Source: Escherichia phage vB_EcoP-22664BS1
Length of the DNA: 39,133 bases
Strand: one strand, 5' to 3'
Sequence record: MZ234009.1
The notes beneath the pieces were generated by a model, which was not told the origin of the DNA, did no database searches, and was given only the letters and a program-made list of their open reading frames with translations. Below, one piece after another: positions 1 to 39,133 of this stretch. Within the stretch, counting starts at the first letter, position 1. Each line of letters opens with the position of its first letter. The translations under genes were made by a program, and so were the position numbers.

Positions 1-3000
1 ATGCAGGAACGAGAGGAGCGCTCTACGTGGTTCGGTTTCGGTGCGGCTACAGAAGCTGAAGTGAAGAACTCTATGGTCGGCGTGGCTATCCGCGCTGGTC
101 AGACCGAGGACTCACTTGATGTCATTGGCGATGTGTTCAACCCGACCCGCTGGAACAACCATAAGTGGTCTCGTGAGGAGTTGGACCAGATTCGTAACGC
201 TGGGGTTCTGCCTCAGTATTACGGGGTCATTACTGGTGGCTCCCCTCAGAACCTGACCGAGCTTATTAACTTTGCGCTTGAGAACCAGAAGTTGGACCAA
301 GAGAAGGCCAAGGCTGGGACTGGTGCTCAACTGGCGGCTGGTGTGATTGGTGCTGGCGTGGACCCTCTGACCTACGTTCCTATTGCTGGGCAGGTAGGTA
401 AAGGTGGGAAGCTAGTCAACAAGATGTTCACTGTGGCTGCTCAGTCTGGTGCTCTGGCTGGGGCATCCGAGATTGCTCGAACCTCAGTTGCTGGTGGGGA
501 CGCTCATGTGGCTGAGGCAATTATGGGCGGTGCTCTCTTCGGTGGGGGAATGACAGCTATCGGGGACGCTATCGGCAAGGCCTTAGGCAAGTCAACCAAC
601 GAGTTCGCCGGACCAGCCACACGTCTGGAAGCCCGTGAGACTGCACGTAATGTTGATGGTCAGGACCTGTCGCGTATGCCAATCCGTGAAGGAGAGGAGA
701 CCTTTAGTCATCAAGGTGTTAAGTTCGCAGACGTTCCGAACGAGCCGGGTAGTGTACGACTGGAAGATGGTTCAATCCTGATTGGTGAGAATCCTCTGAA
801 CCCTAAGACACGTAAAGTCTTTGACGAAGTGATTGAGCCTGAACGTGCCGCTGCTGGTGTGAACCTTGGTGGGCTGACTGAGATTGGCCTGAAGCTGCTT
901 CGGTCCGAGAACCCTGAGATTCGTGGAGTAGCTGCTGACTTAGTACGTTCACCGACTGGTATGCAGTCTGGGGCCTCAGGTAAAATAGGGACAACTGCGT
1001 CAGACGTATTCGAGAGACTTCGTGCTGTGGACCATCGGTTCTACAATGACATCGACGATGCGGTTACTGAGGCACTAAAGGACCCGTACTTCCAGACAGC
1101 ATTCTGGCGAGACTCTGGCGCATTCCGTCAAGACATCTATCAGCGCGTGTCTATGGCTATCGAAGATGGTAGCGGAAACCTGAAGGCTGAATTGACTCCG
1201 GGAGAACTGAAAGTCTATGACCTGCTGAAGAACCAGTTTGACGCCAAGCGTGAGATGATGGAGAACCCAGCTATGTTTGGTCGCCCAGACGCTCAGTCTA
1301 TCTTTCCGGGTAGCCGCTTCAAGGGAACATACGTCCCGCATGTGTATAGCAACCAGATGAAGGAGCTGTACATCAAGGAGCTTGGGAGTCCAGAGGCACT
1401 ACAGGAGGCCATCAAGAAGTCATGGTTGACCAGCTATGCGTCTCGACCTGAAGTCAAGAAACGTGTGGACGAGGAACTCTTAGAGGCTGACCCTACGTTG
1501 ACTCCAGAAGGACTTGCGGCTGCGGTCGATAAGTACGCCAACGATAAGGCTTATGGTATCTCTCACACCGAGCAGTTCGAGCGTTCATCCGTAATGGAAG
1601 AGAACATCAATGGTCTGGTGGGTCTGGAGAACAACAGCTTCCTTGAGGCTCGTAACCTGTTCGATAGCGATATGTCAATCGTCCTACCTAACGGTCAGAC
1701 CTTCAGTGTCAACAACCTGCGTGAGTGGGACATGGACAAGATTGTCCCGGCCTACAACCGTCGAGTTAATGGCGATATTGCTATCATGGCTGGTACAGGC
1801 AAGACCACGAAGGACATGAAGGACTTGGTTGAGACCCTGATGAACAAGGCTGGGGATGACGGTAAGTTGAAAGGTGAAGTATCTACCTTACGTGACACTT
1901 TGAAGATTCTAACTGGTCGTGCTCGACGTGATGGTGCTGATGATGCGGCCTTCGCTACCGTGATGCGCACAATGACAGACCTATCGTTCTTCGCTAAGAA
2001 TGCCTACATGGGTGTTCAGAACTTAACGGAGATTGGTGGTATGCTGGCTCGTGGTAACGTTCGTGCAATGCTTCATGGAGTCCCAATTTTCCGTGACCTA
2101 GCCTTCCGTAACAAGAAGGTTGGGGCCTCAGAGATTAAGGACCTGCACAATGTTATCTTCGGTAAGGAACTGGATGACTCAATCCGTCCGTCTAAACAGG
2201 ATGTCATTGACCGTCTGCGATCTTACAGTGACCTCGGTCGTGGTACAGCTACAGCTCTGGGGACTGCCAAGTATTACACTGGCGAACTTGCAGTACGCTC
2301 TCCGTTCACTAAAGTCCTCAACGGTACGACCAACTACCTGTTAGATGCTGGACGTCAGGGCTTCCTGTCTGACATCGTGGAGCATAGCCTGACTGGTAGT
2401 AAGCGTAAGTTCGATGACCGCTGGCTGAAGACCGCTGGTATCTCTGACGAGCAGTGGAAGGGCATTAAGTCCCTAATCCGTGAGTCAGTGACTCGTGGTC
2501 CAGACGGGAAGTACACCATCAAGGATAAGAAGGCGTTCAGTCAGGACCCAAGGGCTATGGACCTCTGGCGTATGGGTGACACCATCGCTGATGAGACCCT
2601 GCTCCGCCCCCACAAGCTGAGCAACATGGACGCCAAGGCTTATGGTCCGATAGCGAAGACTGTCTTGCAGTTTAAGAACTTCGTTATCAAGTCTATCAAC
2701 GGTCGAACCATGCGTACCTTCTACAATGCCACCAAGAACAACCGAGCTATGGACGCTGCGCTGTCAACGGTTATGTCTATGGGTCTGGCTGGAATGTACT
2801 ACATGGCTCAGGCGCACATAAAGGCTTACGCTATGCAGGACGGTCGTGACCGAGAGTATCTGAAGCAAGCCCTTAACCCAACAATGATTGGCTATGCGGC
2901 GCTGTCCCGTAGCTCCCACTTAGGTGGTCCTCTTGGGGTCGCCAACATTCTGGGTGGAATCGCTGGGTATGAGGACACTAAGATGCTCCGCTCGTCAATC

Positions 3001-3303
3001 CTTCCGCGCTCACCTACCGAGAAGACGGAGAAGCCAATCGCCTTTGGTGCTGCTTCCAGTGGTCCGGTAATGAATGTGGTCGGCAACTTCCTTGAGCAGG
3101 TCCCGGCTTTCGGCTATGCTGCTAACGTTGGTGCTACGGCTTACAACTTGGCGGGATACCTCAAGGCTGATACCCGTGTCAACGAGCGAGACTACATGAC
3201 CGGGATGTATAACACGTTCCGTGAACTTGTACCGAATGACCCGATTACCCAGAAGTTGCTGCTTGGAACGTTTGAGGAGCAGGGCATCCACATCAAGGAC
3301 TAA
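1..3303 (+). CDS. 16: Internal virion protein D (gp16), C-terminal 1100 aa; 5' partial at window start, continues in frame from 38549..39133 if the sequence is circular
   Basis: ORF track 1..3303; colinear similarity to recalled T7 gp16 from about residue 215 (STFFGF...GVDPLSYVP...SPTGMQSGASGK...GTYVPHVY...NPTMI); position before gene 17. Confidence 0.9.
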   Translation: MQEREERSTWFGFGAATEAEVKNSMVGVAIRAGQTEDSLDVIGDVFNPTRWNNHKWSREELDQIRNAGVLPQYYGVITGGSPQNLTELINFALENQKLDQEKAKAGTGAQLAAGVIGAGVDPLTYVPIAGQVGKGGKLVNKMFTVAAQSGALAGASEIARTSVAGGDAHVAEAIMGGALFGGGMTAIGDAIGKALGKSTNEFAGPATRLEARETARNVDGQDLSRMPIREGEETFSHQGVKFADVPNEPGSVRLEDGSILIGENPLNPKTRKVFDEVIEPERAAAGVNLGGLTEIGLKLLRSENPEIRGVAADLVRSPTGMQSGASGKIGTTASDVFERLRAVDHRFYNDIDDAVTEALKDPYFQTAFWRDSGAFRQDIYQRVSMAIEDGSGNLKAELTPGELKVYDLLKNQFDAKREMMENPAMFGRPDAQSIFPGSRFKGTYVPHVYSNQMKELYIKELGSPEALQEAIKKSWLTSYASRPEVKKRVDEELLEADPTLTPEGLAAAVDKYANDKAYGISHTEQFERSSVMEENINGLVGLENNSFLEARNLFDSDMSIVLPNGQTFSVNNLREWDMDKIVPAYNRRVNGDIAIMAGTGKTTKDMKDLVETLMNKAGDDGKLKGEVSTLRDTLKILTGRARRDGADDAAFATVMRTMTDLSFFAKNAYMGVQNLTEIGGMLARGNVRAMLHGVPIFRDLAFRNKKVGASEIKDLHNVIFGKELDDSIRPSKQDVIDRLRSYSDLGRGTATALGTAKYYTGELAVRSPFTKVLNGTTNYLLDAGRQGFLSDIVEHSLTGSKRKFDDRWLKTAGISDEQWKGIKSLIRESVTRGPDGKYTIKDKKAFSQDPRAMDLWRMGDTIADETLLRPHKLSNMDAKAYGPIAKTVLQFKNFVIKSINGRTMRTFYNATKNNRAMDAALSTVMSMGLAGMYYMAQAHIKAYAMQDGRDREYLKQALNPTMIGYAALSRSSHLGGPLGVANILGGIAGYEDTKMLRSSILPRSPTEKTEKPIAFGAASSGPVMNVVGNFLEQVPAFGYAANVGATAYNLAGYLKADTRVNERDYMTGMYNTFRELVPNDPITQKLLLGTFEEQGIHIKD

Positions 3304-3321
3304 ACTATCACTATAGGAAAC
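3299..3321 (+). promoter_or_regulatory. Phage RNAP promoter (phi17-like), variant with A at +3
   Basis: taaactatcactatagg matches the 11-copy promoter family; 45 nt upstream of gene 17 start. Confidence 0.65.
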
Positions 3322-3367
3322 TGGAGGCGCTACCATAGGTCTCCGTTTAAATCACAAAGGAGGCATA

Positions 3368-5548
3368 ATGTCCACGATTACACAATTCCCTTCAGGAAAC
3401 ACTCAGTACAGGATAGAGTTCGACTACCTAGCCAGAACGTTTGTTGTTGTTACGCTGGTGAATAGCTCTAACCCTACCCTGAACCGTGTACTGGAAGTTG
3501 GTCGAGATTACCGATTCCTTAATCCAACGATGATTGAGATGTTGGCTGACCAATCAGGTTTCGACATCGTTCGTATTCACCGTCAGACTGGAACTGACTT
3601 AGTGGTAGACTTCAGGAATGGCTCAGTGTTGACAGCTAGTGACCTGACCAATTCAGAGCTTCAGGCTATCCATATTGCAGAAGAAGGTCGAGACCAAACG
3701 GTTGACTTAGCGAAGGAATATGCCGATGCTGCTGGTAGCTCTGCTGGCAACGCTAAGGATAGCGAGGACGAAGCACGCCGAATCGCTGCGAGTATCAAGG
3801 CAGCTGGTAAAATTGGCTATATTACCCGTCGCTCCTTCGAGAAAGGCTTCAACGTTACAACAGGGAACGAGGTCCTGCTATGGGAAGAGGATGGTGCTTA
3901 TTACCGCTGGGATGGTACGCTTCCAAAGAACGTTCCCGCTGGTTCAACTCCTGAATCATCTGGTGGTATTGGGCTGAGTGCGTGGGTTAGTGTTGGTGAT
4001 GCGTCACTTAGAGCAAACCTGGCTGATAGTGATGGCGCTAAATACATAGGCAGTGGAGAAAGGACATTACTTGAGCACAACAATGATGTTTTGCACTCAA
4101 AAGACTTTCCAACACTGCAGGCAGCTATAGATGCATCTTTGCAAAAAAATGATCTACTGGTGTCTCCTGGCAATTATACTGAAAAAGTTACTATTGGAAA
4201 CGCGCAATTAAAAGGTGTTGGCGGGGCCACGGTACTAAAAACTCCGGCAGACTTTACAAACACTGTTCAGGTTAATTTAGCTACACCTCATTGGCAATTC
4301 CGCCATAGTGGTGGTTTTGCTATAGATGGTTCCGGGACAACCGGGGCCGTAGGTATTAGTTTTGACCCGTCAGACCAATATTCCGGACGTCATAATTTTA
4401 GTGATGTATACATCCACAACATCAACAAGGCCATTCAGAAGCCTTCCGGGAACATCGGCAATACTTGGAGAAATATTGGGATATCTACGTGTGATTGGGG
4501 GTATTACGCGATTAGTGGCTCAGAGATGCATTGCGGGGCCGATACCCTCTACAATATCCACTTCGATGGCATCTCCACCTATGCAGTCTATCTAGACGGC
4601 ACTGTCGATAATGGCGGGGGGGGCGCATGGTGGCTTAAAGACTCCATTATTGAGGCTTCCGGAGGTGGCGGGATATACTTAAAAAGTAAATCGGGCGACT
4701 GTCCTACATCTCCATGCGGGGTATCCAATATATGGATGGAAGCGATCGCAACATCACCGGCTGTTCAGGTAGACGGCGTGGCGCAAAAACCGCGAGTTCT
4801 CAAGTTGGTAGACACAGCGATATTCTTTGCTGAGTATTCTTATCTCAACAACATCGAGCTATCCAACTCCAACTTAGTAACTTATGGTTGCCGTTTTGAC
4901 AACGCTGATGGCAATCAGGATATTGTCGTGGATGCACAAAGTACCATTGTAGCCCATGACGTGTATTTAAACGGCAGTTCTGGAAAGGACGTTATTGTGG
5001 AGTCCGTAGCATCGCAATCTGCAACGATAGCTGCCACAAACTTATCTCTGAGGGGCAACTTAACAAGAGGGAGAGTATTTAATACGCCGACAGGGAATAA
5101 ATTAATGGCTATCACATTTGACTCAGGTAGCCATAATTTTTCTGGCAGCGGCACCGTTAACGGTTCGACTGTATCTGACGGACTTCACGCCGCTACATGT
5201 ACCGAATTTTCATTCCCCGGAGCCGGTTTATATGAAATGGTAGCGACAAGAACAACCATTACATCCGGTAGATGGTACGTGTGGGGAGTTAACTCACGCC
5301 TACAATCTGGCTCGGCGGATATTAGTATAACGTCAGGTATTACCATGGGTAGTGTTTACACAAAGCCGGGGGAGTGGATTAGCACTTTCGGTGTAGGAAA
5401 GGCATCTACCACTGGCACTGTAGCGCTATACGTTTCCACAGGAGGAGGTTCGGGAGCTACGGTCAGATTCAGTGACTTTTTCATCGCTGAGTTTACGACG
5501 CAAGCTCAGGCTTTAGCTTTCGCCAATTCAAGGATGTCGTTATCATAA
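3368..5548 (+). CDS. 17: Tail fibre / tailspike (gp17): T7-like N-terminal anchor domain plus non-T7 C-terminal beta-helix-like domain
   Basis: RBS aaggagg before ATG; N-terminal about 150 aa closely match T7 gp17 (MSTITQFPSGNTQYRIEFDYL...FLNP...); C-terminal about 570 aa Gly/Ser/Asn/Thr-rich with repetitive short strands. Confidence 0.85.
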   Translation: MSTITQFPSGNTQYRIEFDYLARTFVVVTLVNSSNPTLNRVLEVGRDYRFLNPTMIEMLADQSGFDIVRIHRQTGTDLVVDFRNGSVLTASDLTNSELQAIHIAEEGRDQTVDLAKEYADAAGSSAGNAKDSEDEARRIAASIKAAGKIGYITRRSFEKGFNVTTGNEVLLWEEDGAYYRWDGTLPKNVPAGSTPESSGGIGLSAWVSVGDASLRANLADSDGAKYIGSGERTLLEHNNDVLHSKDFPTLQAAIDASLQKNDLLVSPGNYTEKVTIGNAQLKGVGGATVLKTPADFTNTVQVNLATPHWQFRHSGGFAIDGSGTTGAVGISFDPSDQYSGRHNFSDVYIHNINKAIQKPSGNIGNTWRNIGISTCDWGYYAISGSEMHCGADTLYNIHFDGISTYAVYLDGTVDNGGGGAWWLKDSIIEASGGGGIYLKSKSGDCPTSPCGVSNIWMEAIATSPAVQVDGVAQKPRVLKLVDTAIFFAEYSYLNNIELSNSNLVTYGCRFDNADGNQDIVVDAQSTIVAHDVYLNGSSGKDVIVESVASQSATIAATNLSLRGNLTRGRVFNTPTGNKLMAITFDSGSHNFSGSGTVNGSTVSDGLHAATCTEFSFPGAGLYEMVATRTTITSGRWYVWGVNSRLQSGSADISITSGITMGSVYTKPGEWISTFGVGKASTTGTVALYVSTGGGSGATVRFSDFFIAEFTTQAQALAFANSRMSLS

Positions 5549-5692
5549 AAACAACCTCAGCCGAATCGGGTTATTTATCATCAGAACGGTATTGAATCAT
5601 CGAAGGTTGTGGAGGTAGAGGCTAACTACACGTTGACCAACGTATGATAACAACTTTGGGTCACGGACGACCCGCTTTAAACTGGAGGTTTT

Positions 5693-5887
5693 ATGATTGA
5701 GTTAGACTTCAAGAATGAGGTCCTCAAAGCCTCGCCTATCGTCGGGACCGCTGCGGCTGATGGTGCCAGTCGGTTCTTCTTTGGGCTAACGCTCAACGAA
5801 TGGTTCTACGTCGCTGCTATCGCGTACACCGTGGTGCAGATTGGCGTCCTAATTTACAAGACGATTAAGAGCGGAGGTAAGACATGA
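5693..5887 (+). CDS. 17.5: Class II holin (gp17.5)
   Basis: Matches recalled T7 gp17.5 (FFGL.LNEWFYVAAIAYTVVQIG); RBS ggagg; hydrophobic segment. Confidence 0.85.
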   Translation: MIELDFKNEVLKASPIVGTAAADGASRFFFGLTLNEWFYVAAIAYTVVQIGVLIYKTIKSGGKT

Positions 5888-6147
5888 CGCAGATGGACTT
5901 AGAGAAGTTCCTGTTAATGCTGGACACAGAACGTGCTAGACTAATGCTGCAAGACCTGCGGGATGACTCTAAGCGTTCGCCCCAGCTCTACAACGCCATT
6001 GAGAAGCTACTGGCTCGTCACAACTTCGTGCTAAGCAAGGTGTCTGTTGACGAGAAGACGCTCGCTGATATGGAGGCCCTGAACGCAGAGTACGATAAGG
6101 TGCTCTCCGCTACGGAAGATAATGACACTGGGTATGGAGTGCAGTAA
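5884..6147 (+). CDS. 18: Terminase small subunit (gp18)
   Basis: ATGA overlap with holin stop; similarity to T7 gp18 (RSPQLYNAI.KLL.RH.F); synteny. Confidence 0.85.
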   Translation: MTQMDLEKFLLMLDTERARLMLQDLRDDSKRSPQLYNAIEKLLARHNFVLSKVSVDEKTLADMEALNAEYDKVLSATEDNDTGYGVQ

Positions 6148-6159
6148 ATCTCTTAAGTG

Positions 6160-6205
6160 TTAGACTCAAGGTCATTACTGTGTGTAGTGGCCTTTATGGT
6201 TAACA
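6160..6205 (+). promoter_or_regulatory. Conserved hairpin element (RNase III processing-site-like, R18.5 position)
   Basis: agactcaaggtc...gtggcctttatgg motif shared with elements at 15301 and 22521 and with recalled T7 RNase III sites. Confidence 0.45.
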
Positions 6206-6257
6206 CTAACTAGTGGAGGAGACTCTACGTGAAATCTGATAAACCGGGAGGGCAACT

Positions 6258-6707
6258 ATGCTCGAATTTTTAAAGAGAGCGGCTCCGTGGTTACTTGCAG
6301 CAGTGATGTTTGCTGGTGGCTACCACACCGCTAACAATAAGTGGGGGGCTAAGGTCAATGCAGAATACACCTCGAATCTTAAGGCATCGGAAGATACAAG
6401 GCTTGCTGTCCAAGCTGAAGTCAACAAAGTGTCCAAACGGTTTCAGGACGAAATGTCCTCGCTGGAAGGCAGCACTGATAGGATTATTGCTGACCTTCAG
6501 TCTGACAATAAGCGGTTGCGCATCCGAGTCAAACCAACGAGTGGAACCACGCAAAGTGACGGTCGATGCTTCATTGATGGTTACGCCGAACTTGACGAAC
6601 GAGATGCTAAACGTCTTATCGCCATCGGAGTGAAAGGAGACAAGTGGATTAAGGCCCTTCAAGACACTGTGAGAGCCTTACAGCAAGAGAAGGAGGTGAC
6701 GCATTGA
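6258..6707 (+). CDS. 18.5: i-spanin (gp18.5, Rz-like)
   Basis: Similarity to T7 gp18.5 (MLEFL...DRIISDLRSDNKRLR.RVK); N-terminal TM segment. Confidence 0.85.
6358..6633 (+). CDS. 18.7: o-spanin (gp18.7, Rz1-like lipoprotein) embedded in +1 frame inside gp18.5; start codon uncertain (6310 or 6358)
   Basis: Embedded ORF with lipobox-like LTISGC and similarity to T7 gp18.7 (PRWKGALIGL...ISGCASES...SLMV.PNLT.EMLNV). Confidence 0.6.
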   Translation: MQNTPRILRHRKIQGLLSKLKSTKCPNGFRTKCPRWKAALIGLLLTFSLTISGCASESNQRVEPRKVTVDASLMVTPNLTNEMLNVLSPSE

Positions 6708-8467
6708 GTAAAGACTTAGTGGCGCGTCAGGCGCTAATGACTGCACGTATGAAGTCAGACTTCGTGTTCTTCCTGTTCGTCCTGTGGAAAGCTCTGTCGC
6801 TCCCAGTCCCTACTCGCTGTCAGATTGACATGGCGAAGAAACTATCGGCTGGGGACAACAGGCGCTTCATCCTACAGGCGTTCCGTGGTATAGGGAAGTC
6901 CTTCATTACGTGTGCCTTCGTTGTCTGGAAGCTATGGAACAACCCAGACTTGAAGTTCATGATTGTGTCGGCCTCAAAGGAACGAGCCGATGCTAACTCC
7001 ATCTTCATCAAGCGAATCATCGACCTCATGCCTCAGCTTCAGGAACTCAAACCTAAGCAGGGTCAGCGAGATGCGGTTATCAGCTTCGACGTTGGACCGG
7101 CTAAGCCAGACCACTCACCTTCGGTTAAGTCCGTTGGTATCACTGGTCAGTTGACTGGTAGTCGTGCTGACATCCTGATTGCCGATGACGTGGAGGTTCC
7201 GAACAACTCAGCGACTCAGGCTGCACGAGACCGTCTATCAGAGCTTGTGAAAGAGTTCGACGCTATCCTGAAGCCGGGAGGTACGATCATCTATCTGGGT
7301 ACTCCTCAGAACGAGATGACACTGTATCGTGAGCTGGAAGGTCGTGGGTACACCACTACTATCTGGCCCGCTCGTTATCCACGCGACAGGAAGGACTGGC
7401 AGTCTTACGGTGACCGTCTGGCACCGATGCTTCAGGTAGAGCTTGAAGAGGACCCTGAGTCCTTCTACTGGCGTCCGACTGATGAAGTACGCTTCGATGA
7501 TACGGACCTGAAGGAGCGTGAGCTGTCCTACGGTAAAGCTGGCTTCGCTCTACAGTTCATGCTTAACCCGAACCTGAGTGATGCTGAGAAGTATCCTCTT
7601 AAGCTCCGTGACCTTATCGTAGCCGACTTGGACCCAGCGTCCAGCCCAATGGTCTACCAATGGTTGCCAAACCCTCAGAACAAGCGTGAGGACGTTCCTA
7701 ACGTGGGACTCATGGGTGACTCGTACCACACGTATCAGACTGTAGGTTCTGCCTTCAGCTCATACACCCAGAAGATTCTGGTCATTGACCCTAGTGGTCG
7801 TGGTAAGGATGAAACTGGTTATGCGGTACTGTATCAGCTCAACGGCTACATCTTCGCTATGGAAGTAGGTGGTATGCGTGGTGGCTATGAAGACTCTACT
7901 CTGGAAGCACTGGCTAAGATTGGTCGTAAGTGGAAGGTCAACGAATACGTCATTGAGGGTAACTTCGGTGATGGTATGTACCTTGAGCTATTCAAGCCTG
8001 TAGCGGCCCGTATCCATCCTGCTGCTGTAACCGAAGTGAAGAGTAAGGGTCAGAAAGAACTCCGCATCTGTGACGTTCTTGAGCCTATCATGGGGTCTCA
8101 CCGACTTATCGTCAACGCTGCTGCTATCGTCCAAGACTATCAGACAGCCTCTGACAAGGATGGTGTTCGTAACCCTATCTACTCTCTCTTCTACCAGATG
8201 ACACGTATCTCTCGTGAACGTGGAGCCTTGGCACACGATGACCGACTTGATGCGCTGGCTATAGGTGTACAGTTCTTCGTTGAGTCTATGGCTAAGGATG
8301 CCAACAAGGGAGAACGTGAAGTCACTGAGGAGTGGCTGGAGGAACAGATGGAGAACCCACGGAAAGGCTTCGAGTCCATCCACACTGAGTTCTGGGACAA
8401 TGGGGTCCGGGTAACTCACAATACGGACGACGAGCTTGGACTAGGGTCATACGTTACGTTCCACTAG
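6704..8467 (+). CDS. 19: Terminase large subunit (gp19), probable TTG start
   Basis: Strong colinear similarity to T7 gp19 ([21 protein letters not shown]...[18 protein letters not shown]...); RBS aaggagg 6 nt before TTG. Confidence 0.95.
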
Positions 8468-8476
8468 CTGAATGAA

Positions 8477-8513
8477 TAACTATAGGTGAAAGCTGCATGA
8501 ATAAGCAGGTAGT
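8477..8513 (+). other. Perfect 10-bp inverted repeat (aactataggt / acctatagtt) forming a potential hairpin just downstream of gene 19
   Basis: Read directly from sequence; no downstream U-tract. Confidence 0.4.
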
Positions 8514-8561
8514 AACCTATAGTTACTACCAGTCTAACATACTGTTTTACAAGGAGTTTGG

Positions 8562-8584
8562 ACTTAACTATCACTATAGGGAAG
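8562..8584 (+). promoter_or_regulatory. Phage RNAP promoter near right genome end (phiOR-like)
   Basis: acttaactatcactatagggaag matches promoter family. Confidence 0.65.
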
Positions 8585-8764
8585 ACCCCCGGTTACTTAT
8601 AGTATTACTGTAGTGAATATACATATGCAGACTTTATGCAAGACCTTAGGAGGCAGACTCCGAGTTATTACCTAAGGCTTGCACCGATGGAAGGAGGGTG
8701 ATATTAATCATAATCCCTCCAATACAGATAGTCACCGACCATAGATACAGGAGGTATGTAGCAT

Positions 8765-8923
8765 ATGGCAAAGACCAAAGCTGTACTTAAAGCTCTGGCG
8801 ACCAATCGAGCTACATACAGGTTTCTTGCTGCTGTTCTACTTGCTGCTGGCGTTACTGCTGGAAGTCAGTGGGTCGGGTGGGTCGAGACTCTCGTATGTA
8901 CTCTGGTCTCTCAGTGTAATTAA
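8765..8923 (+). CDS. Small hydrophobic protein (52 aa), gene 19.5 position
   Basis: ATG preceded by aggagg; ORF below the 60-aa track cutoff, translated by hand (MAKTKAVLKALATNRATYRFLAAVLLAAGVTAGSQWVGWVETLVCTLVSQCN). Confidence 0.4.
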   Translation: MAKTKAVLKALATNRATYRFLAAVLLAAGVTAGSQWVGWVETLVCTLVSQCN

Positions 8924-9085
8924 CGCAATCATGGTAACGATTCATGAGCGGAAGACCTAAGGTCAGTACGTGGATAAAGACTCACTATACTGACCTTAGC
9001 TACTGTAGTCAAGGACTTTAGGTAACACCTTAAGAGAAGCTCACTTAGGGTCATCCTACTTATTGGTCTATCCTAGTGTCGCCTG

Positions 9086-9130
9086 ACCTACGGTCCTTGA
9101 CCTACAGTGGCTGTGGCCTACAGTAGTGAC
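9086..9130 (+). repeat. Short direct repeats (cctacRgt x3) at inferred right genome end
   Basis: cctacggt...cctacagt...cctacagt seen in sequence. Confidence 0.5.
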
Positions 9131-9163
9131 GATGAGTTTTGGACCAAAAGTTTGAGACCACAT

Positions 9164-9350
9164 CTCACACTTCAAGAACCTCAAGTCTCCCCATAGGTCC
9201 TCTTTAAGTCCAGACCAAAGGCCCTACCACAGTCTATCATAAGGTTAGACCGATGGTCCAGACTTCAGGTCAACGATAGGTCTAGGCTATGGCTTAGGGA
9301 AGGACGATAGGTTGGGACTATGGGTCTGTCTTTGAGTCTCTATCTGTATC
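9164..9350 (+). repeat. Approximate terminal repeat / genome-end region (single collapsed copy); boundaries estimated
   Basis: tctcacacttcaagaacctcaagtctccccatagg resembles the T7 left end (TCTCACAGTGTACGGACCTAAAGTTCCCCCATAGG); followed by gtctgtctttgagtctctatctgt like the end of the T7 terminal repeat. Confidence 0.45.
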
Positions 9351-9351
9351 A

Positions 9352-9452
9352 GACCTTGAGTCACTACCTACAGTCTAACTACCTACAGTCTAACTACCTA
9401 CAGTCATCGACCATCGGTAATGCCGCTACCTACAGTCATCGACCTACAGTTA
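9352..9452 (+). repeat. Array of short direct repeats (ctaactacctacagt; at least 5 copies of cctacagt) inside the left end
   Basis: Seen directly; analogous position to the CCTAAAG repeat array next to the T7 terminal repeat. Confidence 0.6.
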
Positions 9453-9561
9453 ATAGACACAAGGCTATAGACTTAAGGTCTAAGACATGTTAGTCAAAGA
9501 CTATATCCTCTTACACCATGGGGCCGACGATAGCTTAATCAATATTATTTCGAATTACCTA

Positions 9562-9590
9562 TTGACTATAGGTCCAGACTATGGCCTAAT
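9562..9590 (+). promoter_or_regulatory. Candidate host sigma70 early promoter (A1-like): TTGACT, 17-bp spacer, CCTAAT
   Basis: -35 perfect, -10 weak; position about 400 bp from inferred left end. Confidence 0.3.
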
Positions 9591-9701
9591 AGCTTCCGTC
9601 AACACGACACGGCAACAACCGGATAGTGAAGACGCCGGTCCGGTCCGGTTAAGTAGTCAGCCTGTAAGACATACGAACAACAGGCAACCGACAGAAAGTA
9701 G

Positions 9702-9731
9702 TTGACAAGCAGTAACGATAAGATGTAAGAT
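9702..9731 (+). promoter_or_regulatory. Candidate host sigma70 early promoter (A3-like): TTGACA, 18-bp spacer, TAAGAT
   Basis: Strong resemblance to recalled T7 A3 promoter region including downstream gtaccacat and ctctttaacaatctgg. Confidence 0.55.
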
Positions 9732-9850
9732 GTACCACATCGAAACAACGGTGAGTCCCAACACTGAAACGGGATAGCACGGCGACGACAGCCAACGCGA
9801 ATGCTCTTTAACAATCTGGATAAACTCTTAATGTGCGCCGATAGCGACTA

Positions 9851-9902
9851 ACTACAGGGTCTTTGAGTCTACATCTGAAGGCCCTGACTGATAGTCACTA
9901 AC
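9851..9902 (+). promoter_or_regulatory. Early-region conserved element (actacagg...ggcctgactgatagtcactaac), putative RNase III processing site
   Basis: One of four related copies, each preceding an early gene. Confidence 0.35.
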
Positions 9903-9909
9903 TTAAAGG

Positions 9910-10164
9910 ATGGACACTATGAAACACTTAAGCACAATCACTAATCGCAATGAAGTATTCGTGAACACTAAAGGTTATGCGTGGATTCAGCTTAAAGAGA
10001 TGACAGGAGCGCGTCACCGTGTGGTAGTGCGCAAGGTATCAAGCAAGCAGTTCAGCAACTACAGCGTCGATACTGTGCGTATAGACAACGAGACATACCT
10101 GATAGACTCGCAGATAACCGTGAGTCCTACAGTGGGCGTCTCAGCTCCTTATTTCGCTAACTGA
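9910..10164 (+). CDS. Early protein, unknown function (84 aa)
   Basis: ORF track; RBS aaggatgg; first gene after host promoters. Confidence 0.5.
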   Translation: MDTMKHLSTITNRNEVFVNTKGYAWIQLKEMTGARHRVVVRKVSSKQFSNYSVDTVRIDNETYLIDSQITVSPTVGVSAPYFAN

Positions 10165-10173
10165 GAGTGATTA

Positions 10174-10219
10174 ACTACAGGTCGTTAGACTGATAGCGGC
10201 CTGACTGATAGTCACTAAC
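10174..10219 (+). promoter_or_regulatory. Early-region conserved element, copy 2
   Basis: actacaggtcgttagactgatagcggcctgactgatagtcactaac. Confidence 0.35.
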
Positions 10220-10247
10220 ACATAATTAACTTTGAGAGGATATAACT

Positions 10248-10754
10248 ATGGAACGTAATGCTAACGCATACTATGAGCTGCTGGCTGCAACCGTTGAGGC
10301 ATTTATCGAGCGTATTCAGTACGACCACCTGACTCAAGATGACGACTACAGCGATGCGCTGCATGAGGTCGTAGACGGTCAGGTTCCTCACTATTACCAC
10401 GAGATTTTTACGGTGATGGCTGCTGATGGTATAGACAACGAGTTCGAAGACTCTGGGATGATACCTGAAACCAAGGACGTAACGCGTATCCTACAAGCTC
10501 GCATCTATGAGGCACTTTATAACGACGTGTCTAATAGCTTGGATGTAGTCTGGTTTGAGGATGAAGAGGCAGACGAAGAGGATGAATATTGGGTAGTTGA
10601 CGCTAAAACAGGCGCAATAATTGTGCAAGCTGTAGCTCTTGAGGTCGCTACTGCATGTGCCAAGGTTAACTATGCGGCAGGTCGCCACCTGAAGGTGGAA
10701 GACATCAATGATAACGTAGTGTTCGACCCTGCGGCTGAGGACTGCGAGCGATGA
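10248..10754 (+). CDS. 0.3: Ocr-like DNA-mimic anti-restriction protein (gp0.3 homolog) with about 50-aa C-terminal extension
   Basis: [43 protein letters not shown] matches T7 Ocr core; acidic stretch [10 protein letters not shown]; 168 aa versus 117 aa in T7. Confidence 0.8.
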
Positions 10755-10900
10755 TAACTTACGGTTTATGCCAGCACCACGTCACCAACGCCCGGCTTAT
10801 GGTCAAGACCGGGCAGTTAGACCACGATTGGGCTATGCGTCTCTTGAAAGTGGTCTACAGGAGACGCAAGCGTATACACGACAGTTTACACGCTAAGTGA
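10751..10900 (+). CDS. Small basic protein (49 aa), ATGA overlap with Ocr stop
   Basis: Hand-translated [49 protein letters not shown]; no clear RBS, translational coupling possible. Confidence 0.3.
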
Positions 10901-10903
10901 CAG

Positions 10904-10947
10904 ACTACAGGTCATCAATGCTGGTGGCCTGACTGATAGTCATTAAC
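10904..10947 (+). promoter_or_regulatory. Early-region conserved element, copy 3
   Basis: actacaggtcatcaatgctggtggcctgactgatagtcattaac. Confidence 0.35.
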
Positions 10948-10963
10948 AACTGAGAGGGAAGAT

Positions 10964-11191
10964 ATGAACACAATCACTGGTGCCATAACCAAAGGTTTTC
11001 GAGCAATTTTCGGTGAAACGCAAGAAGTATGCACCAATCATAAATTCGTACTTTCTTGCGTAGCAGGTGACGAGTTTGACGGGTTCGATAAACTGGTGGT
11101 TTGCGACCATTGCGGACAAGAGGCTATCCAACACTCAAACGGTAAATTTGAATTAATAGACGATAGCCTTACAGAAGGAGACGGCGAGTAA
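10964..11191 (+). CDS. Early small protein with four Cys (C-x8-C...C-x2-C), putative zinc ribbon
   Basis: ORF track; RBS gagggaag; cysteine pattern in translation. Confidence 0.5.
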   Translation: MNTITGAITKGFRAIFGETQEVCTNHKFVLSCVAGDEFDGFDKLVVCDHCGQEAIQHSNGKFELIDDSLTEGDGE

Positions 11192-11323
11192 CCTAAATAA
11201 ACAGGAGAGAACCAAATCATAGCTTGACCATAACACTGACGTGATGGTACTGAGTGATAGACGAGAGGTCATCGACTGATAGGTGGCCTCAAAGATTACC
11301 ACTTACATTGATAGGAGTTAACT

Positions 11324-11428
11324 ATGAGCACTGCAATCATCTGGACTATCTCAGGCTTCGTAGCGTGGGGAATGTTTACTCTAGTCTGCAAACTACCGGT
11401 CCTTACTCAACTGTTATGGGGCTTATGA
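11324..11428 (+). CDS. Small hydrophobic peptide (34 aa)
   Basis: Strong RBS aggag 6 nt before ATG; hand-translated MSTAIIWTISGFVAWGMFTLVCKLPVLTQLLWGL; stop overlaps next start (ATGA). Confidence 0.35.
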   Translation: MSTAIIWTISGFVAWGMFTLVCKLPVLTQLLWGL

Positions 11429-11628
11429 CTTTGAGTATCGCACTATTGATAGCCATAGGCTATGGACTTATCGCCTACGTGCTGGTGAGAGACATCAACA
11501 AAGCGCGTAAAGTCTACAAATTCAACTATGTACGTCTGGGTAGCTGGACTGTACGTCAACCTAACGGACGATTCATGCGTAACTTAGCGAACGTCTGGGC
11601 TATAGCAACACTTGGGAGCAAACTGTAA
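11425..11628 (+). CDS. Early small membrane protein (67 aa)
   Basis: In frame with track ORF 11254..11628; predicted TM helix (LSIALLIAIGYGLIAYVLV); ATGA coupling to the upstream peptide. Confidence 0.45.
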   Translation: MTLSIALLIAIGYGLIAYVLVRDINKARKVYKFNYVRLGSWTVRQPNGRFMRNLANVWAIATLGSKL

Positions 11629-11954
11629 TGAACAAGTCATACGGGATTAATCTGGTACACTCTATGGACGCAGACATGCAAATGTTAAGCCTACTGGCTA
11701 CCGGGTATCGTCACGGAACGTCAAGTCACTCCGCACGTCAACAGCAGGAGCGGGACCGGGTACTGCAAGCAAGACTCCGGGCTGAGGGCCATAAGTCCGA
11801 ACTAATGTGTCTGGCGTATGGTGGACGACCAATCACTGACGATGGTAAACTTTTAGTCTCAGGCTGGAAGGCGATAGACCAACGGTCAACCATCAAGCAC
11901 ACTACTCATGGTGACTTCAGTCATCTCCACGCTAACCCGCTGATATGCAAGTAA
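11628..11954 (+). CDS. Early protein, unknown function (108 aa), immediately upstream of RNAP where T7 carries gene 0.7
   Basis: ORF track; TAATG overlap with upstream gene. Confidence 0.5.
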   Translation: MNKSYGINLVHSMDADMQMLSLLATGYRHGTSSHSARQQQERDRVLQARLRAEGHKSELMCLAYGGRPITDDGKLLVSGWKAIDQRSTIKHTTHGDFSHLHANPLICK

Positions 11955-11959
11955 TTCTG

Positions 11960-11982
11960 ACTTAACTATCACTATAGGACTC
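11960..11982 (+). promoter_or_regulatory. Phage RNAP promoter upstream of the RNAP gene (A at +3)
   Basis: acttaactatcactataggact matches promoter family; lies about 75 nt upstream of gene 1 start. Confidence 0.6.
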
Positions 11983-12051
11983 AAGGTCTAAGACTCCAAG
12001 TGAAAGACCAAAGAGACTTTAAGTGAAAGACTAATAACAAGGACTTTAAGT

Positions 12052-14733
12052 ATGAGCGTCATCTCTATTGACAAGCACGACTTCTCTGATGTGTCGAACG
12101 CCATTGAGCCGTTTAACCTACTGGCTGACCACTACGGGCAAGACCTTGCAGTCAAACAGCTTCAGCTTGAGCACGAGGCATACACTGAAGGCGAGCGACG
12201 TTTCATCAAGAACCTTGAGCGCCAGACCGAGCGCGGGGAACTGGCAGACAATCAGGTAGCCAAGCCTCTTATGCAGACTCTTGTTCCTAAGATTGTGCAA
12301 GCCGTCAAGGAGTGGCACGAAGGTCCAGACGGGAAGCTGTCAACCTCTCGTCCGAGCGTAGCGTTCACCATGTTGAGCACTGAAGAGAAGGCCGTAAAGG
12401 ACCGCTCTTTGCGCATCTCCTGCGAATCTGCTGCGGTTATCATACTGAAGGTCATACTCTCCAAGCTGATCAAGCCTGAAGGGATACCGATTACACCGAT
12501 GGCATCCGCGATAGGGCGCACACTTGAGGACGAAATCCGCTTCGGTCGCATCCGTGACAAGGAGAAAGAGCACTTCAAGAAGGCGATAGCTGATAACCTG
12601 AATAAGCGGGCCGGGGCGTCCTACAAGAAAGCCTACATGCAAGCGGTCGAGGCATCCATGCTGGAGCAAGGCCAACTGGAAGATGCGTGGGGGACTTGGA
12701 GTCCTACAGAGGCTGTCCACGTTGGCGTCAAGATGCTTGAGATTGTCATCCAGTCAACACAACTGGTAGAGCTTAAGCGGTACGGTGCTGGCAATGCAGC
12801 GGCTGACGTTGAGATGGTCCACCTGTCAGACTTCTGGGTCAAGAAGATGGCACAACGAGGATTCAGCCTTGCGGGTATCGCTCCAGTCTACCAGCCTTGC
12901 GTCGTTCCACCTAAGCCGTGGACCGGTGTCGTAGGAGGTGGGTACTGGGCCAAAGGACGCAGACCACTGCCACTGATTCGCTTAGGGTCTAAGTCTGCGG
13001 TGGCACGTTACGAAGACGTGTACATGCCTGAAGTCTATGACGCTGTGAATATCATCCAGAATACACCTTGGAAAGTGAACAAGAAGGTTCTGGACGTGGT
13101 GAACATGGTCGAGAAGCTGAACAACACGCCTATTGATGACATCCCTCAGATGGAACCGCTGAAGCCTGAGGACTATGCGGGTGAGACTGAAGAAGAACTC
13201 AAGGCATGGAAGAAGGCTGCTGCTGGTATCTATCGCCGCGAGAAGGCCAGACAGTCACGAAGATTGTCACTGAGCTTTATCGTCAACCAAGCGAACAAGT
13301 TCTCTCAGTTCAAGGCCATCTGGTTCCCGTATAACATGGACTGGCGTGGGCGCGTCTACGCTGTTCCGATGTTCAACCCTCAGGGTAACGACATGCAGAA
13401 GGGTCTTCTGACTCTGGCAGTCGGTAAGCCTATTGGTGCTGATGGTTTCAAATGGCTGAAGGTCCACGGTGCAAACTGCGCGGGTGTCGATAAAGTCACC
13501 TTCGAGGAGCGTATCAAGTGGGTGGAAGATAACCACGACAACATCATGGCTGCTGCTAAGGCGCCGATGGATAGTATTGAGTGGTGGGGCAAGTTAGACT
13601 CTCCGTTCTGCTTCCTAGCGTTCTGCTTCGAGTATGCTGGCGTAATGCACCACGGCTTGTCTTACTCCTGCTCGCTGCCGATAGCGTTCGATGGGTCCTG
13701 CTCTGGGATTCAGCACTTCAGCGCTATGCTTCGCGACCACATCGGTGGACATGCAGTAAACCTGACGCCATCCGGTAAGGTCCAAGACATCTACCGAATC
13801 GTGTCTGACCGCATTGAGGAGGAGCTTAAAGTCCTACTGGTTAACGGTACGGACAACGAGATGGTAACTCACGAGGACAAGAAAACTGGTGAGATTACCG
13901 AGCGTCTCAAGCTGGGGACACGAGAGCTTGCCAGTCAGTGGCTTACCTACGGTATGTCACGAAAGGTCACTAAGCGTTCGGTCATGACTCTGGCCTACGG
14001 GTCGAAAGAGTACGGCTTCGCAGACCAAGTTTACGAGGACATCGTGATGCCAGCGATTGACTCAGGGTCTGGCGCTATGTTCACTGAACCAAGCCAAGCA
14101 TCTCGCTTCATGGCTAAGATGATTTGGGAAGCTGTGAGTGTGACCGTAGTTGCTGCGGTTGACGCGATGAAATGGCTTCAGGGTGCTGCCAAGCTGCTTG
14201 CTGCTGAAGTGAAGGACAAGAAGACTGGAGAAATCCTGAAGCCTTGTCTTCCGGTACACTGGGTCACACCTGATGGTTTCCCTGTCTGGCAGGAATACCG
14301 CAAGAAGGACACCACTCGTCTGAACCTGATGTTCTTAGGGTCATTCAACCTTCAGCCTACCGTCAACAAAGGCACGAAGAAAGAGCTGGACAAGCACAAG
14401 CAGGAGTCAGGCATTAGCCCGAACTTCGTCCACTCACAAGATGGTAGCCACCTCCGCAAGACTGTAGTCCACACGCATCGCAAGTACGGCGTGATGTCAT
14501 TCGCAGTGATTCACGATAGCTTCGGGACCATCCCGGCTGACGCTGAGTATCTGTTCCGTGGAGTCCGTGAGACGATGGTCGAGACCTACCGCGACAACGA
14601 TGTGCTGCTTGACTTCTACGAGCAGTTTGAATACCAGCTTCACGAGAGCCAGAGAGACAAGTTGCCTGAGCTTCCGAAGAAAGGTAAACTGAATATCGAA
14701 GACATCTTGTCTTCAGACTTTGCATTCGCTTAA
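12052..14733 (+). CDS. 1: Single-subunit DNA-directed RNA polymerase (gp1)
   Basis: Extensive colinear identity to T7 RNAP (FNLLADHYG, PCVVPPKPWTG, WFPYNMDWRGRVYAV, DGSCSGIQHFSAML, HDSFGT, C-terminal DFAFA). Confidence 0.97.
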   Translation: MSVISIDKHDFSDVSNAIEPFNLLADHYGQDLAVKQLQLEHEAYTEGERRFIKNLERQTERGELADNQVAKPLMQTLVPKIVQAVKEWHEGPDGKLSTSRPSVAFTMLSTEEKAVKDRSLRISCESAAVIILKVILSKLIKPEGIPITPMASAIGRTLEDEIRFGRIRDKEKEHFKKAIADNLNKRAGASYKKAYMQAVEASMLEQGQLEDAWGTWSPTEAVHVGVKMLEIVIQSTQLVELKRYGAGNAAADVEMVHLSDFWVKKMAQRGFSLAGIAPVYQPCVVPPKPWTGVVGGGYWAKGRRPLPLIRLGSKSAVARYEDVYMPEVYDAVNIIQNTPWKVNKKVLDVVNMVEKLNNTPIDDIPQMEPLKPEDYAGETEEELKAWKKAAAGIYRREKARQSRRLSLSFIVNQANKFSQFKAIWFPYNMDWRGRVYAVPMFNPQGNDMQKGLLTLAVGKPIGADGFKWLKVHGANCAGVDKVTFEERIKWVEDNHDNIMAAAKAPMDSIEWWGKLDSPFCFLAFCFEYAGVMHHGLSYSCSLPIAFDGSCSGIQHFSAMLRDHIGGHAVNLTPSGKVQDIYRIVSDRIEEELKVLLVNGTDNEMVTHEDKKTGEITERLKLGTRELASQWLTYGMSRKVTKRSVMTLAYGSKEYGFADQVYEDIVMPAIDSGSGAMFTEPSQASRFMAKMIWEAVSVTVVAAVDAMKWLQGAAKLLAAEVKDKKTGEILKPCLPVHWVTPDGFPVWQEYRKKDTTRLNLMFLGSFNLQPTVNKGTKKELDKHKQESGISPNFVHSQDGSHLRKTVVHTHRKYGVMSFAVIHDSFGTIPADAEYLFRGVRETMVETYRDNDVLLDFYEQFEYQLHESQRDKLPELPKKGKLNIEDILSSDFAFA

Positions 14734-14748
14734 CAACAGGAGAAGTAT

Positions 14749-14979
14749 ATGTCAATGAAACTTGTAGCACACAACAGGGTATTCAACGATGGGTCGGGAC
14801 GTTGCCATGTAGAGCTGACTTATAAGGATTTAATCATTCTCCGAGACAGATTACAGTCGGGTGTGACTGGGTGGATTCAACCTAACGAGTACAACCTTAT
14901 AGCTTCGATTGATGAAGTTCTTAACGCGTGGATGGAAGACGAGCGCATTCAGTATCCGTCATTCCCTCTAATTAGATAA
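14749..14979 (+). CDS. Hypothetical protein (76 aa)
   Basis: ORF track; RBS aggaga. Confidence 0.5.
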   Translation: MSMKLVAHNRVFNDGSGRCHVELTYKDLIILRDRLQSGVTGWIQPNEYNLIASIDEVLNAWMEDERIQYPSFPLIR

Positions 14980-14989
14980 GGAGAGAGTT

Positions 14990-15205
14990 ATGAAATTTGC
15001 ACACAAGCATACTGGCGTTAATGGTGGGACTCAAATCGTGACCGTAACAGAACACAACGGCAAGGGTCTGGTGAAGACCACGGTCATCCCTACCGAGATG
15101 TCCAAGCAGCTTAACATCCCGTTCAAGACTCTTGTATATCTGGTCGAGTCCAGCCACGAGAAGTACCTGAAGGACGCAGTGTCCAAGCTGGAGCAGGCCA
15201 AATGA
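14990..15205 (+). CDS. Hypothetical protein (71 aa)
   Basis: ORF track; RBS aaggagag. Confidence 0.5.
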   Translation: MKFAHKHTGVNGGTQIVTVTEHNGKGLVKTTVIPTEMSKQLNIPFKTLVYLVESSHEKYLKDAVSKLEQAK

Positions 15206-15280
15206 CAGACATACAGTTACTGGCCCTGTGGCTGGGAGCACTCGCAGTATTCACTTTAATCCAACGCAGAAGAGGTTAAC

Positions 15281-15303
15281 CCTAAACTATCACTATAGGC
15301 TTA
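15281..15303 (+). promoter_or_regulatory. Phage RNAP promoter (phi1.1-like)
   Basis: cctaaactatcactataggc. Confidence 0.65.
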
Positions 15304-15345
15304 GACTCAAGGTCATGACTCAAAGTCGTGGCCTTCATGATTAAC
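15301..15345 (+). promoter_or_regulatory. Conserved hairpin element (RNase III-like, R1.1 position)
   Basis: ttagactcaaggtcatgactcaaagtcgtggccttcatgatta. Confidence 0.45.
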
Positions 15346-15376
15346 CCTAAATAAACACTACTGGAGATTTAACCGT

Positions 15377-15556
15377 ATGTATCAGAACACTATCAACTTC
15401 GAGCGCATCCGTGAACGTCAGCAGACTGAAGGTTACATCCCTAAGGGCCGCAAGCTGAACAAGACTAAACGTGGCGGTGGTATCAAAGGCGCTTTCAGAA
15501 ACGCTGAAGGTAAAGACTCTCTGGTCAACCAAGAGAAATACTTCGTAGGAGCATAA
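15377..15556 (+). CDS. 1.1: gp1.1-like small basic protein (59 aa)
   Basis: Hand-translated; KGRKLNKTKR motif as in T7 gp1.1; RBS ggag. Confidence 0.6.
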   Translation: MYQNTINFERIRERQQTEGYIPKGRKLNKTKRGGGIKGAFRNAEGKDSLVNQEKYFVGA

Positions 15557-15560
15557 CTCT

Positions 15561-15824
15561 ATGGGCCGACTTTATAGTGGCAACCTCAACGCTTTCAGAG
15601 CAGCGTGTAACAGGCTTTATCAGTTAGACTTCTGCGTGATACAGCAGGACTGGTACGACGCGCATCTTCGGAAAGAGTGCATGAGACTTCAAGTCGAGGA
15701 CCGAGCTGGTAACATCTTCGCGCTTGAGACCTTCGCACACTACGATGAAGACGTGCTGTATAATACCGCAACCGACTACCTCAACGGTCTCGCTGACCAT
15801 CTCGACACATGGAGCAAAGAATAA
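15561..15824 (+). CDS. 1.2: gp1.2-like protein (host dGTPase inhibitor homolog)
   Basis: MGRLYSGNL.AF.AA.N.L.QLD start and HYDEDVL match recalled T7 gp1.2. Confidence 0.8.
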   Translation: MGRLYSGNLNAFRAACNRLYQLDFCVIQQDWYDAHLRKECMRLQVEDRAGNIFALETFAHYDEDVLYNTATDYLNGLADHLDTWSKE

Positions 15825-16912
15825 TGACAACTATCAAAACTAACCCTCACCGCGCTGTAGATTACTCTGAGTCTGGAATTAAGAAGGCACTGGAATCAGC
15901 CGGGTCTCTGGAAGCTGAAGTGAAGTACGATGGTGTGCGCCTGAACCTCCTGGTCCTGCGTGAAGGTGAGACCTACTGGCTTAGCCGCGAGTCGAAACCT
16001 CTACCAGCCTTGGAGTGGATGAACTCTGAGTTAGGTAATGCGTGGACCCAAGCTGACTGGCGATGGTTCCTGCGTCAATCCGGCTACGAAGGTGTGGGCA
16101 TGATGATTGATGGCGAGGTCATGGTCAAAGGTGTAGACTTCAACACCTCCTCAGGTCTCATCCGAACGAAGTGGCTCAAGCCTAACAACGAGGAGTTCGC
16201 TGAATACTATTCGCCGGCGACTGGTGGAAAGAAGCTCCCGTTCTGGGGATCCCGGTCACGACTTCAGGTTGTGGTATATGGCGTTGTCGATATGACAACC
16301 ATAGCAGACCCGAAAGCAGAAGGTCCTATCCATAGCGTAACCCGCCTGAAGGCTGAAGCTATCGTCCCTCTCCTCCAGAAATACTTCCCGGAAATCGACT
16401 GGGTTCTGTCTGAGTCACACACGGTCTATGACCTTGAGTCGCTCAACTCCCTGTACGAACAGAAGCGTCTGGAAGGACATGAGGGTCTGGTAGTCAAGGA
16501 CCCACTGGGTAAGTACAAGCGTGGCAAGAAGTCTGGCATGTGGAAAATGAAGCCTGAGGAGACCATCGACGGGACCGTGTGTGGCCTCGTGTGGGGGACT
16601 CCTGGTAAGGCTAACGAAGGTAAGGTCATCGGCTTTGAGGTTCTACTGGAGGATGGCATGGTGGTCAACGCCTGTGGTCTGACTGAAGAACAGAAGGACG
16701 AGTTTACGGCTAAGGTAAAGGAGGACACGCTTGCTGCGGTTGGCATCTTTGCGCCGTACGGCATTGGTGGTAACGAACCTTGCTTCGATAACCCATACGA
16801 AGGCTGGCAGTGTGAAGTCCTCTTCATGGAGAGGTTCCCTGATGGCTCCCTTCGTCACCCCAGCTTCAAGTGCTGGCGTGGAACCGAAGACAACCCAACG
16901 GTGAAGTCATGA
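15809..16912 (+). CDS. 1.3: ATP-dependent DNA ligase (gp1.3)
   Basis: KYDGVR adenylation motif; EGHEGLVVKDP...YKRGKKSG.WKMKPE; LRHPSF; colinear with T7 ligase. Confidence 0.95.
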   Translation: MEQRIMTTIKTNPHRAVDYSESGIKKALESAGSLEAEVKYDGVRLNLLVLREGETYWLSRESKPLPALEWMNSELGNAWTQADWRWFLRQSGYEGVGMMIDGEVMVKGVDFNTSSGLIRTKWLKPNNEEFAEYYSPATGGKKLPFWGSRSRLQVVVYGVVDMTTIADPKAEGPIHSVTRLKAEAIVPLLQKYFPEIDWVLSESHTVYDLESLNSLYEQKRLEGHEGLVVKDPLGKYKRGKKSGMWKMKPEETIDGTVCGLVWGTPGKANEGKVIGFEVLLEDGMVVNACGLTEEQKDEFTAKVKEDTLAAVGIFAPYGIGGNEPCFDNPYEGWQCEVLFMERFPDGSLRHPSFKCWRGTEDNPTVKS

Positions 16913-17088
16913 GTACACAACTTTATATCAACATAGCAAGTGGTCAACTCTACGCTGTGGTAAATGGCGAGCTGTGGTATCGTAAACTCAAGAAGTGGGC
17001 CAAGTCCTACTACGATGCAGAGACAATATCAACCATGAGTCATCGCTACCGTAAGGCTGCTAAGGTGAACAACTTTAAGATGCGTTAA
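16909..17088 (+). CDS. Hypothetical small protein (59 aa)
   Basis: ATGA overlap with ligase stop; in frame with track ORF 16870..17088. Confidence 0.45.
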   Translation: MSTQLYINIASGQLYAVVNGELWYRKLKKWAKSYYDAETISTMSHRYRKAAKVNNFKMR

Positions 17089-17092
17089 CGTC

Positions 17093-17128
17093 AACCCAGT
17101 GGTCTTAGGACTGCTGGGTTTCTTTGCG
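17093..17128 (+). terminator. Putative intrinsic terminator (early terminator TE position)
   Basis: 7-bp stem aacccag/ctgggtt, 14-nt loop, followed by tctttg. Confidence 0.5.
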
Positions 17129-17147
17129 TACTGGCCACCAGCTAGAC

Positions 17148-17170
17148 CCTAAGCTATCACTATAGGACAA
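17148..17170 (+). promoter_or_regulatory. Phage RNAP promoter (G at -13)
   Basis: cctaagctatcactataggac. Confidence 0.6.
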
Positions 17171-17196
17171 CCCTAACCGACCAAAGGAGAAACCTT

Positions 17197-17451
17197 ATGT
17201 CTAAAAACTTAATGTTCAACCGATTTACTCGAAGCTTCCACCTGTCGCATAGCCCATTCAGCTTCCATAAAGCTAATCAACCATTACCCCGCTTTGGTAA
17301 GACAGTGGCTCTGTCTCCCACAGTTCATGCGCTAGTCACCCGCAAGTCTATGCTGAAGGCTATGGATAAAGAACAAGTCGATGTACCTGTGGTCGTTACA
17401 AAATGGCCTAGCATTAAGCTGGCCCTTCTGGTAATTAAGGAGGTGTTTTGA
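17197..17451 (+). CDS. gp1.6-like protein
   Basis: ORF track; C-terminus LLVIKEVF resembles recalled T7 gp1.6 C-terminus; RBS aaaggaga. Confidence 0.5.
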   Translation: MSKNLMFNRFTRSFHLSHSPFSFHKANQPLPRFGKTVALSPTVHALVTRKSMLKAMDKEQVDVPVVVTKWPSIKLALLVIKEVF

Positions 17452-17789
17452 TGGCATATTGTGATAGCACCACATACTGTGAAGCATGTAATGGTGATGA
17501 CCGCTTCCCACACGTTGGTAAACTTGTAGGTAACAAGCTGCAAGAAATTGATGGTGTACGCAAGCCATCTCACTATCAGGTCTTTGACGGCGTGGAGTCC
17601 ATTGAGATTATCGCTCGGTCCATGACTGTCAGTGAGTTCCGTGGCTTCTGCATGGGTAACGTCCTTAAGTATCGACTCCGGGCTGGTAAGAAGTCAGAGC
17701 TGGCGACTATGGAGAAGGACCTGAACAAAGCAGCCTTCTATCAGGAGCTGTTCGACCTACATAAAGGTAAGTGCTATGCTTCCGAGTGA
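17448..17789 (+). CDS. gp1.7-like protein (possible truncated nucleotide kinase homolog)
   Basis: Synteny; LKYRLRAGKK resembles T7 gp1.7 C-terminal region; shorter than the T7 protein. Confidence 0.45.
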   Translation: MMAYCDSTTYCEACNGDDRFPHVGKLVGNKLQEIDGVRKPSHYQVFDGVESIEIIARSMTVSEFRGFCMGNVLKYRLRAGKKSELATMEKDLNKAAFYQELFDLHKGKCYASE

Positions 17790-17871
17790 GTGGTGCGAGC
17801 GTAAATTTGAGGAGACAGGTAACGTCGATTACCTTCAGCTCTACAACTTATGGAAGGAGCGTGGTCTATGA
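17776..17871 (+). CDS. Small ORF (31 aa), gene 1.8 position
   Basis: Hand-translated [31 protein letters not shown]; stop overlaps gene 2 start. Confidence 0.3.
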
Positions 17872-18026
17872 CTGACGTAGAGAAGAAATACATCGTGGAA
17901 CTTGAGGGACGTACCCAGTACTTCGAGGTTCCGGTGTACGCAAAGTCTCTTGAAGAGGCTACACTGAAGTCCCAAGAGTATGAGGACGCTGGGTTTGTGG
18001 TCGGACGGATTCGCCCTGAGACCTAA
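17868..18026 (+). CDS. 2: Gp2-like inhibitor of host RNA polymerase (52 aa)
   Basis: [13 protein letters not shown]....[14 protein letters not shown] matches T7 Gp2 core (FEVPIYAETLDEA...AGFEVTRVRP). Confidence 0.7.
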
Positions 18027-18044
18027 ACTATCACTGTAGGACAG
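18022..18044 (+). promoter_or_regulatory. Phage promoter-like sequence with G at -3 (cactGtagg), phi2.5 position
   Basis: taaactatcactgtaggac; one mismatch in the core. Confidence 0.4.
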
Positions 18045-18084
18045 ACGTCCAGTTAGTAACTTTTAAATTAGGAGATTTACACCG

Positions 18085-18780
18085 ATGGCTAAAGAGCAAC
18101 TGAAGACTTTCACCACTCCGGTAGCTGGTATCGTTGAGCCTTACGCATGGCTGAACAAAGCAGACACCAAGTTTAACGAGCGTGGTGAGCATAAGGTTAA
18201 CCTGACATTCGACCTGAGCGACCCGAAGGTCCGTAAGATGATTGATGTCTTACAGAAGATTCACGACGATGCGTATGCGAAAGCACTCGCAGACCACGAG
18301 AAGAACCCACCTCAGGTTCAGCGTGGCAAGAAGCCTATTGAACCACGTGAAGGCGACATGCCGTGGATTGAGAATGGTGACGGTACTGTTACCCTTAAGT
18401 TTAAATGCTTTGCGTCTTACCTGAAAGACGGCAAGTCCGAGCCTATCGTATTACGGTTCTACGACACCGATGCTAAACTCATCCGTGACGTCCCGAATAT
18501 CTGCGCTGGGTCTAAGATGAAGGTCAAGTTTAAAGTCCTGCCGTTCAAGTGGAACGCTGCGACTGGTGCAAGCGTTAAGCTCCAGCTTGAGTCCTGCCTT
18601 CTGGTAGAACTGAAGGAGTGGAAAGGCGATGGTGGTGATGGTGGCTGGGGTGATGATGAAGACCTTGGTACTGGCTACAAAGCGCCAACCGATGGTGACT
18701 TCGGTGACGATGACTTTGGGTCTGACGATGGTTCCGAAGGTGGTGACGACTCCAACTCTGGTGGCGATTACGACTTCTAA
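18085..18780 (+). CDS. 2.5: Single-stranded DNA-binding protein (gp2.5)
   Basis: Colinear with T7 gp2.5 (GDMPW..NGDGT...FKCFAS, VKLQLES..LVEL); acidic C-terminal tail ending in F. Confidence 0.9.
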   Translation: MAKEQLKTFTTPVAGIVEPYAWLNKADTKFNERGEHKVNLTFDLSDPKVRKMIDVLQKIHDDAYAKALADHEKNPPQVQRGKKPIEPREGDMPWIENGDGTVTLKFKCFASYLKDGKSEPIVLRFYDTDAKLIRDVPNICAGSKMKVKFKVLPFKWNAATGASVKLQLESCLLVELKEWKGDGGDGGWGDDEDLGTGYKAPTDGDFGDDDFGSDDGSEGGDDSNSGGDYDF

Positions 18781-19232
18781 TGGCCCAATGGTCTGCAAAA
18801 CGGGGGCACTCTGTGGGTGCCTACCGCTCTGGACTTGAAGCCAAGAACCAGCAGTGGCTGGAACAGAACGGCGTCAAAGCGGAGTACGAAAGCCATTATA
18901 TCAACTATGTGATTCCGGCTTCCGACCACAAGTACACACCAGATTTTATCCTTCCCAACGGTATCATCGTGGAGACCAAAGGTATCTTCGATAGTGATGA
19001 CCGTAAGAAGCACCTTCTGGTACGAGAACAGCACCCAGAGTTAGACATCCGGTTCGTGTTCTCAAGTTCCCGCTCCAAGCTATACAAAGGGTCTCCGACC
19101 ACGTATGGCGCATGGTGCGAAAAGAACGGCTATAAGTATGCCGATAAGTTCATCCCGGTTGAGTGGCTCCGAGAGGCGACTGTACGTCTGCCTTCAGGTA
19201 TACTCATCCCCAAGAAGAAAGGAGTTAAGTGA
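18780..19232 (+). CDS. 3: Endonuclease I (gp3, Holliday junction resolvase)
   Basis: YVIPASDHKYTPDF.LPNGI.VETKG...DDRKKHLLVREQHPELDIRFVFSSSRSKLYKGSPT matches T7 gp3. Confidence 0.9.
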   Translation: MAQWSAKRGHSVGAYRSGLEAKNQQWLEQNGVKAEYESHYINYVIPASDHKYTPDFILPNGIIVETKGIFDSDDRKKHLLVREQHPELDIRFVFSSSRSKLYKGSPTTYGAWCEKNGYKYADKFIPVEWLREATVRLPSGILIPKKKGVK

Positions 19233-19723
19233 TGAGCAAGAAGTTTAAACTGTTAGTAGATGCGCATGGCTGGCCTAGTGGGACTATAGTTACCAAGTGT
19301 GAGAATGACCCCGTACCAGATTCAAGAATGACCCTAGTTGAGTGCCAGACTCCAGGCGCATACAAACATGGGTCTAACGGCTGCAATACTCAGCCTGAGG
19401 GTATGTGGGGAGCATGGGTCCTTAATTGGAAACTTGAGGAAATCAAGCCGGAAGAGAAACTCACTGGTGTCCAAACCACTCAAGTCCTGCCAGCTTCGAG
19501 CGTACCGCCTGTGACTTTGAAGCGTGAAGTCCTGACCATCGACAAGATTGGTGTAGGCCAGACGTTCATCGTCCATGGAAAGCCTGAAGAAGTTTACGTG
19601 AAGATTAGCAACTCACACGTCTTCAACCATAAGCATCTCCAGATGCACACCACGGACGCACAACGCTTCACCCAGCACCTGAATCTGGTTGTCGTAGAAT
19701 TGGTGGTGTACAATGGTAAGTAA
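19232..19723 (+). CDS. Hypothetical protein (163 aa) between endonuclease I and lysozyme; no T7 counterpart recognised
   Basis: ORF track 19229..19723; AGGAG 8 nt before ATG at 19232; TGATG overlap with gene 3. Confidence 0.55.
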   Translation: MSKKFKLLVDAHGWPSGTIVTKCENDPVPDSRMTLVECQTPGAYKHGSNGCNTQPEGMWGAWVLNWKLEEIKPEEKLTGVQTTQVLPASSVPPVTLKREVLTIDKIGVGQTFIVHGKPEEVYVKISNSHVFNHKHLQMHTTDAQRFTQHLNLVVVELVVYNGK

Positions 19724-20226
19724 GGTACAGTTCAATCCACGGTCCCGGACCGACGCTATCTTCGTTCACTGTTCGGCTACCAAGCCAGAGATGGACATCG
19801 GGGTAGAGACCATCCGTATGTGGCACAAGCAGCAAGGCTGGCTGGACGTAGGCTACCACAGAGACCATCCGTATGTGGCACAAGCAGCAAGGCTGGCTGG
19901 ACGTAGGCTACCACTTTATCATCAAGCGCGATGGTACTGTGGAAGAGGGACGCCCTGTCAATGTCGTAGGGTCACACGTTAAGGACTGGAACTCACGGTC
20001 TGTAGGCGTCTGCCTTGTAGGTGGAATTGACGCTAAGGGCAAGTTTGAAGCTAACTTCACTCCAGCCCAGATGAACTCCCTGCGCAACAAGCTGGCTGAC
20101 CTGAAGGACTTGTATCCTCAGGCAGAAATCAAGGCTCACCACGATGTAGCACCAAAGGCTTGCCCAAGTTTCGACTTGCAGCGCTGGCTTAACACTAACG
20201 AACTGGTCACTTCCGACCGAGGCTAA
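19713..20226 (+). pseudogene. 3.5: Lysozyme / N-acetylmuramoyl-L-alanine amidase (gp3.5) disrupted by a 55-bp tandem duplication (19805..19859 = 19860..19914) causing a frameshift
   Basis: Track ORFs 19713..19982 and 19873..20226 both match T7 lysozyme (N part TDAIFVHCSATKP...WHKQQGWLDVGYH; C part FIIKRDGTVE...HHDVAPKACPSFD...ELVTSDRG); the 55-bp unit is repeated exactly and deleting one copy restores one ORF of about 153 aa. Confidence 0.7.
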
Positions 20227-20240
20227 TAAGGAGAATTAAC

Positions 20241-20453
20241 ATGATTAAACTTATTGAATTTCTGGGTCGTCTGGTTGTGCGTGGCTATTCTCGTGCTGCG
20301 AGTGTGGAACGAAAAGTCGCATCTGCTGCGGCTAAAGGTGCGGAAGCGGCTGCTGCGGAAGCGGATAGTCTGCGCATCAAGTCTCTGGACGCTGGCCTAC
20401 GTGCCAAAGGTCTTGACAAGAAAGCCGAGCAACTGAAAGGCTTCTTCAGCTAA
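20241..20453 (+). CDS. Hypothetical Ala-rich small protein (70 aa)
   Basis: ORF track; RBS aaggaga. Confidence 0.5.
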   Translation: MIKLIEFLGRLVVRGYSRAASVERKVASAAAKGAEAAAAEADSLRIKSLDAGLRAKGLDKKAEQLKGFFS

Positions 20454-20471
20454 ACTATCACCTTAGGGATG
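20449..20471 (+). promoter_or_regulatory. Degenerate phage promoter-like sequence (caccttaggga; mismatches at -4/-3)
   Basis: ctaaactatcaccttagggatga. Confidence 0.35.
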
Positions 20472-20516
20472 AGACCACGAGTCTTGTCCCTTTGTTCGCA
20501 TTTGAGATTAAGAAAT

Positions 20517-20595
20517 GTCTCCATAGCTCAAACGGTAGAGCGGCGGGTCGTGATGGCCTATTGCGATTAGGGTTCGAATCCCCGTGGAGACGCCA
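20517..20595 (+). tRNA. tRNA-like element (canonical acceptor stem, D-arm, T-loop and encoded CCA; irregular anticodon arm; isotype unresolved, possibly anticodon CGU)
   Basis: gtctcca/tggagac 7-bp acceptor stem, gctc-aaacggta-gagc D-arm, ggttcgaatcc T-loop, 3' gcca; the anticodon arm only pairs with a G-G mismatch and the variable region is 9 nt. Confidence 0.4.
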
Positions 20596-20606
20596 CTAAG
20601 GAGTGA

Positions 20607-22310
<1,704 letters not shown>

Positions 22311-22354
22311 CCTAGAGTCACGACTTGAAGAGTCACTTAAGAGGAGAGTAACTC

Positions 22355-22519
22355 ATGCTACGAAAACTTAAAGCTCGCTACCATCGGTTCATGTACAAAT
22401 GGTGGAGCGATGAAGCAACCTTCCTGTCCAACATTCTGGGAGACCAGAGGTTCGACTCTGAGGCATGGAAGAAAGCTAACCGGAAGTTCATGTATCACTT
22501 CTTGCGTACAGACTTCTAG
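22355..22519 (+). CDS. Small protein (54 aa), gene 4.3/4.5 position
   Basis: RBS gaggaga; hand-translated MLRKLKARYHRFMYKWW... Confidence 0.4.
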   Translation: MLRKLKARYHRFMYKWWSDEATFLSNILGDQRFDSEAWKKANRKFMYHFLRTDF

Positions 22520-22520
22520 G

Positions 22521-22566
22521 TCTAGACTCAAGGTCATTCATAGCGAGTGGCCTTTATGATTAGACT
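22521..22566 (+). promoter_or_regulatory. Conserved hairpin element (RNase III-like, R4.7 position)
   Basis: tctagactcaaggtcattcatagcgagtggcctttatgatta closely resembles a recalled T7 RNase III site. Confidence 0.5.
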
Positions 22567-22583
22567 AAAGCGGAGGATTAACC

Positions 22584-24755
22584 ATGTTTGACCTTAAGAG
22601 TATCTGGGGTTCTGACATCGAGACCAACGGTCTCCTTGATACAGTCTCCCAGTTTCACTGTGGGGTCCTGATTAACGCCGAGTCGAATGAGACCCTTAAG
22701 TATGGGGTAGCTCCGATGGTCGGTATCGTCGGCGGCTTCAAAGAGTATGTTCATAAAGTGGAAGAGATTGCCGCATCACCTGATGGTATGCTGGTATTCC
22801 ATAACGGTATCAACTATGACGTCCCGGCTATAGACAAGCTGAAGCGTTTGTACTTTGGGAAACGCTTTAACTTCCCGAAACATAAGATGATTGATACCTT
22901 GGTGCTGGGACGCTTGATGTATCCAAACATTAAGTTCTCAGACATGGGCGCGGTGAAAGCTGGTCGTCTGCCACCTAAGATGATGGGACGCCAGTCTCTT
23001 GAGGCTTGGGGCTATCGTCTCGGTGAGATGAAAGGTGAGTACAAACACGATTACGTTGCCAAGTGCAAGGCTGAAGGTATCGAATATAAGGCTGGGGACG
23101 AATGGTTGTTCCCGTCTCAGGAGATGCTGGACTATAACGTTCAAGACGTTGTGGTCACACTGGCGTTGTTCAAGAAGTTCCTGACTGACAAGTATTACTT
23201 CCAGTCTGAACAGTTCGCTTTCGACCAGATTTATGCGTTGCGTCTGGAACATGATGCTGCGTGGACCTGTGCGAAGATGGAGCGTAACGGCTATCCGATG
23301 AACACCGAGATGGTCGAAGGCTTATATCGTGAACTCACTGTCAAACGTGCAGAGTTGCTGGACAAGCTGCGTTCGACTTTCGGTAGCTGGTACGCACCAA
23401 AGGGAGGCAAGGAGTTCTTCAGGCATCCACGGACAGGTAAGGACCTTCCGAAGTATCCGAGGGTCGTGTATCCTAAGGTCGGTGGCATCTTTAAGAAGCC
23501 GAAGAACAAAGCTCAACGCTTAGGTCTTGAACCTTGTGAACGCGATACGCGAGACACGATGGAAGGAGCACCATTCACGCCAATCACTTACGTTGAGTTT
23601 AATCCGGGAAGCGGAGACCACTTAGCGAAAGTCCTGATGGAGCGTGGCTGGGAGCCTGTTGACTTCACTGACACCGGGAAACCTGTAGTCGATGACGAGA
23701 CGTTGGAACACGTTAAGTTACCAGACGCAGAGGCTCAGGCTTGCGTAGAGCTGGTCCGTGAGTATCTGGTAGTCCAGAAGCGCATCGGTCAGGCTGCTGA
23801 AGGTAAGAACGCATGGTTGAAACTTGTAGGTCCAGACGGACGTATGCACGGCTCAATAAACCCATGCGGGGCAGTAACCGGACGTGCGACCCATAGTTCA
23901 CCAAACATGGCTCAGGTCCCGGCTAACGGTGCTCCATATGGTGAGACTTGCCGTGGTGCTTTCGGTGCAGCGTGGAACAAGAAGGACGGTAAGCCAGACC
24001 CTTGGATTCAAGTTGGTGTGGATGCATCAGGTCTTGAGCTTCGTTGTCTTGGGAACAGAGCGGCTCCGTTTGATGGTGGTGCATATGCGAAGACTGTGGT
24101 AGAAGGTGACATCCACTGGGCCAACGCAGTAAACGCTGGGTTAGCACCTAACGTCCAACGCGATAAGTCTAACCACGACCATGAGGCTTTCCGTAACAAC
24201 GCTAAGACGTTCATCTACGCGTTCCTGTATGGTGCAGGGGCCGCTAAGATTGGACTGATAGTAGGCGGTGGTAAGAAGGAAGGTTCAGCGCTCATGAAGA
24301 AATTCATTGAGGGTACACCAGCTATCAAGGACCTCAGGGAAGCTGTAAGTAATACGTTAATCTCAGACTCTAAGTGGGTGGACGGAGAGAACATCGTTAA
24401 ATGGAAACGTCGCTGGCTGAAAGGTCTGGATGGTCGTCGTATTCACATCCGGTCTCCACACTCAGCACTTAACGCCCTACTTCAGGGGGACGGTGCGGTT
24501 GTCTGTAAGCACTGGATGGTACTGACTGAGAAGAAACTTGAAGAGGCTGGTTACGGTAACGGATGGGACGGCGACTTTGCGCTAATGGCTTGGATTCACG
24601 ATGAATTGCAGATAGCGTGCCGTACTCAGGAGATAGCAGAAGATGTCGTCCGTATTGCTCAAGAGGCGATGCGCGAGGTCGGACGCTTCTATAACTTCAA
24701 GTGTGAACTTGATACGGAGGGTAAGATTGGACCAACGTGGAAAGAGTGTCATTGA
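22584..24755 (+). CDS. 5: DNA polymerase (gp5, family A with 3'-5' exonuclease)
   Basis: 723 aa; colinear with T7 gp5 (exo motif MFDLKSIWGSDIETNGL at N-terminus, polymerase motifs downstream). Confidence 0.97.
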   Translation: MFDLKSIWGSDIETNGLLDTVSQFHCGVLINAESNETLKYGVAPMVGIVGGFKEYVHKVEEIAASPDGMLVFHNGINYDVPAIDKLKRLYFGKRFNFPKHKMIDTLVLGRLMYPNIKFSDMGAVKAGRLPPKMMGRQSLEAWGYRLGEMKGEYKHDYVAKCKAEGIEYKAGDEWLFPSQEMLDYNVQDVVVTLALFKKFLTDKYYFQSEQFAFDQIYALRLEHDAAWTCAKMERNGYPMNTEMVEGLYRELTVKRAELLDKLRSTFGSWYAPKGGKEFFRHPRTGKDLPKYPRVVYPKVGGIFKKPKNKAQRLGLEPCERDTRDTMEGAPFTPITYVEFNPGSGDHLAKVLMERGWEPVDFTDTGKPVVDDETLEHVKLPDAEAQACVELVREYLVVQKRIGQAAEGKNAWLKLVGPDGRMHGSINPCGAVTGRATHSSPNMAQVPANGAPYGETCRGAFGAAWNKKDGKPDPWIQVGVDASGLELRCLGNRAAPFDGGAYAKTVVEGDIHWANAVNAGLAPNVQRDKSNHDHEAFRNNAKTFIYAFLYGAGAAKIGLIVGGGKKEGSALMKKFIEGTPAIKDLREAVSNTLISDSKWVDGENIVKWKRRWLKGLDGRRIHIRSPHSALNALLQGDGAVVCKHWMVLTEKKLEEAGYGNGWDGDFALMAWIHDELQIACRTQEIAEDVVRIAQEAMREVGRFYNFKCELDTEGKIGPTWKECH

Positions 24756-24786
24756 CCCTCGAACCCAGACCCTACGCTTCCACACC

Positions 24787-25068
24787 ATGCCTACCGGATG
24801 TATCGTCTGCGTGTCCCACAAGAGGAACCAAGATGGGTACTTCCGGTACTCCATGGGAAGCTACAGGAAGGGCAACAAGTTCGCCTTCATGTTCCACCGA
24901 TGGGTGTGGGAGCAGAAGCGCGGACCTATACCAAATGGCTACGAAATAGACCATTTGTGCTTGAACCGTGGGTGCTGCAACATAGAGCATCTACAGTGTA
25001 TTCCAAAACGCGAACACGTCATTAAGACGAACCGTGAGCGCAAACTTGTTAAGAAGGAGTGTCACTAA
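24787..25068 (+). CDS. HNH homing-endonuclease-like protein; start uncertain (ORF open from 24643, overlapping the polymerase 3' end)
   Basis: Cys/His pattern C..C..HKRN...H...N....H plus C..CC..EH; track ORF 24643..25068. Confidence 0.6.
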   Translation: MPTGCIVCVSHKRNQDGYFRYSMGSYRKGNKFAFMFHRWVWEQKRGPIPNGYEIDHLCLNRGCCNIEHLQCIPKREHVIKTNRERKLVKKECH

Positions 25069-25352
25069 TGGCTATTACTAAACGTATTCGTGTGAGTTTT
25101 GATCTGAAGATGGTTGTTAACTCAAAGGAAGAAGATACCATGTGTCGCCAACTGGCCGAGATGACTAAAGCCTACGCTGAGGGTGAGAAGCTGGATGGTC
25201 TTCAGTTGGCTATGGTCAAAACCGCAATCGAGTCAGGCCCTGAGTCTGCCCTTGAAATTGCCCTCAAGAAGACCATCAAGGATGAGCTGGTAGACGACTT
25301 TGGTTATGGCCAGTTCGGAGTATCTAACCTGCGATTCGAGGTCAAGCAATGA
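25068..25352 (+). CDS. 5.5: gp5.5-like protein
   Basis: MAITKRIRVSFDL resembles T7 gp5.5 N-terminus; RBS gaaggag 8 nt upstream; TAATG overlap. Confidence 0.65.
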   Translation: MAITKRIRVSFDLKMVVNSKEEDTMCRQLAEMTKAYAEGEKLDGLQLAMVKTAIESGPESALEIALKKTIKDELVDDFGYGQFGVSNLRFEVKQ

Positions 25353-25558
25353 GTGAATACTTACGGGTCCTAGCGGCCCTTAAGTCCTGCCCGAAGACCT
25401 TCCAGTCCAACTATGTGCGCAACAACGCTGCACTTGTGGCTGAGGCTGCGAGTCGTGGACATCTAAGCTGCCTGTCTATGGATGGGCGTAACAACGGTGC
25501 GTGGGAGATTACCGCTGCTGGCACCAAGTTCCTGAACCAACACGGAGGATGCCTGTGA
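25349..25558 (+). CDS. 5.7: gp5.7-like protein
   Basis: LKSCPKTFQSNYVRNNAALVAEAASRGH.SCL...GAWEITAAGTKFL is near-identical to recalled T7 gp5.7. Confidence 0.8.
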   Translation: MSEYLRVLAALKSCPKTFQSNYVRNNAALVAEAASRGHLSCLSMDGRNNGAWEITAAGTKFLNQHGGCL

Positions 25559-26421
25559 GCGAAAAGAAAATAGCTCTGGTGCTAGACGGTGACTACTTAG
25601 TGTTCTCTTCTATGGCTGCTGCCGAGGACGAGACAGACTGGGGTGATGGCATCTGGACCCTTATCTGCGACCATGAGAAGGCTCGTCGTATCCTTGAGAA
25701 CACCATCGCTGAAATCGTTAAGAAGCGTAAGGCGTGGAAAGACGCTAAGATTGTGATGTGCTTTACTGACGATAACAACTGGCGTAAGGACGTGCTACCT
25801 ACCTATAAGGCCAATCGTAAAGGTTCCCGCAAGCCTGTAGGTTACAAGAAGTTCGTAGCCGAAGTGATGGCTGACCCACGGTTCAACAGCTTCCTGCGTC
25901 CTACGCTTGAGGGCGATGACTGTATGGGTATCATCGGGACCAGACCTCAGATTGTTGGATGTGACCATGCGGTTCTGGTGTCCTGTGATAAGGACTTCAA
26001 GACCATCCCGAACTGTGAGTTCTTCTGGTTAACCACTGGTGAAATTCTGAGTCATACGACTGCTGAGGCAGACTACTGGCACATGGAGCAGACCATCAAG
26101 GGTGACACTACAGATGGCTACGGCGGGATTCCGGGGATGGGTGAGGACACCACTCGTGCGTTCCTTGACGAGCCGTACTACTTCGTGCAGGAGAGCCGTG
26201 AGCTTAAGACTGGAAAGAACAAAGGCCAGATTAAGACTGAGTGGAAGAAGTATCCTAAGCGTGAAGACATGACGCTGTGGGACTGCATGGTGACTCTGGC
26301 TGCTAAAGCTGGGATGACCGAGGAGGAACTTCTGGTCCAAGCTCAGGTAGCTCGTATTTGCCGAGCCTCCGACTACGACCCTAAGTCCAAGGAGGTCATC
26401 CTATGGACACCATCCATGTAA
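25555..26421 (+). CDS. 6: 5'-3' exonuclease (gp6), probable GTG start
   Basis: Colinear with T7 gp6 (LDGDYLVF, PTYKANRK...KPVGY, SCDKDFKTIPNCEF, KGDTTDGYGGIPG, KAGMTEE); RBS ggagga before GTG. Confidence 0.9.
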   Translation: MSEKKIALVLDGDYLVFSSMAAAEDETDWGDGIWTLICDHEKARRILENTIAEIVKKRKAWKDAKIVMCFTDDNNWRKDVLPTYKANRKGSRKPVGYKKFVAEVMADPRFNSFLRPTLEGDDCMGIIGTRPQIVGCDHAVLVSCDKDFKTIPNCEFFWLTTGEILSHTTAEADYWHMEQTIKGDTTDGYGGIPGMGEDTTRAFLDEPYYFVQESRELKTGKNKGQIKTEWKKYPKREDMTLWDCMVTLAAKAGMTEEELLVQAQVARICRASDYDPKSKEVILWTPSM

Positions 26422-26495
26422 TTTACTGGGCCGGACTTCTGGCCCTTTACTGCATGTACAAGTGGTTCGGGTCGAACAACCGTCCTAAACACTAA
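26403..26495 (+). CDS. Small hydrophobic peptide (30 aa), gene 6.3 position
   Basis: Hand-translated MDTIHVIYWAGLLALYCMYKWFGSNNRPKH; overlaps gene 6 end. Confidence 0.3.
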   Translation: MDTIHVIYWAGLLALYCMYKWFGSNNRPKH

Positions 26496-26547
26496 GTCTA
26501 ACCGATAGTCATATACTATCAATCCAACAGTCATCCATAGGTGAAAC

Positions 26548-26570
26548 ACTAAACTATCACTATAGGGACT
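26548..26570 (+). promoter_or_regulatory. Phage RNAP promoter (phi6.5-like)
   Basis: ctaaactatcactatagggact. Confidence 0.7.
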
Positions 26571-26631
26571 TTAGGACCTAAGATATGACTATAAGATAGA
26601 CTTTAGTCTTAACTTAAAGAGGAGATTCAAG

Positions 26632-26904
26632 ATGGCGCTTAATGCTATTGAAAACGTTGTTAAGCAATTACAGGAAGAAAGACTTGATGTCCCGAACATC
26701 TCCCAGTCTGCCATCCAGTTCCTGCACGTACTGTTCAACGCAAGCTACGCTGAGAAGATGGGAGCTATCAGTCTCCTCAAGCAGCAAGGCTACAGCGATG
26801 CGTTCATTGCCGGGTTCATCAAGGGTCTCCAGTATTGTTCTGACACTCTCGACTCTGCGATTGCTATGCGTCGTGAGCTGAAAGATACCGTTCAGTTCGA
26901 TTAA
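26632..26904 (+). CDS. gp6.5-like protein (by synteny)
   Basis: ORF track; RBS aagaggag. Confidence 0.45.
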   Translation: MALNAIENVVKQLQEERLDVPNISQSAIQFLHVLFNASYAEKMGAISLLKQQGYSDAFIAGFIKGLQYCSDTLDSAIAMRRELKDTVQFD

Positions 26905-26918
26905 CTGTAGGAGGGACT

Positions 26919-27143
26919 ATGTGTTTCAGTCCAAAGATTAGCACTCCGAAGCCTTCGGTCCAAGCACCTGAACCAGCACCTCTGAGTGAGGAAGTTGCGT
27001 CAGTTGACATCGGGGCTGAATCGGATGTGGACACCAACGAGACCAAAGGTATCAAAGACCTTAAGGTCAAGAAGGAGTCTGCACCTAAAGATAAATCGTC
27101 AGTAAGTCGCGCTATGCGTAACTCTGGCGTCAACATGGGGTAA
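26919..27143 (+). CDS. 6.7: gp6.7-like virion protein
   Basis: MCFSPKI.TPK...EPAPL..EV.SV matches T7 gp6.7 N-terminus. Confidence 0.75.
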   Translation: MCFSPKISTPKPSVQAPEPAPLSEEVASVDIGAESDVDTNETKGIKDLKVKKESAPKDKSSVSRAMRNSGVNMG

Positions 27144-27147
27144 GACA

Positions 27148-27570
27148 ATGCTACCATATCTCAACTCACGCGAAGGTCGCCACATGTGCGCTTGTCGCCT
27201 CTGGGAAGACGGGCAGTCTAACTTCAAGTCATTCGAGGACTTCAAGGCTCATACTTACCGTATGGCTGACGAGTTCGATGGTGAAGAGTACACAATCTAC
27301 GATGTCTCAGGTCAACCAGTAGCGTATCTCTACATGCTGGCTACCGCATCTTGGCACCGACCGACTCCAGGTCTTGACCTTTCAATCGTTGCTATTCGTC
27401 GTGACTCGCAGTCCTCCCGCAAGGTTCTTGAGACGGTCAGACACATCATAGACGAAGAGTGCAAGCGTTGGGGTCTTGGCTGGTATTCTCGTATCAAGCA
27501 TGTTTCCGGGTCGGTAGACATCGTAACAACCAAGTGCGTTAGCACGAACAAGGAGATTAACCGTGGGTAA
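27148..27570 (+). CDS. gp7-like protein (by synteny)
   Basis: ORF track; position between 6.7 and 7.3. Confidence 0.5.
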   Translation: MLPYLNSREGRHMCACRLWEDGQSNFKSFEDFKAHTYRMADEFDGEEYTIYDVSGQPVAYLYMLATASWHRPTPGLDLSIVAIRRDSQSSRKVLETVRHIIDEECKRWGLGWYSRIKHVSGSVDIVTTKCVSTNKEINRG

Positions 27571-27811
27571 ATCAATCAGTAAGGCCTTCAGTAAAGTAGT
27601 AAAAGGTGCTTTAGGGACCGTTGGTCTTGGTTCTAACGATGCACCTAAGGTTGTTGAGGCTCAGACCCCAGCAGCACCAGTGGAAGTACCGAACGACAAA
27701 GTGGAGGATGTGGATACTGAAACAACCGCATCTGACGAGAAGAAAGTGAAGCGCTCCGGTAAGCGTAGCCTTCAGGTCTCTCGTACATCTGGTGGCGGTA
27801 TTTCTATATAA
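27563..27811 (+). CDS. 7.3: gp7.3-like tail/host-range protein, GTG start
   Basis: Lys/Ala-rich N-terminus and C-terminal KRS..VSRTSGGGI resemble T7 gp7.3; RBS aaggaga. Confidence 0.7.
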   Translation: MGKSISKAFSKVVKGALGTVGLGSNDAPKVVEAQTPAAPVEVPNDKVEDVDTETTASDEKKVKRSGKRSLQVSRTSGGGISI

Positions 27812-27822
27812 GGAGGTGACGA

Positions 27823-29391
27823 ATGGCTGAACGTGAAGGGTTCGCTGCTGAAGGCGCTAAGTCAGTTTATGATAGATTGAAGAACGGACGACAGCCTTAC
27901 GAGACCCGCGCACAGAACTGTGCTGCTGTCACTATCCCGTCACTGTTTCCTAAGGAATCAGACAACTCGTCTACTGAATATACCACTCCGTGGCAAGCTG
28001 TAGGTGCTCGCTGCTTGAACAACTTGGCTGCAAAGCTGATGTTGGCGTTATTCCCTCAGTCACCGTGGATGCGACTGACAGTCTCCGAATATGAGGCCAA
28101 GACCTTGAGTCAGGACTCAGAGGCTGCTGCTCGTGTTGACGAAGGGCTTGCTATGGTCGAGCGTGTGTTGATGGCCTACATGGAGACTAACAGTTTCCGT
28201 GTGCCATTGTTCGAAGCTCTGAAGCAGCTTATCGTCTCCGGTAACTGTCTGCTTTACATTCCAGAGCCTGAACAGGGTACTTACAGTCCGATGCGGATGT
28301 ACCGCTTAGTGTCTTACGTTGTTCAACGTGATGCGTTCGGTAACATCTTGCAGATTGTGACTCTCGACAAGGTAGCTTTCAGTGCTCTACCGGAAGACGT
28401 GAAGTCTCAACTCAATGCAGACGACTATGAGCCTGACACCGAGCTTGAAGTGTATACGCACATCTACCGTCAAGACGACGAGTATCTACGCTACGAGGAA
28501 GTGGAAGGGATTGAGGTAGCAGGGACCGATGGTTCCTACCCGCTGACTGCATGTCCGTACATCCCGGTACGAATGGTTCGACTGGATGGTGAAGACTACG
28601 GTCGTTCTTACTGCGAGGAGTATCTGGGCGACCTTAACTCGCTGGAGACGATTACAGAAGCTATCACCAAAATGGCTAAGGTAGCCTCCAAGGTGGTGGG
28701 ACTCGTTAACCCGAACGGTATCACGCAACCTCGACGTCTGAACAAGGCGGCTACAGGTGAGTTCGTGGCTGGTCGCGTTGAGGACATCAACTTCCTGCAA
28801 CTGACGAAAGGTCAGGACTTTACGATTGCCAAGTCGGTGGCTGACGCTATCGAGCAACGTTTAGGCTGGGCCTTCCTTCTTAATAGTGCTGTTCAGCGTA
28901 ATGCAGAGCGTGTCACTGCTGAAGAGATTCGTTATGTTGCTGGCGAACTGGAGGCGACATTAGGTGGCGTGTACTCAGTACAGTCACAAGAGCTTCAGTT
29001 ACCTATCGTCCGTGTGCTGATGAACCAGCTTCAGTCTGCTGGCATGATTCCTGACCTTCCGAAAGAAGCGGTAGAGCCTACGGTCTCCACTGGTCTTGAA
29101 GCGTTAGGCCGTGGTCAAGACTTAGAGAAGCTGACTCAGGCAGTCAACATGATGACCGGGCTACAGCCTCTGGCTCAGGACCCAGACATTAACTTGCCTA
29201 CCCTGAAGCTGCGACTGCTGAATGCCTTAGGCATTGACACCGCTGGTCTACTCCTTACGCAGGACGAGAAGATTCAGCGCATGGCTGAACAGTCGTCTCA
29301 ACAGGCAGTAGTCCAAGGTGCTGGTGCTGCTGGTGCCAACATGGGCGCTGCTGTAGGTCAGGGAGCTGGTGAGGACATGGCTCAAGCCTAA
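27823..29391 (+). CDS. 8: Portal (head-to-tail connector) protein (gp8)
   Basis: Extensive colinear identity to T7 gp8 (YETRAQNCA, TPWQAVGAR, YRLVSYVVQRDAFGN, VRLDGEDYGRSY, ERVTAEEIRYVA). Confidence 0.97.
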   Translation: MAEREGFAAEGAKSVYDRLKNGRQPYETRAQNCAAVTIPSLFPKESDNSSTEYTTPWQAVGARCLNNLAAKLMLALFPQSPWMRLTVSEYEAKTLSQDSEAAARVDEGLAMVERVLMAYMETNSFRVPLFEALKQLIVSGNCLLYIPEPEQGTYSPMRMYRLVSYVVQRDAFGNILQIVTLDKVAFSALPEDVKSQLNADDYEPDTELEVYTHIYRQDDEYLRYEEVEGIEVAGTDGSYPLTACPYIPVRMVRLDGEDYGRSYCEEYLGDLNSLETITEAITKMAKVASKVVGLVNPNGITQPRRLNKAATGEFVAGRVEDINFLQLTKGQDFTIAKSVADAIEQRLGWAFLLNSAVQRNAERVTAEEIRYVAGELEATLGGVYSVQSQELQLPIVRVLMNQLQSAGMIPDLPKEAVEPTVSTGLEALGRGQDLEKLTQAVNMMTGLQPLAQDPDINLPTLKLRLLNALGIDTAGLLLTQDEKIQRMAEQSSQQAVVQGAGAAGANMGAAVGQGAGEDMAQA

Positions 29392-29409
29392 ACTATCACT
29401 ATAGGAACA
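29387..29409 (+). promoter_or_regulatory. Phage RNAP promoter (phi9-like)
   Basis: cctaaactatcactataggaac. Confidence 0.65.
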
Positions 29410-29485
29410 ACACCGTAAGTCCAACTCTAGGTGAGTCAACTAGACGAGGCAGGTGTTACCTATTAACTACCAAAGGAGAGACTTA

Positions 29486-30370
29486 ATGTCCCAATCAGTT
29501 TATGCCGAGTTCGGCGTTAGTCCTAATGCAATCACTGGTTCCGTTGAGGACCTGAACGAACACCAGAAGTCTATGCTTGAACAGGACGTAGCTGTTCGTG
29601 ATGGCGATGACGCTATTACCTTCAAGCAACTGGAAGCCGAAAACGAAGAGGCGACCGAAGAAGACGAGAACGTCGAAGAGACTGAGGGTGCTGAAGACAA
29701 CGAGTCCGATGACGAAGAGTCTGAGACCGATGGTGAGCAGCCGGAGTTCATCGAACTAGGTGATGCGCCGAAAGAGCTGACCGAAAGTGTCACCGCTCTG
29801 GATGAAAACGAAGCTGCATTTGACGACATGGTGTCTTCCGCTGTAGAAGCTGGCAAGGTCACTGCTGATGAAATTACCGCTATCAAGGCTGAATACGCCA
29901 AGGACGGTAAGCTGTCTGACGCATCCTACGCTAAGTTGCAGGAAGCAGGTTACACCAAGCGTTTCGTAGATTCGTTTGTACGTGGTCAGGAAGCTCTGGC
30001 TGAACAGTATGCTGCTGGTGTGGTTCGCTATGCTGGTGGTGCTGAACAGTTTAATCGAATCCTGTCACACCTTGAGTCCAACGACCCGTCAACTCGTGAA
30101 GCACTGGAAGCTGCTATCGTTCGTAAGGACATTGCGACTACCAAAGCTCTGCTGAATCTTGCTGGAAAGACACTTGGCAAAGCTGTAGGCGTTAAACCTC
30201 AGCGTACAATCACCACTCAGGCTAAACCTGTGGTAGCACCTAAGGCTCCTCAGACCGAAGCATTCAGCTCTAAGGCTGACATGATTAAGGCTATGAGTGA
30301 CCCGCGATACCTGCGTGACGCTAAGTACACGATGGAAGTTCGCGCTAAGGTAGCTGCCTCAAGCCTGTAG
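29486..30370 (+). CDS. 9: Capsid assembly (scaffolding) protein (gp9)
   Basis: Acidic N-terminal half; C-terminal KAMSDPRY and AAGVVRYAGG match T7 gp9; RBS aaaggagag. Confidence 0.9.
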   Translation: MSQSVYAEFGVSPNAITGSVEDLNEHQKSMLEQDVAVRDGDDAITFKQLEAENEEATEEDENVEETEGAEDNESDDEESETDGEQPEFIELGDAPKELTESVTALDENEAAFDDMVSSAVEAGKVTADEITAIKAEYAKDGKLSDASYAKLQEAGYTKRFVDSFVRGQEALAEQYAAGVVRYAGGAEQFNRILSHLESNDPSTREALEAAIVRKDIATTKALLNLAGKTLGKAVGVKPQRTITTQAKPVVAPKAPQTEAFSSKADMIKAMSDPRYLRDAKYTMEVRAKVAASSL

Positions 30371-30373
30371 TTG

Positions 30374-30396
30374 ACTAAACTATCACTATAGGGAGA
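30374..30396 (+). promoter_or_regulatory. Phage RNAP promoter (phi10-like), full consensus
   Basis: tgactaaactatcactatagggagacc. Confidence 0.75.
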
Positions 30397-30498
30397 CCAA
30401 GAGACAGACTCAAGGTTTCCCTATTACTTCAGTCCATACGGATTGGGCATACAGTAAGTAATAAACTTTATCTTTCAATTGAATAGGAGAATTATCAT

Positions 30499-31548
30499 AT
30501 GGCAAACGTTCCGGGTCAGAAAGTTGGTACAGACCAAGGTAAAGGCAAATCTGGTTCCGACGCTCTGGCGTTGTTCCTGAAGGTCTTTGCTGGCGAAGTC
30601 CTGACAGCATTCACTCGCCGCTCTGTAACTGCTGACAAGCATATTGTCCGTACCATTCAGAACGGTAAGTCTGCTCAGTTCCCGGTCATGGGTCGCACCT
30701 CTGGTGTGTATCTGGCTCCGGGTGAGCGACTGTCCGATAAGCGTAAAGGTATCAAACATACCGAGAAAGTGATTACCATTGATGGTCTGCTGACTGCCGA
30801 TGTGATGATTTTCGACATTGAAGACGCGATGAACCACTATGACGTGGCTGGCGAGTACTCCAACCAGTTGGGCGAAGCTCTGGCTATCGCTGCCGATGGT
30901 GCGGTACTGGCTGAGATGGCTATTCTGTGTAACCTACCGGCTGCATCTGATGAAAACATCGCTGGTCTTGGCAAAGCGTCTGTGCTGAAAGTTGGTACTA
31001 AAGCAGACCTGAACACTCCGGCTAAGCTGGGTGAAGCAATCATCGGTCAACTGACCATTGCTCGTGCGAAGCTGACATCCAACTACGTTCCTGCTGGCGA
31101 CCGTTACTTCTACACCACGCCGGACAACTACTCTGCAATCCTCGCGGCTCTGATGCCGAACGCTGCTAACTATGCTGCGCTGATTGACCCAGAGACTGGT
31201 AACATCCGTAACGTAATGGGCTTCGTGGTTGTTGAAGTTCCACACTTGACTCAGGGTGGTGCTGGGGAAACTCGTGGTGCCGATGGTATCACTATTGCGA
31301 CTGGTCAGAAGCACGCCTTCCCAGCTACTGCTACTGGTGATGTTAAAGTTGCTCTGGACAACGTTGTGGGCCTGTTCTCTCACCGTTCTGCTGTAGGTAC
31401 TGTTAAGCTGCGTGACTTGGCGCTGGAACGTGACCGTGACGTCGATGCTCAGGGCGACCTGATTGTTGGTAAGTACGCTATGGGTCACGGTGGTCTGCGT
31501 CCAGAAGCAGCAGGCGCACTGGTTTTCACAGCGGCGTCAGCGGGTTAA
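30499..31548 (+). CDS. 10: Major capsid protein (gp10A)
   Basis: Near-identity with T7 gp10A over long stretches (KHTEKVITIDGLLTADV, ALMPNAANYAALIDPE, HRSAVGTVKLRDLALER, YAMGHGGLRPEAAGA). Confidence 0.97.
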   Translation: MANVPGQKVGTDQGKGKSGSDALALFLKVFAGEVLTAFTRRSVTADKHIVRTIQNGKSAQFPVMGRTSGVYLAPGERLSDKRKGIKHTEKVITIDGLLTADVMIFDIEDAMNHYDVAGEYSNQLGEALAIAADGAVLAEMAILCNLPAASDENIAGLGKASVLKVGTKADLNTPAKLGEAIIGQLTIARAKLTSNYVPAGDRYFYTTPDNYSAILAALMPNAANYAALIDPETGNIRNVMGFVVVEVPHLTQGGAGETRGADGITIATGQKHAFPATATGDVKVALDNVVGLFSHRSAVGTVKLRDLALERDRDVDAQGDLIVGKYAMGHGGLRPEAAGALVFTAASAG

Positions 31549-31811
31549 CGACCCTTAAGGCCCTCTCTACAGAGGGTCCTACCTTAGAGACGTATAGTTC
31601 TACGGTGGGAACCAGCCTGAAGGTTGACTTCCCTGAGCTTTCAGATGTGACCGATTGGTCGCTGCTTGAGGTGACTACGCCTGATGGTGTTAGCTACTCC
31701 CGTAGAACCAACAGTCTCTACTTCAAGGCCACCTCTGGCGTGGAAGGTCTCGTGATTGTTGGGTATGACTGGACGCCTGTGCGTTCCTTCAACGTATCTT
31801 TCACAAACTAA
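30499..31811 (+). CDS. 10: Predicted minor capsid protein 10B made by -1 ribosomal frameshift at GGTTTTC (31521..31527), extending about 94 codons to the stop at 31809..31811
   Basis: Hand translation of 31527..31605 in the -1 frame shows no stop, and that frame continues into track ORF 31605..31811; heptamer position matches the known T7 10A/10B frameshift region. Confidence 0.55.
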
Positions 31812-31814
31812 TTG

Positions 31815-31858
31815 AAACCCCTTGGGTGCCTTCGGGTGCTTGAGGGGTTTTTTTTCTT
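31815..31858 (+). terminator. Intrinsic terminator (T-phi-like) after the capsid gene
   Basis: aaccccttgggtgccttcgggtgcttgaggggtttttttt: GC-rich hairpin plus T8 tract, resembling T7 T-phi. Confidence 0.75.
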
Positions 31859-31970
31859 AAGGAGGGACTATGGTCCTTATTTACACAGGGTTAGCACTAT
31901 TCGTCTTATTCTGGGCGTACCTGCTGTCCAGCTCACCGTCTAGCGCCTATGACCGTTAAGGAGTAAACCT

Positions 31971-32537
31971 ATGGCTCAATACATTACACTGAATGCTAAC
32001 GATGACTTAGATGCCATCAACGATATGTTAGCAGCTATCGGTGAACCAGCAGTCCTACAGCTTGACGAAGGTAACGCTGACGTCTCGAACGCTCAACGTA
32101 TCCTGCATCGTGTCAATCGTCAGGTCCAAGCTAAAGGCTGGAACTTTAACATCAACGAAGCTGCTGTCCTGACACCTGATGTCCAAGACAATAGGATTCG
32201 ATTCCTGCCGTCTTACCTTCGGGTCATGACTGCTGGTGCTACCAGTTACTACAGCAACATGGGGGGCTATCTCTATGACCTGTCCACTCAGTCCACGACC
32301 TTCACTGGACCAATTACAGTCGAACTGGTGGAGATGAAACCGTTCGCTGAGATGCCTGTAGTATTCCGTGACTACATCGTTACCAAGGCCAGCCGTGAGT
32401 TCAACGCTAAGTTCTTCGGTAGCCCAGAGTCTGAACTGTACCTTCGTGAGCAGGAAGCAGAACTCTATCAGCAGGTCATGGAATACGAGATGGATACTGG
32501 TCGCTACAACATGATGTCAGACATCGGGAGGGACTAA
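31971..32537 (+). CDS. 11: Tail tubular protein A (gp11)
   Basis: Colinear with T7 gp11 (NAQRILH.VNRQVQAKGWNFNI.E, EMP..FR.YIVTKASR.FN..FFG.PE, EYEMD.G.YNM). Confidence 0.9.
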   Translation: MAQYITLNANDDLDAINDMLAAIGEPAVLQLDEGNADVSNAQRILHRVNRQVQAKGWNFNINEAAVLTPDVQDNRIRFLPSYLRVMTAGATSYYSNMGGYLYDLSTQSTTFTGPITVELVEMKPFAEMPVVFRDYIVTKASREFNAKFFGSPESELYLREQEAELYQQVMEYEMDTGRYNMMSDIGRD

Positions 32538-32764
32538 TGGCTAGTCACAACCTGAAGATTCACCGCCAGCACTTTGGTCCGGTACAACTAGGTCTAAAGA
32601 CAGCAGAGCTGAGACTTAACGACCGGGACTTTAAGGTTGGCGACTGGCTTATCCTGAATGAGTGGGACAACGGGTATACTGGACAACAGGTAGCGCGTAA
32701 GGTTGTCCACATTGCTGACGTTGGTGAGATCGCTGAGGGATATGTCCTAATGAGTATGATTTAA
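32537..32764 (+). CDS. DUF3850/ASCH-like small protein (75 aa) inserted between tail tube genes 11 and 12
   Basis: ATGA overlap with gp11 stop; motif H.LKI....F..V..G.KT.E.R.NDRDF.VGD.L.L.EW....YTG matches my memory of the DUF3850 consensus. Confidence 0.6.
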   Translation: MASHNLKIHRQHFGPVQLGLKTAELRLNDRDFKVGDWLILNEWDNGYTGQQVARKVVHIADVGEIAEGYVLMSMI

Positions 32765-32773
32765 GGAGAGCCT

Positions 32774-35131
32774 ATGCCATTAATTACGCAAAGCATAAAA
32801 AATCTTAAAGGTGGTATTAGCCAACAGCCTGACATCCTGAGGTTCTCAGACCAAGGCGAGGCTCAAGTTAACTGCTGGTCATCCGAGAGTGATGGCCTCC
32901 AGAAGCGTCCACCTACAGTCTTCAAGCGACGTCTTAACATCGACGTTGGGAGCAACCCTAAGTTCCACCTGATTAACCGTGATGAGCAGGAGCAGTATTA
33001 CATCGTGTTCAACGGGTCCAACATTCAGGTAGTCGACTTGAGCGGTAATCAGTACTCAGTTTCAGGTGCGGTAGACTACGTTAAGTCGTCCAACCCGCGA
33101 GATGACATCCGTGTCGTTACAGTTGCAGACTATACGTTCGTCGTTAACCGTAAGGTTGTCGTTAAAGGTGGAAGCGATAAGTCACACTCTGGTTATAATC
33201 GTAAAGCACGCGCTTTAATTAACCTGCGTGGTGGACAGTATGGTCGCACCCTTAAGGTAGGAATCAACGGAGGCGTTAAGGTTTCGCATAAGTTGCCAGC
33301 AGGTAATGATGCCGAGAATGACCCTCCTAAGGTTGATGCTCAGGCTATCGGTGCAGCTCTGAGAGACCTTCTTGTTGCTGCTTACCCTACCTTCACGTTC
33401 GACCTTGGGTCTGGATTCCTGTTAATCACTGCCCCTTCAGGGACTGACATTAACTCAGTGGAGACGGAGGATGGCTACGCTAACCAGCTAATCAGCCCAG
33501 TACTCGACACGGTGCAAACAATCTCTAAGCTGCCTCTTGCAGCTCCAAATGGGTACATCATTAAGATTCAAGGTGAGACCAACAGTAGCGCCGATGAGTA
33601 TTACGTGATGTATGACTCCAACACTAAGACGTGGAAGGAGACAGTAGAGCCGGGAGTGGTCACTGGGTTCGATAACACCACAATGCCACATGCTCTGGTT
33701 AGACAATCTGACGGCTCCTTTGAGTTCAAGACTCTGGACTGGTCTAAGCGGGGTGCTGGTAATGATGACACAAACCCTATGCCTAGCTTCGTGGATGCTA
33801 CGATTAACGATGTGTTCTTCTACAGGAACAGGCTAGGGTTCTTGTCAGGAGAGAACGTAATCATGAGCCGTTCAGCCAGCTACTTTGCGTTCTTCCCTAA
33901 GAGTGTGGCGACATTGAGTGATGATGACCCTATTGACGTAGCTGTAAGTCACCCTAGAATCTCAATACTTAAGTATGCCGTTCCGTTTAGCGAGCAGCTA
34001 CTACTTTGGTCAGATGAGGTGCAGTTCGTGATGACAAGCTCGGGGGTCCTTACCTCGAAGTCTATCCAGCTTGATGTAGGCTCAGAGTTTGCCTTAGGAG
34101 ATAACGCCAGACCGTTCGCTGTAGGACGCTCAGTCTTCTTCTCAGCGCCTCGTGGGTCATTCACCAGTATTAAGCGATACTTCGCTGTAGCAGATGTGTC
34201 TGACGTGAAGGATGCCGATGATACCACTGGTCACGTACTGTCCTATATCCCTAACGGGGTGTTTGACATTCAAGGTACAGGGACTGAGAACTACATCTGC
34301 GTCAACTCCACAGGTGCATACAACCGAATCTACATCTACAAGTTCTTGTTTAAGGACGGCGTACAACTTCAAGCCTCTTGGTCGCACTGGGAGTTCCCTA
34401 AAGCTGATAAGATTCTGGCGTCTGCGTCGATTGGCTCTACCATGTTCATTGTTCGTCAGCACCAAGGGGGTGTGGACATTGAGCACCTTAAGTTCATCAA
34501 GGAGGCAACCGACTTTCCATTAGAGCCGTATAGACTCCACGTTGACTCTAAGGTGTCTATGGTAATCCCAATTGGCTCATATAACGCTGACACCTATGAG
34601 ACTACGGTCGACATTGGTTCTGCTTATGGTGGAAACGCTCCGTCTCCCGGTCGGTACTATCTGATTGACAGTCAGGGTGCCTATGTGGACCTTGGTGAAC
34701 TGACCAGCATCTCAACTGTGGCTATACTCAATGGCGATTGGTCGGGACGTACAGTGTTCATCGGACGGTCTTATCTGATGTCCTACAAGTTCTCACGGTT
34801 CCTGATTAAGATTGAAGACGATAGTGGCACTCAGTCTGAAGACACTGGACGTCTACAGCTTCGTAGGGCTTGGGTCAACTACAAGGACACCGGCGCTCTT
34901 AGACTCATTGTCAGAAACGGTGAGCGGGAGTTCGTGAACACCTTTAATGGGTACACCCTTGGTCAGCAACCCATCGGGACTACCAACATTGGGGACGGTC
35001 AGTATCGCTTCGCTATGAATGGTAACGCATTAACCACGAGTCTAACCTTAGAGTCAGACTATCCTACCCCAGTGTCCATCGTTGGGTGTGGCTGGGAGGC
35101 GTCATACGCTAAGAAAGCTCGTTCCGTCTAA
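32774..35131 (+). CDS. 12: Tail tubular protein B (gp12)
   Basis: Colinear with T7 gp12 (SQSIKNLKGGISQQPDILR, FFYRNRLGFLSGEN, DDDPIDVAVS, RRAWVNY, GCGWE). Confidence 0.95.
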   Translation: MPLITQSIKNLKGGISQQPDILRFSDQGEAQVNCWSSESDGLQKRPPTVFKRRLNIDVGSNPKFHLINRDEQEQYYIVFNGSNIQVVDLSGNQYSVSGAVDYVKSSNPRDDIRVVTVADYTFVVNRKVVVKGGSDKSHSGYNRKARALINLRGGQYGRTLKVGINGGVKVSHKLPAGNDAENDPPKVDAQAIGAALRDLLVAAYPTFTFDLGSGFLLITAPSGTDINSVETEDGYANQLISPVLDTVQTISKLPLAAPNGYIIKIQGETNSSADEYYVMYDSNTKTWKETVEPGVVTGFDNTTMPHALVRQSDGSFEFKTLDWSKRGAGNDDTNPMPSFVDATINDVFFYRNRLGFLSGENVIMSRSASYFAFFPKSVATLSDDDPIDVAVSHPRISILKYAVPFSEQLLLWSDEVQFVMTSSGVLTSKSIQLDVGSEFALGDNARPFAVGRSVFFSAPRGSFTSIKRYFAVADVSDVKDADDTTGHVLSYIPNGVFDIQGTGTENYICVNSTGAYNRIYIYKFLFKDGVQLQASWSHWEFPKADKILASASIGSTMFIVRQHQGGVDIEHLKFIKEATDFPLEPYRLHVDSKVSMVIPIGSYNADTYETTVDIGSAYGGNAPSPGRYYLIDSQGAYVDLGELTSISTVAILNGDWSGRTVFIGRSYLMSYKFSRFLIKIEDDSGTQSEDTGRLQLRRAWVNYKDTGALRLIVRNGEREFVNTFNGYTLGQQPIGTTNIGDGQYRFAMNGNALTTSLTLESDYPTPVSIVGCGWEASYAKKARSV

Positions 35132-35155
35132 CTTATTGAAGGGCCTATAGATTTA

Positions 35156-35178
35156 CCTTAACTATCACTATAGGGACT
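35156..35178 (+). promoter_or_regulatory. Phage RNAP promoter (phi13-like), embedded between the arms of a 12-bp inverted repeat (35139..35150 / 35177..35188)
   Basis: ccttaactatcactatagggact; flanking aagggcctatag / ctataggccctt. Confidence 0.65.
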
Positions 35179-35207
35179 ATAGGCCCTTAAGGTTATAAGG
35201 AGACTTT

Positions 35208-35678
35208 ATGTATATTCGCAAGGCTACGGAACAGGATGTCCACTACTTTCTGTGGCATCTTTCAGCAGATGATGTTAATGAGTGCAAAGCAAACTACGGG
35301 TCAACCGTGGGTCTCTCAGAGAGACTGCTTAAGCATCTATCTCCGTCATCTGTGGTTTTAACGAACGGTGTAGGTGAAGTGTTTGCCTATGGTGGAAACC
35401 AAGGGGATAACGTATGGTTCTTGACTTCGGGTCTGGTCCACAAGCTGAGACCTAAAGAGAAGCGAGAGTTCATAAAGCGTATCTCTGAGTACAGGGACTT
35501 AATGTTAGACCAATACGGGACCATCTGGAACTACGTGTGGTCAGGCAATAAGTCTCACATTAAATTCTTGAAGTTGCTTGGGGCTAAGTTCCATGATGAT
35601 TGGACTATCAGCCCGGTAACTGGTGAGCATTTTCAATTATTCACTATCTCTAAGGAGGACGTATGTGTGAACCCGTAA
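35208..35678 (+). CDS. gp13-like internal virion / assembly protein (by synteny)
   Basis: ORF track; position between genes 12 and 14; RBS aaggaga. Confidence 0.55.
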   Translation: MYIRKATEQDVHYFLWHLSADDVNECKANYGSTVGLSERLLKHLSPSSVVLTNGVGEVFAYGGNQGDNVWFLTSGLVHKLRPKEKREFIKRISEYRDLMLDQYGTIWNYVWSGNKSHIKFLKLLGAKFHDDWTISPVTGEHFQLFTISKEDVCVNP

Positions 35679-36250
35679 GTATCGGCATGGGTATCATGGC
35701 TGTAGCCGGGGCCACTATGTCCGCATCCCAGCAGGCAAAGGCCGAAGGTGCAGCAATTGACGCTCAGAACCGACAGGCTCAGGAAATGGTTAAGCAGATG
35801 AACTACTCTGACGCCAACCTGAGAATGCAGGAGCGAGACCTGAAGGAGCAGCAGATGGCTGAATTGACAGAGACCACGCTCAACGGTATACGCAATCAGG
35901 GCATGGTCAGAGCTGCAGTGTCTGAGTCAGGTCTGGAAGGTAACTCTATGGACAGGATTGAACGTCAGGTCAAAGGAGATACAGTCAAGGAGCGAGCAGG
36001 GATTACCGAAAGTTACAACCGAGACTATGCGGCTATCTTCGGGAACCGTATCGCCAACATTGAGAACACAAAGTCTGCTATCCGTGGTCAAGGTAAAATC
36101 ATCAAGACCAGCCCACTGGCCCATGCACTTAATGTTGCTAGCGCCGGGATGCAAGGTTACGCCGCTGGTAAGTCAATCTCTGGAGCGTCCAGCTCTGGCG
36201 GTGCTGCACCTATTAGTGCTGCTAAAGGCACACCTACAGGTCATAGCTAA
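35663..36250 (+). CDS. 14: Internal virion protein B (gp14)
   Basis: Similarity to T7 gp14 (EGNSMDRIERQVKGD, ESYNRDYAAIFG); size 195 aa versus 196 aa. Confidence 0.85.
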   Translation: MCEPVSIGMGIMAVAGATMSASQQAKAEGAAIDAQNRQAQEMVKQMNYSDANLRMQERDLKEQQMAELTETTLNGIRNQGMVRAAVSESGLEGNSMDRIERQVKGDTVKERAGITESYNRDYAAIFGNRIANIENTKSAIRGQGKIIKTSPLAHALNVASAGMQGYAAGKSISGASSSGGAAPISAAKGTPTGHS

Positions 36251-36261
36251 GAGGAGGAATA

Positions 36262-38544
36262 ATGGCTAGTAATATTGAATCAGCTCTGGCTAATCGGACT
36301 ATGGGTCGTGGCAGGGCTCCGGGTAAAACTATCGCCGTCAACTATCAAGCAGCCAGCGTTCAGGCTCCTACTGGTGACTCCGGTCTGGCTCGTGCGTTAA
36401 CCAACTTCGTTGAGTCTGGGACAGGATTGTACAAGCAGTTCAAGGACGAGGAGAAGACACGGGCCGACGAGCGGTCTAACGAGATTATCCGTAAACTGAC
36501 ACCTCAGCAAAGACGTGAGGCTATCCAGAACGGTACATTGCTGTATCAGGATGACCCTTACGCTATGGAAGCACTTCGAGTCAAGACGGGCCGTAACGCT
36601 GCCTTTGCGGTTGATGACGAGATTAACGTTAAGATTCAGAACGGTGAGTTCCGTACACGTCAGGACATGGAAGAGTATCGCCACCAGAGACTTCAGGACG
36701 CCGCTAAGTCCTATGCTGAAGAGGCGGGTATCAACCCTACCGACGAGTTCTTCCAGCGTGGATTCAACGATAACATCACAGACCGAAACATCGCTATCTA
36801 TGGGTCTTTCAATAAGTATTTCAGCAAGCAGTCTGAAGAGACAGCAATGTTGAACACTCGTATTGAGATGAACTCATTCCTGAACGATGGGGACCTGATG
36901 CGTTCTCCTGAGTCTGGAAAGACCTTCATGGCCTACCTTCGGGATGGACTAACGACTGCTGCTATCCCTTCGGACCAGCGAGCACGAGAGGTCATTACCC
37001 AGACGGTCCGTGACGCAATCCAGAAGTCAGGTGGCTCAAACTTCCTACAGCAAGTACGAGGCGAGCGAATCACCCTTAACGGCGTGGACGCTACAGTCGA
37101 AGAGATTGTAGGACCTGATGTCTTCAACGCTGCTATTGTTGAGGCTCAAGGTACCGAGTACAAGTTGGTGGCTAAGTATCAGGAAGACTTATCGTTAGGC
37201 GTTCAGTCTGCGATTCTTCAGGACGACCCAACCATCGGTCTGGCCCAGATTCAGAAACTCAAGGAGCAGAACAACCTGCTTCAGCCGGGGGAAGAACTCA
37301 CGCCTCAGCGTCAGATGCTTATTAATGCCGAAGCCAGCTTACTGGAAGCGGTCAAGCGTAAGTCTGCTGAACAGGCGAAGGAGAACACGAAGTTAATCCA
37401 GACCCAGAACAAGCAACTGGTCATTGACCAAGTTTATCAGCGACGTCTGGCTGGAGACAACGTGTCCACCAACTATGAGGACCTTCCTGTCTCTGAAGCC
37501 ACAGGAGAGTTCAAGCGTTCAGACATGAACAATTATGCGTCTTCTAAGCTACAGCAGATTGACCAGATGGACATCCCTGAGGCTGCTAAGGACGCCCAGA
37601 AGGTGGCATTGTTAAGAGCTGACACTAACAACGGTCCGTTCCGTAATGCCTTCCAGACGCTTACTCAGGACGCTGCTGGTGAGTGGCAAGCTGCTGTCAT
37701 CCGTGGACAGTACGACCCAGACAAGATGAAACGCTTCGAGTCTCTTCGTCGTGCCTACACTCAGGACCCTTCAAGTTTCGCTGCTCTGTATCCTGACCAA
37801 GCTCAGTTGTTCTCTACGTTCGACCAGATGGACAAGATGGGTCTGGACCCTCAGACGATGATTGAAGCTGATAAGCAAGCTGCAAGTCAAAGCCGTGAGA
37901 TGCGCATGGAGTCAGACAAGGCGTGGCAGGAGTTGAAGAACGACTCTCGGAATAAGGACCTTTCGCGTCTTCCTACGTCTCTAGACTCAAGTGCTCGTAA
38001 GGTCTGGGACTCATGGTACTACCGTACAGGTAACGCTGATGCTGCAACGCAGCAGACTCAACGCTGGCTGAATGAGAACACCGTAACGTTCCAGTCTGAA
38101 GGTTCTGACGGTAAGTCCATCGGCATGGTGTCCAAGCACCAGCTTATGGTCGGGGATAACCCAGAGTCGTGGCAGGTGGGTAGAGACATTATCGACACCG
38201 CTCGTCAGCAGCTCATTAAGGCCAACCCTTGGGTAGTGAACTCTCAGTTGTCCGTCGTTGAACAAAACGGCTCTATCTTCCTCCAAGACGCTACAGGGAC
38301 TATTCGTATTCGCTACGATAAAGAACTTGTAGGTAAACTCTACCGCGAACAACAGCAGAAGGCACAAGATGCCGCATACGCTCAGGCAGAACGTGACGCT
38401 AACAAGCGAGCGCGTATCGTCGGGACTAAAGCTGCTGGTGACAAACGTCGAGCTGACCGAGAGGCCAACATCGAGAAGCGCGGAGGGATGTACAATGACG
38501 TCTCATTGGAGGGTATCGCAAACGTACTAATCGGTAAGGAGTAA
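36262..38544 (+). CDS. 15: Internal virion protein C (gp15)
   Basis: 760 aa; size and synteny as T7 gp15; RBS agaggagg. Confidence 0.85.
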   Translation: MASNIESALANRTMGRGRAPGKTIAVNYQAASVQAPTGDSGLARALTNFVESGTGLYKQFKDEEKTRADERSNEIIRKLTPQQRREAIQNGTLLYQDDPYAMEALRVKTGRNAAFAVDDEINVKIQNGEFRTRQDMEEYRHQRLQDAAKSYAEEAGINPTDEFFQRGFNDNITDRNIAIYGSFNKYFSKQSEETAMLNTRIEMNSFLNDGDLMRSPESGKTFMAYLRDGLTTAAIPSDQRAREVITQTVRDAIQKSGGSNFLQQVRGERITLNGVDATVEEIVGPDVFNAAIVEAQGTEYKLVAKYQEDLSLGVQSAILQDDPTIGLAQIQKLKEQNNLLQPGEELTPQRQMLINAEASLLEAVKRKSAEQAKENTKLIQTQNKQLVIDQVYQRRLAGDNVSTNYEDLPVSEATGEFKRSDMNNYASSKLQQIDQMDIPEAAKDAQKVALLRADTNNGPFRNAFQTLTQDAAGEWQAAVIRGQYDPDKMKRFESLRRAYTQDPSSFAALYPDQAQLFSTFDQMDKMGLDPQTMIEADKQAASQSREMRMESDKAWQELKNDSRNKDLSRLPTSLDSSARKVWDSWYYRTGNADAATQQTQRWLNENTVTFQSEGSDGKSIGMVSKHQLMVGDNPESWQVGRDIIDTARQQLIKANPWVVNSQLSVVEQNGSIFLQDATGTIRIRYDKELVGKLYREQQQKAQDAAYAQAERDANKRARIVGTKAAGDKRRADREANIEKRGGMYNDVSLEGIANVLIGKE

Positions 38545-38548
38545 CATA

Positions 38549-39133
38549 ATGGCGACTCGTGGTATTCGCAATAACAATCCGGGTAACATCCGGGTAAGTA
38601 AGGACCAATGGGAAGGAATGACTGGAGATGATGGCGCATTCGTCACCTTCGATAGTCCAGAGTCTGGCGTCCGAGCTTTAGGTAAAAACCTGCTGTCCTA
38701 CGGTCGCCAAGGTTATGATTCCATCGAGAAGATTATCAACAGATGGGCACCTCCTAACGAGAACGACACTAAGGCTTATATTGACTCAGTGGTGGCTGCA
38801 ACTGGTATTCCAGCTACACAGAGTCTCGACCTATCGGACCCTGACACCCTGTCTTCTCTGGCACAAGCTATCAGCTTCCATGAGACAGGCTCACGGTACG
38901 ACCCTGAAGTCTATCAGAAGGGAGTCGCACGGGCACTCAACGGCATTAGCCCAAAGACTCCACCAGTAAGCGCTAACGTATTTGACGCACTCACGGAAGG
39001 ACTCAAGTCTAAACCTAAAGTAGCTCTGGGTGAGAACCTTCCGACCGCTGCTGGTCTTAACATTGAGGGTCAAGCACCTGAAGCTCCCAACGAATCGTTC
39101 GGTGAGATGTTCTATAAGTCTACTGGCGAGACC
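38549..39133 (+). CDS. 16: Internal virion protein D (gp16), N-terminal 195 codons; 3' partial at window end, in frame with position 1
   Basis: ATG 5 nt after gp15 stop; last residues ...FYKSTGET join MQEREERSTWFGFG at position 1, matching T7 gp16 ...ETHGETLDEYNSRSTFFGF; N-terminal about 150 aa do not resemble the T7 gp16 transglycosylase domain as I recall it. Confidence 0.85.
   Translation, partial: MATRGIRNNNPGNIRVSKDQWEGMTGDDGAFVTFDSPESGVRALGKNLLSYGRQGYDSIEKIINRWAPPNENDTKAYIDSVVAATGIPATQSLDLSDPDTLSSLAQAISFHETGSRYDPEVYQKGVARALNGISPKTPPVSANVFDALTEGLKSKPKVALGENLPTAAGLNIEGQAPEAPNESFGEMFYKSTGET

Follow-up and report, generated by a model that had tools for sequence, protein, structure and literature searches.

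The 75-codon ORF between the genes of the two tail tubular proteins of Escherichia phage vB_EcoP-22664BS1 (MZ234009.1; the whole 39,133-nucleotide stretch analysed is called the window below) encodes a protein of the DUF3850 family with an ASCH/PUA-like beta-barrel fold, an assignment of which we are nearly certain. As judged from sequence comparison, the ORF is a genuine gene under purifying selection. Taken as a whole, our reading, to which we would give an even chance, is that this is a Kayfunavirus accessory gene (11.05), and that its product is an ASCH/PUA-like base-pocket protein and perhaps an N-acyl hydrolase. The gene, its flanks and its translation signals are as follows.

31971-32537, plus strand: gp11, tail tubular protein A, the 5' flank (Pfam Tube, E 6e-46)
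32526-32532, plus strand: Shine-Dalgarno sequence GGGAGGG for the DUF3850 ATG, within the 3' end of gp11, found by sequence inspection
32537-32764, plus strand: DUF3850/minimal ASCH ORF of 75 aa (8.5 kDa, pI 6.4), a stand-alone domain corresponding to gene 11.05 of Citrobacter phage CR44b
32591-32626, plus strand: motif codons 19-30, G-L-K-T-A-E-L-R-L-N-D-R, comprising the ASCH octapeptide GxKxxExR (GKER type) and then the DUF3850-specific N-D-R
32763-32768, plus strand: Shine-Dalgarno sequence AAGGAG for gp12
32774-35131, plus strand: gp12, tail tubular protein B/nozzle, the 3' flank (Pfam Phage_nozzle, 1093 bits)

The first-pass annotation of this DNA had placed a 75-aa ORF at these coordinates between tail tubular genes 11 and 12, and the ORF is present there. 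An overlap with the gp11 stop codon was also described correctly, but it is not the ATGA that had been reported: the gp11 stop TAA (32535-32537) and the ATG of the DUF3850 gene (32537-32539) form TAATG and share the single base 32537. The GGAGG core of the Shine-Dalgarno sequence lies 5 nt upstream of this ATG. At the other end, the Shine-Dalgarno sequence of gp12 overlaps the DUF3850 stop codon (32762-32764) and is placed 5 nt before the gp12 ATG at 32774. In T7 genes 11 and 12 are separated by a 23-nt spacer free of ORFs, which agrees with the earlier statement that gene 12 follows gene 11 directly there and makes the DUF3850 gene an extra one. The protein should be translated from its own Shine-Dalgarno sequence, possibly coupled to the termination of gp11. 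The DUF3850 frame is open for 29 codons upstream of its ATG; a gp11-DUF3850 fusion by a -1 frameshift was considered and rejected, as a slippery heptamer is lacking and the ATG is preceded by a strong Shine-Dalgarno sequence.

The DUF3850/ASCH-like nature proposed for the protein was borne out when it was compared with the DUF3850, ASCH and PUA models, as significant matches were obtained by sequence as well as by fold. Pfam DUF3850 (PF12961) was matched with E 1.1e-19 and 70.8 bits (cut-off 22.9) over profile positions 2-76 of 77, and ASCH (PF04266, PUA clan) with E 7.5e-6 and 27.0 bits (cut-off 21.2), here over profile positions 2-62 of 103 only. PHROG 986 ('RNA-binding protein') was matched with E 2.6e-35, while NCBIfam gave no match for the ORF and Rfam at gathering thresholds nothing in or near it. 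The C-terminal helical segment that closes the pocket in ASCH (profile positions about 63-103) is missing; as the ASCH match stops at profile position 62 and the protein ends at residue 75, it appears to be a truncated or minimal ASCH. The only clear match by sequence to a solved structure was PDB 3IUW (phmmer E 7.7e-11; E 2.7e-25 with a 44-sequence profile), a structural genomics entry for the 'activating signal cointegrator' NP_814290 of Enterococcus faecalis V583. It has the same DUF3850 fold, although it comes from a Gram-positive source and the identity is about 40%. An AlphaFold model built on the 44-sequence alignment (mean pLDDT 97, pTM 0.80) has the order beta1, alpha1, beta2-beta6, and DSSP assigned it the elements E3-9, H10-17, E23-27, E37-43, E47-61 and E69-74, which contain the ASCH core as defined in PMC7641849. 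In this model the phage protein adopts the 3IUW fold.

Residue conservation is concentrated in the motif. The octapeptide, defined as in a recent preprint (10.64898/2026.02.27.708502), reads G19-L-K21-T-A-E24-L-R26 in the phage protein, which also matches the DUF3850 signature K-T-x-E-[LIF]-R-x-N-D-R-x-[FY]-x-x-G-D. Residues K21, E24, R26, N28, D29 and R30 were invariant in alignments of 44 and 20 relatives, and among 75 diverse multi-domain relatives K21, E24, R26, D29 and R30 were again invariant and N28 nearly so. Across the family H4, L6, K7, G19, G35, D36, E42 and G49 are nearly invariant. Using hhalign, K21/E24/R26 were aligned onto the catalytic K21/T24/R26 of YqfB with a probability of 82.7%.

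The transcription signals around the gene were mapped next to its translation signals.

30378-30392, plus strand: phage RNA polymerase promoter core upstream of gene 10 (phi10), the last phage promoter 5' of the DUF3850 gene
31814-31851, plus strand: strong stem-loop and T-run terminator (Tphi equivalent) in the gap between genes 10 and 11, a 17-bp stem and then the T-run
35160-35174, plus strand: next phage promoter (phi13 equivalent), downstream of gp12

The promoter core AACTATCACTATAGG occurs in the window in 11 copies against about one expected, and no copy lies between 30378 and 35160. The terminator occupies the same place as Tphi of T7. Sigma-70-like and terminator-like sites were not more numerous than in shuffled sequence, and none of them falls within 32537-32764. 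The DUF3850 gene, without a promoter of its own, is part of the gp11-gp12 transcription unit, which the Tphi-like terminator precedes. Since it has its own Shine-Dalgarno sequence but lacks a promoter, it should be transcribed late together with gp11 and gp12, by read-through of the terminator as we infer from the promoter map. The gene had been suggested to be a moron. It does lie, as an additional gene, between genes that are neighbours in T7, K1F, pO2 and SH4, but it lacks its own promoter and terminator. In GC content it does not deviate from the flanking genes (48.7% vs 49.2% in gp11 and 49.3% in gp12); thus, it is not a moron in the strict (Hendrix) sense.

The phage of the window is a Kayfunavirus (Autographiviridae, Studiervirinae); identity in the region is 99.8% with Escherichia phage vB_EcoP-101118UKE1 and 98.3% with LM33_P1, two members of that genus. 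A gp11 of the Kayfunavirus type (at least 80% of its length) was found in 222 phage records and the DUF3850 gene, at the nucleotide level, in 164 of them, with the ORF intact in every case. According to these records about three quarters of the Kayfunavirus-type genomes appear to carry the gene at the gp11/gp12 site, and CR44b 11.05 and CDSs of LM33_P1, Vec13, GA2A and further Kayfunavirus records are orthologues that occupy this very site and overlap the gp11 stop codon in the same way. The gene had been called unexpected, but in Kayfunavirus it is common and, as argued below, ancestral, and it is already annotated in public records as 11.05 (CR44b), as 'RNA-binding protein' and as 'DUF3850 domain-containing protein'. 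Most Kayfunavirus orthologues are 96-99% identical to the protein of the window. Orthologues at 65-77% amino acid identity have kept the length, the stop/start overlap and the position, and in distant relatives the divergence of the gene follows that of gp12. Across 13 Kayfunavirus genomes dN/dS (Nei-Gojobori) was 0.15 for the DUF3850 gene, 0.03 for gp11 and 0.06 for gp12. The CR44b copy (record coordinates 2054-2278) is divergent; it carries E24D and has S-I-P in place of N28-D29-R30, which suggests decay or relaxed constraint, or an altered function, in that lineage. Four Kayfunavirus-like records with a DUF3850 gene 97-99% identical to that of the window (MT350292, PV615262, OM256482 and PV485104) are labelled as phages of Enterococcus, Acinetobacter, Providencia and Klebsiella; these labels are questionable, unless the phages have a strikingly broad range of hosts.

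Three types of gp11/gp12 junction were found: the occupied one, that of K1F and pO2, and that of SH4 and EcL30g, which has an 11-nt spacer. In SH4 gp11 is followed by gp12 and the DUF3850 gene is absent. In K1F and pO2 gp11 leads by TAATG straight into gp12, which corresponds to the occupied site minus exactly 237 nt, from ATG to ATG, and the GGGAGGG Shine-Dalgarno sequence stands directly before gp12. Neighbour-joining trees were built for gp11 and for the first 1200 nt of gp12; in these, K1F and pO2 were nested among carriers of the gene (the nearest carrier having 98.9% identical gp11 and 97.1% identical gp12), and the deepest branches were carriers too. These trees show the insertion as ancestral for the sampled Kayfunavirus and K1F and pO2 as secondary, precise losses, from which it follows that the gene would be dispensable for growth on at least some hosts. 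No nucleotide match was found in 5,426 complete E. coli genomes, which indicates that E. coli prophages are not a recent source of the gene.

Diversity at third codon positions was lower in the DUF3850 ORF (32496-32720; 0.062) than in gp11 (0.170) or gp12 (0.157), and none of the 823 sliding 75-codon windows of the flanking genes was as low. The DUF3850 gene is at least 95% identical to that of the window in 143 of the 164 copies, whereas gp11 of the same phages is mostly at 80-95%. The simplest explanation for this dip would be a recent recombinational spread of one allele; constraint on synonymous sites could be another. RNA structure was unconvincing as a cause, as the fold of 32500-32800 gave only a weak signal (z = -1.76). 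Antisense ORFs at 32560-32712 and 32594-32710 and alternative sense frames were also considered and were put down to chance, as they are not conserved in divergent orthologues.

It is very likely that the gene is a dispensable accessory gene whose product is not part of the virion. The position within the gp11-gp12 operon, and the possible translational coupling to it, could be taken to suggest a tail assembly factor or a minor virion component, but we consider such a role highly improbable. Tails are made without the gene in K1F, pO2 and SH4, as well as in T7, which has no counterpart of it; the homologues in sipho- and myoviruses are located in replication modules, and the fold is a barrel of the nucleic-acid type. 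In the GenBank record of CR44b mass-spectrometry matches are flagged for gp9, 10A, 11, 12 and 14 and not for 11.05, although small proteins are easily missed. In Enterobacter phage B1, virion mass spectrometry of eight gel bands confirmed six structural proteins, and the DUF3850 ORF was not among them (PMC12785254). The absence of the gene from K1F and pO2 together with the unflagged 11.05 of CR44b indicates that it is dispensable and that the protein is probably not a virion component. Dispensability, the degeneration seen in CR44b and the fact that the same junction houses selfish endonuclease genes in other genera would also fit a spurious ORF or a neutral passenger. This is the least probable of the explanations considered, in view of the dN/dS of 0.15, the intact ORF in all of the 164 records, the motif retained at 65-77% identity and the strong Shine-Dalgarno sequence.

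DUF3850 is widespread outside this genus. A profile search of 1.84 billion representative proteins gave 15,303 clusters (50% identity) at E <= 1e-3 and 3,773 at E <= 1e-10, and tblastn found the domain in 554 phage records, including P2-like and T1-like coliphages and phages of Listeria, Enterococcus, Gordonia and cyanobacteria. In 57 other viral loci the neighbours were gpA-type nickase, primases, helicases, NinB, methyltransferases, endonuclease VII, HNH and Holliday-junction resolvase, and there was no structural-gene family among the 25 most often matched neighbour families. Given these replication and recombination neighbours, the location in a structural operon is unusual for the family. 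In the P2-type phages (Yersinia phage L-413C/Peduovirus) orf91 lies directly 3' of the replication gene A; its DUF3850 domain is about 42% identical to the phage protein, but orf91 has 150 aa with a C-terminal extension and belongs to a temperate myovirus, unlike the gene of the window in its structural operon. A Pfam scan of the 75 multi-domain relatives revealed few partners, DUF551 in eight and a few HTH domains (LexA, Crp, MarR and DnaA_C). DUF3850 has also been described fused to ParB-CTPase, with parA adjacent (PMC12704722); in these prophage fusions, which are enriched in phages, the same domain is joined to a CTP-binding ParB fold, whereas here it stands alone. The gp11/gp12 junction itself appears to be a permissive insertion site, or hotspot, in Studiervirinae. 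In the Klebsiella phage KN4-1 (Przondovirus) an Endonuclease_7 gene is found at this junction (1100-1633, Pfam E 7e-26). In phage B1 the junction holds a 75-aa and a 158-aa ORF (ORFs 40-41; PMC12785254), a two-ORF arrangement that was not found in other records.

What the protein might do can be approached through its ASCH relatives. In a recent preprint, ac4C was removed from tRNA by every one of the 19 ASCH proteins assayed, which came from bacteria, archaea and humans (10.64898/2026.02.27.708502), and the Lys/Glu dyad of the octapeptide was essential in TthASCH, EOLA1 and TRIP4, with Glu to Asp tolerated (bioRxiv 10.64898/2026.02.27.708502). The 19 proteins include no phage or DUF3850 member. 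The GKER-type Lys/Glu dyad is present in the phage protein as the invariant K21 and E24. The motif by itself is no proof of activity, since ZmASCH and TRIP4 carry the same motif and do not hydrolyse free ac4C (10.64898/2026.02.27.708502). The dense invariant polar residues, the size of 8.5 kDa and the pI of 6.4 fit a small enzyme or a specific base pocket and fit less well a DNA mimic, against which the pI argues, or a general binder. In our reading a soluble protein would be produced late alongside the tail proteins, and a pocket formed by H4, K21, E24, R26, N28, D29, R30, D36 and E42 would hold a flipped-out base or a free nucleoside. An exocyclic N-acyl group would then be hydrolysed, as by an ac4C-type eraser, by analogy with the Lys/Glu pair of GKER-type ASCH proteins; the candidate substrates are ac4C34 of the host tRNA-Met, other RNA, or DNA. 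We consider it likely that the protein is a base-pocket binder of nucleic acid or nucleoside. That it is also a hydrolytic eraser is a more tentative suggestion drawn from this analogy, and tRNA ac4C as the specific target is doubtful.

The comparison with characterised proteins also provides points against the eraser reading. The GKER-type proteins reported as tRNA ac4C deacetylases (TthASCH, 2DP9; EOLA1; TRIP4) are about 30-50 residues longer than the phage protein, which, compared to TthASCH, lacks the C-terminal helical part with Y81 and has the extra invariant N-D-R. In E. coli YqfB (1TE7/9KYF), an N4-acetylcytidine amidohydrolase of the GKTR type with the catalytic residues Lys21, Thr24 and Glu74, Thr24 stands where the phage protein has Glu24, and E74 has no counterpart. 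A Glu at residue 24 and the missing E74 region indicate that the phage protein is not a YqfB-type enzyme. The truncation appears to count against hydrolysis, as the missing part supplies E74 in YqfB and Y81 in TthASCH. The loss of N-D-R together with E24D in CR44b likewise seems to speak against our best reading, and so does the near-neutral charge of the protein, which leaves no obvious basic cleft. Zymomonas mobilis ZmASCH (5GUQ), a Mg-dependent ssRNA nuclease of 148 aa, has such a basic cleft, and equivalents of its key residues Y47, K53 and S128 are not evident in the phage protein (PMC5615036).

Alternatively, the barrel might be a non-catalytic reader or regulator, which would only bind a modified base or, as the database label 'RNA-binding protein' has it, RNA, and would influence how phage or host transcripts are translated, or how stable they are, late in infection. 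We find this possible but rather unlikely, because the nine invariant or nearly invariant polar residues within 75 aa resemble an active site rather than a surface for binding, all ASCH proteins tested, TRIP4 and ZmASCH included, were active on tRNA in vitro, and a general RNA binder would be expected to have a pI above 6.4. Another explanation is a protein directed at DNA, reading or erasing a base modification in replication, recombination or partition; it might serve in counter-defence by reversing base acylation imposed by the host or by evading modification-dependent restriction. Whereas tRNA or RNA would be expected from ASCH biochemistry, DNA is suggested by the genomic surroundings and fusions of DUF3850 in other phages. 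The replication and recombination neighbours in the 57 loci, including the place of orf91 after gene A, and the fusions to HTH domains and ParB-CTPase (PMC12704722) favour DNA over tRNA, and ASCH has been predicted to be a reader of modified DNA in GNAT-EVE and RM operons (PMC7641849). However, the tools used gave no sign of modified DNA in this phage, and late expression would come too late for protecting the incoming DNA. The literature searched held no report of anti-defence for ASCH or DUF3850, and no curated defence or anti-defence model or published phenotype was found apart from a PADLOC match that was marginal (PDC-M07B, E 0.0075 over 33 residues). Nothing that speaks directly for the regulatory or the anti-defence role suggested earlier came to light. 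A function directed at DNA is, in our view, improbable as it stands.

Returning to the eraser, the most novel form of the idea is that DUF3850 proteins are minimal phage-borne enzymes that use the Lys/Glu ASCH dyad to remove an N-acyl mark from cytosine, either from ac4C34 of the host tRNA-Met or from nucleic acid that a GNAT-type toxin or defence system of the host has acylated. This is speculative, argued by analogy, and we would not expect it to hold in full. If it were true for tRNA-Met ac4C34, decoding would be retuned late in infection, and if it were true for GNAT acylation, the protein would act in counter-defence by damage reversal, like the orphan DarG-like antitoxins of T4-like phages.

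For the window alone, this is an ordinary and correctly recognised accessory gene. The wider interest comes from DUF3850 itself, which is one of the most widely distributed small domains in phages and mobile elements. Functional data on DUF3850 were not found in the literature, and a preprint on a screen of phage accessory genes makes no mention of T7-like, Autographiviridae or K1F phages, of tail tubular proteins, or of PUA or RNA-binding proteins. The activity of ASCH proteins as ac4C deacetylases is a recent lead that provides a concrete assay for DUF3850. In addition, the LM33_P1-like carriers and K1F/pO2, which differ by the 237 nt, form a natural plus/minus test bed in a tractable host.

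Some other features of the window deserve mention. In relatives a 68-aa 'hypothetical protein' of its own is annotated at 31605-31811, in the -1 frame relative to gene 10A (region 31523-31811). No stop codon interrupts this frame from at least 31485 up to the one at 31809-31811, gene 10A has the T7-type slippery sequence G GTT TTC at 31523-31529, and in CR44b 10B is annotated as a joined CDS; the 68-aa ORF probably represents the C-terminal part by which the frameshift product gp10B is extended. The gp3.5 amidase/lysozyme gene contains a perfect 55-nt tandem duplication (19805-19914) and is split by it into two ORFs, 19713-19982 and 19873-20226. In MZ234021, which is 99.8% identical, the 55-nt unit occurs once and there is one intact endolysin CDS of 459 nt. 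The duplication is a mutation that shifts the reading frame or else an artefact of assembly. A tRNA-like element (20517-20595, plus strand) is found between the gp4 primase/helicase gene and a degenerate phage promoter (20453); it scored 36.7 bits with the Rfam tRNA model (gathering threshold 29) and was called tRNA-Thr(CGU) by ARAGORN. It is present in only about 34 of 180 related records; those of vB_EcoP-U8 and CHRF_30111 list it as tRNA-Thr and tRNA-OTHER, respectively. Finally, a 30-nt repeat beginning with GGCCTGACTGATAGTCACTAAC occurs three times (9874-9903, 10191-10220 and 10919-10948) upstream of small ORFs of the early region, and a 65-nt repeat is found as a pair at 6148-6212 and 15289-15353.

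Follow-up and report, generated by a model that had tools for sequence, protein, structure and literature searches.

When a phage promoter is found nested between the arms of a perfect inverted repeat, a simple question has to be asked: in which molecule, if in any, do the two arms meet? Such an arrangement is present in the genome sequence of Escherichia phage vB_EcoP-22664BS1 (MZ234009.1), the whole stretch of which, 39,133 nucleotides, is referred to here as the window. It occupies the spacer between gene 12, which encodes tail tubular protein B (32774-35131, with the stop codon TAA at 35129-35131), and gene 13, which encodes an internal virion protein (35208-35678, with the start codon ATG at 35208-35210); the ribosome-binding site of gene 13, UAAGGAG (35196-35202, + strand), lies directly 3' of the hairpin discussed below, before the ATG. 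An earlier note on this locus had left several possibilities side by side, namely, a hairpin at the transcript start, a cruciform in the DNA, modulation of the promoter, termination of upstream transcripts, and their processing. Here we argue for the last of these options, which is favoured by a T7-like position, by the fold and by conservation, cleavage itself being a prediction.

The window represents a Kayfunavirus, that is, a K1F-like phage of the T7 group. Over a 1.2-kb stretch around the site, the window shows 99.8% identity to Escherichia phage LM33_P1, and the gene 12-13 spacer of the type phage K1F is identical to that of the window; the K1F record has no regulatory feature annotated at this spacer. 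In comparison with the LM33_P1 record, the window shows a circular permutation of about 9.4 kb (gene 13 is found at 35208 in the window and at 25824 in LM33_P1), so that the genome ends are located inside the window, near 8-9.4 kb. A close relative (L126, MZ234024) carries, at positions 1164-1565 of the respective locus, an additional endonuclease VII gene that is absent from the window; a link of the repeat to a homing endonuclease was considered and rejected, the insertion in MZ234024 being located between genes 13 and 14, away from the repeat.

The repeat is real and non-random. As the earlier note had described it, the arms AAGGGCCTATAG (35139-35150) and CTATAGGCCCTT (35177-35188), each of 12 nucleotides, are returned by a repeat finder as 100% complementary, with 26 nucleotides between them (local sequence: ...TCTAACTTATTGAAGGGCCTATAGATTTACCTTAACTATCACTATAGGGACTATAGGCCCTTAAGGTTATAAGGAGACTTTATG...). 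The window contains two perfect 12-bp inverted repeats with loops of up to 60 nt, as compared to 0.11 expected from 100 first-order Markov simulations; when only the upstream sequence is shuffled and the promoter is kept fixed, an uninterrupted promoter-enclosing helix of at least 12 bp emerges in 1% of 300 shuffles. The enclosed promoter core, TCACTATAGGGA at 35165-35176, is one of some ten + strand copies of a CT[AT]AACTATCACTATAGG-type promoter in the window, all of them intergenic, and matches the other nine (..TTAACTATCACTATAGGGA). The name phi13 is correct because the promoter is located between gene 12 and gene 13. By the T7 convention, this promoter of the phage RNA polymerase extends from -17 to +6 (35156-35178, + strand), so that it lies within the 26-nt loop save for its last 2 nt, which belong to the 3' arm. 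With the transcription start predicted, by analogy with T7, at G35173, the 5' arm of the upper stem (AAGGGCCUAUAG, 35139-35150, + strand) covers positions -34 to -23, outside the promoter, and the 3' arm (CUAUAGGCCCUU, 35177-35188, + strand) corresponds to positions +5 to +16 of the phi13 transcript.

Part of the symmetry is built of promoter sequence. A CTATAG palindrome within the promoter core accounts for 6 of the 12 arm positions, and ACTATAGG is found twice in tandem with a 9-nt period, at 35167-35174 and 35176-35183; judging from this pattern, the present 3' arm may have arisen when the initiation region underwent a small tandem duplication. Both features speak for a reading in which the symmetry is a functionless by-product of promoter duplication combined with an upstream CCTATAG, kept only because the spacer is conserved as a whole. 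We consider this reading improbable, since the GGCC part of the arms is not derived from the promoter and yet is invariant on both sides; further points on this reading are given below, together with the data on conservation.

The only other perfect 12-bp inverted repeat of the window is found in the early region (8957-8968, CTAAGGTCAGTA, and 8988-8999, TACTGACCTTAG, + strand, with a 19-nt loop). A sequence present in its loop and 3' arm, GACTCACTATA, is more like the core of the T7 promoter than like the phage's own promoter; the model of canonical RNase III sites described below does not detect this repeat. In addition, an 11-bp perfect inverted repeat (8477-8487, TAACTATAGGT, and 8515-8525, ACCTATAGTTA, + strand) is located just upstream of the promoter at 8571, and its 8515-8525 arm is also able to pair with the core of that promoter (CCTATAGT with ACTATAGG). 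The earlier statement that no other promoter copy is flanked in such a way holds inasmuch as, among the ten copies, compact arms are found only at phi13; it does not hold for phi6.5. This promoter (core 26557-26568) sits in a nest of its own (26505-26592, + strand), with perfect 10-bp arms ATAGTCATAT (26505-26514) and ATATGACTAT (26583-26592) separated by 68 nt. The phi6.5 arms are unchanged in 15 relatives, and the position of this nest is that of the R6.5/phi6.5 nest in T7.

Which RNA, then, could carry both arms? With +1 at G35173, transcripts initiated at phi13 contain the 3' arm only, and the phi13-initiated RNA shows no notable structure (z = -0.10). A hairpin in the promoter's own transcript, proposed previously for the transcript start region, was rejected on these grounds. 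Upstream of the site, a Tphi-like terminator follows the capsid gene (31814-31851, + strand; a 17-pair stem, then a T-run), and no promoter copies were found between this terminator and position 35165. Because of the terminator upstream and the lack of an intervening promoter copy, genes 11 and 12 must be transcribed by read-through, as in T7. Since read-through is the only source of gene 11-12 RNA, only such RNA carries both arms and crosses the repeat.

Folding, which had been proposed as a check, yields a minimum-energy RNA structure of -27.8 kcal/mol (z = -2.9). It consists of a 5-bp lower stem, in which UAACU (35129-35133, + strand, including the gene 12 stop codon TAA) pairs with GGUUA (35191-35195, + strand; AGUUA in most relatives), an asymmetric internal loop with 5 nt on the 5' side (UAUUG, 35134-35138, + strand, unpaired in the predicted folds) and 2 nt on the 3' side, the 12-bp upper stem, and the promoter sequence in the terminal loop. 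In a 451-nt context, the pair probabilities in the upper stem are 0.99-1.0 for the ten inner pairs and 0.63 and 0.86 for the two outermost A-U pairs; those in the lower stem are 0.83-0.91. On a larger scale, GTTCCGT at the end of gene 12 (35121-35127) is complementary over 7 bp to ACGGAAC inside gene 13 (35226-35232), and in a 121-nt fold this long-range pairing closes a larger domain that contains the hairpin together with the gene 13 ribosome-binding site and start codon.

A stable and conserved helix in the read-through RNA could, of course, play a structural role only, without being cut by RNase III, for instance, by blocking 3' exonucleases once the RNA has been cleaved at another site, or by making access to the gene 13 ribosome-binding site differ between read-through and phi13 RNA. 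The latter role would be in line with the minimum-energy fold, where part of the gene 13 ribosome-binding site, GGAG (35199-35202), is paired with UUCC (35122-35125). We deem the uncut hairpin unlikely, considering the comparison with T7 and the features of the stem base that are discussed below.

Termination is a very improbable role for the hairpin. Its stability and its location where gene 12 ends would speak for a site at which upstream transcripts terminate or the polymerase pauses; the stem, however, is followed by a tail without a U-run (UUAAGGUUAUAAGG; UUAAGGUUAU), and its loop is as large as 26 nt. Besides, a terminator scan omits this hairpin and yet detects the Tphi-like site at 31814-31851, and the class II signal ATCTGTT is not found nearby, its nearest + strand copies being at 14549 and 20812.

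The perfect arms are equally complementary in DNA, and this complementarity, together with the DNA fold (-11.8 kcal/mol, z = -3.1), speaks for an element acting at the DNA level, be it a cruciform or the binding site of a dimeric protein that modulates the activity of phi13. Nevertheless, an element of this kind is very unlikely. Extrusion of a cruciform would be costly with a 26-bp spacer, and the lower stem relies, in the window, in one relative and in the T7 equivalent, on G-U pairs, which work only in the + strand RNA; on account of the spacer and of these pairs the cruciform was rejected as the main reading, even though a DNA fold is possible. Modulation of promoter activity by the arms is likewise unsupported: in other lineages, the 5' arm changes along with the sequence of the promoter, as would be expected from base pairing and not from a protein site. 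A DNA-level promoter regulator of this type is not known in T7-group phages.

The evolutionary record of the pairing can be followed at two levels. Within the genus, 18 distinct Kayfunavirus sequences were compared. The 9-bp core of the helix, GGCCTATAG/CTATAGGCC (GGCCUAUAG/CUAUAGGCC), whose 5'-arm part corresponds to 35142-35150, is invariant except for one A-to-G change that keeps a G-U pair, and the 3' arm (35177-35188) is invariant altogether. The lower stem is paired in 98.9% of the alignment cells, with a U-A/U-G change at one pair. Hence the changes in the maintained pairs are confined to A-U to G-U and U-A to U-G, and no compensatory double changes are seen among the 18 sequences, which is why covariation within the genus is uninformative. 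The arms are kept even where the loop contains a different promoter specificity region (loci L019, L022 and L025), and the 5' arm, although located outside the -17 to +6 segment, is more conserved than the promoter specificity region. The pair 35141-35186 is G-C in 6 of the 18 sequences and a U-C mismatch in the remaining 12; in the majority type, pairs between UUGAA and UUUAA, as seen in the alignment, lengthen the helix past this mismatch. Since the G-C pair is found in 6 sequences out of 18, the perfect 12 bp represent the state of one subclade, the conserved entity being a helix of about 15 positions.

For the origin of the symmetry as a by-product, the fact that the outer three pairs are not maintained in most relatives is a favourable circumstance, and so is the lack of compensatory change within the genus. 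The 5' arm, however, should not then be conserved above the promoter specificity region while lying outside the promoter, and a complementary upstream arm should not be kept, as it is, in all lineages with unrelated promoter sequences.

The latter observation comes from the level of the subfamily. For Studiervirinae, 80 loci were fetched from viral contigs via the C-terminus of gene 12, and the gene 12-13 spacers were read. Minimum-energy folds were examined for 18 spacers, namely, those of the window, T7 and 16 representative loci, and each of the 18 contains a helix of 8-18 bp that overlaps the promoter. In these folded spacers the 5' arm varies with the promoter type (T3-, K11-, T7-like and others). 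Specifically, the 5' and 3' arms are GUCUCCCUGUGGUG and CACUAAAGGGAGAC with the T3-like promoter type, and UCCUUAUGGUGUGCUC and GGGCACACUAUAGGGA with the K11-like one; in individual loci they are AGGUUGGGUUAGUAGUG and CACUAUUAGCCCAACUU (L100), GCCUCUUUCAAUA and UAUUGAGAGGGGC (L095), GUCCCCUAUGGU and ACUAUAGGGGAC (L048), and ACCCUAUG and CAUAGGGU (L070), the last two forming an 8-bp outer segment of a predicted stem that continues inward to the promoter start. By a crude score of uninterrupted helices, which misses interrupted ones such as those of the T3 type, the helix is longer than with shuffled upstream sequence (p <=0.02) in 38 of the 73 distinct spacers scored; these 38 belong to Kayfunavirus, to the K11-like type and to several other promoter types, and include T7. 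Thus, across the subfamily the structure is kept while the sequence changes, whereas within the genus one finds invariance and two G-U changes only. It is mainly this covariation across lineages that points to base pairing as the property under selection.

In a few T7-group lineages (viral contigs L058, L080 and L096), gene 12 is followed not by gene 13 but by a small ORF, the product of which begins with MRIVVIEANIAAGKST (P-loop-like). There the hairpin is found inside the promoter's own transcript, downstream of the promoter, and does not enclose it.

In T7, the spacer between gene 12 and gene 13 contains a named RNase III cleavage site, R13, and R6.5 is likewise listed as an RNase III site (PMC6938266). 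The T7 record places phi13 at 27274, between the same two genes; the GenBank/RefSeq feature tables of T7, as returned, include phi13 and contain no RNase III features. When the T7 spacer is folded, the upstream UUCUCCCUGUGGUGG pairs with the phi13 core UCACUAUAGGGAGAA, yielding a helix of 15 bp with 4 G-U pairs (z = -3.9). R13 was reportedly described by Dunn and Studier, in 1983, as overlapping the promoter phi13. As anchors for the folds of ten T7 R sites, we used cleavage coordinates that we take to be those of Dunn and Studier (1983). With these assumed coordinates, the cuts fall, in all ten sites, at the first to third nucleotide 3' of an upper stem of 9-15 bp, namely, at the third in the canonical sites and at the first in R13; it is this agreement with a strong stem, in 10 of 10 cases, that supports the coordinates. 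Stems that open with AAGG and close with CCUU, or with a one-base variant of these, are found in 9 of the 10 T7 sites, R13 being the exception.

The hairpin of the window shares with R13 the intergenic position between genes 12 and 13, the overlap with a late promoter, the presence of both arms in read-through RNA only, and an expected cut a few nucleotides downstream of the promoter start. It differs from R13 in its geometry: it is the promoter core (-8 to +7 by the annotated start 27274) that serves as the 3' arm in T7, whereas in the window the 3' arm covers +5 to +16 and the whole promoter is inside the loop; the T7 stem contains 4 G-U pairs; the arm sequences are unrelated; and the AAGG/CCUU stem base, lacking in T7 R13, is present in the window hairpin. 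In its layout, the hairpin is akin to R6.5. The complete phi6.5 promoter of T7 is found between the R6.5 arms AAGGUCCCUA and UAGGGGCCUU, in a loop of 33 nt, as compared to 26 nt in the window, the base of the stem is AAGG...CCUU in both cases, and the T7 cut, by the assumed coordinate, is at +19 of the promoter start, to be compared with +17 to +20 predicted in the window. Unlike the window hairpin, R6.5 is located at gene 6.5 and not at gene 13, and it matches the canonical consensus weakly (18.7 bits), whereas the hairpin under study goes unmatched; the window's own phi6.5 arms are different again, with 10 bp and a 68-nt spacer. Thus, the closest layout to that of the window hairpin is the layout of R6.5, while its position is that of R13.

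The canonical T7 sites (R0.3, R0.5, R1, R1.1, R1.3, R4.7 and R18.5) are similar to the hairpin in being intercistronic, in their architecture (a lower stem, an internal loop and an upper stem of about 10-12 bp) and in the proximal box of G-C, A-U and A-U. They are dissimilar in having a loop of 3-5 nt and the consensus CUCAAGGUC...GUGGCCUUUAUGAUU, neither of which is found in the window hairpin. At the promoter-overlapping sites of T7, processing by RNase III has been known since 1983; for its growth, T7 can dispense with the enzyme. Because the promoter-overlapping RNase III design is known from T7, the hairpin at phi13 should be considered ordinary rather than surprising.

Does the hairpin conform to the rules of substrate recognition by RNase III? 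The target of the E. coli enzyme has been described as an 11-bp helix with a distal box (U-A, U-G) and a proximal box (Pertzev and Nicholson, PMC1540722). In the proximal box, position 1 is G-C, position 2 is A-U or U-A, position 3 is A-U, and position 4 is other than G-C; the natural T7 site R1.1 has U-C at the latter position (PMC1540722). At the stem base of the window hairpin, the corresponding positions are G35141-C35186, A35140-U35187 and A35139-U35188, followed by G35138, which stands unpaired opposite A35189; in 12 of the 18 Kayfunavirus sequences, position 1 of the box is the U-C mismatch noted above. In the natural transcript context, the upper stem is predicted to comprise 12 bp, to be compared with the 11 bp or so required above the target site, and the predicted fold places an internal loop and a lower stem beneath it. 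The hairpin is intercistronic and overlaps the promoter, its arms being at -34 to -23 and +5 to +16 of phi13. At the distal box, A-U/U-A pairs are found instead of the preferred U-A/U-G; the region is AU-rich, and its register is uncertain because the upper stem ends not in a tetraloop but in a loop of 26 nt.

The non-canonical distal box and the large loop could be taken to mean that the hairpin is not cut, and so could the failure of the covariance model of canonical sites to recognize it. This model, built from seven T7 RNase III sites, leaves the phi13 hairpin unmatched at E up to 10, while scoring six other sites in the window at 28-43 bits. In control searches, however, T7 R6.5 and R3.8 score 18.7 and 12.5 bits, respectively, and T7 R13 is left unmatched; since R13 is missed as well, the model is insensitive to the promoter-overlapping subtype and cannot decide on membership in it. 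Against an uncut hairpin stand the fit of the proximal box to the stem base, the internal loop and lower stem, which copy the shape of the cleaved T7 sites, and the fact that the nearest analogues in position and layout, T7 R13 and R6.5, are listed RNase III sites. The phi13 hairpin is, accordingly, outside the canonical sequence family, and its assignment is by position, layout and structure.

The six canonical T7-type RNase III hairpins of the window (6161-6205, 10171-10214, 10901-10942, 11258-11301, 15302-15346 and 22523-22567, + strand) conform to [ACG]AGGTC...GGCCT[TGC]. Those at 6161 and 22523 are in the positions of T7 R18.5 and R4.7, respectively, the one at 15302 follows a promoter, as R1.1 does in T7, and the three others are in the early region; none of the six is annotated in LM33_P1 or K1F. 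Rfam has no match at 35050-35300 with E up to 10, and in the whole window, at the gathering threshold, it yields a tRNA only. This tRNA gene (20517-20595, + strand; 36.7 bits with Rfam; tRNA-Thr with the anticodon CGT according to ARAGORN) lies between a promoter-like site at 20458 and the primase gene (20610) and is found in 33 phage records, in some of which it is annotated as a tRNA. In the literature that we searched, there were no RNase III cleavage data for this phage or genus and no paper on RNase III sites in K1F-like phages.

Taken together, these data make it probable that the repeat encodes the Kayfunavirus counterpart of the T7 RNase III signal R13, in the nested-promoter layout of T7 R6.5/phi6.5. 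The sequence of events can be envisaged as follows. Polymerases that have started at phi9 and phi10 and passed the Tphi-like terminator would transcribe genes 11 and 12 and cross the phi13 region. The resulting read-through RNAs, the sole carriers of both arms, would fold into the UAACU/GGUUA stem, the internal loop, the 12-bp stem and the promoter loop. Host RNase III would then cleave this structure at one place only, in the 3' strand of the internal loop directly beneath the upper stem, in a zone predicted at about 35189-35192 (+ strand), that is, at +17 to +20 of phi13. Internal loops are known to limit RNase III to one strand, leaving a 3' hairpin that stabilises the upstream RNA (PMC3867540). 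By the same token, the phi13 hairpin would stay at the 3' end of the gene 11-12 mRNA and protect it, and the RNA from gene 13 onward would gain a 5' end some 17-20 nt downstream of the phi13 start. With such a 5' end, the processed and the promoter-initiated gene 13 mRNAs would have nearly the same leader. The RNAs started at phi13, being devoid of the 5' arm, would not be substrates. We infer the cleavage, the precise place where it occurs and what it does to stability and translation from the likeness to the T7 sites and from the predicted fold.

How the present layout arose is a separate matter. In Studiervirinae, the hairpin and phi13 might share nucleotides as a rule, with Kayfunavirus having escaped from this constraint when a 9-nt duplication (ACTATAGG-G-ACTATAGG, 35167-35183) shifted the 3' arm away from the promoter core; we put this forward as a tentative idea that may well turn out to be wrong. 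If it is true, RNA structure constrains the evolution of promoter specificity, since the 5' arm must follow each change in the promoter, whereas in Kayfunavirus the same arms can host different promoter types in the loop, as in L019, L022 and L025.

K1F-like phages serve in phage therapy and engineering, and synthetic biology makes use of the K1F polymerase-promoter pair. The hairpin adds to these phages a regulatory element that has so far been left unannotated, and refactoring of the gene 12-13 junction, or lifting phi13 together with the sequence on either side, would either disrupt a putative RNA-processing signal or bring it along. For the T7 group as a whole, the comparison shows the hairpin overlapping phi13 to be a general feature and not a quirk of T7.
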